DNA of 64,000 nucleotides, from the IMG/VR virus record IMGVR_UViG_3300033481_000147, positions 3,523-67,522 of that record. One strand, given 5' to 3'. The translations under genes and the position numbers were made by a program. Each line of letters opens with the position of its first letter. The first letter of the stretch is position 1. The DNA is from a virus (taxonomy: Duplodnaviria; Caudoviricetes). Shown here piece by piece: positions 1 to 64,000 of this stretch. The notes below the pieces were generated by a model. That model worked only from the letters and a program-made list of their open reading frames with translations. It searched no databases and had not been told where the DNA came from.

Positions 1-49
1 AAGAACGGCAATTTCTTAAAGATGTAAAATGGAAAGATTTTGATTAATG

Positions 50-223
50 TTATTTGCTTGTATTGTATTTTTCTAACATTTTTGCGCAGGTTGTAGCTGA
101 AATTTCTATTATGCCTTTTTTAAATGATTTTAAATTAAATGGTTCATTTCCGTGTGGTGGGAAATTATCCATTTCCTTAGTCATTTCAGAGATTGTATCT
201 TGCGTAAGTTTCTCTAAATCCAT
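50..223 (-). CDS. Small hypothetical protein (57 aa, MDLEKLTQDT...), antisense moron
   Basis: Read manually: ATG at 223, TAA at 52-50, SD AGGAGGTG and sigmaH-like promoter upstream on minus strand. Confidence 0.7.
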   Translation of the reverse strand: MDLEKLTQDTISEMTKEMDNFPPHGNEPFNLKSFKKGIIEISATTCAKMLEKYNTSK

Positions 224-251
224 AAATAACCACCTCCTTCCAAATACATAA

Positions 252-278
252 ATTCGACAGGAGGTAAAAAATTCCTAC
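252..278 (-). promoter_or_regulatory. sigmaH-like promoter
   Basis: Minus strand gtAGGA-N17-GAAT, matching the Firmicute sigmaH consensus. Confidence 0.55.
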
Positions 279-299
279 AAAAGAGAGGAGCTGAAGTAA

Positions 300-611
300 G
301 TGTCCTACGATGAAAAAATACCAATCTGGCGTAAAGCTGTTTTAACAGCACAAGAAGCTGCCACCTATAGTGATTTAAATGTAAGTATTATTCGGGCGCA
401 TGGGGCTTTAGCAGAACTTGGTAAAAGTGATTTTCCGTCATTCTTTGTCGGAACTCATTTGAAAGTTCATCGGGAATTGTTTGATGAATGGCTTGCTGAT
501 AAGGCACGTGGTCATCATAGGTTCGAAATAAAACTTGTAAATCAAATTATTAAAGAAGCTACTAAACCTGTAAAACGTGGAAGGCCAAGGAAGAAACGAC
601 TTGCAATCTAA
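300..611 (+). CDS. Excisionase-like HTH protein (Tn916 Xis-like)
   Basis: IPIWRKAVLTAQEAATY resembles Tn916 Xis N-terminus; early-region position. Confidence 0.7.
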   Translation: MSYDEKIPIWRKAVLTAQEAATYSDLNVSIIRAHGALAELGKSDFPSFFVGTHLKVHRELFDEWLADKARGHHRFEIKLVNQIIKEATKPVKRGRPRKKRLAI

Positions 612-627
612 TGAGAGGAGAAAAGGT

Positions 628-957
628 ATGCTTACGAAACAGCACTTAACAGATAGTCTTAAAAAAATTGTAACCTGCAGCTTATTAGTTGGATCCACAG
701 TAATTTTGACAGGTGGCAATTATCCTGCAAATACCGAAATGGTACATGATGTTTACATCGTAAAGTCCGGTGATACACTACAATCCATTTCTGACGAGTA
801 CATGCAGAAAAACAATTATGGTCCACGTAATAGGGATGAATTCATGTATGGGATTATTCAATTAAATTACAATGATATTTTTAAAAATCGTGATGAAAAT
901 AAAGTTCTTCCAAACGATGAATTAAGAATCAATTATTGGGTTAAGACAAGCGATTAG
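628..957 (+). CDS. LysM-domain protein with N-terminal hydrophobic segment
   Basis: YIVKSGDTLQSIS LysM motif; ATG 628 after GAGAGGAG. Confidence 0.75.
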   Translation: MLTKQHLTDSLKKIVTCSLLVGSTVILTGGNYPANTEMVHDVYIVKSGDTLQSISDEYMQKNNYGPRNRDEFMYGIIQLNYNDIFKNRDENKVLPNDELRINYWVKTSD

Positions 958-966
958 TTTTGGAAG

Positions 967-1230
967 GTGGTGAAAAATATGAATAATTCAAGCTATAAAA
1001 TCTATATTACACGTTCGTCGGAAGCGGCACATTTAATTAGTAGAGGGCTTCGGGAAGCAACACCATGGTCAAAGCAAGGTGGTCAAACTTTAAGTACAAG
1101 CAGTGGGTGTGTGAATCAAGATTGCAGGATACCAAACCTATATCATGGTGCTGATAAATTCTATGCGATGATTGAATATCGTAACGGTGAAGATTTTGAC
1201 CATCCTGAGTATGAAATAATTATTTGTTAG
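967..1230 (+). CDS. Hypothetical phage protein
   Basis: ORF with SD in early operon. Confidence 0.55.
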   Translation: MVKNMNNSSYKIYITRSSEAAHLISRGLREATPWSKQGGQTLSTSSGCVNQDCRIPNLYHGADKFYAMIEYRNGEDFDHPEYEIIIC

Positions 1231-1495
1231 AAAGCGAGGTGAAATCAAATGTACATCTGCAAAATCTTAAAAGCCAAGCACCTTCGAATACTCTGTGAAA
1301 ATCAAAAAATTTCAGCTTGGCTGATACGTAAGGGAGGCATGGAATGCTTAAACGACTCGAAAAGTGTATTGAATCAATAACACCGTTAGTTTTATTCATC
1401 ATATTTATATGGATGGTGCTTATTTTAGGAGGAGGGTTGCTGAAAAATGTACTACAGCGAATGTAGGAATTTTAAAAAGTTGAGGAGGAAACAAC

Positions 1496-1678
1496 TTGGC
1501 AGTGAGTTTAAACAAGGCAAGAACGCCAGCAAATTTTCTGGGTGTATTGGAAAAGTCAGATAGAAATAAGGATCGCTCACAAAGTAATTTAACTATCATC
1601 GTAACGCCTGTCGCTGAAATCGAAAAGTATTTAAAAAATAAATATGGTAGTAAGTTAGTACCGCTTTGTGGTAAATGA
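1496..1678 (+). CDS. Hypothetical phage protein
   Basis: GAGGAGG SD; stop overlaps next start (ATGA). Confidence 0.5.
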   Translation: MAVSLNKARTPANFLGVLEKSDRNKDRSQSNLTIIVTPVAEIEKYLKNKYGSKLVPLCGK

Positions 1679-1836
1679 TTCGCTGCGAAAGATGCGGGAA
1701 AACACCGTACAGGCTTCACTGGGCTGTATTGCCGTACAGTAATGAGTTGATTCCAGTTTGTGCAGACGACCGTGAATGTTACGAAGATTTTAGACAAGCA
1801 GGTAAAAAGCAAAAACGAAGGAGGCGAAAACGTTGA
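1675..1836 (+). CDS. Small Cys-containing protein (53 aa, MIRCERCGK...)
   Basis: Read manually; CxxC plus C-x5-C; coupled to both neighbours. Confidence 0.55.
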   Translation: MIRCERCGKTPYRLHWAVLPYSNELIPVCADDRECYEDFRQAGKKQKRRRRKR

Positions 1837-2096
1837 CAAAGTTCGAATCGGTATTATTAGGTGCCGAAAAAAGCCTGCAAACTGCTAGGCGCTTAGAAGT
1901 TTTACGGAATTTACAGAAAGCTATTAATGCAGTACCTGTGTATGGAGCTGTAAAGCTTGAGCTACATGAATTTCATAATAACAAGCTGGACTACGTGATA
2001 ATTCGATTTGGTGCAGGCAAGGTTCAAAAAGTGTATATCGATGATACAGATAGTGAAATGTCAATTGTGCACGATATCGCGGCATTTATTCCATGA
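1833..2096 (+). CDS. Hypothetical phage protein
   Basis: GGAGG SD, TTG start overlapping previous stop. Confidence 0.55.
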   Translation: MTKFESVLLGAEKSLQTARRLEVLRNLQKAINAVPVYGAVKLELHEFHNNKLDYVIIRFGAGKVQKVYIDDTDSEMSIVHDIAAFIP

Positions 2097-2221
2097 AAGG
2101 AGGGTAGCAGCTTGGTAATTCAAACGGAAGTGAGAAATTATTACGCTTTGTGTCTTACGATAATCAATGATAAGTATTCGATTGATAATGCATTGTCATA
2201 TCTAGGCATAAAAGCAAAAAC

Positions 2222-2255
2222 AAAAAGACCCCGTCAGCGCCAACTGAACGAGGCC
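2222..2255 (-). terminator. Minus-strand intrinsic terminator-like hairpin, loop CGCCAA on +
   Basis: Two + strand C/A mismatches become G-U pairs on minus; the A-run becomes a U-tail. Confidence 0.55.
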
Positions 2256-2324
2256 AAGGTAAATTAAAATCAAATTTAGTGTAACACAAATTTAATAAAA
2301 ATCAAATAGAGGAGTGTTTTATAA

Positions 2325-2666
2325 ATGGAAAAATACGATGGCTTAAATTATGGACTTGGTACTCACACAATAAAAGTTTCATTGCAAGATGGAATTTATA
2401 AAGGTGCTTTCACTTATGAAATGGGTGGTAATTGTAAAGGCTTTGGGGTTTTAGATTTTGATATCACTGAGCATGGTAGAAAGGAAGTAAGTAGTTTTCA
2501 GATGATTGATTGCAAGATCAAACGCGACAACGATGACGAAGATTATTTACTTGTCACACTTACAAATAGTGCTGGCGACACTTGCGACTATGAATTAGAG
2601 GATGACGAATTTAATAGCATGATCATTGGCATTGAAATCATTGATTTTAAAGTTGATAAAAAATAA
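2325..2666 (+). CDS. Hypothetical acidic protein
   Basis: GAGGAG SD, 113 aa. Confidence 0.7.
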   Translation: MEKYDGLNYGLGTHTIKVSLQDGIYKGAFTYEMGGNCKGFGVLDFDITEHGRKEVSSFQMIDCKIKRDNDDEDYLLVTLTNSAGDTCDYELEDDEFNSMIIGIEIIDFKVDKK

Positions 2667-2676
2667 AAATTAGGGG

Positions 2677-3624
2677 TTGAGAAATTTGGAATTACAAGTA
2701 ATTAGTAATGTTCAAGAGTTTAAGTGGAATTTTGAAGATATAAAGAAAAGCTTGCAGGAAAGTGTTCAAAAATATACTGGATTAGTGGTTAATGAAGATA
2801 ATCTAAAGGATATGGAAAAAACGCAAAAGGAAATTGCGTCAATTCGTACTCAAATTAATGCATTTCAGAAAAAAGTTAAAAAGGATCTTGAATTACCATA
2901 TAAGCAATTTGAAAAAGAGATTAAAGAATTGCAATCATTAGTCGCTGAAGCGGAAAATCCTATCAAAGATCAAATTCTAAAATACGAAAATGTGCGAATT
3001 GAAAACTGCGAAAAAGAATTAAAAAATTTTGCAAAGAACACAGCGGAGAGTTTAGGGCTTAGAAGTGAGAACTTTAATTTAGTAATTGATTCAAAATGGA
3101 CAAACCGTACTGCTAAAAAAGCCTCAGTTCGTAAGGAAATTGTTGCCGAAATCGAAAATCAATTAAAACAACAACAAATGAATGATGAAGCTGCTGAATT
3201 ACTTAAACAAAAAAACGATTTAATTAAAAGTTTATGTAAAAGCGGTTCAGCAATGTTCAATCTTGCAACGCCTATTACATCAAAAGATGTTAAACATTTA
3301 ACCATCAATGCTGGCTTAGCAGAAATACCAGAGATTATTAGTCAAGAATGCAAAAAACGCTCTGATATGGAGAGAAAGGCAGCGGAGGAAATTATACAAC
3401 CCGCAACTCAGCCAATGCCGCCGGTAGCGCCAGCTGTTTCAGAATGTCCGCAATCTAGTATCCCAACGATTGCAATTCCACCAATAAATGCACCTGTGGA
3501 GTTTTATAAAGTTATTCTTGAATTACCATCAATATCTTATCAAGATTCAATCAACTTACAACAGTTTATGGCAAATAGCAATATCCAATATAGAGTTGTG
3601 AGCCAAGAAAAGAAGGTTGATTAA
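2677..3624 (+). CDS. DUF1351-family protein
   Basis: WNFEDIKK...KYTGLVV...PYKQFEKEIKEL coiled-coil pattern; recombination-module position. Confidence 0.75.
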   Translation: MRNLELQVISNVQEFKWNFEDIKKSLQESVQKYTGLVVNEDNLKDMEKTQKEIASIRTQINAFQKKVKKDLELPYKQFEKEIKELQSLVAEAENPIKDQILKYENVRIENCEKELKNFAKNTAESLGLRSENFNLVIDSKWTNRTAKKASVRKEIVAEIENQLKQQQMNDEAAELLKQKNDLIKSLCKSGSAMFNLATPITSKDVKHLTINAGLAEIPEIISQECKKRSDMERKAAEEIIQPATQPMPPVAPAVSECPQSSIPTIAIPPINAPVEFYKVILELPSISYQDSINLQQFMANSNIQYRVVSQEKKVD

Positions 3625-4192
3625 AGTGGAAAACCTTGAAAATAACTTAGATGATTTTATCGATGGCGAAATTACACCAAATGAACCAAAAGAGTTTGTT
3701 ATTGATGATGATAATAAAGCAGATTGGGCGGTAAGAAAAATACTTGAACGACAAAAGGCCATTAATAATGCAGAGCAGCTTGCAAAAGAACGTATTGAAA
3801 AAATCAACGCTTGGTTAAATACAATCAAAAAAGATTATGAGCCTGGCATTGAATTTTTATCTGAAAAACTTCGTAATTATGCACAATTAAAGATTGTAGG
3901 CAAAAGTAAAACAGTTAAAATGCCAAGTGGTAATATTAGTTTTCGCAACAAAACACCTGAGTATTTTATCAATGGTGAAAAAATTGATGGTAAAAATAAA
4001 ACACTTATTGATTACGTTAGGAATAATTGTACTGAACTATTGATTGTCGAAGAATCTGCTGATTGGACTGAACTTAAAAAACAATTAGTAGTTTTAAAAG
4101 ATGGACGAGTATTAAGTCCAGAAGGTGAAATTTTTAGTTTTATGTCAGCCGTTGAATATCAAGACTCAATCGATATTAAAGAGCGTAAGTAA
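3617..4192 (+). CDS. Mu Gam-like host-nuclease inhibitor
   Basis: FVIDDDNKADWAVRKI and KTVKMPSGNISFR motifs. Confidence 0.8.
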   Translation: MIKVENLENNLDDFIDGEITPNEPKEFVIDDDNKADWAVRKILERQKAINNAEQLAKERIEKINAWLNTIKKDYEPGIEFLSEKLRNYAQLKIVGKSKTVKMPSGNISFRNKTPEYFINGEKIDGKNKTLIDYVRNNCTELLIVEESADWTELKKQLVVLKDGRVLSPEGEIFSFMSAVEYQDSIDIKERK

Positions 4193-4203
4193 GGTGTGAT
4201 TAA

Positions 4204-4908
4204 ATGCAAAAAGTAGCAACAAAATTAGTCGCTGTTATGGAGAAATGTGGATATGTTCAAAAAGATGGCGATAACAAAAAACAAAATTACAAGTACGTTT
4301 CAGAAGCTGCAGTTCTTGGGAAAATTCAGCCGTTATTGGTTGATCAAAAGCTTATCGCTATACCAAAATTCACAATTATTTCTGAACGCGAAAAGCCAAC
4401 GGCAAACGGTGCGCTTTGGCAATTGACTACAGTTCAATGTGAAATGACTATTATTGATAGTGAATCTGGTGAAACATTAACAATTATTGCACTTGGTACT
4501 GGCGTGGATCCAAACGACAAAGGAATTGCTAAAGCTCAAACAATGGCGCAAAAATATGCATGGCTTAAAGCTTTACATATCGAAACTGGCGACGATCCGG
4601 AAGCCGATGAAAAAACGGATGCTCAAACGTTTGTTAATGGTGCAAACGGCAATACAAGTTGGAAGGGTACTCAAAATCTAGGTATACATGCTGTCGATAC
4701 AACAAATGATCCGTTTTTTGAGTTATCAAGGCTTTGGCAGTTTGCAGGCTGGAATGTAAATGAACTGCCAGATTATATTGGTAAACGATTCGGTAAACCA
4801 AAAGAGCAGGTAAACAATACTGAATATACTGCTTTACTTAAAGAACAAATTAGTTACTTACAGCAACAAGGTAAAAATATTGAAAATATACCATTTAAAA
4901 TTAATTAG
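4204..4908 (+). CDS. erf: ERF-family ssDNA annealing protein
   Basis: QNYKYVSEA, DKGIAKAQTMAQKY and ETGDDPEAD motifs. Confidence 0.85.
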   Translation: MQKVATKLVAVMEKCGYVQKDGDNKKQNYKYVSEAAVLGKIQPLLVDQKLIAIPKFTIISEREKPTANGALWQLTTVQCEMTIIDSESGETLTIIALGTGVDPNDKGIAKAQTMAQKYAWLKALHIETGDDPEADEKTDAQTFVNGANGNTSWKGTQNLGIHAVDTTNDPFFELSRLWQFAGWNVNELPDYIGKRFGKPKEQVNNTEYTALLKEQISYLQQQGKNIENIPFKIN

Positions 4909-4920
4909 GAGAGTGTAAAT

Positions 4921-5499
4921 ATGATAAATGCAAGTATTTTTGGTAGATTAACAAAAGATGTAGAACTTAAACAAGGTCAAACCGCACAGTTTTATGTTTT
5001 CACATTAGCGGTGAATCATGGTAAAAATGCGGATAATAGCGATAGAACAACGTTTGTGGATTGCACAGCGTTCGGTAAAACAGGCGAACTTATAGCGGGA
5101 TCATGTAAGAAAGGTAATCGTTTATTGGTAGCAGGTTCCTTAGAGGAAAAAGCATGGAGCAATCAAACACAGGGGACAAGTGGTAAAAATTTAACTTGCT
5201 CTGTAAGAGACTTTAATTTTGTTGAATATGCTGATCAAAATGGACAACAACAACCGCCACAACAACCTCAGCAGTATAATCAACCTCCACAACCAAATTA
5301 CGGACAGCAACCACCACAATATGGACAACCAGTACAATACGGACAATCACCACAACAACCTCAATATGGACAGCAACAACAATATAATCAAGCACCACCA
5401 CCAATGGCAGGTGGACAACCACCAGTACAACAACAAAATAATCAGGGACAACCTCCAATGCAACAACAGCAGCAATACAGCAATACACCTTGGGGTTAA
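4921..5499 (+). CDS. ssb: Single-stranded DNA-binding protein with Q/P/Y-rich tail
   Basis: GRLTKDVELK...FTLAVN...FVDCTAFGKTGE OB-fold motifs. Confidence 0.95.
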   Translation: MINASIFGRLTKDVELKQGQTAQFYVFTLAVNHGKNADNSDRTTFVDCTAFGKTGELIAGSCKKGNRLLVAGSLEEKAWSNQTQGTSGKNLTCSVRDFNFVEYADQNGQQQPPQQPQQYNQPPQPNYGQQPPQYGQPVQYGQSPQQPQYGQQQQYNQAPPPMAGGQPPVQQQNNQGQPPMQQQQQYSNTPWG

Positions 5500-5505
5500 T
5501 AAATC

Positions 5506-5528
5506 GGGAGAGGTAAAACTCTCCCTTT
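5506..5528 (+). terminator. Hairpin after ssb
   Basis: GGGAGAG-gtaaaa-CTCTCCC-TTT. Confidence 0.55.
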
Positions 5529-5544
5529 AATTTACGGTGATGAA

Positions 5545-6918
5545 ATGGAAATGATAACACTTCGAAAATACCAAGAACAAATGATTGATGATATAGCCTA
5601 TGAATTTCAAACAAAAAACAAAGTATGTGCAGTTGCACCGTGCGGTGCAGGCAAAACAATTATGGTTGGATGGATGGCTGGCGCTACAGCTCTTAAGAAT
5701 AGAAGAACCTTATTCCTGGTACATCGACAAGAACTGATTAAACAATCATCAGATACCTTTACTGATATGAATATTCTTCATGGAGTTTCTGCGACTAAGT
5801 ATCCAAAAGACTATAACCAATTAGTCCAGATTGGCAGTGTTCAAACAGTAGCGAGACGGTTAGCTGAAATCCCTGCACCAGATCTTATTATTCCTGATGA
5901 ATGCCACCACGCAACAGCAAGCACTTGGAAAAAAATTATAGAGTATTATCCAAACGCTAAAGTATTAGGGGTTACAGCAACACCAGAGCGATTGGGCGGT
6001 CATGGGCTAGGGGATGTATTTGAATCGCTTGTTATCGGTCCTACAGTTAAAGAATTGATCTCTTGGGGCAATCTATCAAGTTATCAATATTATGCGCCAC
6101 CTGCTAAGTTTGACGCATCAGAGATTAGAGTTAAGTTTGGTGATTACGTTCGGTCAGATCTAGAGGTGCAAATGGACCAGGGTGCTGTTATTGGCGATAT
6201 CATCGACAATTATCAAAAGTTGGCCAATGGTATGAGGGCGGTTTGTTATTGCGTTAGTATTGCACATAGCGAACATGTTGCAGCAAGTTTCTGCAAAGCT
6301 GGTATAAACGCAATGCATATCGATGGTGAAACCGCTAGCAATATTCGTGAGCAAGCAATCCAAGATTTTAGAGACAATAAAATTAAAATTTTGTGCAATG
6401 TGGACCTAATTAGTGAGGGCTTTGACGTTCCGGCCATGGAAGCGGTAATTTTGGCCAGACCGACACAAAGTCTGACATTGCATATACAACAAGCAATGAG
6501 AGCAATGCGACCAGATAAAAATAACCCTAATAAAATAGCGATTATTATTGATCATGTAGGCAATGTGTTTAAACATGGGTTACCTGATGAAGATCGAGAC
6601 TGGTCATTGGCAACTAAAAAGAAAAAACGATCTGGAGAACGCACCATCATATTAAAGCAATGCCCTAAATGTTTTTCGGCACATTATCCATCTAGTAGCT
6701 GTCCGTATTGCGGTCATGTATATGCAGTAGCCGCAAGGGACGAAATGCCAAAAGAACAGAAGGGCGTATTATTAAAAATCGAAGAAATCGAGCGTAAACA
6801 AAAACGCCAAGAGATCGGGCGGGCAAAAACGATAGAAGAACTTGAAATGATAGCGATTAAGCGCGGTTACAGTATGCGCTGGGTATCTCATGTAGCGGAA
6901 GCAAAGGGTATTAAGTAA
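5545..6918 (+). CDS. SF2 DEAD/DEAH-like helicase with Zn ribbon
   Basis: APCGAGKT, DECHH, TATPER, QQAMRAMR; CPKC...CPYC. Confidence 0.92.
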   Translation: MEMITLRKYQEQMIDDIAYEFQTKNKVCAVAPCGAGKTIMVGWMAGATALKNRRTLFLVHRQELIKQSSDTFTDMNILHGVSATKYPKDYNQLVQIGSVQTVARRLAEIPAPDLIIPDECHHATASTWKKIIEYYPNAKVLGVTATPERLGGHGLGDVFESLVIGPTVKELISWGNLSSYQYYAPPAKFDASEIRVKFGDYVRSDLEVQMDQGAVIGDIIDNYQKLANGMRAVCYCVSIAHSEHVAASFCKAGINAMHIDGETASNIREQAIQDFRDNKIKILCNVDLISEGFDVPAMEAVILARPTQSLTLHIQQAMRAMRPDKNNPNKIAIIIDHVGNVFKHGLPDEDRDWSLATKKKKRSGERTIILKQCPKCFSAHYPSSSCPYCGHVYAVAARDEMPKEQKGVLLKIEEIERKQKRQEIGRAKTIEELEMIAIKRGYSMRWVSHVAEAKGIK

Positions 6919-6949
6919 GATAGTAGATTATTCGAAAGGAATGTGAATT

Positions 6950-8284
6950 ATGATTCAAAACATAGATATTTCAAAAATAGATCCCCACTATGACAATCCT
7001 CGCAAAGACCTTGGAGACCTCACCGAACTTGCAGAGAGTATTAAAAATAATGGGATTCTTCAAAATCTCACAGTTGTACCTTGGTTTTCAAAAATCACTG
7101 GTGTTGGTGCTGATGATCCTAATCAACAAAAAGAAATGGGTTATATTGTTGTCATTGGCCACCGTCGTCTTGCGGCAGCGAAACTTGCTGGATTAACGGA
7201 AGTTCCTTGCGCTATATCAGACATGAGCTATAGCAAACAGATTTCTACCATGCTGCTTGAAAACATGCAACGAAGTGACTTAACCATATATGAGCAAGCA
7301 CAAGGTTTCCAAATGATGCTGGATCTCGGCGAATCAATCAATGACATATCTCAAAATACTGGTTTTTCGGAGTCTACCGTCCGTCGCAGAGTAAAGCTCC
7401 TGGAGTTTGACAAAGAAAAATTCAAGGAATCGGTTGAGCGTGGCGGCACACTGATGGACTATGCAGAGCTGGATAAGATTCAAGACATCAAAACCCGTAA
7501 TAAAGTTCTTGAAAAAATCGGAACAGAAAATTTTAAGTGGGCATTGCAGAGTGCTCTTGATAAGGAAAAGAGCGATAAAAACAAAGCTTTGATAATTGCA
7601 GAATTAGAGAAGTTTGCAACACAAATTGAAAGTTCTACCGGAATGAAGTATGTAGAATCTTATTATCCATCACAAAAAACTGAAGTCATTGCACCAGATG
7701 ATGCTGATACTGTAGAGTATTTTTTTCTGACATCAAACTACATAACCTTATATAAAAAATACGATAATGAAAATTTAGTTGCTAATAATCAATCGGTATA
7801 TGATGAAAAACAAAAAGAGCAAAGAGAAAAGCGTGCCGCTTTAGATGCAATATCAAAACAGGCATATAAACTCAGAGGCGATTTTGTTAAAACGATATCG
7901 AACACAAATGCAAAAAAGAACATGAATGTCATAATTGAGTATTTTATGCGAGCAATGTTGAACGATGATTTTTATTATCCTGAAGTTGAAGAATTCGCCA
8001 ACTTTTTAAACATTGAAATTGACGAAGAAGACGACGAATGGAACTTTGATAATATTAAGAATCTTGTTACCGCTCAGCCTGAACGTCACCTTCTGAGTGC
8101 AGTCTATTTAACGCTTGATTCACAACGAGAAAATTATTATAACTGGCATAATTATCAGTACAATGACAATGAAACACTCAATACAGTATACGATTTCCTT
8201 GAAAAGCTTGGATATGAAATATCTGAAGAAGAAAATTCACTGCGTAACGGCACACATAAATTATTCTCGAGTGAAAATGAATAA
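6950..8284 (+). CDS. ParB/Spo0J-like N-terminal domain protein
   Basis: NPRKDLGDLTELAESIK, IGHRRLAA, ENMQRSDL. Confidence 0.88.
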   Translation: MIQNIDISKIDPHYDNPRKDLGDLTELAESIKNNGILQNLTVVPWFSKITGVGADDPNQQKEMGYIVVIGHRRLAAAKLAGLTEVPCAISDMSYSKQISTMLLENMQRSDLTIYEQAQGFQMMLDLGESINDISQNTGFSESTVRRRVKLLEFDKEKFKESVERGGTLMDYAELDKIQDIKTRNKVLEKIGTENFKWALQSALDKEKSDKNKALIIAELEKFATQIESSTGMKYVESYYPSQKTEVIAPDDADTVEYFFLTSNYITLYKKYDNENLVANNQSVYDEKQKEQREKRAALDAISKQAYKLRGDFVKTISNTNAKKNMNVIIEYFMRAMLNDDFYYPEVEEFANFLNIEIDEEDDEWNFDNIKNLVTAQPERHLLSAVYLTLDSQRENYYNWHNYQYNDNETLNTVYDFLEKLGYEISEEENSLRNGTHKLFSSENE

Positions 8285-8308
8285 ACGGAAAACGAAAGCG
8301 GTGATAAA

Positions 8309-8695
8309 ATGCTAGAACATGATATACAAAATTCAATCCGTTTAGCAATATCAGAAAATAAACTAGGCGTTTCTTTTCGTACCAATGTTGGACAAGGTTG
8401 GACAGGGGAAAAAATCATAAAAAATCCAAATGGATCAATTACCATATTCAAGCCAAGACCATTTGATACGGGATTACCGACTGGATTTAGTGATTTATTA
8501 GTCATTAATCCTACAATCATTTCCCCCAAAATGGTTGGAAAGCAGATTGCAATTGCTGGCTTTATTGAAGTAAAAAACCTTAGAGGCAAGCCAACAACGG
8601 ATCAGGAAAATTTTATTGAACGAATGCAAGAACTTGGAGCCAAAGCAGGTATAGCAAGAAGTCCAGACGATGCACTTAAAATATTACGGAGTTGA
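8309..8695 (+). CDS. VRR-NUC domain nuclease
   Basis: EHDIQNSI, GFSDL, FIEVK, DQENF motifs. Confidence 0.85.
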   Translation: MLEHDIQNSIRLAISENKLGVSFRTNVGQGWTGEKIIKNPNGSITIFKPRPFDTGLPTGFSDLLVINPTIISPKMVGKQIAIAGFIEVKNLRGKPTTDQENFIERMQELGAKAGIARSPDDALKILRS

Positions 8696-8699
8696 TAGC

Positions 8700-9902
8700 A
8701 TGCTAAACAGAATGCAACAGCAAGGGTTTGAACTTGCAAAAACATGGTGGTCAAAATCTAATGAACAGATTTTTAAACTTGTAGGCTATGCCGGTACCGG
8801 AAAAACCTATTTATCTAGTGTAATCGCCCAAGAACTTGCCGGAGAAAATATCGCGTTTTGCGCTTTCACTGGTAAGGCAGCCCTTGTAATGAGACAGCGC
8901 GGAATGCCTGCAACTACGATTCACCAACTTATCTACAATAACGAGATGCAGATTATGCCAGTTAAAAATGATAATGGCAAAATCACTTTTAAAAGAAAAA
9001 TGGTTTCGATATTGAAAGAACGTTTAGATCCAAAACCATCTCTGATTATTATCGATGAGTCAAGCATGGTAAGTGAAAAAATACTGGATGACTTGTTATC
9101 TTTCAATATACCAATTATTGCGGTTGGTGATCCATTTCAGTTACCGCCAGTAGGGAGTAAAGATTCGGATTTGCTTATTAATCCAAATGTTACTTTAGAC
9201 GAAATCATGCGACAAGATGAAGGAAGCGGAATCGTTTATCTTGCTGAAAAAATTCGTAAGGGAATCCCATTGAAAGATGATGAAAGTGCAGACGGCTGCA
9301 TATGGCAAATGTCAAAAAATGCAGTAGATAGTGATACGGAAAATATTTTTAAATGGGCGGATCAGATCATAGCCGGCCGAAATGCAAATGTTTTCAAAAT
9401 AAATAAAATGGCGCGGGAATATATGGGTTTTACTGATACATTACCGATGGTTGGCGATAAAATTATTTGCAAGCGTAATGACTGGGGGAGGATTTTACTA
9501 GACGGTGCATTGCCAACAGCGCTCGTAAACGGGTTAATTGGTTATTGTACAGCAGTGAGCCAAATCGAAAAATCAGAAAAAGTTCCTTGGCGAAACGAAC
9601 CAATTAAAACTACTGAACATGTTCTGAGTTTAAGACCAACTTTTGAAGAAAAAGCAGAGTTTCAAGAGATTATTTATAATCCTGATTCATTTTATGAAAA
9701 CCAAGAAACACGTAAGTACATGAAAAAAATGATATTTCAGTTCGGATATTGCATAACATGTCACGCAGCACAAGGCAGTGAATGGGATAATATCGTTTTG
9801 TATGATGATAGTTGGCATGACAACAACGATCTATTATTTCAAGCACGTTGGCGTTATACAGGTATAACAAGAGCTGCTAAAAAATTAGTATGGTTAAGAT
9901 AA
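8700..9902 (+). CDS. RecD/Dda-like SF1 helicase
   Basis: GYAGTGKT, IDESSMV, GDPFQLPPV, TCHAAQGSEW, YTGITRA. Confidence 0.9.
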   Translation: MLNRMQQQGFELAKTWWSKSNEQIFKLVGYAGTGKTYLSSVIAQELAGENIAFCAFTGKAALVMRQRGMPATTIHQLIYNNEMQIMPVKNDNGKITFKRKMVSILKERLDPKPSLIIIDESSMVSEKILDDLLSFNIPIIAVGDPFQLPPVGSKDSDLLINPNVTLDEIMRQDEGSGIVYLAEKIRKGIPLKDDESADGCIWQMSKNAVDSDTENIFKWADQIIAGRNANVFKINKMAREYMGFTDTLPMVGDKIICKRNDWGRILLDGALPTALVNGLIGYCTAVSQIEKSEKVPWRNEPIKTTEHVLSLRPTFEEKAEFQEIIYNPDSFYENQETRKYMKKMIFQFGYCITCHAAQGSEWDNIVLYDDSWHDNNDLLFQARWRYTGITRAAKKLVWLR

Positions 9903-9929
9903 TTGATGTATTAGAGAGGAGGGAGTAGG

Positions 9930-12878
9930 TTGGATTTACTTACGTTCCTCACGGAAGTTTATAAATATAGTGAAAACAACATATATCTTTGGACAATGCC
10001 AGACAAACGAACATATACATTTGCGGTTGATCAGCTTGCGCAAATGGCTGAACAGGCAAAAAAATTAAGCGAACAACGTAAAAATGTCTATTTTGGTGTA
10101 TGCCCAACAGGTAAAAACCTTGGTGAGTATGAGCGTCCTAAAATAAATGAGATTTCCGGTGTCAGCGTGTTTTGGGCTGATATCGATATCGCTGATAATG
10201 CTCATGCCGCCAATAATCTACCACCAGACGTACAATCTGCCATAATGCTTATACCAAGTGATCTACCGCCAAGTTACATTGTACATAGCGGTCATGGACT
10301 ACATGCATATTGGTTACTTCGTGAGGAATGGTTACTTGAAAATGATGATGAACGGCAACAAGCTACTGACATAATTCGTAAGCTTCAAGGTACTATTAGA
10401 CAAGCTGCATCGGCAAGAGGCTGGCATGTAGATTCTGTATCTGATTTAACTCGTGTTCTTCGAGCGCCGAATACCTGGAATCTTAAAATACCCAATGCCC
10501 CGTCATTATGCCAGGTTATCGAACATTCAGATTTACGATATAACGTTAGTGATTTTGATATATTGCCGGAGGTTGTGGAGACGACGTCCAGCAACAATGC
10601 ATCACGTGAAGGTGGCTTTGATCGTCGTGACACCGATGGACCTGCCGATTATATGATGCAGAACTGTAAGTTTTTACAACACTGGCAACTGAATTATAAA
10701 ACATTGCCAGAGCCGGTATGGATGGCTGCAGGAACAAATATCATTCGTGGTGTCGATGGTGAAAAATTCGTTATTGAAGCGGTGAAATCATGGCTTGGCG
10801 ATAAATACAACGAAAAAGAAACATTCAAAAAAATGCAGCATTGGGTTACGAATTGTCATCCAACTACTTGTGATTTTATTCAGAATGAACTGCAGTTTAA
10901 AGGTTGTAATCAATGTGGTGTTACATCACCATGTGCCTGGTCATTAGGAAAAAATCCACAGGCACTAGCCAAAATAAAAACGATTACTATGCCGTCAACT
11001 GATAACGTATTTACTTCTGAAATATTAGGAGCTTTAGCCATATTAGAAAAGAACAATCCTATTGAGTATGCAAAGTTCAAAGATAAATGTCGTGGGCGGG
11101 TAAATCTTAACGATTTAAGTAAAACACTAAAGGAATATCGTAAACAAAATTCTGGTTTTGAAATTATCGAAGGTGGACAATCAGGCGCATTACAGGAAGG
11201 GCAAAAGGTTGGCGATGTTACAACCTGCCAGTATGTTCCTGATACACCATTAAATTTAGCAATTCCGGCAGGCTTTATTTACGGTACTGATGGTGTGACT
11301 GAATTTAAAAAATCTGGTGATAGCAATGTTTACTATAATGCAGCTGGGGCACCCGTAATTATTTCAGAACGTATTTTTAATATGGATACGAAAACCGAAA
11401 AAGTACAGCTTACATTTAAATATTTCAATCAATGGGCGAACGTTATTCGTAAACGTTCTGAAGTGTTTTCAGCACGAAACATTATTAATCTTACTGATTA
11501 TGGTTTGAATACATCCTCAGAATCTGCAAAATATCTTGTTAAATATCTTCAGGCATTAGAGGCAGCTAACCCCATGACGATACCGCTAAAATATGCAGTA
11601 TCTAAAATTGGCTGGAGAGAGCATTCCCTGACCGATTTTATTATTCCAAATACAAGCGATTACAGAATTGATTTAGAAGATGAAGGCGAAGTTACAGAAG
11701 CGTTTAGCATAAACGGTAATTTCGATGACTGGAAGAAAACAGCGATTGAAATTCGTAAACAACCGTATGCAAGGTTTATTCTAGCCGCATCGTTCGCAGC
11801 ACCACTTCTCAAAATATTTATAAATCGTAATTTTATGATCTATTTTTGGGGTACCTCCGGTGGCGGTAAAACAGCAAGCATGGTATTTGCTTTATCAGTT
11901 TGGGGATCGCCAAACAAACTTATGAAATCCTTTTACGGTACCCAAAACGGCATAGAAAAAGCCCTTGCATTCAGCAACGATTTTCCAATGGTTATCAATG
12001 AAAAACAGGTTATGAACGGCAAGGACAAGCAGGATCTATTCGAACAAATTGTTTATATGCTTGAAGGTGGGCGGGGTAAGCTCAGAGCAAGTAAAAACGG
12101 ACTGCAAAAAACTTCAACCTGGCGCAGTATTGGCATGGCCAGCGGTGAGGAACCATTGAGTAAGGAAAATTCTATCCAAGGTGTAAAAACTCGTTTACTC
12201 GAGTTAAATGTTTATCCAGTTGTTAATGATGATAATTTTGCAAAATCTTTATATGGACTATCTTCAGATCATCATGGTCATGCTGGTCCGATGTTTATTG
12301 AACGGTTACTTAAGGAAAATGAAAATGATTACTCAGAAATAAATAACGCCAGAGTTGCTTTGGTGGAAATTATGAAAGCGCAATTTCCTGAACATTTCAG
12401 TGTACATATTGATAATGTTGCCTTAGTTGCTATAGCAGATTATTTATCAAGCATGTGGATTTTCGGAGTTGATAAAAAACAGGCAGAACAGGAATCATTC
12501 CAGCTGGCTTGTACGATAATGCAAGAACTACCAACTGAACGGCAGATATCCGACATAGAGCGTGGTTGGGATTTTGTACAGAACTGGCTGGCGGCGAACA
12601 GTGGGAGATTTGAAAAATCTTATGGTGATATTAAAATTACGCCATGTTATGGATTTAAAAAGGATGATTACACCTGTATTTATCCTGAATACATTACAAA
12701 AGCGTTGCAAGATGCAGGTTTTAGTCCAGATAAGCTGCTACGTGAATTTGCTAATAAGGGCAGGATTGCTACAGAATCAGACGGAGAGAAGCGCAGATTT
12801 AAAGTTTTGATTCGTTATAACGGACGAAGAACCAGAGTTATAAAAATATATGATAATCCACAAGAAAATTTGATTTAG
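9930..12878 (+). CDS. Primase-helicase fusion (AEP-like N-terminus, Cys cluster, DUF927 and SF3-like ATPase)
   Basis: WADID, SGHGLHAYW, RVLRAPNTWN; Walker A GTSGGGKT. Confidence 0.85.
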   Translation: MDLLTFLTEVYKYSENNIYLWTMPDKRTYTFAVDQLAQMAEQAKKLSEQRKNVYFGVCPTGKNLGEYERPKINEISGVSVFWADIDIADNAHAANNLPPDVQSAIMLIPSDLPPSYIVHSGHGLHAYWLLREEWLLENDDERQQATDIIRKLQGTIRQAASARGWHVDSVSDLTRVLRAPNTWNLKIPNAPSLCQVIEHSDLRYNVSDFDILPEVVETTSSNNASREGGFDRRDTDGPADYMMQNCKFLQHWQLNYKTLPEPVWMAAGTNIIRGVDGEKFVIEAVKSWLGDKYNEKETFKKMQHWVTNCHPTTCDFIQNELQFKGCNQCGVTSPCAWSLGKNPQALAKIKTITMPSTDNVFTSEILGALAILEKNNPIEYAKFKDKCRGRVNLNDLSKTLKEYRKQNSGFEIIEGGQSGALQEGQKVGDVTTCQYVPDTPLNLAIPAGFIYGTDGVTEFKKSGDSNVYYNAAGAPVIISERIFNMDTKTEKVQLTFKYFNQWANVIRKRSEVFSARNIINLTDYGLNTSSESAKYLVKYLQALEAANPMTIPLKYAVSKIGWREHSLTDFIIPNTSDYRIDLEDEGEVTEAFSINGNFDDWKKTAIEIRKQPYARFILAASFAAPLLKIFINRNFMIYFWGTSGGGKTASMVFALSVWGSPNKLMKSFYGTQNGIEKALAFSNDFPMVINEKQVMNGKDKQDLFEQIVYMLEGGRGKLRASKNGLQKTSTWRSIGMASGEEPLSKENSIQGVKTRLLELNVYPVVNDDNFAKSLYGLSSDHHGHAGPMFIERLLKENENDYSEINNARVALVEIMKAQFPEHFSVHIDNVALVAIADYLSSMWIFGVDKKQAEQESFQLACTIMQELPTERQISDIERGWDFVQNWLAANSGRFEKSYGDIKITPCYGFKKDDYTCIYPEYITKALQDAGFSPDKLLREFANKGRIATESDGEKRRFKVLIRYNGRRTRVIKIYDNPQENLI

Positions 12879-13208
12879 TGGTGACGTGGTGACGGTAGTG
12901 GTGACAGTAGTGGTGACAGGCATAAAGCTATATATAATAAAGGTTTATAAGGTATTTATATATAATGTCACCACTGTCACCACCAATAAATAATCATATA
13001 TATAAAATATACCTATACCCTTAGATTATGTTAACTAATACTACTTTACAATAAATAGGTTTAATTAACATAAAATCAAAGGTATAAGGTGGTATTCAAA
13101 AAAGTATGATACCCTTTTCAATTTAGTGGTGACAGTGGTGACATGTTGCTAAAGCCTTTAAAATCAGGGGTTTGTAAATAGTAAAACGTCACCACTGGGA
13201 GTGGTGAC
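12878..13208. repeat. Putative replication origin: 10 GTGGTGAC iterons flanking AT-rich DNA
   Basis: Forward at 12878, 12886, 12898, 12910, 13126, 13135, 13201; inverted at 12967, 12976, 13188. Confidence 0.75.
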
Positions 13209-13229
13209 ACTTAAACAAGGAGGAAAAAC

Positions 13230-13685
13230 ATGGGATATTTTGAGAATGTTACTCCACCAAATAACACTCAACAATTATTACAATCGATTGATAAATTCGA
13301 ACAGATAAAACAAATTCTTAATCGCTTGGAAAAACGAGCGTTAGAAGTTATTGAAGAACGATATCCCTATATGCATGGTCTTACACAGACGGTCATTATT
13401 GATCCGTATATCAAATATTCGCCAGACGATCACAAACAGTGGATTGCTGTATTGTGTAAAGCAGAATCAAACAACAGAGAATTATATTCAAGGTTGTTTT
13501 ATCTTCGTGGAACTGGTACAAAGTTAATTCGTAATAAGAAATGGGGATTTATATTTGAGCCTGTTATTGGTCAGAATGGCTGGGATAGTATTGATTTGTA
13601 TAAACAAGAGATAGCGTGTTTAAATGCTTATTCGAATGAGCTGATTGATTTACTGCAAGAAGTAAGTAGAGATAGAACGATTTAA
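13230..13685 (+). CDS. Hypothetical protein after origin
   Basis: AGGAGG SD, 151 aa. Confidence 0.75.
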   Translation: MGYFENVTPPNNTQQLLQSIDKFEQIKQILNRLEKRALEVIEERYPYMHGLTQTVIIDPYIKYSPDDHKQWIAVLCKAESNNRELYSRLFYLRGTGTKLIRNKKWGFIFEPVIGQNGWDSIDLYKQEIACLNAYSNELIDLLQEVSRDRTI

Positions 13686-13710
13686 GATTGGAGATTATGA
13701 TTTTTAGGCA

Positions 13711-13747
13711 AAAAAATAACAAGACCAGCAACAGTTGGTCTTGTTAT
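13711..13747 (-). terminator. Minus-strand terminator-like hairpin
   Basis: 12-bp perfect stem ATAACAAGACCA/TGGTCTTGTTAT preceded by A-run. Confidence 0.55.
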
Positions 13748-13835
13748 GTAAGTAAATGGGAGGAATTGCAAATCATAATCAGGTGAGTAGTTAACTATGA
13801 CAATATCAGTATATGCAGTGAGTTTTGATTTATGT

Positions 13836-13868
13836 AAAAAAATAAGACCGCTATCAACTGCGGTCTTA
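13836..13868 (-). terminator. Minus-strand terminator-like hairpin
   Basis: TAAGACCGC/GCGGTCTTA stem preceded by A-run. Confidence 0.55.
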
Positions 13869-13978
13869 ATAAGAAGAGGAATAAAATCATGAAATTATAT
13901 TGTGCTTAGACATTAATAGTATTGACAGTTATTGTTAATTTTATACAAAACAACTCAAACAATCGGGGAGGAAAAATT

Positions 13979-14248
13979 ATGAAAACATTTGGTGAAGTAA
14001 TAAAAGAAATGGTAGATCATGAAAGAGTGCATCTGGTATGCGTTAATGACGCAATTACTAGGGTAGTACGTGGAAATGGCAAGAAAAAACCATCAACAAT
14101 AACATTAACAATAGCTGTACCAGACGAAACGATTGATGATTTTTTTAGATGCAATAATCCGTATTGTAAGCCAGGAGAGCAAGCAACCGCCTATATGGTT
14201 TGGTTAGATCGTGAAACAGTAAATAAGATCGCGAGGAATGAATTATGA
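13979..14248 (+). CDS. Hypothetical phage protein
   Basis: ATG 13979 after GGGGAGG. Confidence 0.65.
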   Translation: MKTFGEVIKEMVDHERVHLVCVNDAITRVVRGNGKKKPSTITLTIAVPDETIDDFFRCNNPYCKPGEQATAYMVWLDRETVNKIARNEL

Positions 14249-14466
14249 TCACAAACGAACGTCTTAACGAAATGATAAAAACAGCAGAACTGTTTGCCGC
14301 TGTGCCATGTGGCTTGGAGCTCAATGAAATAAACGCCAAAGATATTTATGCAGCATTCGTAGAGCTTAAGAAGTTGCGGGAAGAAAATAAAAAATTAAAG
14401 ACAGGGTATTTAGAGCTTTGCTATGATTACGAGCAATTGCGAAAGGCTGTAGAAGGGAAGAAATAA
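14245..14466 (+). CDS. Hypothetical coiled-coil protein
   Basis: ATGA overlap with upstream gene. Confidence 0.6.
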   Translation: MITNERLNEMIKTAELFAAVPCGLELNEINAKDIYAAFVELKKLREENKKLKTGYLELCYDYEQLRKAVEGKK

Positions 14467-14470
14467 GTAA

Positions 14471-14650
14471 ATGGTAATGTCAATATTTGAAGTAGCAGGA
14501 GAAGTATACACCAGGTTTAGAGTGTCAATAAAACAATACCCAGCTTTTAAAAAACTTTTAGATAAATATGGAATAACTGAATGTATAAAGAAAAGTAGTC
14601 GGTTCATTTACTTTGAAGCGAAAGGCGATTATTTAAACGGGAGGAGTTAA
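14471..14650 (+). CDS. Hypothetical protein (59 aa)
   Basis: Read manually; fills operon gap. Confidence 0.5.
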   Translation: MVMSIFEVAGEVYTRFRVSIKQYPAFKKLLDKYGITECIKKSSRFIYFEAKGDYLNGRS

Positions 14651-14653
14651 ACA

Positions 14654-14830
14654 ATGTTATTATATACAGCGCAGGAAGCCTGTAAATTATTACGTGAGCA
14701 TGACACATTAATTACGAAAAAGCATACAGGCGATGTTTACCGTTCTTTATCGGAGCAGCAGGCAAAAAATATTGCAAGACTGATTGAACAAATGGATTTG
14801 CGACTACGGGCATTACAGGGGGAGGATTAG
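14654..14830 (+). CDS. Hypothetical protein (58 aa)
   Basis: Read manually; GGAGGAG SD. Confidence 0.55.
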   Translation: MLLYTAQEACKLLREHDTLITKKHTGDVYRSLSEQQAKNIARLIEQMDLRLRALQGED

Positions 14831-15157
14831 ATGGCTAAACCAACAACTTGCCCTGAGTGTATGAAACAGGGAAAAGTTAACTTTATGCTTTATAGTCGCA
14901 AAAGTAAGCATTACATATGTCCAGAATGTACAGGTGTTTTTACACCAATGCCAAAAGATGATGATTATGCCGCTAGTACTATAAGAGATGAAATTACACA
15001 ATTGATGCAGGAAATGTATAAGGCGAATCTCCCGCCCAAGGATCCAATCCCTGCCGGTGAAGCTGCAAAAGGTGGCGGCGGTAGTAAATCCAAGGGACAA
15101 AGTAAAAAGGGGCTTATGAAAAAGAAATCGTTAAGTCAACTTTATAAAGAATTATAA
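14831..15157 (+). CDS. Zn-ribbon protein with basic tail
   Basis: CPEC...CPEC; GGAGG SD. Confidence 0.7.
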   Translation: MAKPTTCPECMKQGKVNFMLYSRKSKHYICPECTGVFTPMPKDDDYAASTIRDEITQLMQEMYKANLPPKDPIPAGEAAKGGGGSKSKGQSKKGLMKKKSLSQLYKEL

Positions 15158-15183
15158 AAATATTTTAATTAAAGTTAAAAAAA

Positions 15184-15214
15184 ATATCACACATTGAAAA
15201 AGTTGTGATATAAT
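15184..15214 (+). promoter_or_regulatory. Extended -10 promoter overlapped by inverted repeat
   Basis: ATATCACA-N12-TGTGATAT; TGaTATAAT. Confidence 0.5.
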
Positions 15215-15257
15215 GAGAATTGTAGGTGTACCTACACGAGAATTACATAAAACATTT

Positions 15258-15289
15258 AAGCCGTTCATTAAGTTGGGCGGCTTTTATTT
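15258..15289 (+). terminator. Intrinsic terminator
   Basis: AAGCCGT...GGCGGCTT then TTTATTT. Confidence 0.7.
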
Positions 15290-15297
15290 ATGGAAAG

Positions 15298-15324
15298 GCA
15301 GGTATTTGTTTCCTTTTATCGAAG
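15298..15324 (+). promoter_or_regulatory. sigmaH-like promoter
   Basis: gcAGGT-N17-GAAG directly after terminator. Confidence 0.5.
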
Positions 15325-15348
15325 TATGTATTAATTTGGTAAGAGGAG

Positions 15349-15717
15349 ATGGATAAAATGGGTTTAGATAAATTATCGAACTTTGAAGTACTAGTATTAG
15401 CAAAGCCAAAGGCTTATACTAGTCGTCCAGTGGATTACGAAGAAGGTTTGGAAAATATAATTAAAGAAATTCAAACTCGAATTAGTAAGGTATATCATTT
15501 CACTCCTGCTGTTTCTAAAATTAATACTAATACATTCCCTGAATGTATAAAAACCAGTAAAGGGTCTTATGACTACATGGCAGTTTCTATTTTGCTATCA
15601 AGTGATGAAAAACAAGATGTGCCGTGGCTAAATAACATTTTAGGTGAAAGTGATTTGTATAGTGTTGTTGTAGTAAAAGAGATCCAAACGTTATATTATA
15701 CTCAACAAAATAGTTGA
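15349..15717 (+). CDS. Moron, hypothetical protein
   Basis: Own promoter, SD and terminator. Confidence 0.75.
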   Translation: MDKMGLDKLSNFEVLVLAKPKAYTSRPVDYEEGLENIIKEIQTRISKVYHFTPAVSKINTNTFPECIKTSKGSYDYMAVSILLSSDEKQDVPWLNNILGESDLYSVVVVKEIQTLYYTQQNS

Positions 15718-15735
15718 TATTAAGAATATATATTT

Positions 15736-15763
15736 AAGCCGTCTATGTGGGCGGCTTTTTCTT
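15736..15763 (+). terminator. Intrinsic terminator
   Basis: AAGCCGTC-tatgt-GGGCGGCTT-TTT, similar to 15258. Confidence 0.75.
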
Positions 15764-15774
15764 GTAGGACAAAA

Positions 15775-15801
15775 GTAGGGAATTGTAAACTTTTGTAGAA
15801 T
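15775..15801 (+). promoter_or_regulatory. sigmaH-like promoter
   Basis: gtAGGG-N17-GAAT. Confidence 0.55.
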
Positions 15802-15837
15802 ATTATACCAAATAATTATTTATTTGGGGGTATTTGT

Positions 15838-16710
15838 GTGGCTAATATGTTTTTTGCTAAGGTTAATGTTAATTCTAATGTTTATGAAATTTGTGATAAA
15901 CCGGAAAAATTACAAGAAATAATAGACAACATCATTGTAAAGGTTAATCAAGATAAAACTGTTGTACTAGGTAAAGATTACAAAAAAGACGCTGGTATGG
16001 TGATTAAATTTATTGAACTACAAAAGGATGTGTCTAAACAATATATAAGTGGACAACTTATTAAGATATACAGAGAAGAAATTTTGCAATACAATGAGAA
16101 TGAGGATAAAATCACCAAATTACCCCCTATTCCATTGGCTCGAACGGCAACTTTTTTCTTTGATGCAAGAACAGAAAGAGTTGGATTTACCTTGGGACAA
16201 TATTTTGGTAAAGACAAGTTTTGTGAGTACTTTAGAAAAATGTTAGAAGCATTTTCAGAAGTAGAATTAAATGTTGGATTAATTCTGGATGAGGCGACAT
16301 TATTGGAAAAAATGAAAAGATTTAAGCGTATAGATTCTATTGCTGTTGATATGGTTCTGCCTAATCCACCAGCAAGGGAGGAACTAAATAAATTATTTGC
16401 TGGCAACGCAGAAAATTTGGAAGAAATGAACGCACACTCATATAAGCAAGTATTTTTATCACAAAAGAAAGGGAAAGGATTGAATATTGATACCAAATTA
16501 GTGTGCACCTTAACAGAAGGGGTGTCAAATGGGTATGGGAAAATGCAAATAACCGGGACAGCTGATTCGACAGAAAATATGGTTGTCAATAGTAGTAAAG
16601 ACTGTCCTTACAAACAGCCAATTCGAAGTAATGAAAAAAATAGTGTTCCTGTTGTTATGGAATTAGGGAAAAAATATATCGGGTGGTTAATGTCTAAAAT
16701 AAAAAGGTGA
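15838..16710 (+). CDS. DUF4747-like soluble protein, candidate defence component
   Basis: FFAKVNVN start, FFFDARTERVGF and VLPNPP motifs recalled from this family. Confidence 0.55.
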   Translation: MANMFFAKVNVNSNVYEICDKPEKLQEIIDNIIVKVNQDKTVVLGKDYKKDAGMVIKFIELQKDVSKQYISGQLIKIYREEILQYNENEDKITKLPPIPLARTATFFFDARTERVGFTLGQYFGKDKFCEYFRKMLEAFSEVELNVGLILDEATLLEKMKRFKRIDSIAVDMVLPNPPAREELNKLFAGNAENLEEMNAHSYKQVFLSQKKGKGLNIDTKLVCTLTEGVSNGYGKMQITGTADSTENMVVNSSKDCPYKQPIRSNEKNSVPVVMELGKKYIGWLMSKIKR

Positions 16711-16715
16711 GATAG

Positions 16716-17261
16716 ATGTCAAAATTTCAGGATTATAATTCGAGCATATCATATTTTTCTATGCTGAGAGAACGGAAGAAATATAATGAATTGTGTTGTG
16801 GGCATGTTGCGTATATTTCTATGTTTATTACAGGTCTGATTATTTTAATAATTTCTTTTTGGGATTTACAATTCGTTGATAGGTTTGAAGGACTGTTGAC
16901 TGCAATTATAGGGGGGTTATTAGGATTATTAGGATTTCTGATAACAGGGCTTTCTATTTTGGCATCAATAATTACAACAAAAGCAACAATAGAGATTGAT
17001 AAACGTAATAGTGCGCAAGAACTGATAGGTCTGTTATTTTCATTCTATTTTTCGGGGAGTCTTACCGCAATAGGGGTTTTTCTGGCTGTTATAGACTATC
17101 TGATAATTAAAATAGATATGCCGTTTTCATGGTGGTTATTTATCCCTCTTGAAATATCAACTGCTTATTTAGTTATTTTTTCTATTTTGTATGCTGTTGG
17201 CTTATTAGGGACATGTATTAACGTCTTTTTATTGAATGTTCAATGGAATCGTAAAGATTAA
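16716..17261 (+). CDS. Membrane protein with about 4 TM helices
   Basis: Four long hydrophobic segments; 5 nt after partner gene. Confidence 0.8.
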   Translation: MSKFQDYNSSISYFSMLRERKKYNELCCGHVAYISMFITGLIILIISFWDLQFVDRFEGLLTAIIGGLLGLLGFLITGLSILASIITTKATIEIDKRNSAQELIGLLFSFYFSGSLTAIGVFLAVIDYLIIKIDMPFSWWLFIPLEISTAYLVIFSILYAVGLLGTCINVFLLNVQWNRKD

Positions 17262-17296
17262 GATTTAATATAAAAGAAAAAATAGTAAACTATATT

Positions 17297-17322
17297 AGCG
17301 TCCTTTCGGGGGCGTTTTTCTT
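17297..17322 (+). terminator. Intrinsic terminator with UUCG loop
   Basis: AGCGTCCT-TTCG-GGGGCGTT-TTTC. Confidence 0.8.
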
Positions 17323-17344
17323 ATGCCCGAATGGAGGTGGCACA

Positions 17345-17557
17345 ATGCTACTACACTGTAATAACAACAACTGCAAATACAATTACAATCAAACATGTAC
17401 TGCTGATAAAGTATTTTACGTCGACAGGCTTTGTGTCACGTTCCGAAAGCGCCCACGTGCAGATAACTATCGTGAGTTAATGAAACCGTCTTTTAAGCCG
17501 AATTGTAGGCGAGATAGCGGTAAATATAAATCGAACAGCGGCACTGTTTTAAAGTGA
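17345..17557 (+). CDS. Cys-rich small protein (DUF1540-like)
   Basis: HCNNNNCKYN...CTA...C pattern; GGAGGTG SD. Confidence 0.55.
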   Translation: MLLHCNNNNCKYNYNQTCTADKVFYVDRLCVTFRKRPRADNYRELMKPSFKPNCRRDSGKYKSNSGTVLK

Positions 17558-17744
17558 TTAAATAAATATGCAAGTAAAATAATCTGTAAAATCTCGATGT
17601 TTTGATAGATTTATACATTGAATAGTGCATGAAACTATCAAAATACTTCTAAAAATCGTATAAAAATCAAAATAAGTTCCGGTAACGGTATATTATCGGA
17701 ACTTATTTGGGTAGTGCCTTTTCTTAGGCTTGAAAGGAGATAAA

Positions 17745-19109
17745 ATGAACGACATTAAAATTCATTGTGCATATACAGAATTAGTTGATACGATTACATT
17801 GATTCCCAATCCGCGAAATCCGAATCAACACCCGAAAAAACAAATTGAATTACTTGCTAAAATAATAAAAGACCAGGGCTGGAGAGCACCGATTACGGTG
17901 TCTAATCTCTCTGGCTTTGTTGTACGCGGGCATGGGCGCTTAATGGCTGCCAAGTTATTAGGAGTAGAAAAAGTTCCTATCGATAGGCAAGATTATGAAT
18001 CAGAAGCCGAAGAGTGGGCCGATCTTATTGCCGATAATCGTATTGCAGAACTAGCAGATATTGATAATAATCTGCTAGGTGAATTATTGGCCGAAATTTG
18101 TGCAAGTGATTTCGCTAGTGATTTAACCGGTTATAGCGATGATCAAATTAATAATCTGCTAGCTGATTTTAGCACTGCTGAGGTTCATGAAGATAACTTT
18201 GATATTGATTCTGCAGTCGAAGAGATCAAAGAGCCAATTACTAAGCAAGGTGATGTGTGGCAACTAGGAAATCACAGACTTATGTGTGGTGATTCAACTG
18301 TTTTATCTAATGTTCAAAAGCTCATGGATGGGAAACTTGCATCTATGGTATTTACTGACCCGCCCTACAACGTAGCGTATGAAGGTGGTACAGAAGATAA
18401 GCTGACGATTAAGAATGATAATATGCCGGCAGAACAATTCAATCAATTTCTAAAAGATGCCTTTACAAATATGTTTGCCGTTACTGAGGCGGGTGGTGCG
18501 ATCTATATATGTCATGCAGATTCCGAAGGAAGTAATTTTCGTGGTGCTATGCAATCGTCAGGTTGGTCACTTCGACAATGTTTAATTTGGATTAAGAATC
18601 AATTTGTTTTAGGGCGGCAAGATTATCAATGGCAACATGAGCCGATTCTTTATGGTTGGAAACCAGGTGCATCTCATAAGTGGTATGGAGGCAGAAAACA
18701 GAGTACTACTATTGATCAAGATATGCCTATTGTAGTACGGCATGAAGGTGATAGCTCAATAATATCAATCACTAGCGGTATTCAACAGCTCGTATTAAAA
18801 GTTCCATCTTTTGAGGTTATTAGTACAGGTGATGACTCTGCTACTTCAATATGGCGTTTTGATAAGCCTTTGCGTAATGGTGAACATCCAACAATGAAGC
18901 CGATCCCTCTTTGTGCTAGAGCTATTCAAAATAGCAGTAAGCCAAACGAAATTGCAATTGATTTTTTTAATGGTAGTGGAAGTACCTTGATGGCTGCCGA
19001 GCAAACAGGTCGTGTTTGTTATGCCATGGAATTCGATCCTATTTATGCTGACGTTACTGTCCGACGTTGGGAAGAATATACTGGCCAGAAAGCAATAAAA
19101 ATTTTATAA
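17745..19109 (+). CDS. ParB-N domain plus N6-A/N4-C DNA methyltransferase
   Basis: NPRNPNQHP, VRGHGRL; FTDPPY, HPTMKP, FNGSGST. Confidence 0.92.
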   Translation: MNDIKIHCAYTELVDTITLIPNPRNPNQHPKKQIELLAKIIKDQGWRAPITVSNLSGFVVRGHGRLMAAKLLGVEKVPIDRQDYESEAEEWADLIADNRIAELADIDNNLLGELLAEICASDFASDLTGYSDDQINNLLADFSTAEVHEDNFDIDSAVEEIKEPITKQGDVWQLGNHRLMCGDSTVLSNVQKLMDGKLASMVFTDPPYNVAYEGGTEDKLTIKNDNMPAEQFNQFLKDAFTNMFAVTEAGGAIYICHADSEGSNFRGAMQSSGWSLRQCLIWIKNQFVLGRQDYQWQHEPILYGWKPGASHKWYGGRKQSTTIDQDMPIVVRHEGDSSIISITSGIQQLVLKVPSFEVISTGDDSATSIWRFDKPLRNGEHPTMKPIPLCARAIQNSSKPNEIAIDFFNGSGSTLMAAEQTGRVCYAMEFDPIYADVTVRRWEEYTGQKAIKIL

Positions 19110-19251
19110 AATGATAAAAGGCAGGTGCGCAAACACCTGCCTTAAGTTATGAGTACTCCCCACTGAGAGATAGCAGCCAACACTGCGGCCGCAGATTACA
19201 AAAACCTGCTATCTCGTTACTATTATATAAGTAGTTGGGGGTATCACACAA

Positions 19252-19485
19252 GTGGAAAAACGAAAATATGTTCGGTTAGATGATCAAGAAGAACTACTCC
19301 TACAGTATCAGATTCAAATACAAGATGGTCTTGATGACTCTAAATCAAAATATAGAAAACTCGTACAAGCAGGTATTGCTAAATGGGTTAGTGATTTTCA
19401 AAAAGGGAATATACAGATAAATTCTGTCGATGATCTAAAAAAGCTGATTGAGCTTGATTTGGATTTACAAAGAGAAGAGATGTAA
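19252..19485 (+). CDS. Conserved phage hypothetical protein upstream of terminase
   Basis: GGGGGT SD, GTG start; INSVDDLKKLIELDL. Confidence 0.65.
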   Translation: MEKRKYVRLDDQEELLLQYQIQIQDGLDDSKSKYRKLVQAGIAKWVSDFQKGNIQINSVDDLKKLIELDLDLQREEM

Positions 19486-19522
19486 ATTGTATTATCTCGT
19501 GGGGGGTTGGTGAGTATGTGAT

Positions 19523-20362
19523 ATGGCAAAAGCAAGAAGTCCAAACAGAGATAAAGCGTTTGCAATTTGGCAAGAACATGGCGGTAATATAACAAATCGT
19601 GAAATTGCTCAAATCCTCAACGAGGATGAAAAGAAAATAGCTGTTTGGAAACAGCGTGATAAATGGAATGTTGTACAACATTCAAATGATTGTTGTACAA
19701 CAAAAAAAGCAGGAGCACCAAAAGGAAACAAAAATGCTGCTGGACATGGCGCCCCGATAGGCAATAAAAATGCTGTTGGTAATAATGGCGGCCCGCCCGT
19801 CGGCAATAAAAATGCCGTTACGACTGGTGAGTTTGAAACGATTTGGTTAGACTGCCTTACTGATGATGAACAGGCAATGTATGAAAAAATTGATACAGAC
19901 GAGCTTGTCCAAACAGAAGAGGCTATCAGATTATTAACACTTCGTGAGAGGCGAATGCTTAAAAGAATTCAAGATCTTATGAATGGTCTATCCGAAAAAG
20001 CTCGGTCAATAGTCATGAATACTAAAAATAAAAAAGAACTTATTCAGGTTTTTGATGAAAAAACAGGTAAGACCAAAGTAGTAAGTACGAATGTGCCTGA
20101 ATTGGCCATACAGTCAATTAATGAAACCGAGTACCGTAAAATTGATGATATCTTAAGTATCGAAGAAGCCTTGACCAGGATACAGGATAAAAAGACTAAG
20201 CAATTGCAATTAAAGCATGATTTAGAGTTTGATAAAAAGCGTATTGTTTTAGAAGAAAAACGTGTCGAAATTATGGCACAAAAACATAATCTAGGAAAAG
20301 CCCCACCGGAAGCTATACAATTTATAGACGATATTGGATGTGATGAAGATGAATCAGATTAA
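19523..20362 (+). CDS. terS: Terminase small subunit
   Basis: MAKARSPNRDKAF HTH, W-K-RDKW, repeated GAPxGNKNA. Confidence 0.9.
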   Translation: MAKARSPNRDKAFAIWQEHGGNITNREIAQILNEDEKKIAVWKQRDKWNVVQHSNDCCTTKKAGAPKGNKNAAGHGAPIGNKNAVGNNGGPPVGNKNAVTTGEFETIWLDCLTDDEQAMYEKIDTDELVQTEEAIRLLTLRERRMLKRIQDLMNGLSEKARSIVMNTKNKKELIQVFDEKTGKTKVVSTNVPELAIQSINETEYRKIDDILSIEEALTRIQDKKTKQLQLKHDLEFDKKRIVLEEKRVEIMAQKHNLGKAPPEAIQFIDDIGCDEDESD

Positions 20363-21629
20363 AATGTCTGAAAAAGTCTTACCTGCTTTTTTATCGTTTT
20401 GGAAAAATTGCAATAGAAAAACCAAGCGCAAATTGTATAAGGTCTTAAAAGGTGGGCGGAATAGTTCTAAGTCTACACATATCGCCTTGCGTATTATTTA
20501 CGATATGATGAAAAAGCCTGTCAGTGCATTAGTTGTAAGAAAAGTAGGCAATACACTTGAAACATCTGTATATGAACAGTTAATATGGGCTATCAATGAA
20601 TTAGGCGTAGCCGATTATTGGCATGTTGGAAAAAGTCCTTTAAAGTTAACATATCTACCACGTGGTAATATGATTATTTTTCGTGGGGCAGACAAGCCGC
20701 AAAAAATAAAGTCAATTAAAATGAGTAAATTTCCACTTGCAATATTGTGGATTGAAGAGTTGGCGGAATTTTTGCTGGAAGATGAAGTTACGACAATTAC
20801 AAACTCAATTGTACGTGCTATATTACCAGACGGGTTGAATTATGATATATATTTTTCATATAATCCGCCCAAACGCAAGCAATCTTGGGTGAATAAAAAA
20901 TATGAATCAGTTACTTTACCTGATAACGCTTACGTGCATCATAGTACTTACAAAGATAATCCATATACCTCGAAAGAATTCATTGATGAAGCGGAAGAAG
21001 TCAAAAAGAAAAATGAATATAAATATAGATGGGATTACGGTGGTGAACCGATTGGCAGTGGCATAGTTCCATTTGAAAATCTTATTTTTAGGCGTATAAC
21101 TGATGCAGAAATAGCCAGCTTTGATAATATCAAGCAAGGGATTGATTGGGGATACGCAACTGATCCTGCAGCTTTTGGGCGAGGTCATTATGATAAAACC
21201 CGCAAGAAACTTTATATTTTTGGTGAGATATATGGCCTTAAAATTAGTAATCGAAAGTTAGCTAAAAAAATAAAAGAAAAAGGCTGGCATAATGAGCTAA
21301 TCATTGCTGATTCAGCCGAAAAGAAAAGTGTAGATGACATGAATGAGTTTGGATTATGGTGTATAGCTGCTAAAAAGGGTCCTGGTAGTGTTGAATATGG
21401 TGAAAAGTGGTTGGATGACGAATTAGATGAAATTATTATTGATCCTGATCGTTGTCCGAACCACGCTCGAGAATTTGAAAACATCGATTATCAAGTTGAT
21501 AAAAATGGTGACCCGTTAAATAAATTGGGAGAGAAAGACAACCATACAATAGATTTATGGCGCTATGCATTGGAACGCGATATGTCGGGCAGAAAAACAA
21601 ACGCTGGTTCCGGACAATCCAAATACTAA
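20349..21629 (+). CDS. terL: PBSX-family terminase large subunit
   Basis: LKGGRNSSKS, WIEELAE, SYNPP, GIDWG, DNHTIDLWRY. Confidence 0.95.
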   Translation: MNQIKMSEKVLPAFLSFWKNCNRKTKRKLYKVLKGGRNSSKSTHIALRIIYDMMKKPVSALVVRKVGNTLETSVYEQLIWAINELGVADYWHVGKSPLKLTYLPRGNMIIFRGADKPQKIKSIKMSKFPLAILWIEELAEFLLEDEVTTITNSIVRAILPDGLNYDIYFSYNPPKRKQSWVNKKYESVTLPDNAYVHHSTYKDNPYTSKEFIDEAEEVKKKNEYKYRWDYGGEPIGSGIVPFENLIFRRITDAEIASFDNIKQGIDWGYATDPAAFGRGHYDKTRKKLYIFGEIYGLKISNRKLAKKIKEKGWHNELIIADSAEKKSVDDMNEFGLWCIAAKKGPGSVEYGEKWLDDELDEIIIDPDRCPNHAREFENIDYQVDKNGDPLNKLGEKDNHTIDLWRYALERDMSGRKTNAGSGQSKY

Positions 21630-21641
21630 GGTGGTGATTAT

Positions 21642-23075
21642 ATGATAGATGATTATACATGCGACGATATATTTAGTGATTATCACGATTATAAAGTCCT
21701 GCATGATGCTTATTATGGCAAGGGCGGGTTTAAACATGGTGGTTACATAGAACGTTATCCCAGGGAAGGTGAATTAAAATATTTACGTAGGCGTAAAGTA
21801 GCGTATTATTCAAATTATCTACGACCTATTATTGATTCGCATGTGGACCCGATATTCCGTAAAGAGCCTAAGCGGAGTTGGCAAGGTAATAGTAAGTTTG
21901 AACAATTTCAAGAAAATATAGATGCCTGTGGTGCAGGCATGAATAGATTTATGAAGAAAGCCGCCCTTATCGCAAAGATATACGGGGTGGCTTTTATATT
22001 TACTGATAACTTTGCAGAGTTACCCGCCAATCTAGCTACAGCATTGAAAGAGCGTATGTTCCCATACAGTTACATAGTGGCACCTCGTAAAGTGGAGAGC
22101 TACAAAGTAAATAAATTTGGAAAGCTTACCTCAATAACAATTAGAGAGCCTGCCGAGGATGCAGAAGGTAATGTAACAGATGGCGAATGGTTGAGAGAAT
22201 GGACAAGTAAAGGCTGGATTTTGATTGGTGACGATGATGGTGAAACAAAAGGTCAAGGAGAACATAATCTAGGGAGATTGCCCGTAACACCGTTATACAG
22301 TAACCAAGTTGAACGCATGGATACATTACCACAATCGGAGTTTTTAGATATTGCAAAGATGAGTATAAGCTTATATAACAGATGTTCGGAACTTGATGAA
22401 ATATTATCTAGCCAAACATTTAATATATTGATATATCCAATAGCCGACAATCAAAAGCCGGATTGTGTACAAGAAATTGTTACAGGCGTTGAAAATGTTA
22501 TAGGTTATTATGCTGAAAGTGGCGGTGCACCAGGCTACATCTCTCCTAATAGTGATCCGGCAGAAATGCAAATGAAGCAGATTGATAGGTTAGTTACTGA
22601 GATGTATCGCATGGCCAGGTTATCGCATACAACAGGTGTGCAAAAACAAACAAGTGGTATAGCAAAAGCCTATGATTTCGAGCAGACAAATCAAAATTTG
22701 GGAGACTTTGCTGCTAATATTGAAGAAGCTGAGGAAGATATCGCAAGGGTATTTGCCTTATGGGAGAATATTAATAATCTTGATTACAATGTGGCTTATG
22801 ATCGCGATTTCGGCATTATTGATATTGCATCGATATTAGCTGATGCAACGGCGGCATTAGATTTACATATTGGTAATAAATTTGATGCGGCTGTTAAGAA
22901 AAAGATTGTTGCTAGTTATCTTGGTGAGGATATACCTGCTGAAGAATACGATGCAATTATGAAAGAAATTGACGATAACGCCGATAATGCAGACTATGCA
23001 GAGCAATCAATGATACTAGCCAAGCGATTAGCTGAGAAACAAGCCAAAGCCGGTGTAGTAGATGGCACAGAATGA
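21642..23075 (+). CDS. Portal protein (SPP1-like)
   Basis: Size and position after TerL; SGIAKAYDF clip-like motif. Confidence 0.85.
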   Translation: MIDDYTCDDIFSDYHDYKVLHDAYYGKGGFKHGGYIERYPREGELKYLRRRKVAYYSNYLRPIIDSHVDPIFRKEPKRSWQGNSKFEQFQENIDACGAGMNRFMKKAALIAKIYGVAFIFTDNFAELPANLATALKERMFPYSYIVAPRKVESYKVNKFGKLTSITIREPAEDAEGNVTDGEWLREWTSKGWILIGDDDGETKGQGEHNLGRLPVTPLYSNQVERMDTLPQSEFLDIAKMSISLYNRCSELDEILSSQTFNILIYPIADNQKPDCVQEIVTGVENVIGYYAESGGAPGYISPNSDPAEMQMKQIDRLVTEMYRMARLSHTTGVQKQTSGIAKAYDFEQTNQNLGDFAANIEEAEEDIARVFALWENINNLDYNVAYDRDFGIIDIASILADATAALDLHIGNKFDAAVKKKIVASYLGEDIPAEEYDAIMKEIDDNADNADYAEQSMILAKRLAEKQAKAGVVDGTE

Positions 23076-24705
23076 TTTTATTAAGACGTTTGAAAAGCTA
23101 ATTGCAGAGTATACACTTTCATTTATTGAGTTATCGATACCAGTAGCCAAAGAGGTATTAGAGCTAATTAATAAAGGCGAAGAAATTAATGATGCTGTTA
23201 CAACTGCATTAAATAATAATAGTTTTTTTGGTAGGCACAAGGATATTTTAAGCAGCATACTTTACAAGGCAACATGTGCCGGTTATGGAGTCAATCCGGA
23301 TAAAGTATCGCACCCCGCCCAAGTAAAAAACATATTATTAAATGAAGCCTGGACACCGGATAAAATGAAGTTATCTACCAGATTGCATGGCACAAATAAA
23401 GCTATGCGCAACAATATAGTAAATACAATCCAATCTGCATTTAAAAAGATGCAGAGCCTACAACAATTAGGGCGGGATTTGTACGACGGCTATACTAGCG
23501 GTAAAAGAGTAATAAATACTGCAGAGTTACCAAAGTACATAAATGATTTGCAAAAATGTGCTAAAGCTTTAATCGGTAATGACCGCAAAGCATTAAGCCA
23601 GTTTAACGATAAAGCGCAGAAAGCTGTTACTACGATTGAAAATCTAGCAGGAGGCGGTAGTCCTACAATAGCTTTAAAGGCATCTTATGTAAGTGTGCAG
23701 GAAGCAGCAGAAAAATTGGCTAGTGGCGAAGTTAGCGATAAGCAAAAAAAGCGAATACAAAAGCAATTGGAGCGTCAAGGTAAAGATCCTGTAGCTGATT
23801 TAAATAAGGCGATTGACGAAATAAATCAGGCCGCATTAGATAAAGCAGTAAATGTGGCTATCCAAGAAAAGAGCCGATACATTGCTGATCGGATTGCACG
23901 TACTGAATTGGCAGCTGCTTATGGTGATGCTTTCTTTGCTAAAAATGAGAATGATCCTGACGTTATCGCCTATAGGTGGATGTTATCGGATAGGCATCCT
24001 AAATTCGACATATGTGATTTTAATGCCAATGCGAATTTATATGGATTAGGTAAAGGTATATATCCTAAAGATAAGTTTCCACACTATCCAGCTCATCCAC
24101 ATTGTATGTGCCCTTTTAGTACAGTAATAGAAGGCACATTGGATATGGACTTTGATAAAGAAAACGCCATGCTAGATAATGCTAAATTTGATGAAGTAGC
24201 AGGGCAAAGTTATATAAATAGTTTATCTAAAATAGATCAGCAAAATCTATTAGGTGTTAATGGTCTGAATGAGTTTGAAAGCGGTGGAAGTTGGAGAGAT
24301 TATTTGCGAAATTGGCAAGGTCATAGTAATCCACATCGACGGTTTAAAGCTAATGATTTTGTTGAAAAAAGCAACGAAACGAGTATAATTGATTTAAAAG
24401 GTGATTATTCTGATAGTTATAAGAAAAAGTTACTTGATGTCGCGACCAAAATGAGTGATAATGGACTTATTCCTAAAGAACATTCCTTAAACCGAATTGT
24501 TGGGCGTATCGCTCAAGGGAGAATCTCTGATATAGAGAGCGTTATTTCAGTTGCCCTTTCTGGTTCTAAATATAGAACCGGTGATGGTGATCTTGCTCGA
24601 TATAGTAATGGAATAGCAGTTCATTTTAATGATGAGGGTGATATTGTAACAGTAGTACCTCGTAAAAAGGTACCTAAGACATGGGAGGTGATTCAAGATG
24701 ACTAA
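23062..24705 (+). CDS. MuF minor head protein with C-terminal toxin-like extension
   Basis: RIARTE and HPHCMC MuF motifs, then EHSLNRIVGR...DIVTVVPR extension. Confidence 0.8.
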   Translation: MAQNDFIKTFEKLIAEYTLSFIELSIPVAKEVLELINKGEEINDAVTTALNNNSFFGRHKDILSSILYKATCAGYGVNPDKVSHPAQVKNILLNEAWTPDKMKLSTRLHGTNKAMRNNIVNTIQSAFKKMQSLQQLGRDLYDGYTSGKRVINTAELPKYINDLQKCAKALIGNDRKALSQFNDKAQKAVTTIENLAGGGSPTIALKASYVSVQEAAEKLASGEVSDKQKKRIQKQLERQGKDPVADLNKAIDEINQAALDKAVNVAIQEKSRYIADRIARTELAAAYGDAFFAKNENDPDVIAYRWMLSDRHPKFDICDFNANANLYGLGKGIYPKDKFPHYPAHPHCMCPFSTVIEGTLDMDFDKENAMLDNAKFDEVAGQSYINSLSKIDQQNLLGVNGLNEFESGGSWRDYLRNWQGHSNPHRRFKANDFVEKSNETSIIDLKGDYSDSYKKKLLDVATKMSDNGLIPKEHSLNRIVGRIAQGRISDIESVISVALSGSKYRTGDGDLARYSNGIAVHFNDEGDIVTVVPRKKVPKTWEVIQDD

Positions 24706-24973
24706 AGAGGTTGTAAGTTTAGTTGATATATGTAGAAGGTTTTTACAAAATCAAATAAGTGTAGATGAGTATGTTAATTTATTTGAAGATACTTTTCATG
24801 AGGCTGATGCGGATAATTTTACAGAAGCTGAATTTAGCGTACTTGATGAAATTTTCATGGATAATGATATGTTTGAGCCGAATGCACTCATTAGAAAAGG
24901 GAGTGCTAGCTATATAGATGAAGCTGAATTGCGACGAAGAGTACAAGTAAATATTAGCAAGTTGACCGCCTAG
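24698..24973 (+). CDS. Colicin D immunity (ImmD)-like protein
   Basis: LVDICRRFLQNQIS, EIFMDNDMFEPNA and IDEAELRRRV align with ImmD pattern; overlaps toxin stop. Confidence 0.7.
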   Translation: MTKEVVSLVDICRRFLQNQISVDEYVNLFEDTFHEADADNFTEAEFSVLDEIFMDNDMFEPNALIRKGSASYIDEAELRRRVQVNISKLTA

Positions 24974-24987
24974 TAAGGCGGTTTTTT
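24965..24987 (+). terminator. Intrinsic terminator
   Basis: ACCGCC-tagtaa-GGCGGT-TTTTT. Confidence 0.75.
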
Positions 24988-25022
24988 CATGCCCTGATAT
25001 AAGTGTAGAAGGCGGTGTTGCT

Positions 25023-25244
25023 ATGAGTAAAATATTAAATTTCCCAAATAACAGCCAAGAAATAGCCGATATGGTAAATCAAAAAATAAGCAAGGGGACT
25101 ATTGAAGGATTGGCTGTTGTCATAAAAAATAAAGATGGCACATTTGAAATAAGATGGGATAAAAAATTAAATTACTTAGACTTGATAGGAATGTTGGAGA
25201 CCGCAAAGCAGGATATCTATATGAGAGCAAATGATATAATTTAA
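25023..25244 (+). CDS. Hypothetical protein
   Basis: GGCGGTG SD, 73 aa. Confidence 0.6.
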   Translation: MSKILNFPNNSQEIADMVNQKISKGTIEGLAVVIKNKDGTFEIRWDKKLNYLDLIGMLETAKQDIYMRANDII

Positions 25245-25489
25245 GAAAGGCGGTGATCCTTATCTACTGCAGGCTAATCGCCTGCTATTATTACTTGGTT
25301 AGGAGTGGAGTTAATGGGTAATTTTAAACGTTCAGAAGTCGCCAGAATGCCAAATGATAAAAAAGTGACGGTTTATGCTGGCGGAGAAATCAGAACTATT
25401 TCAGCAAGACAATTAAAAAAGAATATGGGAATCAAAGATAAAGCGATCAAATAGGTCGCTATTTTTTATGTTTAAAATTAATTTGAGGA

Positions 25490-25915
25490 GTGTTTATTTT
25501 GGAGCAATATATCGGAGTAAAAATTATTCAGGCAGAACCCATGACAAGAGGGGAATATAATAAATTCAAAGGATGGACAATACCTGCAGATGAAAACCCA
25601 AAGGACGAAGGATATTTAGTTAAGTATAGGGATGGTTATATTTCTTGGTCTCCTAAAGGCATATTTGAAGAAGCCAATCGTAAAACGGATGGCATGACCT
25701 TTGGACTGGCTGTTGAAGCTCTAAAAAAAGGTTTTAGAGTTTGCCGCAAAGGTTGGAATGGAAAAAGTATGTACATTCAACTTAATAAAGGCGGAGATTA
25801 TGAGTTTTCTGAAATCTTACCTTTCTTTGTGATTAAGAATGTACTAAATTCTTTCAATACATGGGTACCGAGTATATCAGATATCCTAGCCGAAGATTGG
25901 ATGATTGTTGAATAA
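25490..25915 (+). CDS. DUF2829 / Tad2-like protein with extra N-terminal domain
   Basis: MTFGLAVEALKKG.RV.RKGWNGK and WVPSISDILAEDW. Confidence 0.8.
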   Translation: MFILEQYIGVKIIQAEPMTRGEYNKFKGWTIPADENPKDEGYLVKYRDGYISWSPKGIFEEANRKTDGMTFGLAVEALKKGFRVCRKGWNGKSMYIQLNKGGDYEFSEILPFFVIKNVLNSFNTWVPSISDILAEDWMIVE

Positions 25916-26008
25916 AGCGACTAGCAATTAAGCATAGTCGCTATTTTTATATCAATTTCAAGACCCTTGGAGGTCAAAAAATAAATTATCCCAGGAGGAT
26001 GTAAAATA

Positions 26009-26740
26009 ATGAATTTTGAAGAATTAATCACAAAGTTAGAGGCAGAGGGAGGTAATGAAGATTTAATTAAATCTCTCAAAGAATCACAAGGTGAAGTAAA
26101 GAAAAAGAATAGTGAAAACCAAGGCCTTAGAAATCGCGCTAAAAAAGCTGAAGAAGATAAGGCAAAACTTGCTGCTAAATTGAAAAAATTGTCTGAGTAT
26201 AGTGGTATTGAAACCGACTTACCAGATGATGAAGCTGAACTTGAAGAGGCTCTGGAAGCACTTAAAGAAGCAAAAGAAGCAGCTAAAGCTGGTGGTGCAA
26301 AAAATACTTCTCCAGAGGTTGCCGCCCTTACTAGTAAGATCAAAGAAACTGATCGAGCACTTAAGAAACTGCAAGAAGAAAATAACACATACAAGACTCT
26401 TGCAGCACAGGAAAAATCAAAACGCATTGACATGATGCGTGATTCTGTTTTGCAAGAAGCCCTTGCAGAAGGTAAAGCCGTGAAACCGTCACAATTATCA
26501 AAATTACTTAAGGACAATATTAAAATAGCTGATGATGGTTCAGAATCGTTTGTATTCACTGCTGATGATGGCAATGAATTAACTGTCAAAGAAGGTGTAA
26601 AAAGCTTCTTAGAAGCTAATCCAGAGTTTGTTATGAATAGTTCTAATCCAGGTGCAGGCAGTGGTGCGAATGGTAAAAATATTGATGTCGAAAATATGAC
26701 ACAAGAACAATACAAAAAATGGCGAGCAACACAAAAATAA
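26009..26740 (+). CDS. Capsid scaffolding protein
   Basis: Charged coiled coil, FLEANPEFV...PGAGS, precedes MCP. Confidence 0.8.
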   Translation: MNFEELITKLEAEGGNEDLIKSLKESQGEVKKKNSENQGLRNRAKKAEEDKAKLAAKLKKLSEYSGIETDLPDDEAELEEALEALKEAKEAAKAGGAKNTSPEVAALTSKIKETDRALKKLQEENNTYKTLAAQEKSKRIDMMRDSVLQEALAEGKAVKPSQLSKLLKDNIKIADDGSESFVFTADDGNELTVKEGVKSFLEANPEFVMNSSNPGAGSGANGKNIDVENMTQEQYKKWRATQK

Positions 26741-26762
26741 ATTTAAAAAGGATGATAGATAA

Positions 26763-27875
26763 ATGGCAAATACATTATTAACCCCTTCGATTATCGCAAG
26801 AGAGTCTTTGATGGCTCTAGAAAATAACATGGTTTTTGGTGGATTGGTTTATCATAACTACTCTGCTGAGTTTGCAAATGTAGGAGATACAATTACTATT
26901 CGCAAGCCAGCAACTTTTAAAACTGATGAATTCGACGGTGAAATTGAGCTACAAGATGCAAAAGAAACTGGCGTTCCTATCGTCATGAATAAATTGTTCG
27001 ATGTGTCATTTCCAATATCATTAAAAGATTTAAATCTGAATATTGTTAATTTCTCTGAACAATTTGTACAACCAGCGATGATGTCAATCGCACAGACTGT
27101 TGATGCTAGTATCGCCGCTCTTTATGCGGATGTGCCTTATTATTTTGGCGCTGCTGGTACAACACCTGGTACAGTCGCCGCTATTACAGGCGTTAGAAAA
27201 ATCATGAATGATAACAAGGTTCCTTTGGTTGGCAGAAATTTAGTTGTCAATACTGACGCAGAAGCCGCATTGTTAGAATTAGATGCATTTAATCGTGTTG
27301 ATGCTAGTGGAACAGATGCTGCGCTTGTAGAAGCTAGTTTGGGCCGTAAGTTTGGTTTTGATACATACATGGATCAGAACATTAAGACTCATAGTAATGG
27401 TGGGTTTACAGCTACTCCTGCGGTAACGATTAGTACAGAAGTTTCGGCAGGAGCCAATACAGCGGTACTAACTGCAACAGCTTTAACTGGCACAATCAAA
27501 AAAGGTACTATCTTTAAAGTTGCTGGTGATACACAGCCATACGTGATAACAGCAGATGTAACAGCAGCTGCTAACAGTGCAACAGTATCTTTTTATCCAG
27601 CAGCAGAAAAAACAATGACAGCAACTGCAGTAGTAACTATTGTTAGTGACCATGCTGCAAACATTGCTTTTCACAAAAACGCTTTTGCAATGGTAAGTCG
27701 TCAATTAACTAAGCCAATGGGTAATACAGAATCTAGCTATGTTAATTACAACGGGCTTGGATTACGTGTTACTATTGGCTATGACATTAAGAGTAAAACG
27801 GATATTGTGTCTATTGATATGTTATGTGGTTTTAAAACAATTCAGCCAGAATTAGCTGCAAGATTAATTGGATAA
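26763..27875 (+). CDS. Major capsid protein (P22 coat-like)
   Basis: MANTLLTPSIIARESL...VGDTITIRKP...IDMLCGFKTIQPELAARL. Confidence 0.9.
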   Translation: MANTLLTPSIIARESLMALENNMVFGGLVYHNYSAEFANVGDTITIRKPATFKTDEFDGEIELQDAKETGVPIVMNKLFDVSFPISLKDLNLNIVNFSEQFVQPAMMSIAQTVDASIAALYADVPYYFGAAGTTPGTVAAITGVRKIMNDNKVPLVGRNLVVNTDAEAALLELDAFNRVDASGTDAALVEASLGRKFGFDTYMDQNIKTHSNGGFTATPAVTISTEVSAGANTAVLTATALTGTIKKGTIFKVAGDTQPYVITADVTAAANSATVSFYPAAEKTMTATAVVTIVSDHAANIAFHKNAFAMVSRQLTKPMGNTESSYVNYNGLGLRVTIGYDIKSKTDIVSIDMLCGFKTIQPELAARLIG

Positions 27876-27932
27876 AAGTAGTGAGAAGGGGTAAAGCCCC
27901 TTCTTTTCTATTATTTAGAAAGGATGATCGAG

Positions 27933-28100
27933 ATGATCGAATTGAAAACGGCTACAGTTTATTATGGTCAAGATCCATATATCATAAATGATAGTGAATG
28001 GTCCGACTACCAAAAACAAGGATTTACAAAGAGACCAGCAAGGTCAAAAGACGATGAAGCAGAGGCTAAAGCTGCAGCAGAAGCAGCAAACGGTAAATAA
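27933..28100 (+). CDS. Small head-associated hypothetical protein (55 aa)
   Basis: Read manually; AAGGA SD. Confidence 0.55.
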   Translation: MIELKTATVYYGQDPYIINDSEWSDYQKQGFTKRPARSKDDEAEAKAAAEAANGK

Positions 28101-28102
28101 TC

Positions 28103-28657
28103 ATGGATATCACATTTAATACCCCTACTACCGCTAGTTTCTTAAAAGCTGCCGATATTACACCACGTACATTTGAGAAAAATATGCGTTTGGGAATGAA
28201 AGAATCAACAAGATCAGTAAAAGATTTAGCAGTAATGCGGCATAAGTTTATATCTCGGACAGGTGCATTGATTAGATCAATAACCGATGAAACCATTTTT
28301 AGTGATGAAAGTAAGGTAGAAGGTAGAGTATATATTGACGAGAAAATTGCTCCCTATGGAAAATGGGTTCATGAAGGCACTCGACCACATGATATTGTAC
28401 CAACCAAGAAACAATGCTTACGTTGGGCCTGGTTTGTAGGTACCGGTGGTGGTGAGGTTACACCTAATATGTATAGAAATCTTAGAACTACAGGTTTTAC
28501 AAGTAATAGTGCTGAATTTGTATTTGCTAAAAAAGTACATCATCCTGGAACTAAAGCGGATATGTTTATTCGTGAAGCGGGAATGTTGAAACGCGAATAC
28601 ATAAATGAAGTGTTTGCTAATTACTCAATGAGAGCTACAAAGGAGGCTGGTTTATGA
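28103..28657 (+). CDS. HK97 gp10-like neck/tail-completion protein
   Basis: RTGALIRSI, WVHEGT, HHPGTKA. Confidence 0.75.
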   Translation: MDITFNTPTTASFLKAADITPRTFEKNMRLGMKESTRSVKDLAVMRHKFISRTGALIRSITDETIFSDESKVEGRVYIDEKIAPYGKWVHEGTRPHDIVPTKKQCLRWAWFVGTGGGEVTPNMYRNLRTTGFTSNSAEFVFAKKVHHPGTKADMFIREAGMLKREYINEVFANYSMRATKEAGL

Positions 28658-29061
28658 GTGATAGAATTTATTTTGACACAACATTAATTGATGATTCTAT
28701 GCTTAAAACTTATGTTACAGAAACGCATATCAAGAAATCTACTAATTATATAGAAGATTTAGCAACCAGTTTAGGTGTAGCGATAGCTAATATAGCAAAT
28801 CCTACGCCTTTTAAAATTGCCGAACTAGCAGAAGCTTATGCACTCATGGAAACTGCAAAGAAAAAATCAATGATGAACACTAACGGACAAATTGAGGGTG
28901 CAGATGCTTTTGAATTAAAAAGACGTGTTTATGCTAAACAGGTTGATAGTTTAACTAATCAGATAACCGCGACAACCTTTACTGGTCCACTTGTTGATGC
29001 GCATGGTAATGCCATTACTTCATTATCTTTTCCTATCTCTATGGTGATTAGGAGAGGGTAG
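28654..29061 (+). CDS. Probable head-tail connector
   Basis: Position and size. Confidence 0.5.
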   Translation: MSDRIYFDTTLIDDSMLKTYVTETHIKKSTNYIEDLATSLGVAIANIANPTPFKIAELAEAYALMETAKKKSMMNTNGQIEGADAFELKRRVYAKQVDSLTNQITATTFTGPLVDAHGNAITSLSFPISMVIRRG

Positions 29062-29062
29062 T

Positions 29063-29518
29063 ATGGGCGAAGAAGTATTATATTGGTGGCCAATATTAGA
29101 TAATCTTGTTAATTTTATGAACACTAAAACAGATGATGAAGGAAATTTGATATTTGTTTTAGATGGTGGTGTCTATGCCGGTACAAAAGGGACTGGTAAA
29201 ACTTATCCTTGCATTGAGGTTACTTGGGATGGTGAGACAGGTATAAAAATCAAACGCCAAACGCAAGGCTTTGTTACTTTATGGGCTGATATTTGTATTC
29301 AAAATAGTGATGAAGATCCTGCCGCGCCTTACAGTGAAATACACAAATGGCAAACGTTAATCATTAAACTTTTAAAAGAATGGCCGAGTGAGTTAAATGA
29401 AAAGTTAAACATTGGATCTACCATTGAGGTGACCCATGCATTATCTGATGGGGATATCCAAAGACCGACCTGTATCAGCAGGTTAATAATAACGATAGAT
29501 TGGAGAATAACCAAATGA
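29063..29518 (+). CDS. Probable tail terminator protein
   Basis: YPCIEV motif, precedes tail tube gene. Confidence 0.5.
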   Translation: MGEEVLYWWPILDNLVNFMNTKTDDEGNLIFVLDGGVYAGTKGTGKTYPCIEVTWDGETGIKIKRQTQGFVTLWADICIQNSDEDPAAPYSEIHKWQTLIIKLLKEWPSELNEKLNIGSTIEVTHALSDGDIQRPTCISRLIITIDWRITK

Positions 29519-30636
29519 AAAAAGATTTTAAATTTGATTTACAAACATTTGCTGCACCAGATGCAAAGGATTTAGACATTGGCGCTGGCAGTTATTATTT
29601 TAATCGTTGGGATAGCGAAAGTAATCCTACGAAGCTTAGGCATCTGGGGAATGTTGAAGCCAGTACAATTACTAACGATATTACTGAAGTAACTAAGAAG
29701 CAATCGATGACAGCTTCAAAAAGCATTTATGCAAGAGCTACCACTGAACAGAAAGTAACAAATGCGCTAACTTTAAGTGAATTCAATCCGTATAATGTAG
29801 CGCTTGCATTATATGGTGAAGAAGGTGTAGTTACACAGGTAGCAAAAACTGTAACAGATGAGGCATATACTGTATCTCCAGGTGACTTTGTACAGTTACC
29901 TTATTATAATTGTACAGGTATTTCAATTGCTCCATTTAATGCTACAGCTGCATCAATTGCACAGCCTACAAAATATGCTGTAAGTGGCAGTGGAAGTACG
30001 GGTACAATAGCTTCAAGTGGTACATATACAGGTACTACAAGCGGAAGTTATTTTGTAACAATCACAGCTGCAAATACTGCAAGTGGTGTTATTGCTGGCA
30101 TGGAATTTACGTACAAAAAAGGCATTGCTGGAACTTCTAGTACTGCAACAACTGCAACAGGAAGTGCACAAACTTTAGCAGAAGGTGTACAAGTTACATT
30201 TACTGTTGCAAATGGTCAGGATTTTGTTGTAGGTGATATTTTTGAAATTAAAGTAGTTTCTGGTGCTTATATCAAGGATACCGACTATACAGCAAACAAA
30301 GTTGATCTGCGCGGTGGTATTATTAGAATTCCCGAAAAATCAACTATTCCAGAAAATACGAAAGTAAAAATTAGCTACACTGTGCCTGCTGCTGAATATC
30401 CAAAAGTATCTGCTGGAAAAACTACTAATATTGAAGGGTATTTATTCTTTGTAGGTGACCCTACATACGGCAAACCTAAAGTAATAGATTTTTGGCATGT
30501 ATCATTAAAACCTAATGGCGATATTGGTTTAATTTCTGATGATTTCAGTAACTTTAAAATCGATTGCACAGTATTAGACGATTCTACTAACCATCCAGAC
30601 GACCCACTGTATAAAATCACATATGTAAATAAATAA
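29515..30636 (+). CDS. Major tail tube protein with inserted beta-rich domain
   Basis: LRHLGNVEAS, SLKPNGDIGLISDDF; position. Confidence 0.8.
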   Translation: MKKDFKFDLQTFAAPDAKDLDIGAGSYYFNRWDSESNPTKLRHLGNVEASTITNDITEVTKKQSMTASKSIYARATTEQKVTNALTLSEFNPYNVALALYGEEGVVTQVAKTVTDEAYTVSPGDFVQLPYYNCTGISIAPFNATAASIAQPTKYAVSGSGSTGTIASSGTYTGTTSGSYFVTITAANTASGVIAGMEFTYKKGIAGTSSTATTATGSAQTLAEGVQVTFTVANGQDFVVGDIFEIKVVSGAYIKDTDYTANKVDLRGGIIRIPEKSTIPENTKVKISYTVPAAEYPKVSAGKTTNIEGYLFFVGDPTYGKPKVIDFWHVSLKPNGDIGLISDDFSNFKIDCTVLDDSTNHPDDPLYKITYVNK

Positions 30637-30734
30637 ATTATTAGGGCTATGTTAATGCATAGCCCTTTAACTTTGAAAATAACGAAAATACAATTTTCTT
30701 ATATATAAATATAAAACGAAAGAAGGATTATAAA

Positions 30735-31175
30735 ATGGCTAAAAAAGAAACAAATGAATTAGAAACGTTATTACCAGAAGTAGAGGTTACCGTAGCAGGT
30801 GAAGTTATTGAGATTAGACCGTTCCATTTTGCTAAGTTGCCAAAAGTTATTGAATTACTTACATCATTCGGTACTGCAATATTTGGATTGTTTAATGGAA
30901 CTAGCCTGCAATTTGATGAAAACAACAATGTTAAAATCGATCAAACATTCGTTGAAACAGTTGGTAAAATAGTTGAAGAGCATTTTCCAGAGGTTGTGGA
31001 ACTTATTTCGGTATACACTGGAAAACCATCAACATTTTATCTTGATGAAAAGAACGACTTCGATTATGAGCAAGGAATATTATTGATCGCTAAGATAGTC
31101 AATAAGAACATTGATTTTTTTACGACACGCTTGTCCCAAGTAACGAAGGGGATACAAGCAAAAATAAAGAAATAA
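30735..31175 (+). CDS. Tail assembly chaperone (gpG-like)
   Basis: Between tube and TMP; ends ...IDFFT at slippery site. Confidence 0.8.
   Translation: MAKKETNELETLLPEVEVTVAGEVIEIRPFHFAKLPKVIELLTSFGTAIFGLFNGTSLQFDENNNVKIDQTFVETVGKIVEEHFPEVVELISVYTGKPSTFYLDEKNDFDYEQGILLIAKIVNKNIDFFTTRLSQVTKGIQAKIKK
31115..31121 (+). other. -1 ribosomal frameshift site T TTT TTT
   Basis: In-frame GAT TTT TTT; -1 frame open to 31375. Confidence 0.8.
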
Positions 31176-31375
31176 ACTGGACTGAGATTGTTACGACTTT
31201 AAGAGATAGCGGTCATTCATTTGAGGAAATAAAGCGCTACACGATAGATCAAATGTTGCTGTTTTATAACGCCGCATTAAAGGCGCGTATTGATTACATT
31301 TTCGATATTAGGATGGCTGTTTGGAGTGATAAAAAAGACTTAGAAGGGTACATTAAATCAATGACAAATAAATAG
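31121..31375 (+). CDS. gpT-like frameshift extension of chaperone
   Basis: -1 frame YDTLVPS...WTEIVTTLRDSGHSFEEIKRYTIDQMLLFY. Confidence 0.75.
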   Translation, partial: YDTLVPSNEGDTSKNKEINWTEIVTTLRDSGHSFEEIKRYTIDQMLLFYNAALKARIDYIFDIRMAVWSDKKDLEGYIKSMTNK

Positions 31376-31391
31376 CTTTGGAATATATCAT

Positions 31392-31419
31392 TTGCAAAGA
31401 AACCAATTTTTGCTATAAT
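31392..31419 (+). promoter_or_regulatory. sigmaA promoter of moron
   Basis: TTGCAA-N16-TATAAT with TG extension. Confidence 0.7.
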
Positions 31420-31446
31420 AAAACAAAAACATTGGAGGATTTTGTC

Positions 31447-32055
31447 ATGAAAAGGATTTCTTTATTAATATTATGTATGGTATTATTTTGTTCGGTGGTA
31501 AATGCGAAAAGTATTGATTCAGTTTCTAAGATTTCATCAAATGTGCCTAAAATTGCTGTAGTTTTGGCTGGCGACAAAAATATGATTTCGGAAGAAAGAA
31601 TCATTAAGGAAATTGATAAGCAAATTGAAAAGAAATTTCCTGAAAATAAATACAATGTAATTAAGGATAATAAGGTATATCAGGAATTACTTATAGTAGC
31701 AGAAGACCACAATGTTGTTAATTTAGATCAATTAAAACGGGATGACTTTATTAATGCTGGTGAAAAATTTGGATATGATTATGTAATAGTATTGCCTTTT
31801 TATAACGAAGGTGGTCAATACACGACGACAGGCTGGACTAATATCATATCGCAAAACATAACTCTTAGAGCGAGAATTGTAGATGTAAAAACTCAAGAAT
31901 ATCTTTATAGAATTGATGTCACTAAACAGGGTGAAGCTGGTAATGGATTTGGTTCTCCTAGCCCTCAAAGAGCTCAAAAAGAAGCAATAAGTAAATGTCT
32001 TAATGAGGTATTTAAAGATTTAACAATAGGAGAAAAATACGAAGTACAGAAATAA
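31447..32055 (+). CDS. Exported moron protein, possibly TolB-N/CsgG-like fold
   Basis: Signal peptide MKRISLLILCMVLFCSVVNA; GEKFGYDYVI and RARIVDVKT. Confidence 0.65.
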   Translation: MKRISLLILCMVLFCSVVNAKSIDSVSKISSNVPKIAVVLAGDKNMISEERIIKEIDKQIEKKFPENKYNVIKDNKVYQELLIVAEDHNVVNLDQLKRDDFINAGEKFGYDYVIVLPFYNEGGQYTTTGWTNIISQNITLRARIVDVKTQEYLYRIDVTKQGEAGNGFGSPSPQRAQKEAISKCLNEVFKDLTIGEKYEVQK

Positions 32056-32065
32056 ATACATAAAT

Positions 32066-32097
32066 AAAAGCACTTGCAAAAACGCAGGTGCTTTTTT
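32066..32097 (+). terminator. Intrinsic terminator
   Basis: AAAAGCACTTGC/GCAGGTGCTTTT then TT. Confidence 0.75.
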
Positions 32098-32129
32098 CAC
32101 GTCCAAATTTAAGCAAAGGAGGTTAATGT

Positions 32130-35100
32130 ATGGCAAATAATACTATTGAAATTAAAATTACTGCTGACAATGCGCAAGCAATCAATGCGTTAAAACAATT
32201 TACTGACTTTGTTCGGCAAGTCTCTAGCCAAACTAATACAGACGGAGCTAATGCAGGAAAAGGTTTCAATGAAGCGTTTTCTTCAATTACTTCGACTGGC
32301 AATAAAGTAATAGCTGTATTAGAAAATATCAATTCAACTGTAAATAAAATAGCTAGTTCTTTTAATCCTGTAGCTAGACAAGGTAAAGATGCTATGCAAC
32401 AGGTAACAGATGGTGTTAAAAATGCAGGAAGAGAAATTGATAATACACGCTTAAAGCTAAATAAATTTACTGGATCTGGTGTTAAAGTTAATATTGCTTC
32501 AAATGCGAATCAAACACTTTCAGTATTACAACAGTTAACAATAGTTATTAATTCGCTTAATGAAAAAATTAGCCAATTTGGAGCGATTTTTGCTGCTAAT
32601 ATGCAAGAAGCTACAGTAAGTGCAAAAAGAGCTAGTAATGATATTATCACAGCGTTTAGTAAGGTAAATTCAACTTCTATTAGCCCTAGAGCGCCAAATA
32701 AAATAACTGGCACTAATAATACTACTGATACCATATCACAAGCTGGTAGCGGGGTTTTTAACGGAGCAACGGCAAGTGGTGAAGGTTTTTTAAGTACTCT
32801 TAGCAAGATTAGTATGGCGGGCTATGGTATTGTTGGCATGTTTCAGTCTATTAAAAGTATAGCAACGACAGTTTTCGGTACCGGACTATCGTTTGATACA
32901 CAGATGGAAACTGCACAAATGGGTATTGCCGGAATACTAACTTCAATGACTAATTGGAACGATAGGCAAATGGATTTAAACACTGCAATGGCGGTTTCAA
33001 AAGATACTTTAGATCAAATAAATCAAAAAGCGGCTACAGTTGGACTAAAAACAGGTGATTTAGTAGAAGGATTTCAATCTATAATTGCACCAGGGTTAAA
33101 AGCAAAAATGACGCTTGAGGAAATGGTTAATCTTACTGTTATGGGTACAAAAGCAGTCAAAAGTATGCTTGGCCCGCAAGGTAATTCCATGCAGATAACA
33201 CAAGAATTGAGGTCTATGGTTAGCGGAACTATTGATCAGAATTCACAAGTATCAAGATCATTAGGCATTACAAATGAAGGTGTTGAGCAGGCGAAACAAA
33301 CGGCTGGTGGTCTATTTGCTTATTTACAAGAAAAAATGAGTGGTATGGATGAACTAGCTAAAAGCGGTACATGGGCAAAATCAATGACTGGTACTTTAGA
33401 AGCTTTTGAATCCAAATATGCTCAAGCATCGGGTAGTGCATTTGAAACAGTATTCGATACTGCAAAAACTAAAATTCAGGACCTTACAGCTGCTTTATTT
33501 GTAGTTGATGAAGCAACAAAGAAGGTATCTTTTAATCCAGAAGTATTAAGTTATTTGAAATCATTTGTTGATTATACTATTTTGTTTGGTGATAAAGTTA
33601 TAGTTGCAGGTAAATTTGTATCAACGTATCTACTTGGACCACTCGGTGGCGTTAGTGGTTTATTAGCTTTTATTGTTAATAATCTTTACGGTGTAACTAC
33701 TGCCTTAGCAACATGGGCTATAATAAGCAAATTCGTTAAAGCTATGGATGATTATAAAGAAGCTACAATTAAGGCAAGAATAGAATCACAAGCGCTTGGG
33801 AATACTGGCGCAACGGCAGGGGCAAAAATAGCGGCGGGAACGGTTGGAGCTACGGTTGCAATGGGGAGAATGGAAGCGGCAATCGGAGTTGTTAAAATTG
33901 CATTACGTGGGTTAGCTTCTGCTACTTTATGGGGAGCAATTGCTATGGCCGCTGGTTGGGCTTTAGAGAAAGTAATAAATTGGCTTGATAAAACCGCTGA
34001 TGCAAAAAATAGATTATCGGGTGGTAAAGCAGGGGCAGGTGGAAGTTCTACTGGTGGAAATCAAGATTTTGGTTGGCTCCATGCAGCTCACGAGGGTGGA
34101 TACGATACGGTGAGTAGCGGTATTGGTGATCGTGGTGGTGTCAGTTATGGAAGACATCAGTTTGCAACTAATATGGGAACTCCACAGGGTTTTGTTAAGT
34201 GGCTGCAAGAGGGAGGATGGGAGGTTGGAGATTTACTATCTCATGGTACTCCTGGAGAATCCGATTTTGAAAATTTATGGCACGCGGCTGAGAATAAATA
34301 TGGTGATGCTTTTAATAAATTACAAGATGAATATGCAAAAGCGTTGTATTATGATAATCCCAATTCAGATAATGCAGAAGATATGTCTATTGCGTTAGAT
34401 GCAAATAAACGTTCTAAAGTTATGCAGGAAGTTGTCTATTCTACAGCGGTGCAACATGGCCGTGGTGGTCAAGCAGAGGTAATGCGTAGGGCAGCAGGGA
34501 TAGCAGGAGTACCCAATTTATCTTATCTTACAGATGAACAAGCTATTCCGTATATTTACGAAGCACGCAGGCAGCTTAATCCAGACGATATAAATCGATA
34601 TAACGATGAGCAACAAGAAGCTATGAACGCATTAGCGATTAACCCACAAATACAAACGCCAGGTAAAATTAATGATGGCAAAATTAGCTTAAAAGAGCAA
34701 GAGCAAGAATCGAAAGAACTTGCTAATGCTAGAATAAAGCAATTAGAAGCTCAAGCGTCTGGTGACGTTCAAAAATATATTGCTGATTTAGACAAAGAAG
34801 CAAGCTCTCTTGAACAACGTTACAATAATACTAAAACAGGTACAGCAGAAAACCCTATAAGTGTTGAAGATTATATCACTCAAAGGAAAGAGACTGAACA
34901 AGCAAAATCAGATAAAGAGCTAGGTTTAATCCAGTTGAAAATGTCTGATACCCAACAAAAAATGAATGATCCAGGGATTAAGCCTGTAGAAAAAGAAAAT
35001 TTAGGAACTGAATTAACTGAGTTGCAAACACAGTATGATCTTAGACAAAAAGCACGTGATAAGGTTTTTCAAGAGCTAAACGCTTTAAATAACACGGAAT

Positions 35101-36566
35101 TGCAGCAGTTATCGGATGAGGAAGCGGAAGTAAAGGCGGCTAACTTGGAGGCTAAAGGAAAATTAGAAGACGCTGCGAAAATTCGTCAAGCGATAAAAAC
35201 ACGTGGTTTAAAAGAAAAGTTCACAGCCAATAATTATGGTGAAGGGCTAACTGCTCTCGAACAAAATAATCAAAGTGAACTTTTGACAGCACGTTTTAAC
35301 GAAACTAAAAAAGAAGTAGAAAAAGCCAATAATGATTTATCTGCAAAACAAAATAAATTACTGGATGGACTAAAGGATGGGACAGTAAGCGTATCTAATA
35401 TAATAGGTGAAAACGCGGTAATACAAGCAGAATCAACTAAGGAAGTATTGGCTAAATTAAACGATGAATTAAGGCAAGCCAAAGCCCTAGGCAGAACTGA
35501 TTTAGTTGATCAGATAAATGAACAGATCAAAAAGCTAAACGATAGTACGAAGGATTTTTTAGAAGATGCAATAAAGAAAGTTAACGAAATAGCACAAAGT
35601 GAAACTGATAAAATAAACGCTGATTCAAACTTAACTACTGGAATGAAATCGGAACGAACTGAAGCTGTAAAGAAGCAACAATATTTAAATACTTCTAAGT
35701 TGCAATATGCTGCTGCTGATCAATTAGAAACAACCGCTTCATTAATGACAACGCCAGATGAAGTGAGTAAAACTTCTTTTGCTATGGCTAAACTTTTAAA
35801 ACAAACTGCAGCTACAAATGCAGAGCTTGGTAGAACAAAATCATTAATAGAAGATGCATACAGTGCAGGAAAACAAGGTTTAGAAAATGGATTAACCACT
35901 TTCTTTGAAAGTGGTTATTTATCATGTAAAAAATTATCATACGCAGTAGAGGATCTAGCTATTACAATCCTTACTGAAATGAATAAAGTATTTGCAAATC
36001 AATTAGTAAAAAACTTAATGAATGGTTGGCTTGGTGGCACTAGTTCTAGTGCTTCTAATAATAAGGTTAATCTAGGTAGTGCTAGTCAGTACTTTCCATC
36101 TACTGATTGGCAGAATCCTTTCAAATTTGCAGATGGCGGTTCATTTGATAGTGGTAAAGTTACAGGCCCAGGAACGGGAACTAGTGATAGCATACTTGCT
36201 TACCTTGGAAATTACAAAAAATTCGTGAGGATAGCCAATGGTGAATACGTAATTAAAGCTTCAGCGGCAAGAAAATTGGGAACTAGAGTTCTTGATAGCC
36301 TGAACAATGGTCTTATCCCTTCGGGATTCGGTGAAGTTAAGGCTAAATATGCAAGCGGCGGTTCTTTATCCGGCAGACCTAGCGCAGGAGCTTCAGACGT
36401 TGCTGCAAGTTTAACAAGTAACAATAACGTTAGCGTGCCTTTAAAAGTTGTAAATGTAACTGATCCTAACGAAATAAGTAAGCATTTGCAATCAAGAGAA
36501 GGTGAGAGGGTGTTGGTTAATTTCGTGAAAAATAATTCGAGCATAATAAAAAGGTTAGTAACATAG
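32130..36566 (+). CDS. Tape measure protein with internal lysozyme-like domain
   Basis: 1478 aa helical; GDRGGVSYGRHQF...STAVQHG insert; C-terminal KFADGGS...GPGTGTSDSI. Confidence 0.92.
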   Translation: MANNTIEIKITADNAQAINALKQFTDFVRQVSSQTNTDGANAGKGFNEAFSSITSTGNKVIAVLENINSTVNKIASSFNPVARQGKDAMQQVTDGVKNAGREIDNTRLKLNKFTGSGVKVNIASNANQTLSVLQQLTIVINSLNEKISQFGAIFAANMQEATVSAKRASNDIITAFSKVNSTSISPRAPNKITGTNNTTDTISQAGSGVFNGATASGEGFLSTLSKISMAGYGIVGMFQSIKSIATTVFGTGLSFDTQMETAQMGIAGILTSMTNWNDRQMDLNTAMAVSKDTLDQINQKAATVGLKTGDLVEGFQSIIAPGLKAKMTLEEMVNLTVMGTKAVKSMLGPQGNSMQITQELRSMVSGTIDQNSQVSRSLGITNEGVEQAKQTAGGLFAYLQEKMSGMDELAKSGTWAKSMTGTLEAFESKYAQASGSAFETVFDTAKTKIQDLTAALFVVDEATKKVSFNPEVLSYLKSFVDYTILFGDKVIVAGKFVSTYLLGPLGGVSGLLAFIVNNLYGVTTALATWAIISKFVKAMDDYKEATIKARIESQALGNTGATAGAKIAAGTVGATVAMGRMEAAIGVVKIALRGLASATLWGAIAMAAGWALEKVINWLDKTADAKNRLSGGKAGAGGSSTGGNQDFGWLHAAHEGGYDTVSSGIGDRGGVSYGRHQFATNMGTPQGFVKWLQEGGWEVGDLLSHGTPGESDFENLWHAAENKYGDAFNKLQDEYAKALYYDNPNSDNAEDMSIALDANKRSKVMQEVVYSTAVQHGRGGQAEVMRRAAGIAGVPNLSYLTDEQAIPYIYEARRQLNPDDINRYNDEQQEAMNALAINPQIQTPGKINDGKISLKEQEQESKELANARIKQLEAQASGDVQKYIADLDKEASSLEQRYNNTKTGTAENPISVEDYITQRKETEQAKSDKELGLIQLKMSDTQQKMNDPGIKPVEKENLGTELTELQTQYDLRQKARDKVFQELNALNNTELQQLSDEEAEVKAANLEAKGKLEDAAKIRQAIKTRGLKEKFTANNYGEGLTALEQNNQSELLTARFNETKKEVEKANNDLSAKQNKLLDGLKDGTVSVSNIIGENAVIQAESTKEVLAKLNDELRQAKALGRTDLVDQINEQIKKLNDSTKDFLEDAIKKVNEIAQSETDKINADSNLTTGMKSERTEAVKKQQYLNTSKLQYAAADQLETTASLMTTPDEVSKTSFAMAKLLKQTAATNAELGRTKSLIEDAYSAGKQGLENGLTTFFESGYLSCKKLSYAVEDLAITILTEMNKVFANQLVKNLMNGWLGGTSSSASNNKVNLGSASQYFPSTDWQNPFKFADGGSFDSGKVTGPGTGTSDSILAYLGNYKKFVRIANGEYVIKASAARKLGTRVLDSLNNGLIPSGFGEVKAKYASGGSLSGRPSAGASDVAASLTSNNNVSVPLKVVNVTDPNEISKHLQSREGERVLVNFVKNNSSIIKRLVT

Positions 36567-36576
36567 GGGGTGTATT

Positions 36577-37554
36577 ATGGCAACTTTAGAATCTAGTTCA
36601 ACTAGTGTTTTAGATTTAGTTAAACAAGTAGTTACGTTTTTGACCAGTGAAGCTAATTTTGGTACAGGAAACGCATGGACGCTTTTGCGTCCTGTTACTG
36701 TCGCAAGTATTACCGATGAGGTAATACTCATGGGCGTAGGTGATGGCGAAGACAAAATTTATTTGGGTATGAAAATTGAAGATAGTACAGTGAATACAGG
36801 ACAAGTTGACATTGTATTGAATGGTTTTGGTGGATTTGATACGGGGTTAGGTTGGTCAGAACAACCAGGAGCAATACCGCATACATATCTGCCTACAGTG
36901 CCAATGGTTGGCGATATTAGAACAAATTTTTGGCTATCTGCCAACACATCAAGATTCATTCTTGTGGTGCAATTATCTACGCAATTTGAAATGGCCTATT
37001 GTGGATTTTTAACACCTGTCTCAGTAGAACGCCAATACCCTTATCCTTTAGCTATCGGTGGTAGTTATATTCAAGGCAAATCATGGACTAGTACAACGCC
37101 AGGACATAGTTGTTTTCTTAACCCAGGCAGTGATGAGTTTGCAGGACTTGGAGCTTATAGCATACTGGCGAGTGATAATGCAAACGAAAATACTACTTCG
37201 CTTAGAGTTCGCAGACCGGATGGAACTTGGCGATCGGGGTTAAACAAAAACAGGTCCGATACAACAATGCATTTTGAAAAGTTATGTGTATGGCCACAAA
37301 ATACGGAACCAACCAATACACTAACTGTACTTGATACTAGTTTGACTATCGAAAATGTTAATATGTTGCCAGAGCTACTGTATGAAACTTATCCAGCAGG
37401 TATTATTGGTCAATTTGACGGTGTGTTTTTCGTTGGTAATAGAGAAGATTTATCAAGCAAGGAAACGATCATTTATAATAATAAATCTTACATGGTATTT
37501 AATAATGTTTCACGTAGAGATAATGACGAATATTTTGCTATACAGTGGTATTAA
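36577..37554 (+). CDS. Tail-tip structural protein
   Basis: Position; W/G-rich beta pattern. Confidence 0.6.
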   Translation: MATLESSSTSVLDLVKQVVTFLTSEANFGTGNAWTLLRPVTVASITDEVILMGVGDGEDKIYLGMKIEDSTVNTGQVDIVLNGFGGFDTGLGWSEQPGAIPHTYLPTVPMVGDIRTNFWLSANTSRFILVVQLSTQFEMAYCGFLTPVSVERQYPYPLAIGGSYIQGKSWTSTTPGHSCFLNPGSDEFAGLGAYSILASDNANENTTSLRVRRPDGTWRSGLNKNRSDTTMHFEKLCVWPQNTEPTNTLTVLDTSLTIENVNMLPELLYETYPAGIIGQFDGVFFVGNREDLSSKETIIYNNKSYMVFNNVSRRDNDEYFAIQWY

Positions 37555-37566
37555 GGGGCTGATTAC

Positions 37567-39021
37567 ATGGCTTACTTAAAAGGTACTGCAACTAGCTTTG
37601 ATGATTTAATAACGCAGATCATTGCGTGGTGTGCAGATTCGACTATACATAATGATGATGTTTGGGAACTTATACGAAATGAGCCATATCCAAACGGAAC
37701 CATTTTAAAAGCACATGGGTGGGAAGATGGAGAACATTTCTACATTGGATTAATGCCGAAATCATTTATAAAAGGTGAAACATATCAAAAATGGTTTTAT
37801 CAAGATTCTATTTTGACAAGCGAATTTATATATTCAAAAAGTGGACTAGGTTTACAACCAGATCAAGTAAAGATATCAATTTCCGATAATATCATTAAAA
37901 CAATAACAAAAGATAAGTACGGAAATGATGTGATTAATAATTATAAATTCAGTGATCCAGATGTACTCAATAAATCCTCACAAGCAATGTTTTTAGGAGT
38001 GTTCAAGCAATATAGTTCTGGTTTGGAGTGGCATGAACAAGCGGGAGGACAAAGACCTTACATTCCAACTCAAGCTATTAATTATATAAATATAGCAAAT
38101 CCACAATCTACATTAAGTATGGTACCGCCGTTAATGCCTGGAATTGGCTTCCCTGCAATTGGAATGAATATTGATGGACCCGAAGCTGGTTATATAAATT
38201 TCTGGCTCACGAAGGATAGGCAACGGCTAACAATTGTTACTTATAATAGTGGTTATTGGGATGTAGCGCATCTTGGATTTTTAGATCCTTATCATATACC
38301 CACAGAATACGCTTTTCCTGCTGTGGCTATTGGCGGAACTTCTGGCGCAGTAGTAACTGGAAGCACTACTTACTCTAGCTCGGGCGCACCTATAACTAAT
38401 GTTGGATTTAAATTTGAGTATAGTCTTGGCAATACTTGTCTTTCCCATGGCGTACCAACTTTTTCGGCAACGCCTTGGAATGGTGATGATACATGGAATG
38501 ATAGTATAGGATTAAGCCAAGCACAATTAATGTTACCTGATGGGACTTGGCAATCATTTGCTAACTATGCCGTACAAAAAGAAATAATTAGTGTTTATTC
38601 TGGTGGTCAATATCCTAGCTACTATTATGCTCATAAAGAGCCAGAACAACCAATAGGATTAAGGCATTATCTAAGGCCGACATACACTAATTGTGGTGAA
38701 GTTAAGCATATATATGACGTTGCAGGCGGTGAAATCTATCAGTTAGAACCTATAGAATTTGTACAGGGCAAAGATAATTCAGTAAATATGTTCGGTAAAC
38801 TAAAGAACATTTACTGGATGTCTAGCCCTGTTTATCGTTATGGGGAAGTAACAGTTAACAGCAAATTGTATTTAGTAGTTCCTAATGGCTGGGAAGGACG
38901 TAAATGGCATATAGCGCATGGAAGAACTGGAATCGTCGATGAAAACACTCTCTTAGAGCAGGATAAAAAAATAACAGAAATAAGTAACACGATGAATTGT
39001 GTTATTAAATTGGAGGATTGA
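37567..39021 (+). CDS. Tail-tip structural protein
   Basis: MAYLKGTATSFDDL start; partly similar to preceding gene. Confidence 0.6.
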   Translation: MAYLKGTATSFDDLITQIIAWCADSTIHNDDVWELIRNEPYPNGTILKAHGWEDGEHFYIGLMPKSFIKGETYQKWFYQDSILTSEFIYSKSGLGLQPDQVKISISDNIIKTITKDKYGNDVINNYKFSDPDVLNKSSQAMFLGVFKQYSSGLEWHEQAGGQRPYIPTQAINYINIANPQSTLSMVPPLMPGIGFPAIGMNIDGPEAGYINFWLTKDRQRLTIVTYNSGYWDVAHLGFLDPYHIPTEYAFPAVAIGGTSGAVVTGSTTYSSSGAPITNVGFKFEYSLGNTCLSHGVPTFSATPWNGDDTWNDSIGLSQAQLMLPDGTWQSFANYAVQKEIISVYSGGQYPSYYYAHKEPEQPIGLRHYLRPTYTNCGEVKHIYDVAGGEIYQLEPIEFVQGKDNSVNMFGKLKNIYWMSSPVYRYGEVTVNSKLYLVVPNGWEGRKWHIAHGRTGIVDENTLLEQDKKITEISNTMNCVIKLED

Positions 39022-40115
39022 GTATGGCATATCAACTATATAGTAATTTGGCAGGTCCAGATGATGTGTTAACAAAAATGCGAGATTTTGCTATTGCAAA
39101 TGGCTGGACGGCTTTAGAAAATTTAACGCAAGACCTTGCAATAGATGAATCTGGTACCTCTGATGGATATAGATTAACCTTACAAAACGGTGATATATAC
39201 GCGAACTTTAGAAGTGCGAATGGCAAAGCAATATTTGCAACACAAAATAATGTAACTACAGATTTAGCGCATGGCATCGGTCTTGTTTGCTCAACAAACT
39301 ATACATCAACGCCATCTAGCGGCAAATGGTACGATCAGCCGAATGCAACGAAACATGTAAACCAGGAGGTAATAGGCGTTGGTATTCCAGCAAACGCAAC
39401 AAGTAATTTAAATTTATATTGTAATGCAATCTCTGATCCAGCTGTATTGCTTGTATTCTCTTTAGAAATAACAAAAGGAATTTTTCAGCATTTAGCGGTA
39501 GCAACCACTCAAAAAGTAGGAGCTTGGGCGGGTGGAACAATATATAGTGGTAGTCGTAATAGCGTTAATATGTTTCCGGCGGCATGGACTGATATGGCAA
39601 TAGAAAATGAAAGCAATCATTTATTTGGAATGTCATCAAAGGCGAGTACATTTTTAAGGTGTGATATTGATGCTGCACCGCTTAGAACAAATCCAATATT
39701 ATGGGCGAGTGCTGGACCAGATGCTACAACTTTAACAAGCGGTTGCACAGGAAAGATATTAGCAATGCCTGTTTGTAATATTTCTACTATTACTGAATCT
39801 TGGTTTCCTAAAATACCTCATTACGGATATTTACAAAGCCAAGATTCTAAAGATGTAGGGCGTAATGCCAATACATTAAATTGCATTAGTGTTAATTTAC
39901 CTATTGCTTTGTATGTGCAGCGTGATCCAGATGCACTACGAAATTATAGTCAAGTTGGATATGTACCTGGTTTAGATGCTATATCCATTCGTAATGTTAC
40001 TGCAGGACAAACTTATGAAATAAGTTATCCTAATAGCGGTAATTTATATCAAGCATTTCCACACGTAAAACGTAGCGGTGGTTTTGGTTACGATGGAATT
40101 AGTATAAAACAATAG
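39018..40115 (+). CDS. Tail-tip structural protein
   Basis: Position. Confidence 0.6.
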   Translation: MSMAYQLYSNLAGPDDVLTKMRDFAIANGWTALENLTQDLAIDESGTSDGYRLTLQNGDIYANFRSANGKAIFATQNNVTTDLAHGIGLVCSTNYTSTPSSGKWYDQPNATKHVNQEVIGVGIPANATSNLNLYCNAISDPAVLLVFSLEITKGIFQHLAVATTQKVGAWAGGTIYSGSRNSVNMFPAAWTDMAIENESNHLFGMSSKASTFLRCDIDAAPLRTNPILWASAGPDATTLTSGCTGKILAMPVCNISTITESWFPKIPHYGYLQSQDSKDVGRNANTLNCISVNLPIALYVQRDPDALRNYSQVGYVPGLDAISIRNVTAGQTYEISYPNSGNLYQAFPHVKRSGGFGYDGISIKQ

Positions 40116-40126
40116 GGGGTGGGTGA

Positions 40127-41011
40127 ATGTCACGTGGAGCTATCATGCAGACTGGATGGGGTAGCGCAATAGGAAAAGTTAATCCTAGCTTTATCCGTCC
40201 ACCACGCCCTTATTTTTCAGTAAGATTAAAAAATCTTAGTCATTTAGGATTAAAGATTCCAAATAAATATTATGGTGATACTTTAACCTTTGATGAAATG
40301 GAAGCTTTGAATATCGATTGGGGTGACAATGAAACATTAGTTTATGATTCATTACAAACTAGTTGGTCTTACGTTTGGAATCTTGGTAAGAAAACATTTA
40401 CGGTTACAGATGGTAATGGCGCAATAACAATCAAAACAAATGTTACGACTATTAGTGATCTAGGAATTTGTTATGATATATTAGAAAGCCACAATTTTGC
40501 AATTGAGCTAACCTCGGATTTAGATTTACCAGCTTTTTTTATTGGTTCACGGGCAATGGAGAAAAAGGCTTCGATAATGCAAAGTATTCGTTGGTCAAGT
40601 ATCGAAGCGTATTTAAATTCTATAATGCATGTAGCTTTTAAGCGTTTAATTGAAAGAGACGAAACAGGATTATCTGTAGAAGATATTTTTAATCTTGGTT
40701 TACAAATTAATGATACTGAACGAAATGTATTGTTAGCTAAAATAACGAGCTTAAAAGCATATGGTCAATATCCTATGAATTTCTTGCAAGGCGATCAAGC
40801 TATAGCGGTAACACGTGAGCTAATTCGTCAAGGAACTATGCTGATTTTAGGCGAGTTTCTAATGATACAAACATTTGCTTCAATTAACAAAATGACAAAA
40901 CCAGTCGTGGAGCCTTGGATGTTATGGGATTTGTGGAAATGGATAGGACGATCAAGTGTAACAATTACAAGAGATAGAGCATTTGATCTGAGTCCATGGT
41001 GGGGGTCATAG
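40127..41011 (+). CDS. Tail-region hypothetical protein
   Basis: Operon position. Confidence 0.55.
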   Translation: MSRGAIMQTGWGSAIGKVNPSFIRPPRPYFSVRLKNLSHLGLKIPNKYYGDTLTFDEMEALNIDWGDNETLVYDSLQTSWSYVWNLGKKTFTVTDGNGAITIKTNVTTISDLGICYDILESHNFAIELTSDLDLPAFFIGSRAMEKKASIMQSIRWSSIEAYLNSIMHVAFKRLIERDETGLSVEDIFNLGLQINDTERNVLLAKITSLKAYGQYPMNFLQGDQAIAVTRELIRQGTMLILGEFLMIQTFASINKMTKPVVEPWMLWDLWKWIGRSSVTITRDRAFDLSPWWGS

Positions 41012-41012
41012 T

Positions 41013-42227
41013 ATGGCAGAACAAAAAATAACTGAAACAATAGAATTCTTGACGCAAATTCATACCGCTTGGGATAACAGCGAACAAAGAGCCGCATTAA
41101 GAGTTTATCCGCGACGAAGTGTTGCTTATGATTATATAGGTATGAACGCAAAGCAAAGTCAATATTTACGGAATTTGATTTACGCAGGGCAGACAACGCT
41201 TATGCAAATACCTATATGGCATGCTGCATACCAGACAGATCGTATTTGTTATGCAGGTGGTAATTCAGCTATGGTTACACCTTCTTCCATTTGGCAATAT
41301 AGAGGTTGTTCATATATCCAGCTCTGGTTAGATGATAAATATGGTGGCGAAATTTACCCTGTTACGCAATATTTTGGTACAGGTGAAATTGCGTTAAATA
41401 AACAATTCACCGATAATTGGGCAGCAGGTTCTACAAAAATACATCCTTTAGCTTGGGCCGTATTATCAAAAGAAAATAAATTCTCTAATACTACCGCTTG
41501 GTATTCTTCTACAACATTTAACTTTGAGATCATAAGGGAGTCACAAGCACCAAATATTCCAGATGCATTAAACTATTTACATGATGAAACGGTTAGTAGA
41601 AGGTTCGCTAAAAATCTATCAACTGACTATAACGGGTATGAACTATTTTTAACACCGCCTTCATGGAATAACGATTTAACCGCTAGCTATACGAGAAATG
41701 CAGAGCGATTGGATAATGAATCCGGAACATTTGTTTATGATATGCGAAGTACCTTACCGAAAGAAACAAGAGAATTGGATTATACAATGATGAGCCGTAG
41801 TCAGATTAATAACTTGCAACGGTTTTTTTATCGCTGCATGGGAAGATTAAAAAGCTTTTATTATCCAACTTGGCTTAATGATGTTGACTTGGCTAAAGAT
41901 GCGTATAAGGGTGATATAGTACTTTACACGAAGTTCGTCTATTACTGGAAATATTGTTCATCTAATCCGAACAGAAAATTGTTAATTGTATTTTATCGAA
42001 ACGGCAGTGCCGAAATTATTAAAGTTTCTGGCTATTCCACAGATTCTACAGGAGAGTACGGTAAGATCTATTTACAGTCGTCTTTGAAAAACGATCTAAC
42101 TAACAATAATGTAGCTAAAATATCTTTTCTGTGTAAATACCGTTTAGATTCAGATACATTGGAAACTGACTATGAGACTTGCGAAGTAGCAAGTACAACT
42201 TTATCGATGGTGGAGGTGAGTGATTAA
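41013..42227 (+). CDS. Distal tail (Dit-like) protein
   Basis: TEFLT...EQRAALR.PRR and GRLKSFYYPTW patterns. Confidence 0.55.
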   Translation: MAEQKITETIEFLTQIHTAWDNSEQRAALRVYPRRSVAYDYIGMNAKQSQYLRNLIYAGQTTLMQIPIWHAAYQTDRICYAGGNSAMVTPSSIWQYRGCSYIQLWLDDKYGGEIYPVTQYFGTGEIALNKQFTDNWAAGSTKIHPLAWAVLSKENKFSNTTAWYSSTTFNFEIIRESQAPNIPDALNYLHDETVSRRFAKNLSTDYNGYELFLTPPSWNNDLTASYTRNAERLDNESGTFVYDMRSTLPKETRELDYTMMSRSQINNLQRFFYRCMGRLKSFYYPTWLNDVDLAKDAYKGDIVLYTKFVYYWKYCSSNPNRKLLIVFYRNGSAEIIKVSGYSTDSTGEYGKIYLQSSLKNDLTNNNVAKISFLCKYRLDSDTLETDYETCEVASTTLSMVEVSD

Positions 42228-43124
42228 ATGGCAGATACAAACATAGGCACTTATGAAAACAGCCAGCAAGACGGTAGGCCGCTTGAATGCTATAAATTTA
42301 ATTTAAATGGAACTGATTATTTATATACAAGTGCTTCACGTGATATTGATGTAGTGTATACCGATAACGGAGTCACTTCTACGGAAACCTATTTTTCGGA
42401 CTATATCACAAGAGAAACAATTAAACCTAATTCAAAAGGAAGTACGGCGGCATTAGTCGTTACAGTTCCTAAAGATAATGTTATTGCCAAGGCATATCAA
42501 GGACCGCCACCTGAAACACCTGTCACACTTAAAGTACTAAGGCTGCATGAGCAAGATCACACTAAGCTTGATATTATTTTTACAGGCAGAATTGCACAGG
42601 GATCTTTCATCAATTCTAGCTGTGAGCTAACGGTCAAAATGGAAGGCTATATGTCAAAGGAAATTCCCAACGGTAAAAGACAGTTTACTTGTGGTAACGT
42701 TATTTACGATAAAAAATGCCGATTGAAAGAATCTGATTTAACGGTAAATGCCTATATTGATAGTATTAATGGATTAAATATATATTCATCGACATTTGCT
42801 AAGTATGCCGATAATTATTTTGTTGGCGGTGTAATTAGGTATAAAAGCAGTATTAGGCAGGTTTCCTTGCATGTAGGTAATAGAATCAGATTAAAGTATC
42901 CGTTTATAGAAACACCAAGTGCAGATATTACAATCGCACCTGGTTGTGATCATTTATTTAAAACTTGTGCAATTAAATTTAAAAACACACTTAATTTTAC
43001 AGGTTGTCCTTACGTTCCGCCGGCTAATCCAGAACATACTGCTGTTGGACGTGGCGTATATTGGGTTGATTCGCTAGTGATACAGCGTGATACAGACGGA
43101 TTTATTGGTACCATTGAAATATGA
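42228..43124 (+). CDS. DUF2163/BR0599-type tail hub protein
   Basis: C-x4-YDKKC, GCDHLFKTC..KF.N..NF.GCPYVP. Confidence 0.8.
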   Translation: MADTNIGTYENSQQDGRPLECYKFNLNGTDYLYTSASRDIDVVYTDNGVTSTETYFSDYITRETIKPNSKGSTAALVVTVPKDNVIAKAYQGPPPETPVTLKVLRLHEQDHTKLDIIFTGRIAQGSFINSSCELTVKMEGYMSKEIPNGKRQFTCGNVIYDKKCRLKESDLTVNAYIDSINGLNIYSSTFAKYADNYFVGGVIRYKSSIRQVSLHVGNRIRLKYPFIETPSADITIAPGCDHLFKTCAIKFKNTLNFTGCPYVPPANPEHTAVGRGVYWVDSLVIQRDTDGFIGTIEI

Positions 43125-43127
43125 TAG

Positions 43128-46100
43128 GTGGTGCAAAACATGTCAACTAATCCTTGGGTAGGCTGGAGCATAACAGCTTTAGCTTATTTCTTTTTAAATA
43201 AGAGTTCATCTAGTGATTCTGAATCTTCCGATCCCGCAGAATTAAGCTTTACTGAAACTAGCATAGGAACACCGATTCCGGCAGTCATGGGAAGAACGAT
43301 TCTAAAAGATCCTCTAACTATTTACTATGGTGGATTTTCGTCTAGTATTTATACAGAGGCATATGCCGCGCACGCTAATTTTTCGGCATGGCCAGTAATC
43401 TTATCGGAATTAGCTAAATATTTTCTTGAAAAAACTACGGGTACAGCGGCCAAACCTCATACACATGGGTGGAGTGGTGGAAACGAAGGTGGGCCTGTTG
43501 GTGGAACGACCACAGAAGAAGATACACCGCCGCTGCCAATTAAAGAAGTTAAAGCTGGCAAATACATAATGCTTGCCATTCAATGGCTTTTAAGTTGGTT
43601 GATTAATCAGCGTAACCTAAGAACTACAATCCAAAAAGGTTTTAAGTATTACCTAGGCTATCAGCAATTATGGGCTTGGTCTGGCGAAGGTGCGAGGGTT
43701 CGCGCCTTATATATGAATAAATATGATAGCGATACAGAAGAATCCGATATGGGGGCGGTTTGGAGTGGTGACGAATCAAGAGAAGCACATACGCCTAATC
43801 CTTTTACAATTAGTATTAATGATGATGAATTATTTGGTGGTGCTGATGAACAAGGTGGTTTTATAGGGAATTACAATGTTTATTTCGGTGGAGATACGCA
43901 AGGCGTAGATTCATGGATGGTCGAACAAATGAGTCAAGATAGTGTGCAGGAAGAATTAAGAGGTTTGACACCTGCGTATAGACCTTACTTAATGACGGTT
44001 GTTCCTGGAGCTTATGTTGGTAAATCAGCGACTATTCCTACGGTATGGATTGACTATCAATGGATACCTAACAGATTAGGTTTAGGTGCTATTGGTGATG
44101 ATGCTAACCCTGCTGAGATAATCTATGAAATCTATGTAAATGAAGATTGGGGAATGAATCAAACGGATGAAGTTGTAAACGTAGAGTCTCTAATTGAGAT
44201 GGGGGAAACGCTTAAAACTGAAGGTATTGGCTTAACTGTCAAAATCAGCACGTTAACCGATGGCGCAACAGTAATTGACAGCATATTGGAACATATTAAC
44301 GGAGTCAGGTATCAGGAACCAACGACAGGTAAATGGACGTATAAATTGATTCGTGATGATCTTGACGCTACTACAGCGACATTAATAGACGAAACAAACT
44401 GCTCTGAAATTACTTATACTCGTTTAGATTGGCAAGAAACTATAGGGGAAATTTCGGTAACATATACGGATAGAAATAATCAGTACGAAGAAAGTTCTCT
44501 ACAAGATAGTGATCCGGCAGTAATCGAAATAAATGGCGGAAGTAAAACAACAAAATCATACAATTATCTATATTTCACTAGTGCAGAAAATGCGTTATGG
44601 GCAGCACAGCGCGAAGAAATGCAGCAAGGTTATCCTTTAGCTACTGCTAGCATTACAGGGAATAGAACTTTATCTGCGGAAAGAATTGGTGAAGTTGTCC
44701 GTTTGAATTTTCCTGCATACGGAATTAAAAACATGTTCTTCCGTGTTACTGACGTTGATATTGGTACATTCATTGAAGGCAAGGTTAAATTAGAATTAAT
44801 CGAAGATGTTTTCAGTTTGGAAAAAACTACTTTTGGTTATTCTGGTTCAACGAATTGGAATCCAGATGCCAAAACACCAACAGGTGTACAAAATTATAGG
44901 TTTATGGAAATGCCTTATGAATTAATGCCAGAAAAAAATAGTTATGTATTTGCTTTTGCCAATCAACCAGATACAGACACCATTAAGTGGACTGTGTGGC
45001 GTAATTCTGGTGAATCATTTGTAAGTACGTCAAGTATGACCAAATGGACAACAACAGGCCGCTTAGTATACGACTATGGGGAATTTACGGATGCTATTGA
45101 TTATGATGGTATTCAAATTATTGACTTTGGCGGATTAGATAAATTACAATCATCACTATTAAGTACAGGCTTACCAAACGTAGAAAGTGCAAGACAGGGC
45201 GGTAAGATTATGATTATTGGTGATGAGATAATGGCATGGTCCAGTATTGAAAAAATGGCAAACGGGAATTACTTGCTAAAAGGTATTATTCGTGGAATCT
45301 ATGACACGGTACCGCAGTCACATGGAAGCGGTGACAATATATTCTTTGTCGAATCTTCTAAAATTGCTAATGTTACGACTGGTGGATATGTTTGTGAAGC
45401 TGGTAAAACTGTATCAGAAATTTATACAATAACCACTTCAAGCGTAGATGAATCAGAAGAGTTTAATACCTTGAAAGCAGTAGATTTAACCACAGTTCGT
45501 AGAGCAGAACGTCCATTGCCACCCGCAAAATTTAGAATGTCATGCTTTAATGTAACCGATCAAAAGAAATTAACTAATCCATATGGCGATATTACAATGA
45601 CTTGGGTTAATCGTAATAAGGATATGAAATATGGTGTGGCCTCACAAGATGATACTGCAGAGTATTGGACAACCTTGGATTATACGTTGCCGGATGGAGC
45701 AAGTTATTTGATCAAGGCGTATGTTGGCAGCATAAAGGTTGCTGAATATATTCCGACGAATAACGAATTTATCTATACATGGGCGCAACGGTGCAAAGAT
45801 AGTACCGATATTGATAGTGAGACAAGATTAGAACTGTACACTGCGAAAGACGGTTTAGAATCTTATCAAGCACAAAAACGTACGTTCTTATGGAAGTATC
45901 CTACTATGGTAGATGCGTGTTTAAGTGAAAATGAAATAAAAGCTAGGTTAGCTAATTGGGCTGTTTCTGATAGAATCGTTATACCTGCAAATGATTACAC
46001 GGTACAACGACAATTATTCTATACAGAGATGCCTATTTTTATTTTAGGTACTGAAACAACAGCAGATGTTACAGGAGCAGTTTTAAATTATGCTGGCAAA

Positions 46101-46244
46101 TATATTTTGCCTAACAACCAGATTGCAATTGTTACAGGTAAAGATACATATACAATTGCAACTGTAGAAAATGGTTATATCTTCAGGGGTTTATTTATTG
46201 CTGAAGGACAAGGCGGAGATACAACATACAAGCTAGGAGGTTGA
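43128..46244 (+). CDS. Central tail fibre / tip attachment protein
   Basis: GTPIPAVMGR, DANPAEIIYE, RGIYDTVPQSH; 1038 aa. Confidence 0.75.
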   Translation: MVQNMSTNPWVGWSITALAYFFLNKSSSSDSESSDPAELSFTETSIGTPIPAVMGRTILKDPLTIYYGGFSSSIYTEAYAAHANFSAWPVILSELAKYFLEKTTGTAAKPHTHGWSGGNEGGPVGGTTTEEDTPPLPIKEVKAGKYIMLAIQWLLSWLINQRNLRTTIQKGFKYYLGYQQLWAWSGEGARVRALYMNKYDSDTEESDMGAVWSGDESREAHTPNPFTISINDDELFGGADEQGGFIGNYNVYFGGDTQGVDSWMVEQMSQDSVQEELRGLTPAYRPYLMTVVPGAYVGKSATIPTVWIDYQWIPNRLGLGAIGDDANPAEIIYEIYVNEDWGMNQTDEVVNVESLIEMGETLKTEGIGLTVKISTLTDGATVIDSILEHINGVRYQEPTTGKWTYKLIRDDLDATTATLIDETNCSEITYTRLDWQETIGEISVTYTDRNNQYEESSLQDSDPAVIEINGGSKTTKSYNYLYFTSAENALWAAQREEMQQGYPLATASITGNRTLSAERIGEVVRLNFPAYGIKNMFFRVTDVDIGTFIEGKVKLELIEDVFSLEKTTFGYSGSTNWNPDAKTPTGVQNYRFMEMPYELMPEKNSYVFAFANQPDTDTIKWTVWRNSGESFVSTSSMTKWTTTGRLVYDYGEFTDAIDYDGIQIIDFGGLDKLQSSLLSTGLPNVESARQGGKIMIIGDEIMAWSSIEKMANGNYLLKGIIRGIYDTVPQSHGSGDNIFFVESSKIANVTTGGYVCEAGKTVSEIYTITTSSVDESEEFNTLKAVDLTTVRRAERPLPPAKFRMSCFNVTDQKKLTNPYGDITMTWVNRNKDMKYGVASQDDTAEYWTTLDYTLPDGASYLIKAYVGSIKVAEYIPTNNEFIYTWAQRCKDSTDIDSETRLELYTAKDGLESYQAQKRTFLWKYPTMVDACLSENEIKARLANWAVSDRIVIPANDYTVQRQLFYTEMPIFILGTETTADVTGAVLNYAGKYILPNNQIAIVTGKDTYTIATVENGYIFRGLFIAEGQGGDTTYKLGG

Positions 46245-46248
46245 TACA

Positions 46249-47391
46249 ATGGCAGATACAACAACAAATTTAAGCATCCCGCTACTTAAAGGCACAACAA
46301 TGGTCAGCAAAACAGCTATTAATGATTCATTAGAAGCTGTCGATGAAAACGCCCTGCCTAACAGTCATGCAGAAAGCAAGGCACATTTCGATATGTGGCA
46401 GCCGAACATGGAATATAAAAAACAGGCAGCAGTTAAAACCCCAACTTGTCCAAGCTGGGGTTTTTATTCGTGCAGTGTTCCTGGTACTTCAGGAACAACT
46501 GAACCTATTGGATATGGCGAGGGTGATGTTATTGTAGATAATGGTGTAACCTGGATTTTAAAACCATTTGGCGGTGCATCAAGTATAAAACATGGTGATT
46601 TAACAGGCAGAAATGTAGCCGATCAGCATACGATTGCTGCGATAACAGGCCTACAAATGGCATTGGATGCGAAAGAAAGTCTGGCTAATAAGGGGCAAGC
46701 TGGTGGTTATCCAAACTTAAATGCAGATGGTTATGTTCCTCTGGCACAATTACCGCCTAACATAAAAGAAATGCGGGTTGTTAGTAATATAGCAGCTCGT
46801 GATGCTATTACAGGTGCTGACTTGTATGAAAGTTTACAAGTACACGTAATTGATGCCACTGGAGACCCTACTGTTAAGTCGGGCTGGGCTGAATATATTT
46901 ATGATGCTACAAATACAACTTGGGTTAAGCGTGCTGAAAAGGAAAGTATGGATGTAATTCTTGATTATGCCAACATTCAAAATATCCCCATTGCTGTCAG
47001 TAACTTATCTGTTGTCAACGGCAAGTTATTTTATAACGGTTCTCCGGTCTATGATGACGTGAGGACTGTTGTTTTTGTTGGCGGCAGCACGGAGATTGTA
47101 TATCCTTTTTCCGGCACAATACAAAAGATTGCGGTTATTTGTTCCGAGCCACAATCTTCGGATTTATCCTTTAATGTCGAAGTGCAGACGAAAGCAAATT
47201 ATCAAGCACAAGCAGATGTTTGGAATTTAGTTGGCGGCAGTGCATTAACATTGACAGCTAATACAGCTTTACAGGAATACACAAATTTAGGTTCAACAAA
47301 TTTAACAATTTCAGCAGGCGATGTGCTACGTGCCTCAACTGCTGGCGATGATACTGGCGTGGTTTTTCACGTCACTATAAAGAATAATTAA
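46249..47391 (+). CDS. Tail fibre-like protein with CBM-like motif
   Basis: WQPNMEY...DNGVTW; GYPNLNADGYVPLAQLP. Confidence 0.6.
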   Translation: MADTTTNLSIPLLKGTTMVSKTAINDSLEAVDENALPNSHAESKAHFDMWQPNMEYKKQAAVKTPTCPSWGFYSCSVPGTSGTTEPIGYGEGDVIVDNGVTWILKPFGGASSIKHGDLTGRNVADQHTIAAITGLQMALDAKESLANKGQAGGYPNLNADGYVPLAQLPPNIKEMRVVSNIAARDAITGADLYESLQVHVIDATGDPTVKSGWAEYIYDATNTTWVKRAEKESMDVILDYANIQNIPIAVSNLSVVNGKLFYNGSPVYDDVRTVVFVGGSTEIVYPFSGTIQKIAVICSEPQSSDLSFNVEVQTKANYQAQADVWNLVGGSALTLTANTALQEYTNLGSTNLTISAGDVLRASTAGDDTGVVFHVTIKNN

Positions 47392-47415
47392 TAAATTTTA
47401 AGGGGGATTTTTATT

Positions 47416-48285
47416 ATGGCAACACCAACAGATTATATTTTTACAACAGGAACATGCACAAGGGGTGCATTGTATCAATTAATTATTGATAAGTTAACAG
47501 CAGCAGGATGGACGAATATTTCATCTTTATCTAGTTCAGACTATGTAGTTATGCAATCAACTGGTAATACGGGAGATAAAAACTTACTATTAAATCTTCG
47601 TGATGCAAGTGCTACAGCAATTAACCCTACTACTACAACTGATTATTGCGCAATGTCCTATCGCTTGCAGGATACTTACGTTCCAGGGGCGGCAGGAGTA
47701 GCTGGCGTATTTGGTAGACCTGCACTGGCATGGACTAACCTGTTCTTAGCACCAGTTGCGGCAGTAACGACAACATTAGGAAAAGATACAGTTTGCAATT
47801 ACCACGTCTACGCGGATGCAAGTAAATTGATTCTAGAAATTGAATATCCTTCAGTAACAGGTCTTGGTCCGCAGGTAATTTATATGGGTGAACCAGATAC
47901 AATGTTTGTATCCGATTCGGCATCAAGAGGGGTATTAGTGGCTTGTTCATCAAATGGGACAACTGCAAGTTCAGCAATAATTTGTAATACATCTGACACA
48001 GTAGCTTCTGTGTCATCACCATACGCAATTGCAGTTTCTGCATTGTTACCAGCCGGCGACCCAAACGTTGCAGGCAAAACAATGGTTTCATCTTTGTACT
48101 ATGGGAGTGCTTCTGAGTCGTTTAGAGGAAAGCTTGATGGAATAAAAACAGCCTACTATTCTGGAACAAATTTCTTAACTGGTGATACTGTTACAATAGG
48201 TACCCAAACTTATTATGTTGCAATAACCCAAACTACAAATGTTACATCATTTCCCAGTAGAGCAATATTGCTAAGAACGGCATAA
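47416..48285 (+). CDS. Tail-associated structural protein
   Basis: Position; LTAAGWTNI. Confidence 0.55.
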   Translation: MATPTDYIFTTGTCTRGALYQLIIDKLTAAGWTNISSLSSSDYVVMQSTGNTGDKNLLLNLRDASATAINPTTTTDYCAMSYRLQDTYVPGAAGVAGVFGRPALAWTNLFLAPVAAVTTTLGKDTVCNYHVYADASKLILEIEYPSVTGLGPQVIYMGEPDTMFVSDSASRGVLVACSSNGTTASSAIICNTSDTVASVSSPYAIAVSALLPAGDPNVAGKTMVSSLYYGSASESFRGKLDGIKTAYYSGTNFLTGDTVTIGTQTYYVAITQTTNVTSFPSRAILLRTA

Positions 48286-48303
48286 GAAAGGAGGTAACTC
48301 CTT

Positions 48304-50169
48304 ATGTCTACACGTATATATAATTTTGGGAGACTTGCATCTCCTGCAAATTCAGGTACGTTTTCAGTCGATGAGACAAGTTATACTTATACACTATCTG
48401 CCACAACATGGAGTACAGGAACCATTACGCCCCCCATTGACCAATCTGATGCCAGCGGGTGGTATGCTAGTTATTCTGGTTACCAGAATCCATACTGGTC
48501 AGTAAATTTTTCAGCATCCTTACCAGTTTACATGTTGAAAATTTCTACATCTGCCCCAAATACAGTAACTTTAAGAGGTTATGATGGAACTTCATGGGTT
48601 GTAATAACCACATTCTCCGGTAATTTAACACTAGTCCTTAACGGTTCGGTATCATACTCGGGATTTAAAGTAGACACTACTGAGGGTGGATACACAAACA
48701 TATACAATTTTTCTGTTTATAATTTTGAGGTTGCTTTCATATTTAATACAGACCCAATCACAGTTGAGGGTGTTGAGTGTGACGATGAGGTAATTGGTAA
48801 TCAAGTTATTACGGGTAATTCTGGGTTGTTGTTGGACAACCCAGAAACCATAACATTAGGTGATCGTGAGGTTAATATACTATCTGCTGAGAATATTTCT
48901 GATTTAGAATATTTTACCATTACAAGTAGAAATTTTACCGGTTATGAGGAAGAACACCCGTTTGAACTGGCAAATAATGCGGTAAATAATAAAATTGGTT
49001 ATTTTACGGATGATGCAGAGCAGGGAACTCGTTCACGGAATAGGTTTAATGTATTATTGAGTGACATTGAGCTGGGAGTTAGGAGTAGAAATAGGGTCGG
49101 TAATGATACTGATGACATTAATATCAGCTCCCAAGCATCTACAAAATATAATTTAACTGTAACACCTACTCACCAGTATAAAAGTATGCCAGTTGTAGTT
49201 GATGTTAACAGCAGGACTTCCGCAGTAATAACTGGAAAATATTCAGTAACATTAAACGATGTGGCTATAATTCAACCAAGTGTTAGTGATGACTTAATAA
49301 ATAATATTACATTTACAATTAGCCCCAGCCAGTTAACAACGGGCATCAATAAAGCAAGAATAAAATTGTTTTATCCAAATGGTTCACAAGAATATTTAGA
49401 TTTTGAAGTTGTTAAAGAAGAACCAAAGCGAACTATTGCTCAAAGACTATTCAGAGATTACGATGGTGGTTTTGATGGAAACAGTTATGCGCCACCGAAG
49501 ATATTAGTTCCGTCAACATACCCGTGTTGGGGATTGCCAGAAAATAATCCAACGGTTATAAAAACAACTGAATACACAAGAATTCCTTTGAAGGGATATC
49601 TTTCCCTCAGTGGCGTTAATATAGTTGGTAGCGGTTTATCTATATTAGTAAGCTTTGATAAAGGGGTAACTTGGAAATCATTCATTAGTAATGTTTGGAC
49701 ATCGGTTGACATTGCAAATATATCAACGTTGGGAATGACGGTCGCCACCATTAATACGATAACATTGGCGCAGTGGACTGATTCATTTATGCCAACATCA
49801 ATTGATTTTGCTGTGTATTTTAACAAACCACCTATTACAACTTTACTTGCAGTGTATGTTACATCCGGTAGTTTTAAACCAGATAAAAATATAATAGTTA
49901 CATCAACAGCTCTACATTCTGGCGGTATCAATACGGCAACCATAACAATTTACAGTAATCTTCATCCTACTGGTTACACACAATCAGCTTATCAGCAGAC
50001 ATTGTATTATACTGTATCTTCTAACGAATTAGTAACGTTAGTTAATTATACACTTGGTACAAGTAAAGATGTTATTATTTATGGATACAATGTTATTGAT
50101 GCATATCTTAAATCAATAACTGTAAATATGACACCAAGCCCATTTACGGGATATGCGTTTATCATTTAA
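48304..50169 (+). CDS. Putative receptor-binding/tail fibre protein
   Basis: Discoidin-like LRGYDGTSWVVI; S/T-rich beta composition; last tail gene. Confidence 0.55.
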   Translation: MSTRIYNFGRLASPANSGTFSVDETSYTYTLSATTWSTGTITPPIDQSDASGWYASYSGYQNPYWSVNFSASLPVYMLKISTSAPNTVTLRGYDGTSWVVITTFSGNLTLVLNGSVSYSGFKVDTTEGGYTNIYNFSVYNFEVAFIFNTDPITVEGVECDDEVIGNQVITGNSGLLLDNPETITLGDREVNILSAENISDLEYFTITSRNFTGYEEEHPFELANNAVNNKIGYFTDDAEQGTRSRNRFNVLLSDIELGVRSRNRVGNDTDDINISSQASTKYNLTVTPTHQYKSMPVVVDVNSRTSAVITGKYSVTLNDVAIIQPSVSDDLINNITFTISPSQLTTGINKARIKLFYPNGSQEYLDFEVVKEEPKRTIAQRLFRDYDGGFDGNSYAPPKILVPSTYPCWGLPENNPTVIKTTEYTRIPLKGYLSLSGVNIVGSGLSILVSFDKGVTWKSFISNVWTSVDIANISTLGMTVATINTITLAQWTDSFMPTSIDFAVYFNKPPITTLLAVYVTSGSFKPDKNIIVTSTALHSGGINTATITIYSNLHPTGYTQSAYQQTLYYTVSSNELVTLVNYTLGTSKDVIIYGYNVIDAYLKSITVNMTPSPFTGYAFII

Positions 50170-50188
50170 ATATTGAGTTTAGAAAGAG

Positions 50189-50212
50189 GAGCTGAAATAA
50201 GCTCTATTTTTT
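50189..50212 (+). terminator. Terminator-like hairpin between tail and lysis genes
   Basis: GAGCT-gaaata-AGCTC-TATTTTTT. Confidence 0.5.
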
Positions 50213-50214
50213 AT

Positions 50215-50246
50215 GTTTAAAAATTGCAATTCAAAGAATGTATATA
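50215..50246 (+). promoter_or_regulatory. Conserved element copy A (promoter part only)
   Basis: GTTTAAAAA-N8-CAAAGAATGTATATA; no leader hairpin. Confidence 0.7.
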
Positions 50247-50277
50247 AATAAGGGGATTTTTAGAGAGGAGAGGTGTT

Positions 50278-50451
50278 ATGGGTGATGATGTAATTCAAAG
50301 ACTTTTTAGCAAAATTGACAATCTATCTGATCGCTTGGCGCGAGTAGAAACAATGCTGGAAGAACGAGAGAGGAAACAGACGAATATTGCTAGCATAATC
50401 GCCTGGCTAGCAGCAACAGCAGTTGCCATATATGGTGCAGTACATAGATAA
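50278..50451 (+). CDS. XhlA/holin-like small membrane protein (57 aa)
   Basis: Read manually; coiled coil plus C-terminal TM. Confidence 0.65.
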   Translation: MGDDVIQRLFSKIDNLSDRLARVETMLEERERKQTNIASIIAWLAATAVAIYGAVHR

Positions 50452-50463
50452 GAAGGTGAAACA

Positions 50464-50802
50464 TTGAAAAACAGAATATTGGCATTTGCAAACTGGGCGC
50501 AGACGAATTGGCTTGCGCTTGTTATTTTCATGACAGTTATTTTAATGATATTGCTTTGCGTAATTGCATTTTCTTGGATCTTCGGGTATTGGTCAAACGG
50601 TCTATATGGCACAAAATTTGAACTCGGTTCTTGTTGGTCTGGAATAACTGTCGTAATCACTGGCTTTGGTGGGGTGATTGGCCTAGCAAAAGCCGCATGG
50701 ACTAAATACGCTACTGATAGTGAGAAAAATTCACCAATAGGCGAGATGCCAATTAACTTTAAAAATAATATTAATAAAGAGAGGAACGGTTTAAATGGCT
50801 AA
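50464..50802 (+). CDS. Holin
   Basis: Two TM segments, charged tail, precedes endolysins. Confidence 0.75.
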   Translation: MKNRILAFANWAQTNWLALVIFMTVILMILLCVIAFSWIFGYWSNGLYGTKFELGSCWSGITVVITGFGGVIGLAKAAWTKYATDSEKNSPIGEMPINFKNNINKERNGLNG

Positions 50803-51178
50803 ATATTTTAGTGAAGATGAATTTAAATGTAAATGTTGTGGAGAGTTACCAGCTAACGGCATTGATGAAAACTTACAAGAATTATTAGATGATATCAGGG
50901 AAAGAGTAGGACAACCAATTATTTTAAATTGTTGTTATAGATGCGATTCACACAACGCAGAAGTTGGGGGAGTACCAGGCAGCCAGCATAATGCAGATCC
51001 TTGCACAGCTGCCGATATTGATGCATCTGAAATTGGAGTTGAAGAATTAGCGCAAATAGCTGAATCATTAGGTGCAGATGGTGTTGGCCGTTATTTTGGC
51101 GATGCAGGTACTTTTGTGCATGTTGACGTACGTAGTGGTCGCATTGGAGATAATTATCGTTGGAATGAAGGTGAATAA
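50795..51178 (+). CDS. Peptidase M15 endolysin
   Basis: YFSEDEFKC, YRC..HN..VGG...SQH, AADI, FVHVD. Confidence 0.9.
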   Translation: MAKYFSEDEFKCKCCGELPANGIDENLQELLDDIRERVGQPIILNCCYRCDSHNAEVGGVPGSQHNADPCTAADIDASEIGVEELAQIAESLGADGVGRYFGDAGTFVHVDVRSGRIGDNYRWNEGE

Positions 51179-51179
51179 T

Positions 51180-51632
51180 ATGATGCCAGAGGAATTTATC
51201 GGATGGCTTGCACCGGCAGCAATGAATAAATCTGCTTTTTTCAATTTACCTGCATCGGTATTAATCGCTCAAGGAATTTTAGAGTCTGGGTGGGGTACGT
51301 CTATAATTGGTGAGTATAATTTGTTTGGCCGAAAATGGGGCGGGTGGGGTAACTATATCGAAGTGCCTACGCAAGAATATATTGATGGTGAGTATGTAGA
51401 TACAGTCGCTAAATTTCAAGATTATGATAGTTTGTATCAAGCTTGTGATGATTGGTGTGTTCTAATATCACAAGATGAAAAATACGACTACCCGTACGGA
51501 ATATGGAACGCAACGCACGATATTGAACAATTTGTGAGTGCTTTAGCTGATGTATATGCAACTGATCCAGATTATGCGGATAAAATATTATCAACCATTA
51601 AGGCAAATGAATTAACGAAATATGATGCATAA
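51180..51632 (+). CDS. GH73 glucosaminidase-like endolysin
   Basis: AQGILESGWG, YNLFG.K, YATDPDYA. Confidence 0.9.
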   Translation: MMPEEFIGWLAPAAMNKSAFFNLPASVLIAQGILESGWGTSIIGEYNLFGRKWGGWGNYIEVPTQEYIDGEYVDTVAKFQDYDSLYQACDDWCVLISQDEKYDYPYGIWNATHDIEQFVSALADVYATDPDYADKILSTIKANELTKYDA

Positions 51633-51702
51633 CAAAAATAAAAGCGCTGAAATCGAATTCTATGAGATCGATTCTAAGCGCTTTTATAAATTATTTTAAG
51701 AG

Positions 51703-52140
51703 GTGGGAAAATTGAATGAACAAACTAAAAATTATTTGCGCATCGGTATTGTTATTGTGTGTGTTGCAATTATCATTTTTGCCGGTTGGTTTCTGCTCAG
51801 AGACATACACGATAACGGAACAACAGCTGACAACGTTAGAGAGCAACTTGACGCAGTTGCAAGAGAACAACAATCAGCTGAAAAGTCTCTTGAATCAGTC
51901 CAATCAGGAATTGCAGACAGCGAGCGAACAGTCGGAGAACTTGAGCAGTCAGCTAGTGCAGCTCAATCAACAGCTGACCGAATCGCAGAATCAAATAGCA
52001 ATATTAAAACAGCAGTTGATAGCGCTCAAAGAGCAAACGACAGCAGCACAGAACTCATTAACGATAGCGAATCAAGAATTAGCGAATGCCAGTCAATCTT
52101 ACAAGCAGTACGTGCAAGAGCAGGAACGGATTCAGAGTAA
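51703..52140 (+). CDS. i-spanin-like protein (N-terminal TM plus coiled coil); start may be TTG 51712
   Basis: TM YLRIGIVIVCVAIIIFAGWFLL then A/S/E-rich helix; after endolysins. Confidence 0.6.
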   Translation: MGKLNEQTKNYLRIGIVIVCVAIIIFAGWFLLRDIHDNGTTADNVREQLDAVAREQQSAEKSLESVQSGIADSERTVGELEQSASAAQSTADRIAESNSNIKTAVDSAQRANDSSTELINDSESRISECQSILQAVRARAGTDSE

Positions 52141-52210
52141 GCTAAAAACGCAAAAAAATATATGGGAAGTTATTGCAGTTATTAGTGCTGGGTTTGCAAT
52201 AGCTAAATGA
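51716..52210 (+). CDS. Overlapping spanin-like partner (signal peptide, Q/L coiled coil, C-terminal hydrophobic helix)
   Basis: +1 frame overlap of 425 nt; heptad Leu/Gln pattern. Confidence 0.6.
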   Translation: MNKLKIICASVLLLCVLQLSFLPVGFCSETYTITEQQLTTLESNLTQLQENNNQLKSLLNQSNQELQTASEQSENLSSQLVQLNQQLTESQNQIAILKQQLIALKEQTTAAQNSLTIANQELANASQSYKQYVQEQERIQSKLKTQKNIWEVIAVISAGFAIAK

Positions 52211-52212
52211 TT

Positions 52213-52260
52213 AAAATGTCGGAATTAATACGAAAAAATATTAATTCCGACATTTTTTTT
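52213..52260 (+). terminator. Strong terminator, 18-bp perfect stem
   Basis: AAAATGTCGGAATTAATA/TATTAATTCCGACATTTT plus T-run. Confidence 0.85.
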
Positions 52261-52269
52261 ATTTTATGT

Positions 52270-52373
52270 GTTTAAAAATCGTAGTTCAAAGAATGTATAT
52301 AGATGAAAGCCGATATACAGGACAAATAAAATTGAGAAATAAGAGGTTCGGTGGATATGTTGGCTTTTAAAAA
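52270..52373 (+). promoter_or_regulatory. Conserved promoter plus leader hairpin, copy B
   Basis: Stem 52306-52317 pairs with 52356-52367. Confidence 0.75.
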
Positions 52374-52400
52374 TATTAACTAATTTTGGAGGAATGTAAA

Positions 52401-53312
52401 ATGGCAACAGTAGGCGATCAATTAACAGAAGCAGAAGCAGGGTGGACGAGGTATGATGATACTAATGAAAATATAGCCTATACGGGAACTTGGAAGAATG
52501 TTGTAGATAGTACCTATTATAACGGTAACAGACATACATCTACCCGAATATATGATGATGTAAAATTTAACTTCACAGGGAATAAATTAAGGATTATTGG
52601 TGCTTATAATAGTGTTGACAGTAATAATGTAAAAATAACTATCGATAAAGAAATTTACAATATATCAGTGTACAGTGAAAGTCTAATTAAACAAGTATTG
52701 GTTTTTGATATTGAAAATTTATCGACTGGTGAACATTGTGTAACTATTACAAATTTACAAGATTCTAAATATTGTACTATTGATGCATTAGATATTGATG
52801 AAACGGGAGAACTTAAGCCTTATGCCCCAATCGTTGCACCTACAAATTTAACAGCTACTGCAGGTGATTCACAAGTAACATTATTATGGACAGCAGTCGA
52901 AGGCGCAACCAGCTATATCGTAAAACGTTCTATTACATCAGGTGGTACATATGAAACAATTGCTAGTGGTGTGACTGATACTAGCTATGTTGATACCAGT
53001 GTAACGAATGGTACTACATATTATTATGTAGTAGTTGCAGTAAATGCAGATGGAGAAAGCAAAAATTCAAATGAAGCTTCTGCTACACCAGTAGATAATA
53101 GTAAGTTCTTATTACGAGTTACTATGCTTGATTCAAGCGAACGCGATTATCAGTTATCTACAACTGAAATTGATGGTTTCATTAACTGGTATATGAAGCA
53201 TACAAGTACAGATACTACTGGATATATGCTGACTAAAAAAGTTGGTACAGAAGTTAGCAAGGAATACCTGACTTTAGACAAGATTATTAGTTTTGAGGTA
53301 ATTGAACGTTAG
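52401..53312 (+). CDS. Jelly-roll plus FN3 plus conserved C-terminal domain protein, paralog 1
   Basis: APTNLTATAGDSQVTL...TNGTTYYYVV FN3; no signal peptide; GGAGGA SD. Confidence 0.85.
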   Translation: MATVGDQLTEAEAGWTRYDDTNENIAYTGTWKNVVDSTYYNGNRHTSTRIYDDVKFNFTGNKLRIIGAYNSVDSNNVKITIDKEIYNISVYSESLIKQVLVFDIENLSTGEHCVTITNLQDSKYCTIDALDIDETGELKPYAPIVAPTNLTATAGDSQVTLLWTAVEGATSYIVKRSITSGGTYETIASGVTDTSYVDTSVTNGTTYYYVVVAVNADGESKNSNEASATPVDNSKFLLRVTMLDSSERDYQLSTTEIDGFINWYMKHTSTDTTGYMLTKKVGTEVSKEYLTLDKIISFEVIER

Positions 53313-53324
53313 TAAGTAATAGAG

Positions 53325-53368
53325 AAACCGGTATTGGTACAGAAAATGTATCGATGCCGGTTTTTTTT
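53325..53368 (+). terminator. Intrinsic terminator
   Basis: 17-bp stem with three G-U pairs, T8 tail. Confidence 0.85.
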
Positions 53369-53377
53369 ATTTTATGT

Positions 53378-53478
53378 GTTTAAAAATCGTGATGAAAAGA
53401 ATGTATATAGGTGAAAGCCGATATACAGGAAACACGCATTGAAAATATGAGTTCCTCGGCTATGTTTGCTTTTAAAAA
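53378..53478 (+). promoter_or_regulatory. Conserved promoter plus leader hairpin, copy C
   Basis: Stem 53414-53425 pairs with 53461-53472. Confidence 0.75.
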
Positions 53479-53505
53479 TAATAAATTATTTGGAGGAATG
53501 TAAAA

Positions 53506-54426
53506 ATGGCAACAGTAGGAGATCAATTAACAGCACCGGAGGGCGGATGGAAACGATACGATGATACTGATACTCACATAGCGTATAGTGGTACATGGAC
53601 TTACAATACTTATTCTGGTTCATATAATACATCAGAACATATTACTAAAGTACTTAATGATTCTTGCTCTTTCAAGTTTTATGGTTCCAAATTAAGGATA
53701 ATCGGTGTTTATAATTCAAATTGTTCAAAGACTATAAATGTAAACATTGATGGAGTGTCATATTCTTATAGTGCATATGCTTCATCATTAATAAGACAAA
53801 CAATAAATTTTGAGAAGACAGATTTATCGTTAGAGGTGCATACTGTTACAGTTACAAATGAAGTATCTGGTTCTTATGCGACATTAGATGCTATTGATAT
53901 TGATGATAGTGGCTATTTAGGATCAATTACTGCACCAACAAATTTAACTGCAACAGCAGGTGATTCGCAAGTGACTCTATCATGGACAGCAGTTGATGAA
54001 GCAACTAGCTACACTGTAAAACGTTCAACAACTTCAGGTGGTACATACACAACTATCGCTAGCGATATAACTGATACCAGTTATGTAGACACTACCGTAA
54101 CAAATGGAACTACATATTATTACGTAGTTACTGCTGTAAATGATTATGGTGAAAGTGAAAATTCAAATGAAGCTTCTGCTACACCGGTTGATAGTAGTAA
54201 AGTATTGCTGGTAATCACAATGTCAGAGGAAGTACAAAAGGAATATGAACTTTCAAAAATCGAGCTTGATGCGTTTATTGATTGGTATAATACTCGTGCT
54301 GAGGGGACTGGCTTAGCTTATTATATCTTTAACAAGGATTTCAACTTGGGACCATTTGATAGCCGAAAAGATTATATTGTTTTTGATAAAATTGAAAACT
54401 TTGAAGTAATGCAATTCACAAAATAG
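53506..54426 (+). CDS. Jelly-roll plus FN3 plus conserved C-terminal domain protein, paralog 2
   Basis: Same architecture; GPFDSRKDYIVFDKIENFEV tail. Confidence 0.88.
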   Translation: MATVGDQLTAPEGGWKRYDDTDTHIAYSGTWTYNTYSGSYNTSEHITKVLNDSCSFKFYGSKLRIIGVYNSNCSKTINVNIDGVSYSYSAYASSLIRQTINFEKTDLSLEVHTVTVTNEVSGSYATLDAIDIDDSGYLGSITAPTNLTATAGDSQVTLSWTAVDEATSYTVKRSTTSGGTYTTIASDITDTSYVDTTVTNGTTYYYVVTAVNDYGESENSNEASATPVDSSKVLLVITMSEEVQKEYELSKIELDAFIDWYNTRAEGTGLAYYIFNKDFNLGPFDSRKDYIVFDKIENFEVMQFTK

Positions 54427-54436
54427 TTTTAAAGGC

Positions 54437-54478
54437 GGCAATCAGGTACAAAAAATGTACTTGGTTGCCACATTTTTG
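54437..54478 (+). terminator. Intrinsic terminator
   Basis: GGCAATCAGGTACA/TGTACTTGGTTGCC, loop region shared with 53325. Confidence 0.7.
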
Positions 54479-54659
54479 TGTTATCTGTTTAAAAATATTA
54501 CTATCTTTAATAATTAGTTTGTGTACGGATAAAAAGTAAAGAGCAGTAAAGGTAATTTAGCAACTTAATATTCAATTGGCTGTTTTTACTGGAGCTGACA
54601 ATGAAAATTTTAGGGGGCAACAAAGAATGAATTTAATTTAAAAAAATATGGCTTGCTTA

Positions 54660-54759
54660 GTTTAAAAATCGATATTCAAAGAATGTATATAAGTGAAAGT
54701 CAATATACAGGAAACACGCATTAAAAATAAAAGTTCCTTGGCTATGTTGGTTTTCAAAA
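54660..54759 (+). promoter_or_regulatory. Conserved promoter plus leader hairpin, copy D (orphan)
   Basis: Stem 54696-54707 pairs with 54743-54754; no SD or ORF follows. Confidence 0.7.
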
Positions 54760-55001
54760 TAAATTAATAGGGCAAAAACCTCAGTAAAGCGTAATTAAGA
54801 GCTATAAGACGTAATACGGTGCAATTAAACGCTACACAATGTAAAATAATATAATTGTAATCATTTGTAATGTTGATGAATTTGTTTCAATGAGATAATA
54901 TAATAATAGAATTAGTTATGTTAGATTAACATTGCTGAGGTGTTGGAGAGCTTTTCAGATATAATGTATTGTTTCTGGAAAGTTTTTGTAGCTAAAAAAA
55001 C

Positions 55002-55030
55002 TTGAAAATTTTTCACTTTGCGTGTAAAAT
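55002..55030 (+). promoter_or_regulatory. sigmaA-like promoter
   Basis: TTGAAA-N17-TAAAAT. Confidence 0.55.
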
Positions 55031-55188
55031 TTTAAGAAAGATGAGCATAATAATGTAGTAAGTTATTATGAATAGATGCCAAAATTTGAGCATTTAATTT
55101 TTTTTAGCATGTGGTAGACTAGATTTTTTACGCCCTAAAATAGGGTATGGAAAATCAATTAGCCCGCTTAAGAAAGGGAGGTAGTCTT

Positions 55189-55353
55189 ATGGCTACTATA
55201 AGTTTTACAAAAGAATTTTCAGTTAACAGGAGAAATGCAAATAATTTTTCTAAGGCACTATCATCTTCTAGACGAGTGAATTTTGTTAATTCTATAAAAG
55301 CTGCGGATGTAAAAAAAAGTAGCATTTTAAGTTTCTTTGAGGGGATAAAATAG
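55189..55353 (+). CDS. Putative antitoxin (54 aa, MATISFTKEF...)
   Basis: AAGGGAGG SD; small basic gene 3 nt before GNAT. Confidence 0.6.
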   Translation: MATISFTKEFSVNRRNANNFSKALSSSRRVNFVNSIKAADVKKSSILSFFEGIK

Positions 55354-55356
55354 TAT

Positions 55357-55953
55357 ATGGGGTTTGAAGTTGTTCATCTTGGCGATATGCTCGAAGCATT
55401 TAACGATGAAGATCGTTGTTTAAGAGTAATCGCCAATTTTTCTTGTAAACTCGATGAAGATATAGAGTATTTTTTAAAGAAAAAAGCGATTATTAATCAA
55501 AAAATGGGATTATCCAGAACATATCTTGTTTATACTTCATATAAACAAGAAAAAGTATTGGCTGGTTATTTTGCGTTAGCAAATAAATCATTAGTTATTC
55601 GTAATCAAGTTTCAGGAAGTCTGCGAAAACGAATTACAGGATTTAAAAATAAAGAAATTAAGGATATGCCAGTTTTTCTCATTGGTCAACTTTCGAAAAA
55701 TTTTTCTAAGGATTATGATAAAATCCCTTTAATTACCGGGCAGCAATTGCTACAGCTAGCTATTCAGAAAATATTGCAAAGTTGGTATCTTTTTGGGGGG
55801 AGAATTATTTTAGTAGAATGTTTGGACAATCCTTACTTAAGAAGATTTTATGAGAATGAGGGCTTTTCTTTTGTCGAAAAAGATGAAAAAGATGGACTTT
55901 TAAAATATATTTTGGATATAGATAAAATTAATAAAGAAAGTTATAAATTTTGA
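55357..55953 (+). CDS. GNAT acetyltransferase, putative toxin
   Basis: FSC...DIEYFL, LAGYFAL, FLIGQLSKN, RRFYENEGF. Confidence 0.8.
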   Translation: MGFEVVHLGDMLEAFNDEDRCLRVIANFSCKLDEDIEYFLKKKAIINQKMGLSRTYLVYTSYKQEKVLAGYFALANKSLVIRNQVSGSLRKRITGFKNKEIKDMPVFLIGQLSKNFSKDYDKIPLITGQQLLQLAIQKILQSWYLFGGRIILVECLDNPYLRRFYENEGFSFVEKDEKDGLLKYILDIDKINKESYKF

Positions 55954-56122
55954 TTTATTTACATACTGAGATTATGCTTAACGGAAATTAATGCCTGTAC
56001 TGAATTTGTTTTTTGTACAGGCATTAATTTTTACTTTTCAAAAAAGTGTTTAATAAAATATAATTTTGGCGAGGTTGGTTACGTCTTATTTTTATAAAAG
56101 AGCAATCAATCAAACAACTAAC

Positions 56123-56228
56123 TGACAGCCTGTTGACAGCCTGTAATTTTTTTTATTTTCAGATATGACTAGTTATACATAGCAAAATCCTTAATTTTAA
56201 AAGAAAAACGCTGGAAAGCAGGCTGTCA
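56123..56228. repeat. Integrase arm-type sites
   Basis: TGACAGCCTGT tandem at 56123 and 56134; inverted GCAGGCTGTCA at 56218. Confidence 0.7.
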
Positions 56229-56254
56229 AAGGGTTTGTAAAAACCTCTAAAATA

Positions 56255-56311
56255 ACTCGAAATCAATTGTACCGCAAGGTACCGAGGGTTCGAATCCCTC
56301 CCTCTCTGCCA
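56255..56311 (+). pseudogene. trnS: 3' half of tRNA-Ser(CGA), attR core
   Basis: Anticodon loop CTCGAAA, variable arm GTACC-GCAA-GGTAC, T arm GAGGG-TTCGAAT-CCCTC, GCCA end; no 5' half. Confidence 0.9.
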
Positions 56312-56322
56312 TATGTAAATTC

Positions 56323-56356
56323 AAGGCTTCGCGTGGCTTGCGTGGAGCCTTTTTTG
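56323..56356 (+). terminator. Hairpin after tRNA fragment
   Basis: AAGGCTTCGCG/CGTGGAGCCTT with G-U pairs, T-run. Confidence 0.7.
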
Positions 56357-56673
56357 TTGCGTAAAATTTAGTCAATTATATTTCTGACGGCCTAGAGTTT
56401 TTAAGCATTTTTCAATGGTATAATAGAAAATTATACATATAATTTTGAAGCCGTTCTTAACTGGACGGCTTTTACTATGCTGATTTTTAGCCAATTTAAT
56501 AAATATACAAGCAAAACACTCCGAAATAAGGAGTGTTTTATTCATGCTATGTAAGTTTTTAAGTATAGATCTATTAGAAGCAATACTAGAATGCCTTGGA
56601 AGCGTGTAAAAATCAAAAGAAGTTCTGGTAATCATGTAATTGATTAAAAAATAATAAAAATTTAAATTTATGT

Positions 56674-56773
56674 GTTTAAAAATTAACCTCAAAAGAATGT
56701 ATATCAGTGGAAATCGATATACAAGACAAAATAGATTGAAAATAATAGGTCTTTGGCTATATTGGTTTTTAAT
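56674..56773 (+). promoter_or_regulatory. Conserved promoter plus leader hairpin, copy E
   Basis: Stem 56710-56721 pairs with 56758-56769; inner AAGAC/GTCTT. Confidence 0.75.
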
Positions 56774-56797
56774 AAAATTTTAGGAGGAAATTTACAC

Positions 56798-57574
56798 ATG
56801 TCTTACAATTCAAATTTACCAGAGGATATTGATATCAAAGTATCAAGAGCAGAGGTCAGGGAAAATCTTAGAGCGCTGAAAGAAGACAAGATCGTGGACG
56901 CTGCAACTGCTGTTGCTGCAGATTCAGCAGCTAAGTTAACAACTGCAAGAAAAATATCTTTAGAAGGGGATGCAACAGGTAGTACGAGCTTTGATGGTTC
57001 AGCAGATGTAGCTATTCAGGTTGATGTACTTAGTGCAGATACGTCAGCTCAATGTACTGGAAATGCAGCTACTGCAACAAAGTTAGAAACAGCACGGACT
57101 ATTAACGGTGTTGAATTTGATGGTACAAAGGATATTATAGTTCCTACAATTGCACCACGCTGCAAAGCACACCTGACAACTAATGTTTCAATCCCTAGTG
57201 GAGTAACAACTTCAATTCCTATGCAAGTTGTCGACTATGATACTGATAATATTCACACAGCCGATCCGACAAAGTTTCAAATTAATACTTCAGGAGTATA
57301 CTTAATTGTACATCAGAACTACATACCTAAAACATCTACGTGGGATGATATGTGGACTGTAAATGTTATCCTTGAAAAGAACGAAAAAGAATATCTTGCT
57401 GTTACGCAACCTGCAATTGATGGTAACATATCTGCTTTAGTGTATTTGAGCGCTGGTGATTATATTAAAGCTAAAGTATACCAAACCTCTGGGAAAACAT
57501 TTACTACTCAATTTGGGACGGATGGTACAGTAAGTTGCTGGCCATATATTTCAATCGTAAAGATTAGTGATTAA
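56798..57574 (+). CDS. Tail-fibre-repeat protein with C1q/TNF-like head
   Basis: ATKLETARTINGVEFDG repeats; FQINTSGVYLI...LSAGDYIKAKVYQ; AGGAGG SD. Confidence 0.75.
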   Translation: MSYNSNLPEDIDIKVSRAEVRENLRALKEDKIVDAATAVAADSAAKLTTARKISLEGDATGSTSFDGSADVAIQVDVLSADTSAQCTGNAATATKLETARTINGVEFDGTKDIIVPTIAPRCKAHLTTNVSIPSGVTTSIPMQVVDYDTDNIHTADPTKFQINTSGVYLIVHQNYIPKTSTWDDMWTVNVILEKNEKEYLAVTQPAIDGNISALVYLSAGDYIKAKVYQTSGKTFTTQFGTDGTVSCWPYISIVKISD

Positions 57575-57581
57575 ATTTATG

Positions 57582-57612
57582 AGGGGTGAAGAGAAATCTT
57601 CACTCTTTTTAT
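57582..57612 (+). terminator. Terminator with GAAA loop
   Basis: GGGGTGAAGA-GAAA-TCTTCACTCT-TTTT. Confidence 0.8.
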
Positions 57613-57621
57613 TTTGCTTTA

Positions 57622-57672
57622 GCGAGTTGAGGACCGCAGTCCGCAGCCAAAACTCGCCCGTTAAACGGGTGG
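57622..57672. mobile_element. Possible IS200/IS605-type end remnant
   Basis: GCGAGTT...AACTCGC and CCCGTTAAACGGG hairpins; no transposase. Confidence 0.3.
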
Positions 57673-57713
57673 ATAATATGTGCGTGAAAATAGAAAAGAA
57701 TTGTTATTTTGTG

Positions 57714-57740
57714 TTAATTTTTAAAAAAAATATACGATAA
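57714..57740 (+). promoter_or_regulatory. sigma28-like promoter
   Basis: TTAA-N15-TACGATAA. Confidence 0.45.
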
Positions 57741-57793
57741 TATAGATAGGTAACGGTTAAAGGATTAGGAAGAATACAAAGGAGTGTTTTGAT

Positions 57794-59206
57794 ATGGCAG
57801 TCATAATAGGAACAAATCGAAGTCAGGCGGATTCTGTAATTTACAGAGAAGATGAAGCTTTACAGGAAAGATCTTCTGCCCAAAAACAAGATGCAACCGT
57901 AAAGGAGACACCTGCTTATTGTGTAGAAGTTAGTGGCAATTATGATGATAAGGATATTGAAAATATCGCAGATCATTTTAAGAAAATGATAGGAGATTTC
58001 AGAAGTGGCAATTTATCTAAGATTGATTCTGGTGACAATAGCAAAGAATCAATGGATAATTTCAAAAAAGAATTTCAGGACAATGTAACAAAGTTTGCTT
58101 CAACCATTGATTCGGGTGCGTTAAAAGTTTGCCCATCAGTGACGAGTCTTTGGAAGGCCGATCGTACAATCGTTATCGATTTTAATCAGATTGAAAATTT
58201 CTTTAGAAGAGGCGGCTTAAATCCACTTCGTCCAGAGGCACAAGCGGCTTTAGATAAATACTATAATGCAGGAAAGTATATTAATCAAGGAGGAAAGGAC
58301 ACTTTCTTACAGTATAATTTAAAGTTTGCAGCTATAACTGCTTATGAAAATGACAAACTCTCTGATCGTATAGCAAAACAGCAAATTACGGCAGGGCAAT
58401 ACACCAGCGAAGAATATTCAACAGCAAAGAACTATGCAAAAATTTTGCAAGCAAAAGCTGGGGTATTTGTCACTGCTGATTTTGTTTGTGATGGATATGC
58501 ACGACAATTTGCTACGGGCATAACTTATAGCTATAATGGACTTGTATGTGATGTTGGGACAGAGGAACTGAACTTTATGGCTCATCATGATGAAGCGCAA
58601 AGTGTATGGGTAAAAGCTGCTCAAGGGGAATATAAGAATAAAGATGAAATAGCTCAAGCGTTGCGTGAGGGTGGCTATAAAGATGTAGCCGATCAGTTCG
58701 CAGTAAAGTGTACTGGGGAGATGAATACAGAAGTTGGAGCTTTTTCCGAGAATTTTATGCATGGGAACGCTGGTCGTACGGATGATTATCAGCATTTATA
58801 TCAGAAACTATTTGGAGATACTGAGATCAAGCCGCGTTATTCTGCACAACAGCTAGATGCAGCGTATTATTGGGAAGGAAAGCAAGGATCAGATGACTTT
58901 GCCAAATATCCGCTTGATCGTGATCCAATGATACTTTATATAGATGAATATGGACATGCAACGAATGTAACTTATGCGAATAAAAAAGAGAAGGATACTT
59001 CATCGTCAGAAAATAGTACGCCGAGTCAGCGAATTAGTTCATTGAAGTCCGAGATAAGCGAACTTCGAAAACAACTCGAACAAATAAAAGAAGGATCATT
59101 GGATGCACGCCATAAGCAAGAAATGATTAAAAACATCAACAATCACATGCAAACCATTCAGCAGCAAATAAATACTATTACTGAGAATTTAGCTAAACAT
59201 TATTAG
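57794..59206 (+). CDS. Hypothetical protein with C-terminal FlxA-like coiled coil
   Basis: AYCVEVS N-terminal motif; RISSLKSEISELRKQLEQI...IQQQINTI. Confidence 0.6.
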   Translation: MAVIIGTNRSQADSVIYREDEALQERSSAQKQDATVKETPAYCVEVSGNYDDKDIENIADHFKKMIGDFRSGNLSKIDSGDNSKESMDNFKKEFQDNVTKFASTIDSGALKVCPSVTSLWKADRTIVIDFNQIENFFRRGGLNPLRPEAQAALDKYYNAGKYINQGGKDTFLQYNLKFAAITAYENDKLSDRIAKQQITAGQYTSEEYSTAKNYAKILQAKAGVFVTADFVCDGYARQFATGITYSYNGLVCDVGTEELNFMAHHDEAQSVWVKAAQGEYKNKDEIAQALREGGYKDVADQFAVKCTGEMNTEVGAFSENFMHGNAGRTDDYQHLYQKLFGDTEIKPRYSAQQLDAAYYWEGKQGSDDFAKYPLDRDPMILYIDEYGHATNVTYANKKEKDTSSSENSTPSQRISSLKSEISELRKQLEQIKEGSLDARHKQEMIKNINNHMQTIQQQINTITENLAKHY

Positions 59207-59337
59207 CTAAATGTTATTGAACTGTTTTGATTGAGATAGTGAATTTTCGGCAATGAAATTAATAAACCGACTTCAGTTATCAAATGAGCGACCTTTCATG
59301 AGGAATGAGTAACTGTGGTGGTACAAGTAGTAAATTG

Positions 59338-59372
59338 AAGGCTTTGCGTGATTTGATGTAGGGCCTTTTTTA
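59338..59372 (+). terminator. Hairpin homologous to the post-att hairpin
   Basis: AAGGCTTTGCGT/ATGTAGGGCCTT plus T-run. Confidence 0.55.
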
Positions 59373-59490
59373 TTTGCGTTTTTTGCAAAAGTATTTCAAC
59401 AACTAATACTCTTGAAGTTACAGTGGAAGTAGAACTCGATACGCAAAGTTTCATTCTTGTCATCAAAGTACTAGCATAGCTTGAAAAATT

Positions 59491-59531
59491 AAAAAGGTGT
59501 TTAACTTAGTTTTCGAGTTAAACACCTTTTT
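59491..59531. terminator. Bidirectional terminator
   Basis: 16-bp stem with A/T ends. Confidence 0.75.
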
Positions 59532-59549
59532 AATTTTTTTAGATTTATA

Positions 59550-59646
59550 GTTTAAAAACTGCAATTGCAAGAATGTATATAAGTAAAGGCCAATATACTG
59601 GAAAACAATTTTAAATAAAATTTTCCTAGCTATATTGGATTTAAAT
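59550..59646 (+). promoter_or_regulatory. Conserved promoter plus leader hairpin, copy F
   Basis: CCAATATA 59590 pairs TATATTGG 59631; GGAAAA/TTTTCC. Confidence 0.75.
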
Positions 59647-59671
59647 TATATCTTATTAGGGGTGGATTTTT

Positions 59672-60667
59672 ATGTCAAACACAGTAGATATCACAGGCGA
59701 AATTATTGTAGTATCCCATGGAGACGAGGATACAGGGAAAATAGCTATGCTAGGAGATGAAGGAAAATTCCATAAAAGTGTAATTCCGGTAATTGATGAT
59801 TTGCAAGAACAAATCACAAAAGAGGTTACAGGACGAACTGAAGCAGATAAACAGCTACAAACTAATATTGATGCAGAAACAAGTACTAGAATATCAGCTG
59901 ATCAGCAAATGCAGGGAAATATTGAAGCGGAAGCCATAGCAAGAGATGCTGCCGATAAAGGCTTGGAAGATAAGCTTTCTGCAGAGGCTACAGCTAGAAC
60001 TAATGCCGATATTCAACTACAAGCTAATCTTGAGGCAGAAGCTAATACTAGAAGAATTGCAGATCAAGACTTGCAAGATCAAATTTCTAAAGAAATTGTG
60101 GCACGAACCGATGGCGATACGGCTTTACAGTCTAGTGTTGATAAAGAAGTAGTAGCGCGTTCGGATGCAGATAGTAAATTGCAAGGTTCTATTGACAACG
60201 AAGTAGATACTAGAGTAAAAGCCGATCAAGGTCTGCAAGATCAAGTAACTGCTGAAATTGCCGCTAGGACTAATGCTGACGAAACCGAATCAAGCACACG
60301 GGCTAGTGCTGATAATAACTTGCAGGAACAAATTAATGCATTGAAAGGATCAACTTTTGATGCTGGACACTCGTTTAGTGATAATGGTTACCAGAGCTTA
60401 GGTAATGGATTGATTCTGCAATGGGGGCATGCTCAGTTATCAAAAGGAGAAAATATCGGCAACGCATCGGTTACATTTCCTACCCCTTTTCCGAATAAGT
60501 GTCTTAGTTTTACGACCACTTATGATAACCCGCCGCAAGATAGTTGGGGACCTATGAGTACAGCGATAACGAATGTTACAAAAGTTGGATGTACTTTGTG
60601 GGGCGATGCAGATGAACATCATATTGATAATAATGTTAATATTTATTATATGGCTATAGGTTATTAA
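59672..60667 (+). CDS. Coiled-coil fibre protein: nine 18-aa repeats plus gp53-like tail-fibre C-terminal domain
   Basis: D..LQ..I..E...R..A repeats; NGYQSLGNGLILQWG...VTFPTPFPN. Confidence 0.8.
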   Translation: MSNTVDITGEIIVVSHGDEDTGKIAMLGDEGKFHKSVIPVIDDLQEQITKEVTGRTEADKQLQTNIDAETSTRISADQQMQGNIEAEAIARDAADKGLEDKLSAEATARTNADIQLQANLEAEANTRRIADQDLQDQISKEIVARTDGDTALQSSVDKEVVARSDADSKLQGSIDNEVDTRVKADQGLQDQVTAEIAARTNADETESSTRASADNNLQEQINALKGSTFDAGHSFSDNGYQSLGNGLILQWGHAQLSKGENIGNASVTFPTPFPNKCLSFTTTYDNPPQDSWGPMSTAITNVTKVGCTLWGDADEHHIDNNVNIYYMAIGY

Positions 60668-60681
60668 AAAATAACATCTTT

Positions 60682-60713
60682 AGGGGTGGAGAGAAATCTT
60701 CACTCCTTTATTT
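60682..60713 (+). terminator. Terminator nearly identical to 57582
   Basis: AGGGGTGGAGA-GAAA-TCTTCACTCCT-TT. Confidence 0.75.
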
Positions 60714-60723
60714 AATAAAAAGA

Positions 60724-60885
60724 GTGAATCTAGAAGCTGCAGTTGTTATTAGAGCACAAAAGGTTATGTACGCCAAGGATTCTTTAAGGTACAGTGACAA
60801 GAGTGTAGCAGAAATAAATATGCAAATTTTTGTTATGAGCATTAAAGCATTAGCAGAACTGAGAAAATTAATTGCTAGGCTGTAA
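60724..60885 (+). pseudogene. Short, probably decayed ORF (53 aa)
   Basis: C-terminus resembles stop-interrupted fragment near 59405-59495. Confidence 0.3.
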
Positions 60886-60912
60886 ATGAAAAACTAAATC
60901 ATGATACAACCC

Positions 60913-60953
60913 AAAAGGCGTTTAACTCAGTTATAAAGTTAAATGCCTTTTTT
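60913..60953. terminator. Bidirectional terminator homologous to 59491
   Basis: Compensatory T-A to C-G and G-C to G-U changes. Confidence 0.75.
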
Positions 60954-60981
60954 GAGATTTTTATAGATTTATAGTCTTATA

Positions 60982-61079
60982 GTTTAAAAATTGCAATCGC
61001 AAGAATGTATATAAGTGAGGCCCCATATACTGGAAAACACAATTTTAAATAAGAATTTCCTAGCTATATTGGGTTTAAA
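60982..61079 (+). promoter_or_regulatory. Conserved promoter plus leader hairpin, copy G
   Basis: Stem 61018-61029 pairs with 61065-61076. Confidence 0.75.
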
Positions 61080-61105
61080 TTATATTTTATTAGGGGTGGA
61101 TTTTT

Positions 61106-64000
61106 ATGTCAAGCACAGTAAATATCACAGAAGAAATTATTGTAGTATCCCATGGGGACGAGGATACAGGAAAAATAGCTATGCTAGGGGCTGGAGGGAA
61201 ATTTCATAGAAGCGTAATTCCGGTAATTGATGATTTGCAAGAACAAATCACAAAAGAAGTTACTGATCGAATTGAAGGAGATAAGGCTCTACAAACAAAT
61301 ATTGATGCGGAAGTTAGCGCTAGAACTGAAGGAGATAAGGCTCTACAAACCAGTATTGATGCAGAAGCTAGTGCTAGAACTGTTGCAGACAAAGATTTGC
61401 AAGATCAGGTTACAAAAGAAGTTACAGAACGAACTGAAGGAGATAAGGCTCTACAAACCAGTATTGATGCAGAAGCTAGTGCTAGAACTGTAGCGGACCA
61501 ACAGTTACAAGATCAGGTTACAAAAGAGGTCACAGATCGAACTGAAGGAGATAAAGTTCTACAGGCCAACATTGATGCGGAAATTACTGAGCGAACTGAA
61601 GGAGATAAGGCTCTACAGGCTAATATTGATGAGGAAGCTAGTGCTAGAATTGCTGCAGACAAAGATTTGCAAGATCAGGTTACAAAAGAAGTTACAGAAC
61701 GAACTGAAGGAGATAAAGTTCTACAGGCCAATATTGATGCGGAAGCTAGTGATAGAGCAGCTGCAGACAAAGATTTGCAAGATCAGGTTACAAAAGAGGT
61801 TACAGAACGAGCTGAAGGAGATAAGACCCTACAAACAAATATTGATGCAGAAGCTAGTGCTAGAACTGCTGCAGACAAAGATTTGCAAGATCAGGTTACA
61901 AAAGAAGTTACTGATCGAATTGAAGGAGATAAGGCTCTACAAACAAATATTGATGCGGAAGTTAGCGCTAGAACTGAAGGAGATAAGGCTCTACAAACAA
62001 ATATTGATGCGGAAGTTAGCGCTAGAACTGAAGGAGATAAGGCTCTACAAACCAGTATTGATGCAGAAGCTAGTGCTAGAACTGCTGCAGACAAAGATTT
62101 ACAAGATCAGGTTACAAAAGAAGTTACTGATCGAACTGAAGGCGATAAAGTTCTACAAACAAATATTGATACGGAAGTTAGTGCTAGAACTGTAGCGGAC
62201 CAACAGTTACAAGATCAGGTTACAAAAGAGGTCACAGATCGAACTGAAGGAGATAAAGTTCTACAGGCCAACATTGATGCGGAAATTACTGATCGAACTG
62301 AAGGAGATAAAGTTCTACAGGCCAATATTGATGCGGAAGTTACTGAGCGAACTGAAGGAGATAAGGCTTTACAAGCTAATATTGATGCAGAAGCTAGTGC
62401 TAGAGCTGCAGCGGATCAACAGTTACAAGATCAGGTTACAAAAGAAGTCACAGAACGAACTGAAGGAGATAAGGCTCTACAAACAAATATTGATGCAGAA
62501 GCTAGTGCTAGAACTGCTGCAGACAAAGATTTGCAAGATCAAGTTATAAAAGAAGTTACTGATCGAACTGAAGGCGATAAAGTTCTACAAACAAATATTG
62601 ACGCGGAAGCTAGTGCTAGAGCAGCTGCAGACAAAGATTTGCAAGATCAGGTTACAAAAGAGGTTACAGAACGAGCTGAAGGAGATAAGGCTCTACAGGC
62701 CAATATTGATGCGGAAGTTAGCGCTAGAACTGAAGGAGATAAGACCCTACAAACGAACATTGATACGGAAGTTAGTGCTAGAACTGAAGGAGATAAAACA
62801 TTACAGACCGACATTGATTCGGAAGTTAGCGCTAGAACTGAAGGAGATAAAACATTACAGGCCAACATTGATTCGGAAGTTAGTGCTAGAACTGTAGCAG
62901 ACAAAGATTTGCAAGATCAGGTTACAAAAGAGGTTACAGAACGAACTGATGGAGATAAAGTTCTACAGACCGATATTGATGCAGAAGCTGGTGCTAGAGC
63001 TGTAGCAGACAAAGATTTGCAAGACCAAATTAACAAAGAAGTTACTGAACGAACTGAAGGAGATAAAACATTACAAACAAATATTGATACGGAAGTTAGC
63101 GCTAGAACTGTAGCGGACCAACAGTTACAAGACCAAATCACAAAAGAGGTTACAGAACGAACTGATGGTGATAAGGAGCTACAGGCCAATATTGATACGG
63201 AAGTTAGCGCTAGAACTGTAGCAGACCAACAGTTACAAGATCAAATTAACAAAGAAGTTACAGAACGAACTGATGGAGATAAAGTTCTACAGACCAATAT
63301 TGATGCAGAAGCTGGTGCTAGAGCTGAAGGAGATCAAGCGTTACAAGACCAAATTAACGAAGAAGTTACTGATCGAACTGAAGGAGATAAGGCTCTACAA
63401 ACAAGTATTGATGCAGAGGCTAGTGCTAGAACTGCTGCAGACAAAGATTTGCAAGATCAGGTTACAAAAGAGGTTGCAGAACGAACTGAAGGAGATAAGG
63501 CTCTACAAACAAGTATTGATGAAGAAGTTAGTGCTAGAGCAGCTGCAGACAAAGATTTACAAGATCAGGTTACAAAAGAAGTTACTGATCGAACTGATGG
63601 AGATAAAGTTCTACAGAGCAGTATTGATGCGGAAATTACTGATCGAGCTGAAGGAGATAAAACATTACAGGCCAATATTGATGCAGAAGCTACTGAGCGA
63701 ACTGAAGGAGATAAGGCTCTACAGGCCAATATTGATGCAGAAGCTACTGAGCGAACTGAAGGAGATAAGGCTCTACAGGCCAATATTGATGCAGAAACTA
63801 CAGAACGAACTGAAGGAGATAAGGCTTTACAAGCTAATATTGATGCAGAAGCTAGTGCTAGAGCTGCAGCGGATCAACAGTTACAAGATCAGGTTACAAA
63901 AGAGGTCACAGATCGAACTGAAGGAGATAAAGTTCTACAGGCCAACATTGATGCGGAAATTACTGAGCGAACTGAAGGAGATAAGGCTCTACAGGCTAAT
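61106..64000 (+). CDS. Very long coiled-coil repeat fibre protein, 3' truncated (965 codons in window)
   Basis: Absent from ORF track because no stop occurs; N-terminus MSSTVNITEEIIVVSHGDEDTGKIAMLG nearly identical to 59672. Confidence 0.88.
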   Translation, partial: MSSTVNITEEIIVVSHGDEDTGKIAMLGAGGKFHRSVIPVIDDLQEQITKEVTDRIEGDKALQTNIDAEVSARTEGDKALQTSIDAEASARTVADKDLQDQVTKEVTERTEGDKALQTSIDAEASARTVADQQLQDQVTKEVTDRTEGDKVLQANIDAEITERTEGDKALQANIDEEASARIAADKDLQDQVTKEVTERTEGDKVLQANIDAEASDRAAADKDLQDQVTKEVTERAEGDKTLQTNIDAEASARTAADKDLQDQVTKEVTDRIEGDKALQTNIDAEVSARTEGDKALQTNIDAEVSARTEGDKALQTSIDAEASARTAADKDLQDQVTKEVTDRTEGDKVLQTNIDTEVSARTVADQQLQDQVTKEVTDRTEGDKVLQANIDAEITDRTEGDKVLQANIDAEVTERTEGDKALQANIDAEASARAAADQQLQDQVTKEVTERTEGDKALQTNIDAEASARTAADKDLQDQVIKEVTDRTEGDKVLQTNIDAEASARAAADKDLQDQVTKEVTERAEGDKALQANIDAEVSARTEGDKTLQTNIDTEVSARTEGDKTLQTDIDSEVSARTEGDKTLQANIDSEVSARTVADKDLQDQVTKEVTERTDGDKVLQTDIDAEAGARAVADKDLQDQINKEVTERTEGDKTLQTNIDTEVSARTVADQQLQDQITKEVTERTDGDKELQANIDTEVSARTVADQQLQDQINKEVTERTDGDKVLQTNIDAEAGARAEGDQALQDQINEEVTDRTEGDKALQTSIDAEASARTAADKDLQDQVTKEVAERTEGDKALQTSIDEEVSARAAADKDLQDQVTKEVTDRTDGDKVLQSSIDAEITDRAEGDKTLQANIDAEATERTEGDKALQANIDAEATERTEGDKALQANIDAETTERTEGDKALQANIDAEASARAAADQQLQDQVTKEVTDRTEGDKVLQANIDAEITERTEGDKALQAN
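61226..64000 (+). repeat. 54-nt tandem coding repeat, 51 full units plus a partial
   Basis: Units DKALQTNIDAEVSARTEG and DKDLQDQVTKEVTERTEG; 2775 nt = 51x54+21. Confidence 0.92.

Follow-up and report, generated by a model that had tools for sequence, protein, structure and literature searches.

SigS of Staphylococcus aureus directly transcribes the DUF1659/DUF2922 pair sroAB, and an SroA/SroB-type pair has been reported to change the stability of sigS mRNA in this organism (bioRxiv 10.1101/2022.10.19.512975). The sroAB pair is the best target of SigS, a small factor of the sigma-70 family, and there is post-transcriptional feedback on mRNA stability. The arrangement described here is similar: a Negativicutes sigma gene lies directly 5' of genes from these two Pfam families, and a recurrent motif would be their promoter. 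The parallel rests on the shared Pfam families of the targets, not on orthology of the sigma factors or on a promoter consensus, and we found no published SigS consensus for comparison. Unlike sroAB, the regulon would here reach prophage lysis and fibre cassettes as well as glycosidases, and it carries a leader hairpin. In Bacillus subtilis, yvrJ belongs to the SigO-RsoA regulon (PMC8103513), so that a YvrJ-family gene is again under a dedicated, autoregulated and atypical sigma factor; however, SigO-RsoA (YvrI-YvrHa) is split, whereas our candidate has regions 2 and 4 in one polypeptide, and DUF1659 is absent from the B. subtilis control genome.

Control of a phage lysis cassette by a group-4-like sigma recalls PBSX Xpf and other small late or lysis sigmas of Firmicute phages and prophages. 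Xpf, however, is prophage-encoded and drives the whole late operon, whereas our provirus has no sigma and its head and tail genes have no motif. The group-5 factors (TcdR, BotR, TetR and UviA) use a -35 TTTACA and a -10 GTTATA and are marked by SRQ in region 4.2 (PMC4031146). Their boxes are similar to ours in sequence (TTTACA against GTTTAA, and GTTATA or GTATAT against TGTATAT), and they too control signal-less proteins together with holins, but our candidate sigma lacks the SRQ marker and is of a different lineage. At the RNA level, the 5' stabilising stem-loops of Gram-positive and phage mRNAs (aprE leader, ermC, cryIIIA STAB-SD and ompA types) place a stable hairpin at the mRNA start with a free ribosome-binding site after it, as is proposed here; unlike these, the present hairpin is much longer, has a large conserved A-rich loop, is multi-copy and is tied to one promoter type. 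Type 10 secretion (Serratia ChiWXYZ) co-regulates signal-less glycan-active enzymes with holin and M15-type peptidase genes. That system is non-phage, whereas the lysis genes here lie in an apparently complete prophage, and that lysis releases the enzymes is our conjecture.

Seven motif copies and their cassettes

The window is the whole 64-kb stretch of DNA that was analysed, taken from a 67.5-kb provirus record whose source is a Sporomusaceae-type bacterium. The 31-mer GTTTAAAAA-N10-AAGAATGTATAT occurs in it in seven exact copies (A to G), starting at 50215, 52270, 53378, 54660, 56674, 59550 and 60982, all on the + strand and co-directional with the genes; the invariant spacing and all seven positions given in the first-pass annotation were recovered. 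Shuffles give a chance expectation of 0.03 matches, and seven copies were reached in none of 100. A search of the whole record, also at relaxed stringency, gave no additional copy, and the motif was not found ahead of its head or tail genes. The architecture is a putative -35 part, GTTTAA, then 15 nt, then a putative extended -10 part, GAATGTRTAT.

The genes and copies described below are all on the + strand. Copy A (50215-50245) is the motif alone and lies 32 nt ahead of the first gene of the lysis cassette (50278-52210), which consists of a 57-aa coiled-coil gene, a 112-aa phrog_28789 gene, an M15 endolysin (50795-51178) and one or more coiled-coil genes extending to 52210. Copy B (52270-52372, with the putative promoter at 52270-52300 and the leader hairpin at 52301-52372) precedes gene B (52401-53312), a jelly-roll/FN3 protein of phrog_10059 whose ATG is preceded by GGAGG, and copy C (53378-53477, hairpin 53409-53477) precedes its FN3 paralogue, gene C (53506-54426, also phrog_10059). 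Copy D (54660-54759), again motif and hairpin, has the top hairpin score in the window (82.8 bits). It is not followed by a start codon, and the next co-directional ORFs begin at 55147 and 55357, the latter encoding an acetyltransferase (phrog_1758). Copy E (56674-56774, hairpin 56705-56774) heads two genes (56798-59206), the tail-fibre-like gene E, with the N-terminus MSYNSNLP, and, 3' of it, a 470-aa coiled-coil gene (57794-59206) without a motif of its own. Copy F (59550-59647, hairpin 59581-59647) precedes gene F (59672-60667), a tail-fibre protein with a Gp53-like C-terminal domain, and copy G (60982-61081, hairpin 61013-61081) precedes gene G (61106-64000), a giant repetitive fibre gene that shares its N-terminus with gene F and is still open where the window and the record end.

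A terminator-like hairpin (50188-50205, + strand) closes the tail operon just 5' of copy A, and further terminator-like sites lie at 52213-52256, 53321-53367, 54437-54469, 56323-56351, 57581-57608, 59488-59534 and 60682-60707; the region holds 19 such sites against 5.3 expected. Most copies had been described as sitting just after a terminator, which is true of A, B, C, F and G, where the terminator-like hairpin stops 10-25 nt 5' of the motif, but not of D and E, where the nearest one is about 190 nt and about 320 nt upstream, respectively. The downstream genes, said to lack signal peptides, are indeed mostly signal-less, fibre-like and carbohydrate-binding, and they match phage families (tail fibre PHROGs and phrog_10059); in other proviruses, relatives of these genes flank the holin on both sides. 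The array had also been placed across the prophage boundary, with the element in both prophage and flanking DNA. In other genomes it does occur in both contexts; here an integrase and a repressor open the record, a fibre gene is open at its end, which is also the window end, and no boundary is visible.

The proposed leader hairpin

Copies B to G run into a long imperfect hairpin of 65-70 nt, with the stems originally proposed for these six copies; copy A has none. The hairpin begins 3-4 nt 3' of the motif and has a recurring bulge. Intrinsic terminators and attenuators have a short G+C-rich stem and a small loop, with an unpaired U run after it. The six hairpins do not fit this type: the terminator scan calls none of them, their stems are AU-rich, their loops measure about 20 nt and their U run is base-paired. 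Comparison with Rfam gave no match for any of the six, even at E up to 10; in the first-pass annotation, too, no riboswitch had been recognised.

To search Negativicutes genomes and proviruses, a covariance model was made from the hairpin without the promoter part. It identified 70 distinct copies, and the element is thus not private to this phage; matches occur in 20 of 101 Negativicutes genomes, and 34 copies were found in 10 of 15 genomes from one family. GTTTAA-N15-GAATGTRTAT precedes almost all of the copies at a constant distance: among the 68 distinct hairpins with upstream sequence, GTKKAW stands at a fixed distance 5' of 64 and exact GAATGT 5' of 58.

Pairing is kept in 87% of cells across the 70 distinct hairpins, compared with 28-48% when partners are slid. 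Double changes occupy 19 cells, which none of 500 shuffles reached, but are confined to 8 pairs, a number reached by 59 of the 500. Many of the base-pair changes are from G-U to A-U or G-C. The inner stem exists in several fully compensated versions (GGAA/UUCC, AGAC/GUCU and GGAU/AUCC); in the outer stem, sequence conservation prevails. Duplication links many of the copies: within the window B and C, like F and G, have duplicated cassettes and are not independent. The claim that pairing is kept while the sequence drifts is thus upheld modestly, with full covariation thin, and RNAalifold returned no consensus structure for the hairpin. Minimum free energy folding gives the same shape for 66 of the 70 (mean z -2.3), and the sense strand is the more stable in 65 of the 70 (-13.4 versus -8.7 kcal/mol for the antisense strand, p 5e-12). 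The abundance of G-U pairs fits RNA rather than duplex DNA. The proposal of an alternative-sigma promoter joined to a leader agrees with the behaviour of the element, a sense-strand hairpin coupled to the motif at a fixed distance.

Integron attC sites are found downstream of promoter-less cassettes, beside an IntI integrase. Single-gene cassettes, all oriented alike and with imperfect hairpins between them in which a bulge recurs, could suggest that the repeats are DNA-level recombination or cassette-junction sites (attC-like, or homology for shuffling) and not expression signals, and the proteins downstream of the motif are strongly mosaic between loci. We consider this extremely improbable, since the element lies 5' of each gene, after a terminator and at a fixed distance before the Shine-Dalgarno sequence, and the promoter half without the hairpin also heads core genes that are not cassettes. 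No integron-type integrase is seen beside the array, the sole integrase being at the other end of the record, and mosaicism can be a by-product of shared sequence.

The DUF1659-DUF2922-YvrJ operon and its sigma gene

Across Negativicutes the bipartite motif also occurs, without the hairpin, 5' of the DUF1659-DUF2922-YvrJ operon, in most cases overlapping a small sigma-70-family gene at its 3' end. In one family, 15 of 15 genomes have the DUF1659, DUF2922 and YvrJ genes behind a conserved sigma gene, and GTTTAAA-N14-GAATGTATA lies at the sigma/DUF1659 junction in all 11 loci read. Class-wide, the motif is upstream of about 24 of 30 DUF1659 genes, and a sigma ORF ends directly 5' of DUF1659 in 23 of the 30. 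Because the motif overlaps the C-terminal codons of the sigma gene at many loci, coding constraint could explain some of its conservation at these; some of the class-wide motifs lie in AT-rich intergenic DNA with no overlapping sigma ORF. In the clade whose sigma diverges most (50-57 bits), the motif diverges as well and reads GTTGCYAAA...CAATGTCT. The candidate sigma is a protein of about 170-220 aa with regions 2 and 4, and a paralogue, P0003/P0004 (Pfam r2 plus r4_2, TIGR02937), has the motif and the hairpin 5' of its own gene, as would suit autoregulation. This paralogue lies in non-phage DNA and is flanked by apparently motif-driven, signal-less PL9, GH53 and GH51 genes (pectinase/glycosidase).

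By guilt by association, the 31-nt element is most likely the cognate promoter of the DUF1659-linked host sigma or of its paralogue. The sigma gene is present in the family of 15 genomes and in the genomes sharing the exact 31-mer; that it is also present in the host of this prophage is assumed from these relatives. The regulon, first taken to be undescribed, is not wholly so: with the motif as the putative promoter of a conserved operon beside a dedicated small sigma gene, it belongs to a known, if poorly understood, kind of sigma module.

SigB/SigF-type promoters have GTTTAA, 12-15 nt and a GGGTAT-like -10. The -35 part is identical to the SigB-type hexamer, but in the hairpin-anchored upstream regions the -10 position holds AAGAAT/GGAATG followed by invariant TGTRTAT, and GAATGTRTAT fits neither GGGTAT nor the sporulation consensus sequences. 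The earlier reading likewise had a SigB/SigF-like -35 with a diverging -10; its suggested link to sporulation was not supported, as we found nothing that ties the motif to sporulation sigmas. A group-5 factor of the TcdR/UviA type would gain from the resemblance of the boxes (-35 TTTACA, -10 GTTATA or GTATAT; PMC4031146) and from the control that this family exerts over holin-linked release, driving toxins together with holins in clostridia. However, SRQ is missing from the candidate sigma, which carries TPQAIYNLRNRG; this sigma falls below every NCBIfam subfamily cut-off, and it is the DUF1659-linked sigma gene that the motif tracks. We therefore regard it as very unlikely that any of these classical sigmas (SigB/SigF-type, sporulation or group-5) reads the promoter.

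The factor that reads it might instead be a late one encoded by the phage (an activator or a divergent sigma, unrecognisable by sequence), the chromosomal copies being relics of such phages. The motif without the hairpin does lie ahead of holin and lysis genes in several proviruses, several early-region genes of the phage have no family assignment, and a weak candidate for the decayed relic of a sigma gene 3' end lies immediately 5' of copy D (54590-54659, + strand). Nevertheless, a domain search found no sigma-70 domains in the provirus record, no relative of the sigma was found in IMG/VR, no copy precedes a head or tail gene and, at the DUF1659 operon, the motif is conserved class-wide in a core chromosomal setting, beside ABC-F and recD2 genes and far from prophages. 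A phage factor is thus decidedly unlikely.

Proposed mechanism and role of the hairpin

On the sequence evidence, we suggest that the element is probably the promoter of a host alternative sigma together with an mRNA leader hairpin, serving the prophage lysis and fibre cassettes. In our model, the 31-nt element would be read by an alternative sigma of the host, not of the phage, presumably the small Negativicutes sigma-70-family protein encoded 5' of DUF1659-DUF2922-YvrJ, or its paralogue. Transcription would start a few bases past the motif, within the conserved AGTGAAAG. For the six copies B to G, the leading 65-70 nt of the transcript would then form a long, AU-rich stem-loop located at its 5' end or close to it. 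The holin/endolysin cassette would be headed by the promoter alone, and six terminator-insulated fibre-like or carbohydrate-binding cassettes by promoter and hairpin. The hairpin may raise or tune the output of the cargo genes; the likeliest mechanism would be that it shields the 5' end from decay, and binding of a protein is a real alternative. Its sense-strand fold is conserved, as expected of a 5' stabiliser, and the stabilising role is putative. The model would tie the exit genes of a phage to a little-studied host regulator. A temperate phage would then have its lysis cassette controlled by a stress-type sigma of the host, which is biologically awkward.

The apical AAUAAGAG and an ACACA stretch are conserved beyond the needs of pairing, and the hairpin stands before cargo genes and the sigma paralogue but not before holin genes or the DUF1659 operon, a distribution that looks like differential control. 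These observations could indicate a binding site for a regulator rather than a passive 5' stabiliser, which we hold to be a lesser but real possibility. The binder could be the DUF1659/DUF2922 small-protein pair of the regulon (SroA/SroB type) or an anti-termination factor reading through the terminators that separate the cassettes. SroA does act on sigS mRNA post-transcriptionally in S. aureus (bioRxiv 10.1101/2022.10.19.512975), although the sroAB effect is proposed to run via RNases and is not shown to be RNA binding, and both of the binders considered are candidates.

Returning to the promoter-plus-leader model, a bolder extension, which we think unlikely, is that the DUF1659/DUF2922/YvrJ-linked sigma runs a release programme combining holin and endolysin with signal-less glycan-degrading enzymes and glycan-binding fibre proteins, which, having no signal, could exit only by lysis. 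Resident prophages would have wired their exit genes and cargo cassettes into the host sigma circuit, and the hairpin would allow the DUF1659/DUF2922 proteins to set the stability of the cargo and sigma mRNAs. If true, DUF1659, DUF2922 and YvrJ, three widespread families of unknown function, would gain a role, and the phage would hand control of lysis to a host sigma.

Motif copies and transcription units in the provirus

The element is real, multi-copy and restricted to one lineage, and the best reading makes it a promoter for a little-understood sigma factor of the host, joined to a new leader RNA motif and co-opted by prophages for lysis and accessory cassettes. The exact 31-mer, GTTTAAAAA-N10-AAGAATGTATAT, is bipartite with fixed spacing and occurs seven times in the window, always on the + strand (copies A to G at 50215, 52270, 53378, 54660, 56674, 59550 and 60982), against a chance expectation of 0.03 matches in dinucleotide-preserving shuffles of the window; the seven-copy element described in the first-pass annotation is confirmed at every position. 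The whole 67.5-kb provirus record (CheckV completeness 92%, the window being its bases 3523-67522) holds no further copy, and a scan at lower stringency (GTTTAAA, 13-15 nt, GAATGTATA, three mismatches) returned background matches only, so the element is absent from the head and tail genes. At the start of the record are an integrase, an ImmA-like gene and an XRE repressor; replication genes, the terminase and a long structural operon follow, and the record ends, with the window, inside a fibre gene that is still open after at least 965 codons. This giant repetitive gene (61106-64000) runs past the record end; the contig probably broke in its repeats, and the right end of the prophage is missing as a result. 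The element had been proposed to extend across the prophage boundary. We see no right-hand boundary in the window, and homologous cassettes flank the holin on both sides in another complete provirus. Megablast of the region against the phage collection gave no match.

A small terminator-like hairpin precedes copy A. The lysis cassette that begins 32 nt downstream of this copy, on the same strand, comprises genes for a 57-aa coiled-coil protein, a phrog_28789 member and an M15 endolysin. Copies B to G run into a hairpin of 65-70 nt; beyond it, 91-100 nt from the motif, lie a free Shine-Dalgarno sequence and a start codon, except at copy D, which has no start codon and whose next co-directional ORFs begin at 55147 and 55357 (acetyltransferase). 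Copies B and C precede paralogous jelly-roll/FN3 proteins (phrog_10059), copy E a tail-fibre-like protein and then a 470-aa coiled-coil protein, and copies F and G fibre genes with a common N-terminus, of which F has a Gp53-like C-terminal domain and G is cut by the window end. Terminator-like sites are enriched (19 against 5.3 expected) and lie directly before copies A, B, C, F and G, so that the array consists of successive transcription units, insulated from each other and mostly of a single gene. The gene for the 470-aa protein (57794-59206) has no motif of its own and is preceded by a terminator-like hairpin (region 57581-57794); transcription would have to read through from copy E or begin at another promoter. 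Mosaicism among the cassette proteins is strong, and blastx of 54426-56700 against the other cassette proteins found nothing.

The leader hairpin

Because RNAalifold predicted no consensus structure for 40 leaders, we named the structure by hand and counted its pairs. Over 18 named pairs in 70 distinct copies, standard pairs fill 87% of cells, compared to 28-48% when the partners are slid, and minimum free energy gives the same long hairpin in 66 of the 70 (mean z -2.3 versus dinucleotide shuffles). Double-sided changes are few: the 19 cells that carry them were matched by none of 500 shuffles, their spread over 8 pairs by 59 of 500. One-sided changes from G-U to A-U or G-C are common among the 70 copies, and the inner stem has several fully compensated versions. 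We rate the structure as real and the covariation, noted in the first-pass annotation, as moderate. In 65 of 70 copies the fold is more stable on the sense strand than on the antisense (-13.4 versus -8.7 kcal/mol, p 5e-12), and this bias, together with the many G-U pairs, indicates an RNA in the coding sense rather than a palindrome in duplex DNA.

The 5' arm of the hairpin, GCCGATAT, reads as a sigma-28 -10 box, and a SigD promoter was therefore considered; it was ruled out because the arm varies with compensating changes and copies that lack the hairpin keep the 31-mer. Comparison with Rfam, as the annotation had suggested, matched no family to the leaders at E up to 10, and a multi-copy leader RNA motif with 70 distinct copies and up to 18 per genome is new to that database. 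The only notable match, to the plastid 3'UTR family RF04351 (56259-56308, minus strand; 43.6 bits, gathering score 68), falls on a terminator-like hairpin region and almost certainly reflects chance resemblance to a hairpin. At a further fetched locus (L016:1097-1181, minus strand), a hairpin copy ends after the 5' arm and is followed by an ORF resembling an IS3-type transposase OrfA; the leader has apparently been interrupted by an insertion sequence.

Coupling of promoter and hairpin in other genomes

The exact 31-mer is also found in other IMG/VR proviruses and in Pelosinus, Massilibacillus and a 'Veillonellaceae' MAG, that is, Sporomusaceae-type Negativicutes. Matches in Chitinophaga, Chitinophagaceae and a Clostridia MAG lie within unrelated sequence and look like chance. 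Most copies in other genomes carry the same hairpin ahead of a few recurring gene families, whose N-termini read MATVGxQL, MSRTVNxN, MSYNSNLP and MYEVDxYTVSLLHFD (the last being LamG plus FN3). The others have no hairpin and precede Phage_holin_4_1 genes or the 57-aa gene of the lysis cassette; promoter and hairpin are therefore separable modules. A covariance model built from the hairpin only, with the promoter excluded, found 34 copies in the Pelosinus baikalensis family, where 10 of 15 genomes have at least one; class-wide, it matched 20 of the 101 genomes sampled, each with between 1 and 18 copies. Among 68 distinct hairpins with upstream sequence, GTKKAW stands at -30 to -25 in 64 and exact GAATGT at -9 to -4 in 58 (most of the others differ by one base), and just one has no motif at all upstream. 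The coupling to the sense-strand hairpin is thus fixed, and the working consensus is GTTTAA, 15 nt, GAATGTRTAT, then (A/C/T)AGTGAAAG.

In these genomes the regulon extends to holins, a C39-like peptidase, LamG/FN3 proteins and enzymes of families GH26, GH43, GH51, GH53 and PL9. Signal peptides are absent from most of these enzymes; the one of family GH43 does carry one. Three otherwise different proteins, the copy E fibre (56798-56830), the GH51 enzyme of the MAG (L062:13268-13300) and a 66-aa ORF of Pelosinus baikalensis (L061:9930-9960), have in common the N-terminal tag M(S/V)YN(S/Q)(N/D)L(P/S), which may be an attachment or targeting peptide.

The DUF1659-linked sigma factor

The proposal that an alternative sigma factor acts at a promoter joined to a leader is supported by what follows; no link was found to sporulation, which had been suggested with it. 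Searches of the record with Sigma70_r2 and r4_2 gave only a 14.6-bit stretch inside a ParB-like gene, no sigma was found among the early-region orphan ORFs by eye or with Pfam/PHROGs, and no relative of the sigma described below was found in IMG/VR, and this speaks for a factor encoded by the host. The lysis genes of the phage appear to depend on a host factor. Listing the sigma-70/ECF genes of two host genomes placed one sigma within the motif-copy cluster of each, in a chromosomal PL9/GH53/GH51/sigma locus (L061:8336-11961 in Pelosinus baikalensis, L062:7897-15778 in the MAG) where most enzymes have no signal peptide. In both, a motif with hairpin precedes a PL9 pectate-lyase-like gene, a second precedes the 66-aa ORF and a sigma of 168-177 aa (Pfam r2 plus r4_2, TIGR02937, no subfamily), and a third lies over the last codons of this sigma and precedes a second PL9 gene; the MAG alone has a fourth, before a GH51 arabinofuranosidase. 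Upstream lies a GH53 gene, with a hairpin and a variant of the motif. The neighbours, uvrA and a histidine kinase, make the context that of a chromosome and not of a prophage.

This sigma is a paralogue, 40-48% identical, of a core sigma present in all 15 genomes of the Pelosinus baikalensis family, in the order ABC-F, sigma, DUF1659, DUF2922, YvrJ, two small ORFs, recD2. In one such locus (L144:2562-4350) the YvrJ-domain protein has 114 aa and the small ORFs, of 67 and 54 aa, belong to no family; there is no peptidase in it. The motif precedes the core operon as it does the paralogue: the sigma/DUF1659 junction reads GTTTAAA(G/A)A-N10-(G/A)GAATGTATA in 11 of 11 loci read, with CAGTGAAAGGGGGTGAGA and then the start codon of DUF1659 after it. 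A class-wide sample of 61 genomes has DUF1659 in 49, and about 24 of 30 fetched DUF1659 loci have the motif, 23 of the 30 with a sigma ORF end directly upstream. Some motifs lie in AT-rich intergenic DNA with no overlying sigma ORF and so do not reflect coding constraint only, and the most divergent sigma clade also has a divergent motif. In S. aureus the DUF1659/DUF2922 pair sroAB is a direct transcriptional target of SigS, and SroA is reported to raise sigS mRNA stability (10.1101/2022.10.19.512975); yvrJ is a member of the B. subtilis SigO-RsoA regulon (PMC8103513). From the position of the motif at the sigma-linked operon and the paralogue, and by analogy with these precedents, we infer a cognate promoter, read by the DUF1659-linked sigma or by its paralogue. 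A TcdR-type promoter was also considered; its boxes were confirmed in PMC4031146, but the candidate sigma is without the SRQ marker. A text search of the literature for both boxes returned primer noise only.

Transcription would start within the conserved AGTGAAAG, just after the motif. The predicted leader of the DUF1659 genes would then hold little beyond the Shine-Dalgarno sequence, and in the cassettes the hairpin would sit at or within a few nucleotides of the 5' end and presumably act on the mRNA. It is present before the cargo genes and absent before the holin and DUF1659 operons. We favour a role in protecting the 5' end, like that of leader stem-loops already known from Gram-positive bacteria. 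The loop sequence is conserved (AAUAAGAG), which keeps in play a site for a bound factor or a Shine-Dalgarno-like decoy. If the sigma reading is true, it would give a promoter consensus and a first regulon to the sigma that accompanies the DUF1659-DUF2922-YvrJ triad, a module widespread in Firmicutes whose function is unknown. Such a regulon would span lysis cassettes, fibre-like proteins and signal-less pectinases and glycosidases, and temperate phages would, unusually, have left both the lysis cassette and the accessory genes to an alternative sigma encoded by the host. The main interest lies in this testable regulon and in the apparent host-factor dependence of the lysis genes; Pelosinus strains are culturable, so the readings can be tested directly.

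Copy D may be preceded by a decayed relic of a sigma 3' end. The evidence is weak, since the tblastn match of the sigma there (E 2e-8) is mostly motif and hairpin read as protein and the 70 nt upstream (54590-54659) reach only z 2.0 against shuffles for likeness to the sigma 3' end. Likeness to the end of the sigma gene is greater in this stretch than in the flanks of the remaining six copies. The stretch may be a remnant of a lost phage-borne sigma cassette. A clearer sigma relic is seen at another fetched locus, L009.

Follow-up and report, generated by a model that had tools for sequence, protein, structure and literature searches.

To our knowledge, both types of spanin described so far, two-component and unimolecular, require an outer-membrane lipoprotein. 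The final step of lysis may also be taken by factors other than spanins, such as the disruptin-type cationic peptides and the LysB esterase of mycobacteriophages. In diderm Firmicutes, the LPS outer membrane is tethered by OmpM. For the escape of phages from these bacteria, the conserved gene pair described here gives a concrete, testable candidate; no paper describing such a pair was found in the literature. In this regard, neither a Lol system nor outer-membrane lipoproteins are known in the Negativicutes (PMC10665443, PMC5491611), and these sources bear out the initial annotation of this DNA, according to which the Lol pathway is reported to be lacking there. Among the described systems, the unimolecular or u-spanins need a lipobox and a lipidated cysteine and have a predicted structure dominated by neither helix nor coil but rich in beta strands (PMC6139136), whereas two-component spanins such as lambda Rz/Rz1 and P2 LysB/LysC (Kongari et al. 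2018, PMC6139136) resemble the present pair already in their position, at the end of a holin-endolysin cassette.

The window (the whole stretch of 64,000 nucleotides that was analysed) is part of a provirus record of 67.5 kb in IMG/VR, to which no host genome is linked. The parts mapped here between 50188 and 52256 lie on the + strand. The tail operon finishes at a terminator-like hairpin detected by pattern scan (50188..50205), which lies upstream of the lysis cassette. The first gene of this cassette in the list of open reading frames (50278..50451) encodes a 57-aa protein that is coiled in its N-terminal part and carries a TM segment at its C-terminal end; its weak likeness to XhlA (Pfam XhlA E 0.011, below the cut-off) is a hint only. 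It is followed by a 112-aa multi-TM protein (50464..50802; phrog_28789 E 9e-36, a family of unknown function), a probable holin in view of its hydrophobic segments and of its gene, which immediately precedes those of the endolysins. The first endolysin is an M15 peptidase (50795..51178; Pfam Peptidase_M15_3 E 1.3e-17, PHROG endolysin phrog_894 E 9e-31) and the second a glucosaminidase (51180..51632; Pfam Glucosaminidase E 1.7e-23, PHROG endolysin phrog_3513 E 9e-43), which, as read from the translation, likely starts at the pair of ATG codons just past the M15 stop and not at the listed GTG 51072. Then come the two overlapping genes, ORF1 and ORF2, and an intrinsic-terminator-like hairpin with a T tract (52213..52256; pattern scan), which closes the cassette. 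The order is thus small membrane protein, holin-like protein, M15 peptidase, glucosaminidase, ORF1/ORF2 and terminator. Most of the listed related loci also have a GC-rich inverted repeat with a T tract 3' of ORF2, as read by eye.

ORF1 (51712..52140; 142 aa, TTG start, TAA end) and ORF2 (51716..52210; 164 aa, ATG start, TGA end; placed from sequence and homologues) have in common the segment 51716-52140, in which they are read at a +1 offset over the 425 nt originally reported. ORF2 extends 70 nt beyond the end of ORF1, which makes this, in the +1 frame and directly after two endolysins, the 'overlapped' type of spanin-gene arrangement. The two genes start 4 nt from each other, behind a single ribosome-binding site, the Shine-Dalgarno GAGGTG at 51700..51705; lying 6 nt 5' of TTG 51712 and 10 nt 5' of ATG 51716, it is placed to serve both genes, as the initial annotation had supposed. 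Related loci carry GGAGG, GGGGTGG or GGAGTG at the same distance from the starts. The homologues of ORF1 begin with M-N-E-Q-T-K and therefore its start was set at TTG 51712, with the length given above; the mechanical choice of GTG 51703 falls inside the Shine-Dalgarno sequence, upstream of the NTG at which these homologues begin, and was discarded. This start geometry is kept in most loci as TTGAATG, ATGAATG, GTGAATG or ATGTATG, with one distant subfamily having an ATGTG arrangement instead of NTG-N-ATG.

Comparative sequence analysis establishes 51712-52210 as a true dual-coding locus, from which two proteins would be made out of one mRNA region. Neither frame is interrupted in any of the complete related loci inspected (~35, from IMG/VR, JGI metagenomes, Propionispira genomes and four genomes, G001, G032, G226 and G352, of a sample of 401 from Propionispira's GTDB phylum), down to ~40% identity, and the two genes are always found together and are both conserved. 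When the ORF2 protein sequence and its codon usage were held constant in 2000 synonymous shuffles, the ORF1 frame stayed open in 0.1% of them for the window and in 0.1-1.5% for other complete loci; the reverse test gave 1.1% for the window. Moreover, a comparison of the window with one related locus (L003), made at equal protein identity (63-68%), revealed third-position differences of 0.34 in ORF2 versus 0.55-0.61 in two single-coding control genes, and synonymous codon differences at conserved residues of 0.30 versus 0.48-0.60, so that the synonymous variation of ORF2 is about half that of the controls. In pairs with 40-65% ORF2 identity, ORF1 is more conserved than under a null preserving nothing but the ORF2 protein (z 4.4-8.5), and so is ORF2 relative to the reverse null (z 4.8-9.1). 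Conservation is thus not limited to a single frame, and each is found under its own constraint. The GC3 of ORF1 (0.29) is close to that of the phage genes (0.27), and this agreement in codon usage indicates that the frame of ORF1 is no accident. At most loci a single gene of the pair is annotated by gene callers, and the family is therefore under-annotated. The locus, in which ~140 codons are read in both frames from nearly coinciding starts, is an extreme and clean example of overprinting and could serve to study the constraints that dual coding places on protein evolution and on the choice of start sites.

The ORF1 product was initially read as an N-terminal TM segment plus a long helix, and the present analysis agrees: a canonical TMD (residues ~10-29) and a short linker precede one helix of ~105 residues (37-141). 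The AF2 model (pLDDT 80) has helices at 3-30 and 37-141, the second reaching pLDDT 94, and the hydropathy follows a period of 7. Across the family the TMD is a ~19-residue uncharged run with a mean hydropathy of 2.49, preceded by K/R. This architecture, a TMD and then a long helix, is i-spanin-like, and the protein would be a type II inner-membrane protein with its helix in the periplasm. The ORF1 family comprises 609 cluster representatives at E <= 1e-3. Its main PHROG match is phrog_18860, of unknown function (E 1.3e-6), and the window ORF1 matches phrog_739 at E 0.005 only. When 40 diverse relatives were compared with the PHROGs, the sole recurrent functional label was 'Rz-like spanin', in six families, with matches at up to E 3.9e-7 limited to a few relatives; such a weak similarity could stem from the TMD-plus-coiled-coil composition alone. 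A Pfam search of ORF1 gave no spanin family at E <= 0.1, and a search of the Protein Data Bank gave no ORF1 relative.

For ORF2, the AF2 model (pLDDT 87) is a single helix (35-163). The protein comprises a cleavable-type signal, a conserved mature tip TYxITExxL, a heptad helix of ~115 residues whose periodicity is apparent, and a short hydrophobic C-terminal tail that ends in K; homologues reach down to 37% identity. The predicted cut, with a slash for the cleaved bond, is ...VGFC/SETY..., leaving a mature protein of ~137 residues. The lipobox [LVI][ASTVI][GAS]C, from which the initial annotation had excluded the ORF2 cysteines, fits none of 23 relatives. Aligned sites of the family (GFC/S, SFA/A, SWA/S, CGA/E, CLA/E) obey the -3/-1 rule of signal peptidase I, with the cysteine of this clade at position -1 of the site and Ala there in other clades. 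ORF2 is consequently no standard lipidated o-spanin: it lacks the lipobox and has a signal peptidase I-type site. The hydrophobic C-terminal segment read earlier is present, but it is short and weakly hydrophobic, an uncharged run of 12 residues in the window and of 9-15 in the family, half of them G/A/S/T. A canonical C-terminal TMD was discarded for this tail, given a run of ~12 residues versus the 19-20 of a TMD, and the tail may not span a bilayer. ORF2 retrieved only generic coiled coils from the Protein Data Bank, and its relatives only generic coiled-coil families from the PHROGs. In Pfam, neither ORF1 nor ORF2 had a match at the family cut-off, only weak sub-threshold ones, mostly to coiled-coil families.

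The pair has ~74% nucleotide identity to the nearest relatives retrieved, and the locus belongs to a Propionispira/Selenomonadaceae-related branch. Hosts were identified for related prophages in Propionispira (two species; loci L012-L014 are carried by lysogens of P. arboris or P. raffinosivorans) and in one Selenomonadaceae MAG. The proposal of a diderm Firmicute host thus stands for the relatives, whose identified hosts are Negativicutes; for this provirus itself we infer a host of the same kind. Two Propionispira genomes contain LpxC, Lgt and LspA, and LolA was sought in both and not found. No relative appeared in 50,697 GenBank phage records, either by DNA or by protein (four queries, three subfamilies), which is the evidence from which we infer that the family may be confined to diderm hosts. 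In the ESM Atlas only unnamed clusters, viral and Bacillota, were retrieved. Among the 401 genomes, a close ORF1 profile (A3) matched three, whereas a broad one (A5) matched 79, a figure that is not a prevalence since most of these matches are partial and lie inside long unrelated helical proteins. Two broad-profile matches (L061 and L065) proved false when checked, and the true pairs confirmed in this sample are those of the four genomes named above.

Regarding function, the pair is found just downstream of a peptidoglycan hydrolase in 15 of 19 loci, as the last unit before the terminator, and in three of the 19 no hydrolase domain was recognised in the upstream gene. These upstream hydrolases belong to at least six unrelated families (M15 plus glucosaminidase, GH25, Amidase_3, Amidase_2, VgrG3-C-like and papain-like). 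Complex prediction with the periplasmic parts of ORF1 and ORF2 gave a score of 0.33, in the weak range (best control 0.00), with contact agreement between runs of at least 87% and partner pLDDT of at least 82. In the calibration, 58 of 80 solved complexes and two of 110 mismatched pairs reached the mark; of those that passed, seven of the 80 solved complexes and both mismatches scored 0.60 or below.

Altogether, the pair is the best candidate for breaking the outer membrane without the usual lipoprotein, and it is on balance probable, if only slightly, that this dual-frame pair carries out a lipoprotein-free, spanin-like disruption of the outer membrane of a diderm Firmicute. The holin and the two endolysins would first remove the wall. 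ORF2 would leave the cytoplasm through Sec and be processed by signal peptidase I, and the mature protein, a heptad helix with a conserved N-terminal tip, would be held to a membrane by its C-terminal tail. The helices of ORF1 and ORF2 would then act jointly on the outer membrane, either destabilising it or bringing about its fusion with the inner one, as the final step of lysis. No Lol-sorted lipoprotein would be used, such hosts presumably being unable to deliver one to the outer membrane. Of the earlier suggestion that the outer membrane is breached without a lipoprotein anchor, the part concerning the anchor is favoured by the missing lipobox and by relatives' hosts without LolA, whereas the breach and its manner are put forward here as a model. 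If this function is true, finding the pair in an uncultured phage of Firmicute type would point to a diderm host.

A more specific version of this lipoprotein-free spanin is unlikely to hold in all its details. ORF1 would be anchored in the inner membrane, with both subunits encoded in the same DNA and their heptads in phase. ORF2, fully exported after the signal peptidase I cut, would insert its short Gly/Ala-rich tail into the inner leaflet of the outer membrane, in replacement of the acyl anchor for which hosts without Lol would have no means of delivery. The two helices would zip parallel and in register, drawing the membranes together, and the ratio of the subunits would be set by competition of a weak TTG/GTG with the ATG at one ribosome-binding site. 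As a separate observation, no known mechanism anchors ORF1 or ORF2 to the outer membrane.

A different role in lysis has a minor though real chance of being the correct one: the pair may time the holin in an antiholin-like manner, help to release or activate the endolysins, or act on the inner membrane or on the OmpM-peptidoglycan tether. ORF1 by its TMD and ORF2 by its tail may both sit in the inner membrane, which fits a regulatory complex equally well; the cassette includes the further small coil-plus-TM protein at 50278-50451, and a known outer-membrane targeting signal is absent from the pair. However, helices of ~105 and ~115 residues (roughly 16-18 nm) are over-long for a regulator and close to the width of the periplasm. 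Moreover, the pair occurs with many unrelated endolysins and holin contexts, and is therefore not tied to any single holin or endolysin as a partner; nor did these cassettes show another candidate for disrupting the outer membrane.

It is very unlikely that ORF2 is instead a non-canonical lipoprotein, lipidated at the cysteine of G[FY]C and acting as a unimolecular spanin like T1 gp11 with ORF1 as an accessory. In line with such a role, there is a cysteine at the site in 17 of the 23 relatives, of which one (L018, VGSC) fits a looser PROSITE-type lipoprotein pattern; Lgt and LspA are encoded by Propionispira; unusual lipoboxes such as AWAC are functional in u-spanins (PMC6139136); and an N-terminal signal with a hydrophobic C-terminal end is the layout of a u-spanin. 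But Phe or Tyr occupies position -1 to the cysteine, where all accepted lipoboxes, even the deviant ones of spanins, have Gly, Ala or Ser. Clades with no cysteine at the cleavage site (L027, P0013, L050) or with one at -3 (L023, P0008/P0012) keep the tip motif in register, lipoproteins have no known route to the outer membrane without Lol, and ORF1 is at least as well established as a gene as ORF2.

That the pair is cargo, a membrane-located module for superinfection exclusion or lysogenic conversion set between the lysis genes and the next module, is likewise highly improbable. Accessory genes are often held after the lysis cassette in Firmicute-type prophages, and unrelated FN3-domain genes do come next, at 52386-54426. 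Nevertheless, no good promoter match separates the pair from the endolysin stop, and the terminator is located 3' of the pair, so that the pair would be read in the lysis transcript; it also stays with endolysins of six families across highly mosaic phages. Finally, a single functional frame, with the other merely tolerated by a repetitive Q/L/E/S-rich composition, could be argued from the long alternative frames frequent in coiled-coil genes rich in CAG/CTG/GAA codons, from a third codon position that is still the most variable of the three in ORF2, and from the single annotation by gene callers, but its probability is close to negligible and it is already largely refuted by two frames open in all complete loci to ~40% identity (shuffle probability 0.001-0.015 per locus), by z >= 4.4 over the reciprocal null for each frame, by the halved synonymous variation of ORF2, by the genome-like codon usage and canonical TMD of ORF1, by an ORF2 signal peptide before the heptads and a membrane tail reaching past the overlap, and by the conserved pairing of the start codons.

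Compared with known systems, the proteins of this pair are neither short cationic peptides nor enzymes, in contrast to the disruptin-type peptides and the LysB esterase. ORF2 resembles the u-spanins of the T1 gp11 family (PMC6139136) in having an export signal and a C-terminal hydrophobic anchor, and could cross the periplasm, but it differs from T1 gp11 in lacking a lipobox, in being one long helix with a tail shorter than a TMD, and in always occurring with ORF1. The likeness is closer to the two-component spanins. As in lambda Rz/Rz1 and P2 LysB/LysC, two proteins are encoded by one DNA stretch, the second in the +1 frame; ORF1 has the predicted topology of a type II protein of the inner membrane, its long periplasmic domain being helical, and some of its relatives have weak 'Rz-like spanin' PHROG matches. 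Neither ORF has significant Pfam similarity to Rz or Rz1. The periplasmic part of ORF1 is one continuous helix, whereas that of Rz is formed by two helices joined by a linker. An Rz1-type subunit is a small proline-rich outer-membrane lipoprotein with little secondary structure, and ORF2 is not of this kind: it has a mature form of 137 residues, all-helical with heptads, a signal of the signal peptidase I type and a hydrophobic tail. The setting also differs from that of Rz/Rz1, the hosts of the relatives being without Lol, as does the gene arrangement, in which two starts 4 nt apart behind one Shine-Dalgarno sequence make nearly all of ORF1 dual-coding.

Between the hairpin closing the tail operon (50188-50205) and a stem-loop with a T tract 3' of ORF2 (52213-52256) we find a 57-aa coil-plus-TM protein (50278-50451), a 112-aa multi-TM holin candidate matching phrog_28789, and an M15 peptidase followed by a glucosaminidase and then by the ORF1/ORF2 pair. 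As the initial annotation had described, and as the ORF list and the sequence bear out, two ORFs on the same strand, offset by +1, overlap by 425 nt right after the endolysins. ORF1 extends from TTG 51712 to TAA 52140 (142 aa, start set from homologues) and ORF2 from ATG 51716 to TGA 52210 (164 aa). The GTG 51703 listed as the ORF1 start was discarded, being a codon inside the Shine-Dalgarno (SD) site GAGGTG (51700-51705); every homologue starts M-N-E-Q/K-T-K, which sets the start at TTG 51712, 4 nt 5' of the ORF2 ATG, so that the single SD could indeed serve both starts, as proposed earlier. For the glucosaminidase ORF (51072-51632), the listed GTG 51072 start gives a 107-nt overlap with the M15 gene, and translation more likely begins at an ATG pair at about 51180, directly 3' of the M15 stop. 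Tandem paralogues with CE2_N-like and FN3 domains (phrog_10059; 52386-53312 and 53506-54426) lie 3' of the cassette terminator, and similar genes are likewise found 3' of the pair in the related locus L001. Elsewhere the window reads as a tailed prophage, with terminase, P22-type coat protein and tail proteins, and it comes from a 67.5-kb IMG/VR provirus.

As far as sequence comparison allows, dual coding of this stretch can be considered established almost beyond doubt. The search for related overlapped pairs conserved in both frames, initially suggested as a check, was positive in viral, metagenome and genome contigs and in whole-genome searches: all complete loci, some 35 distinct ones reaching ORF2 identities of about 40% and lower, keep both frames open, and the third frame closes within 2-24 codons. 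Gene callers have also annotated relatives of ORF1 and ORF2 independently in metagenomes, mostly one frame per place. The exception is the 5' end of L015, a 3.6-kb Selenomonadaceae MAG contig without start motif, where both frames are open and unrelated sequence replaces the SD and the paired starts (L015:2790-2830), which may reflect decay of this copy or a joint made in assembly. Related loci otherwise keep the start geometry (TTGAATG, ATGAATG, GTGAATG or ATGTATG), with a strong SD 5' of each. A distant subfamily of IMG/VR loci (L028-L041, around position 3000) shows instead ATGTG, with the ORF2 ATG first and the ORF1 GTG 2 nt later, the reverse of the NTG-N-ATG order in the window's branch, so the near-coincidence of the starts, but not their exact geometry, is kept across branches.

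Synonymous shuffles keeping the ORF2 protein and codon usage closed the ORF1 frame in all but 0.1-1.5% of trials per locus, and the reverse shuffles, keeping ORF1, left the ORF2 frame open in 1-10% in most loci; a second frame open by chance is unlikely. Moreover, a synonymous-site test of the window against the related locus L003, controlled by two single-coding tail genes matched in protein identity (63-68%), gave third-position differences of 0.34 for ORF2 in the overlap versus 0.55-0.61, and a codon change at conserved residues of 0.30 versus 0.48-0.60. First positions differed by 0.21 versus 0.28-0.30 and second positions by 0.24 versus 0.16-0.20, and ORF2 synonymous sites are thus under constraint. 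The second position of ORF2 codons has lost its place as the most conserved one, which would be expected of a base that doubles as the ORF1 wobble position. For pairs at 40-65% ORF2 identity, ORF1 similarity was 4.4-8.5 standard deviations above a null keeping only the ORF2 protein, and ORF2 similarity 4.8-9.1 above the reverse null, so the conservation of each frame exceeds what the other imposes.

The codon usage of ORF1 (51712-52137) is that of a phage gene (GC3 0.29 versus 0.27, usage score within the gene range), whereas that of ORF2 resembles an off-frame (GC3 0.55), its third base being the first base of ORF1. An ORF1 profile recovered 609 cluster representatives at E <= 1e-3, of which 179 also pass E <= 1e-10; the majority are full-length (112-190 aa), and ORF1 is thus no accidental frame. 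By the usual overprinting argument, codon usage suggests that ORF1 is the older frame and ORF2 the overprinted one, ORF2 being now the more conserved protein.

The initial picture of ORF1 as an N-terminal TM plus a helix of about 110 aa holds: basic residues precede a canonical transmembrane domain (TMD; uncharged run of about 19 residues, mean hydropathy 2.49), followed by conserved W-F-L-F-R and D-x-H-D-N-G, a single helix at residues 37-141 (AF2 model, pLDDT 80) and a conserved C-terminal motif, D-S-E/Q-R-R-I-x-E-C/S-x-x-I-L. ORF2 had been described by a signal-like N-terminus, Q/L heptads and a hydrophobic C-terminus. After its signal peptide, a disordered stretch carries the cleavage site, and the mature protein opens with a strongly conserved tip (T/M-Y-x-I-T/S-E-x-E/Q-L-x-x-L). 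One helix covers residues 35-163 (AF2 model, pLDDT 87) with clear period-7 hydropathy, and K/R-x-Q-K/R-N-I-W-E/Q precedes a hydrophobic tail with a single K or R at its end. That description stands except for the tail, which is too short and too weakly hydrophobic for a normal TMD (uncharged run of 9-15 residues in the family and 12 in the window, half of them Gly/Ala/Ser/Thr). The ORF2 cysteines (LLLC, VGFC) had been noted to depart from [LVI][ASTVI][GAS]C, and in agreement none of 23 ORF2 relatives carries a canonical lipobox. When cleavage sites are aligned (GFC↓SE, GYC↓SE, SFA↓AE, SWA↓SA, CGA↓EA, CLA↓EP), TYxITE follows each in register, which places the conserved Cys at position -1 of a -3/-1 site of signal peptidase I (SPase I) type, where other clades have Ala; the ORF2 proteins of L027, P0013 and L050 lack a Cys there. 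From these site patterns, ORF2 is probably an SPase I substrate.

The pair is a module that moves among mosaic phages. Besides it, the window shares with some relatives only tail genes and the downstream FN3-type genes. In 15 of 19 loci, the nearest sizeable gene 5' of the pair encodes a peptidoglycan hydrolase, from at least six unrelated families (M15 plus glucosaminidase, GH25, Amidase_3, Amidase_2, VgrG3-C-like and papain-like), and in L010 it matches an endolysin PHROG. In three further loci (L004:5404-5988, L006:3143-3766 and L007:5355-5924) the unannotated proteins in this position, of about 190-207 aa and without matches in Pfam or PHROG, may be undescribed wall hydrolases; a G-V-S-Q-W-E-G motif is conserved between those of L004 and L007 and absent from that of L006. 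In most loci listed, visual inspection of the sequence shows GC-rich inverted repeats with T tracts 3' of the pair.

Identified hosts of related loci are Propionispira raffinosivorans, P. arboris and one Selenomonadaceae MAG, with further loci in three genomes (G032, G226 and G352) from a sample of the same GTDB phylum. Both Propionispira genomes encode LpxC, two Lgt homologues and LspA, and no LolA was found in either, in agreement with the published absence of lolA-E and of identified outer-membrane lipoproteins in Negativicutes (PMC5491611, PMC10665443), the lack of the Lol pathway being a point on which the initial annotation had correctly relied. No relatives of the pair were found in 50,697 GenBank phage records, which is consistent with, though no proof of, a family confined to poorly sampled hosts.

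Along the DNA, the hydropathies of ORF1 and ORF2 run in phase in 12/12 loci tested (51820-52137 in the window and the corresponding region in 11 others); the correlation averages r = 0.40 at lag 0, and secondary peaks lie at lags +7 and -7. Leu TTR codons of ORF2 fall on xTT codons (L, V, I or F) of ORF1, which means that the same bases encode the hydrophobic seams of the two helices. A 167-aa library protein, P0146, has an ORF1-like beginning, with a TMD and then S-D-N-G and E-Q-Q-S-A, and an ORF2-like end, with Q/L heptads, a W-containing hydrophobic tail and a last K. It may have arisen by natural fusion, by frameshifting or by misassembly and, if real, would be a single chain with an anchor at each end.

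The best reading, somewhat favoured, is that the pair does the job of a spanin whose second subunit is of another kind. At about 105 (ORF1) and 115 (ORF2) residues, each helix would be long enough to approach the outer membrane, and were both proteins anchored in the inner membrane with antiparallel packing, the ORF1 C-terminal motif and the ORF2 N-terminal tip would meet at the distal tip. It is rather improbable that the ORF2 tail instead leaves the inner membrane for the inner leaflet of the outer one, with parallel helices and the co-encoded heptads in register. Complex prediction with the two periplasmic parts weakly favours ORF1-ORF2 binding (score 0.33, best control 0.00, no interface reported; contact agreement between runs >= 87%, partner pLDDT >= 82); the mark was reached by 58/80 solved complexes and 2/110 mismatched pairs, but at scores <= 0.60 by only 7 of the 80 solved complexes and by both passing mismatches.

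Spanins finish lysis of diderm hosts after the action of holin and endolysin, and both two-component and unimolecular spanins, as defined, require an outer-membrane lipoprotein signal (PMC6139136). In the full-text literature, of incomplete coverage, no spanin or other outer-membrane lysis factor was found for diderm-Firmicute phages, and a comparative study of Negativicutes prophages discussed the lysis module without spanins (10.1101/606087). Of 40 diverse ORF1 relatives, 21 hit phrog_18860, of unknown function; 'Rz-like spanin' is the one functional label that recurs (six PHROGs, best E 3.9e-7), through weak matches that could be compositional. ORF1 has the architecture that defines an i-spanin, the inner-membrane Rz-like subunit, whereas ORF2 differs from an o-spanin, the Rz1-like lipoprotein, in lipobox, size and structure, and from the single-chain u-spanin in the lipobox. 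The pair is thus spanin-like in place and probable role, yet its second subunit is apparently a non-lipoprotein and its dual coding almost complete.
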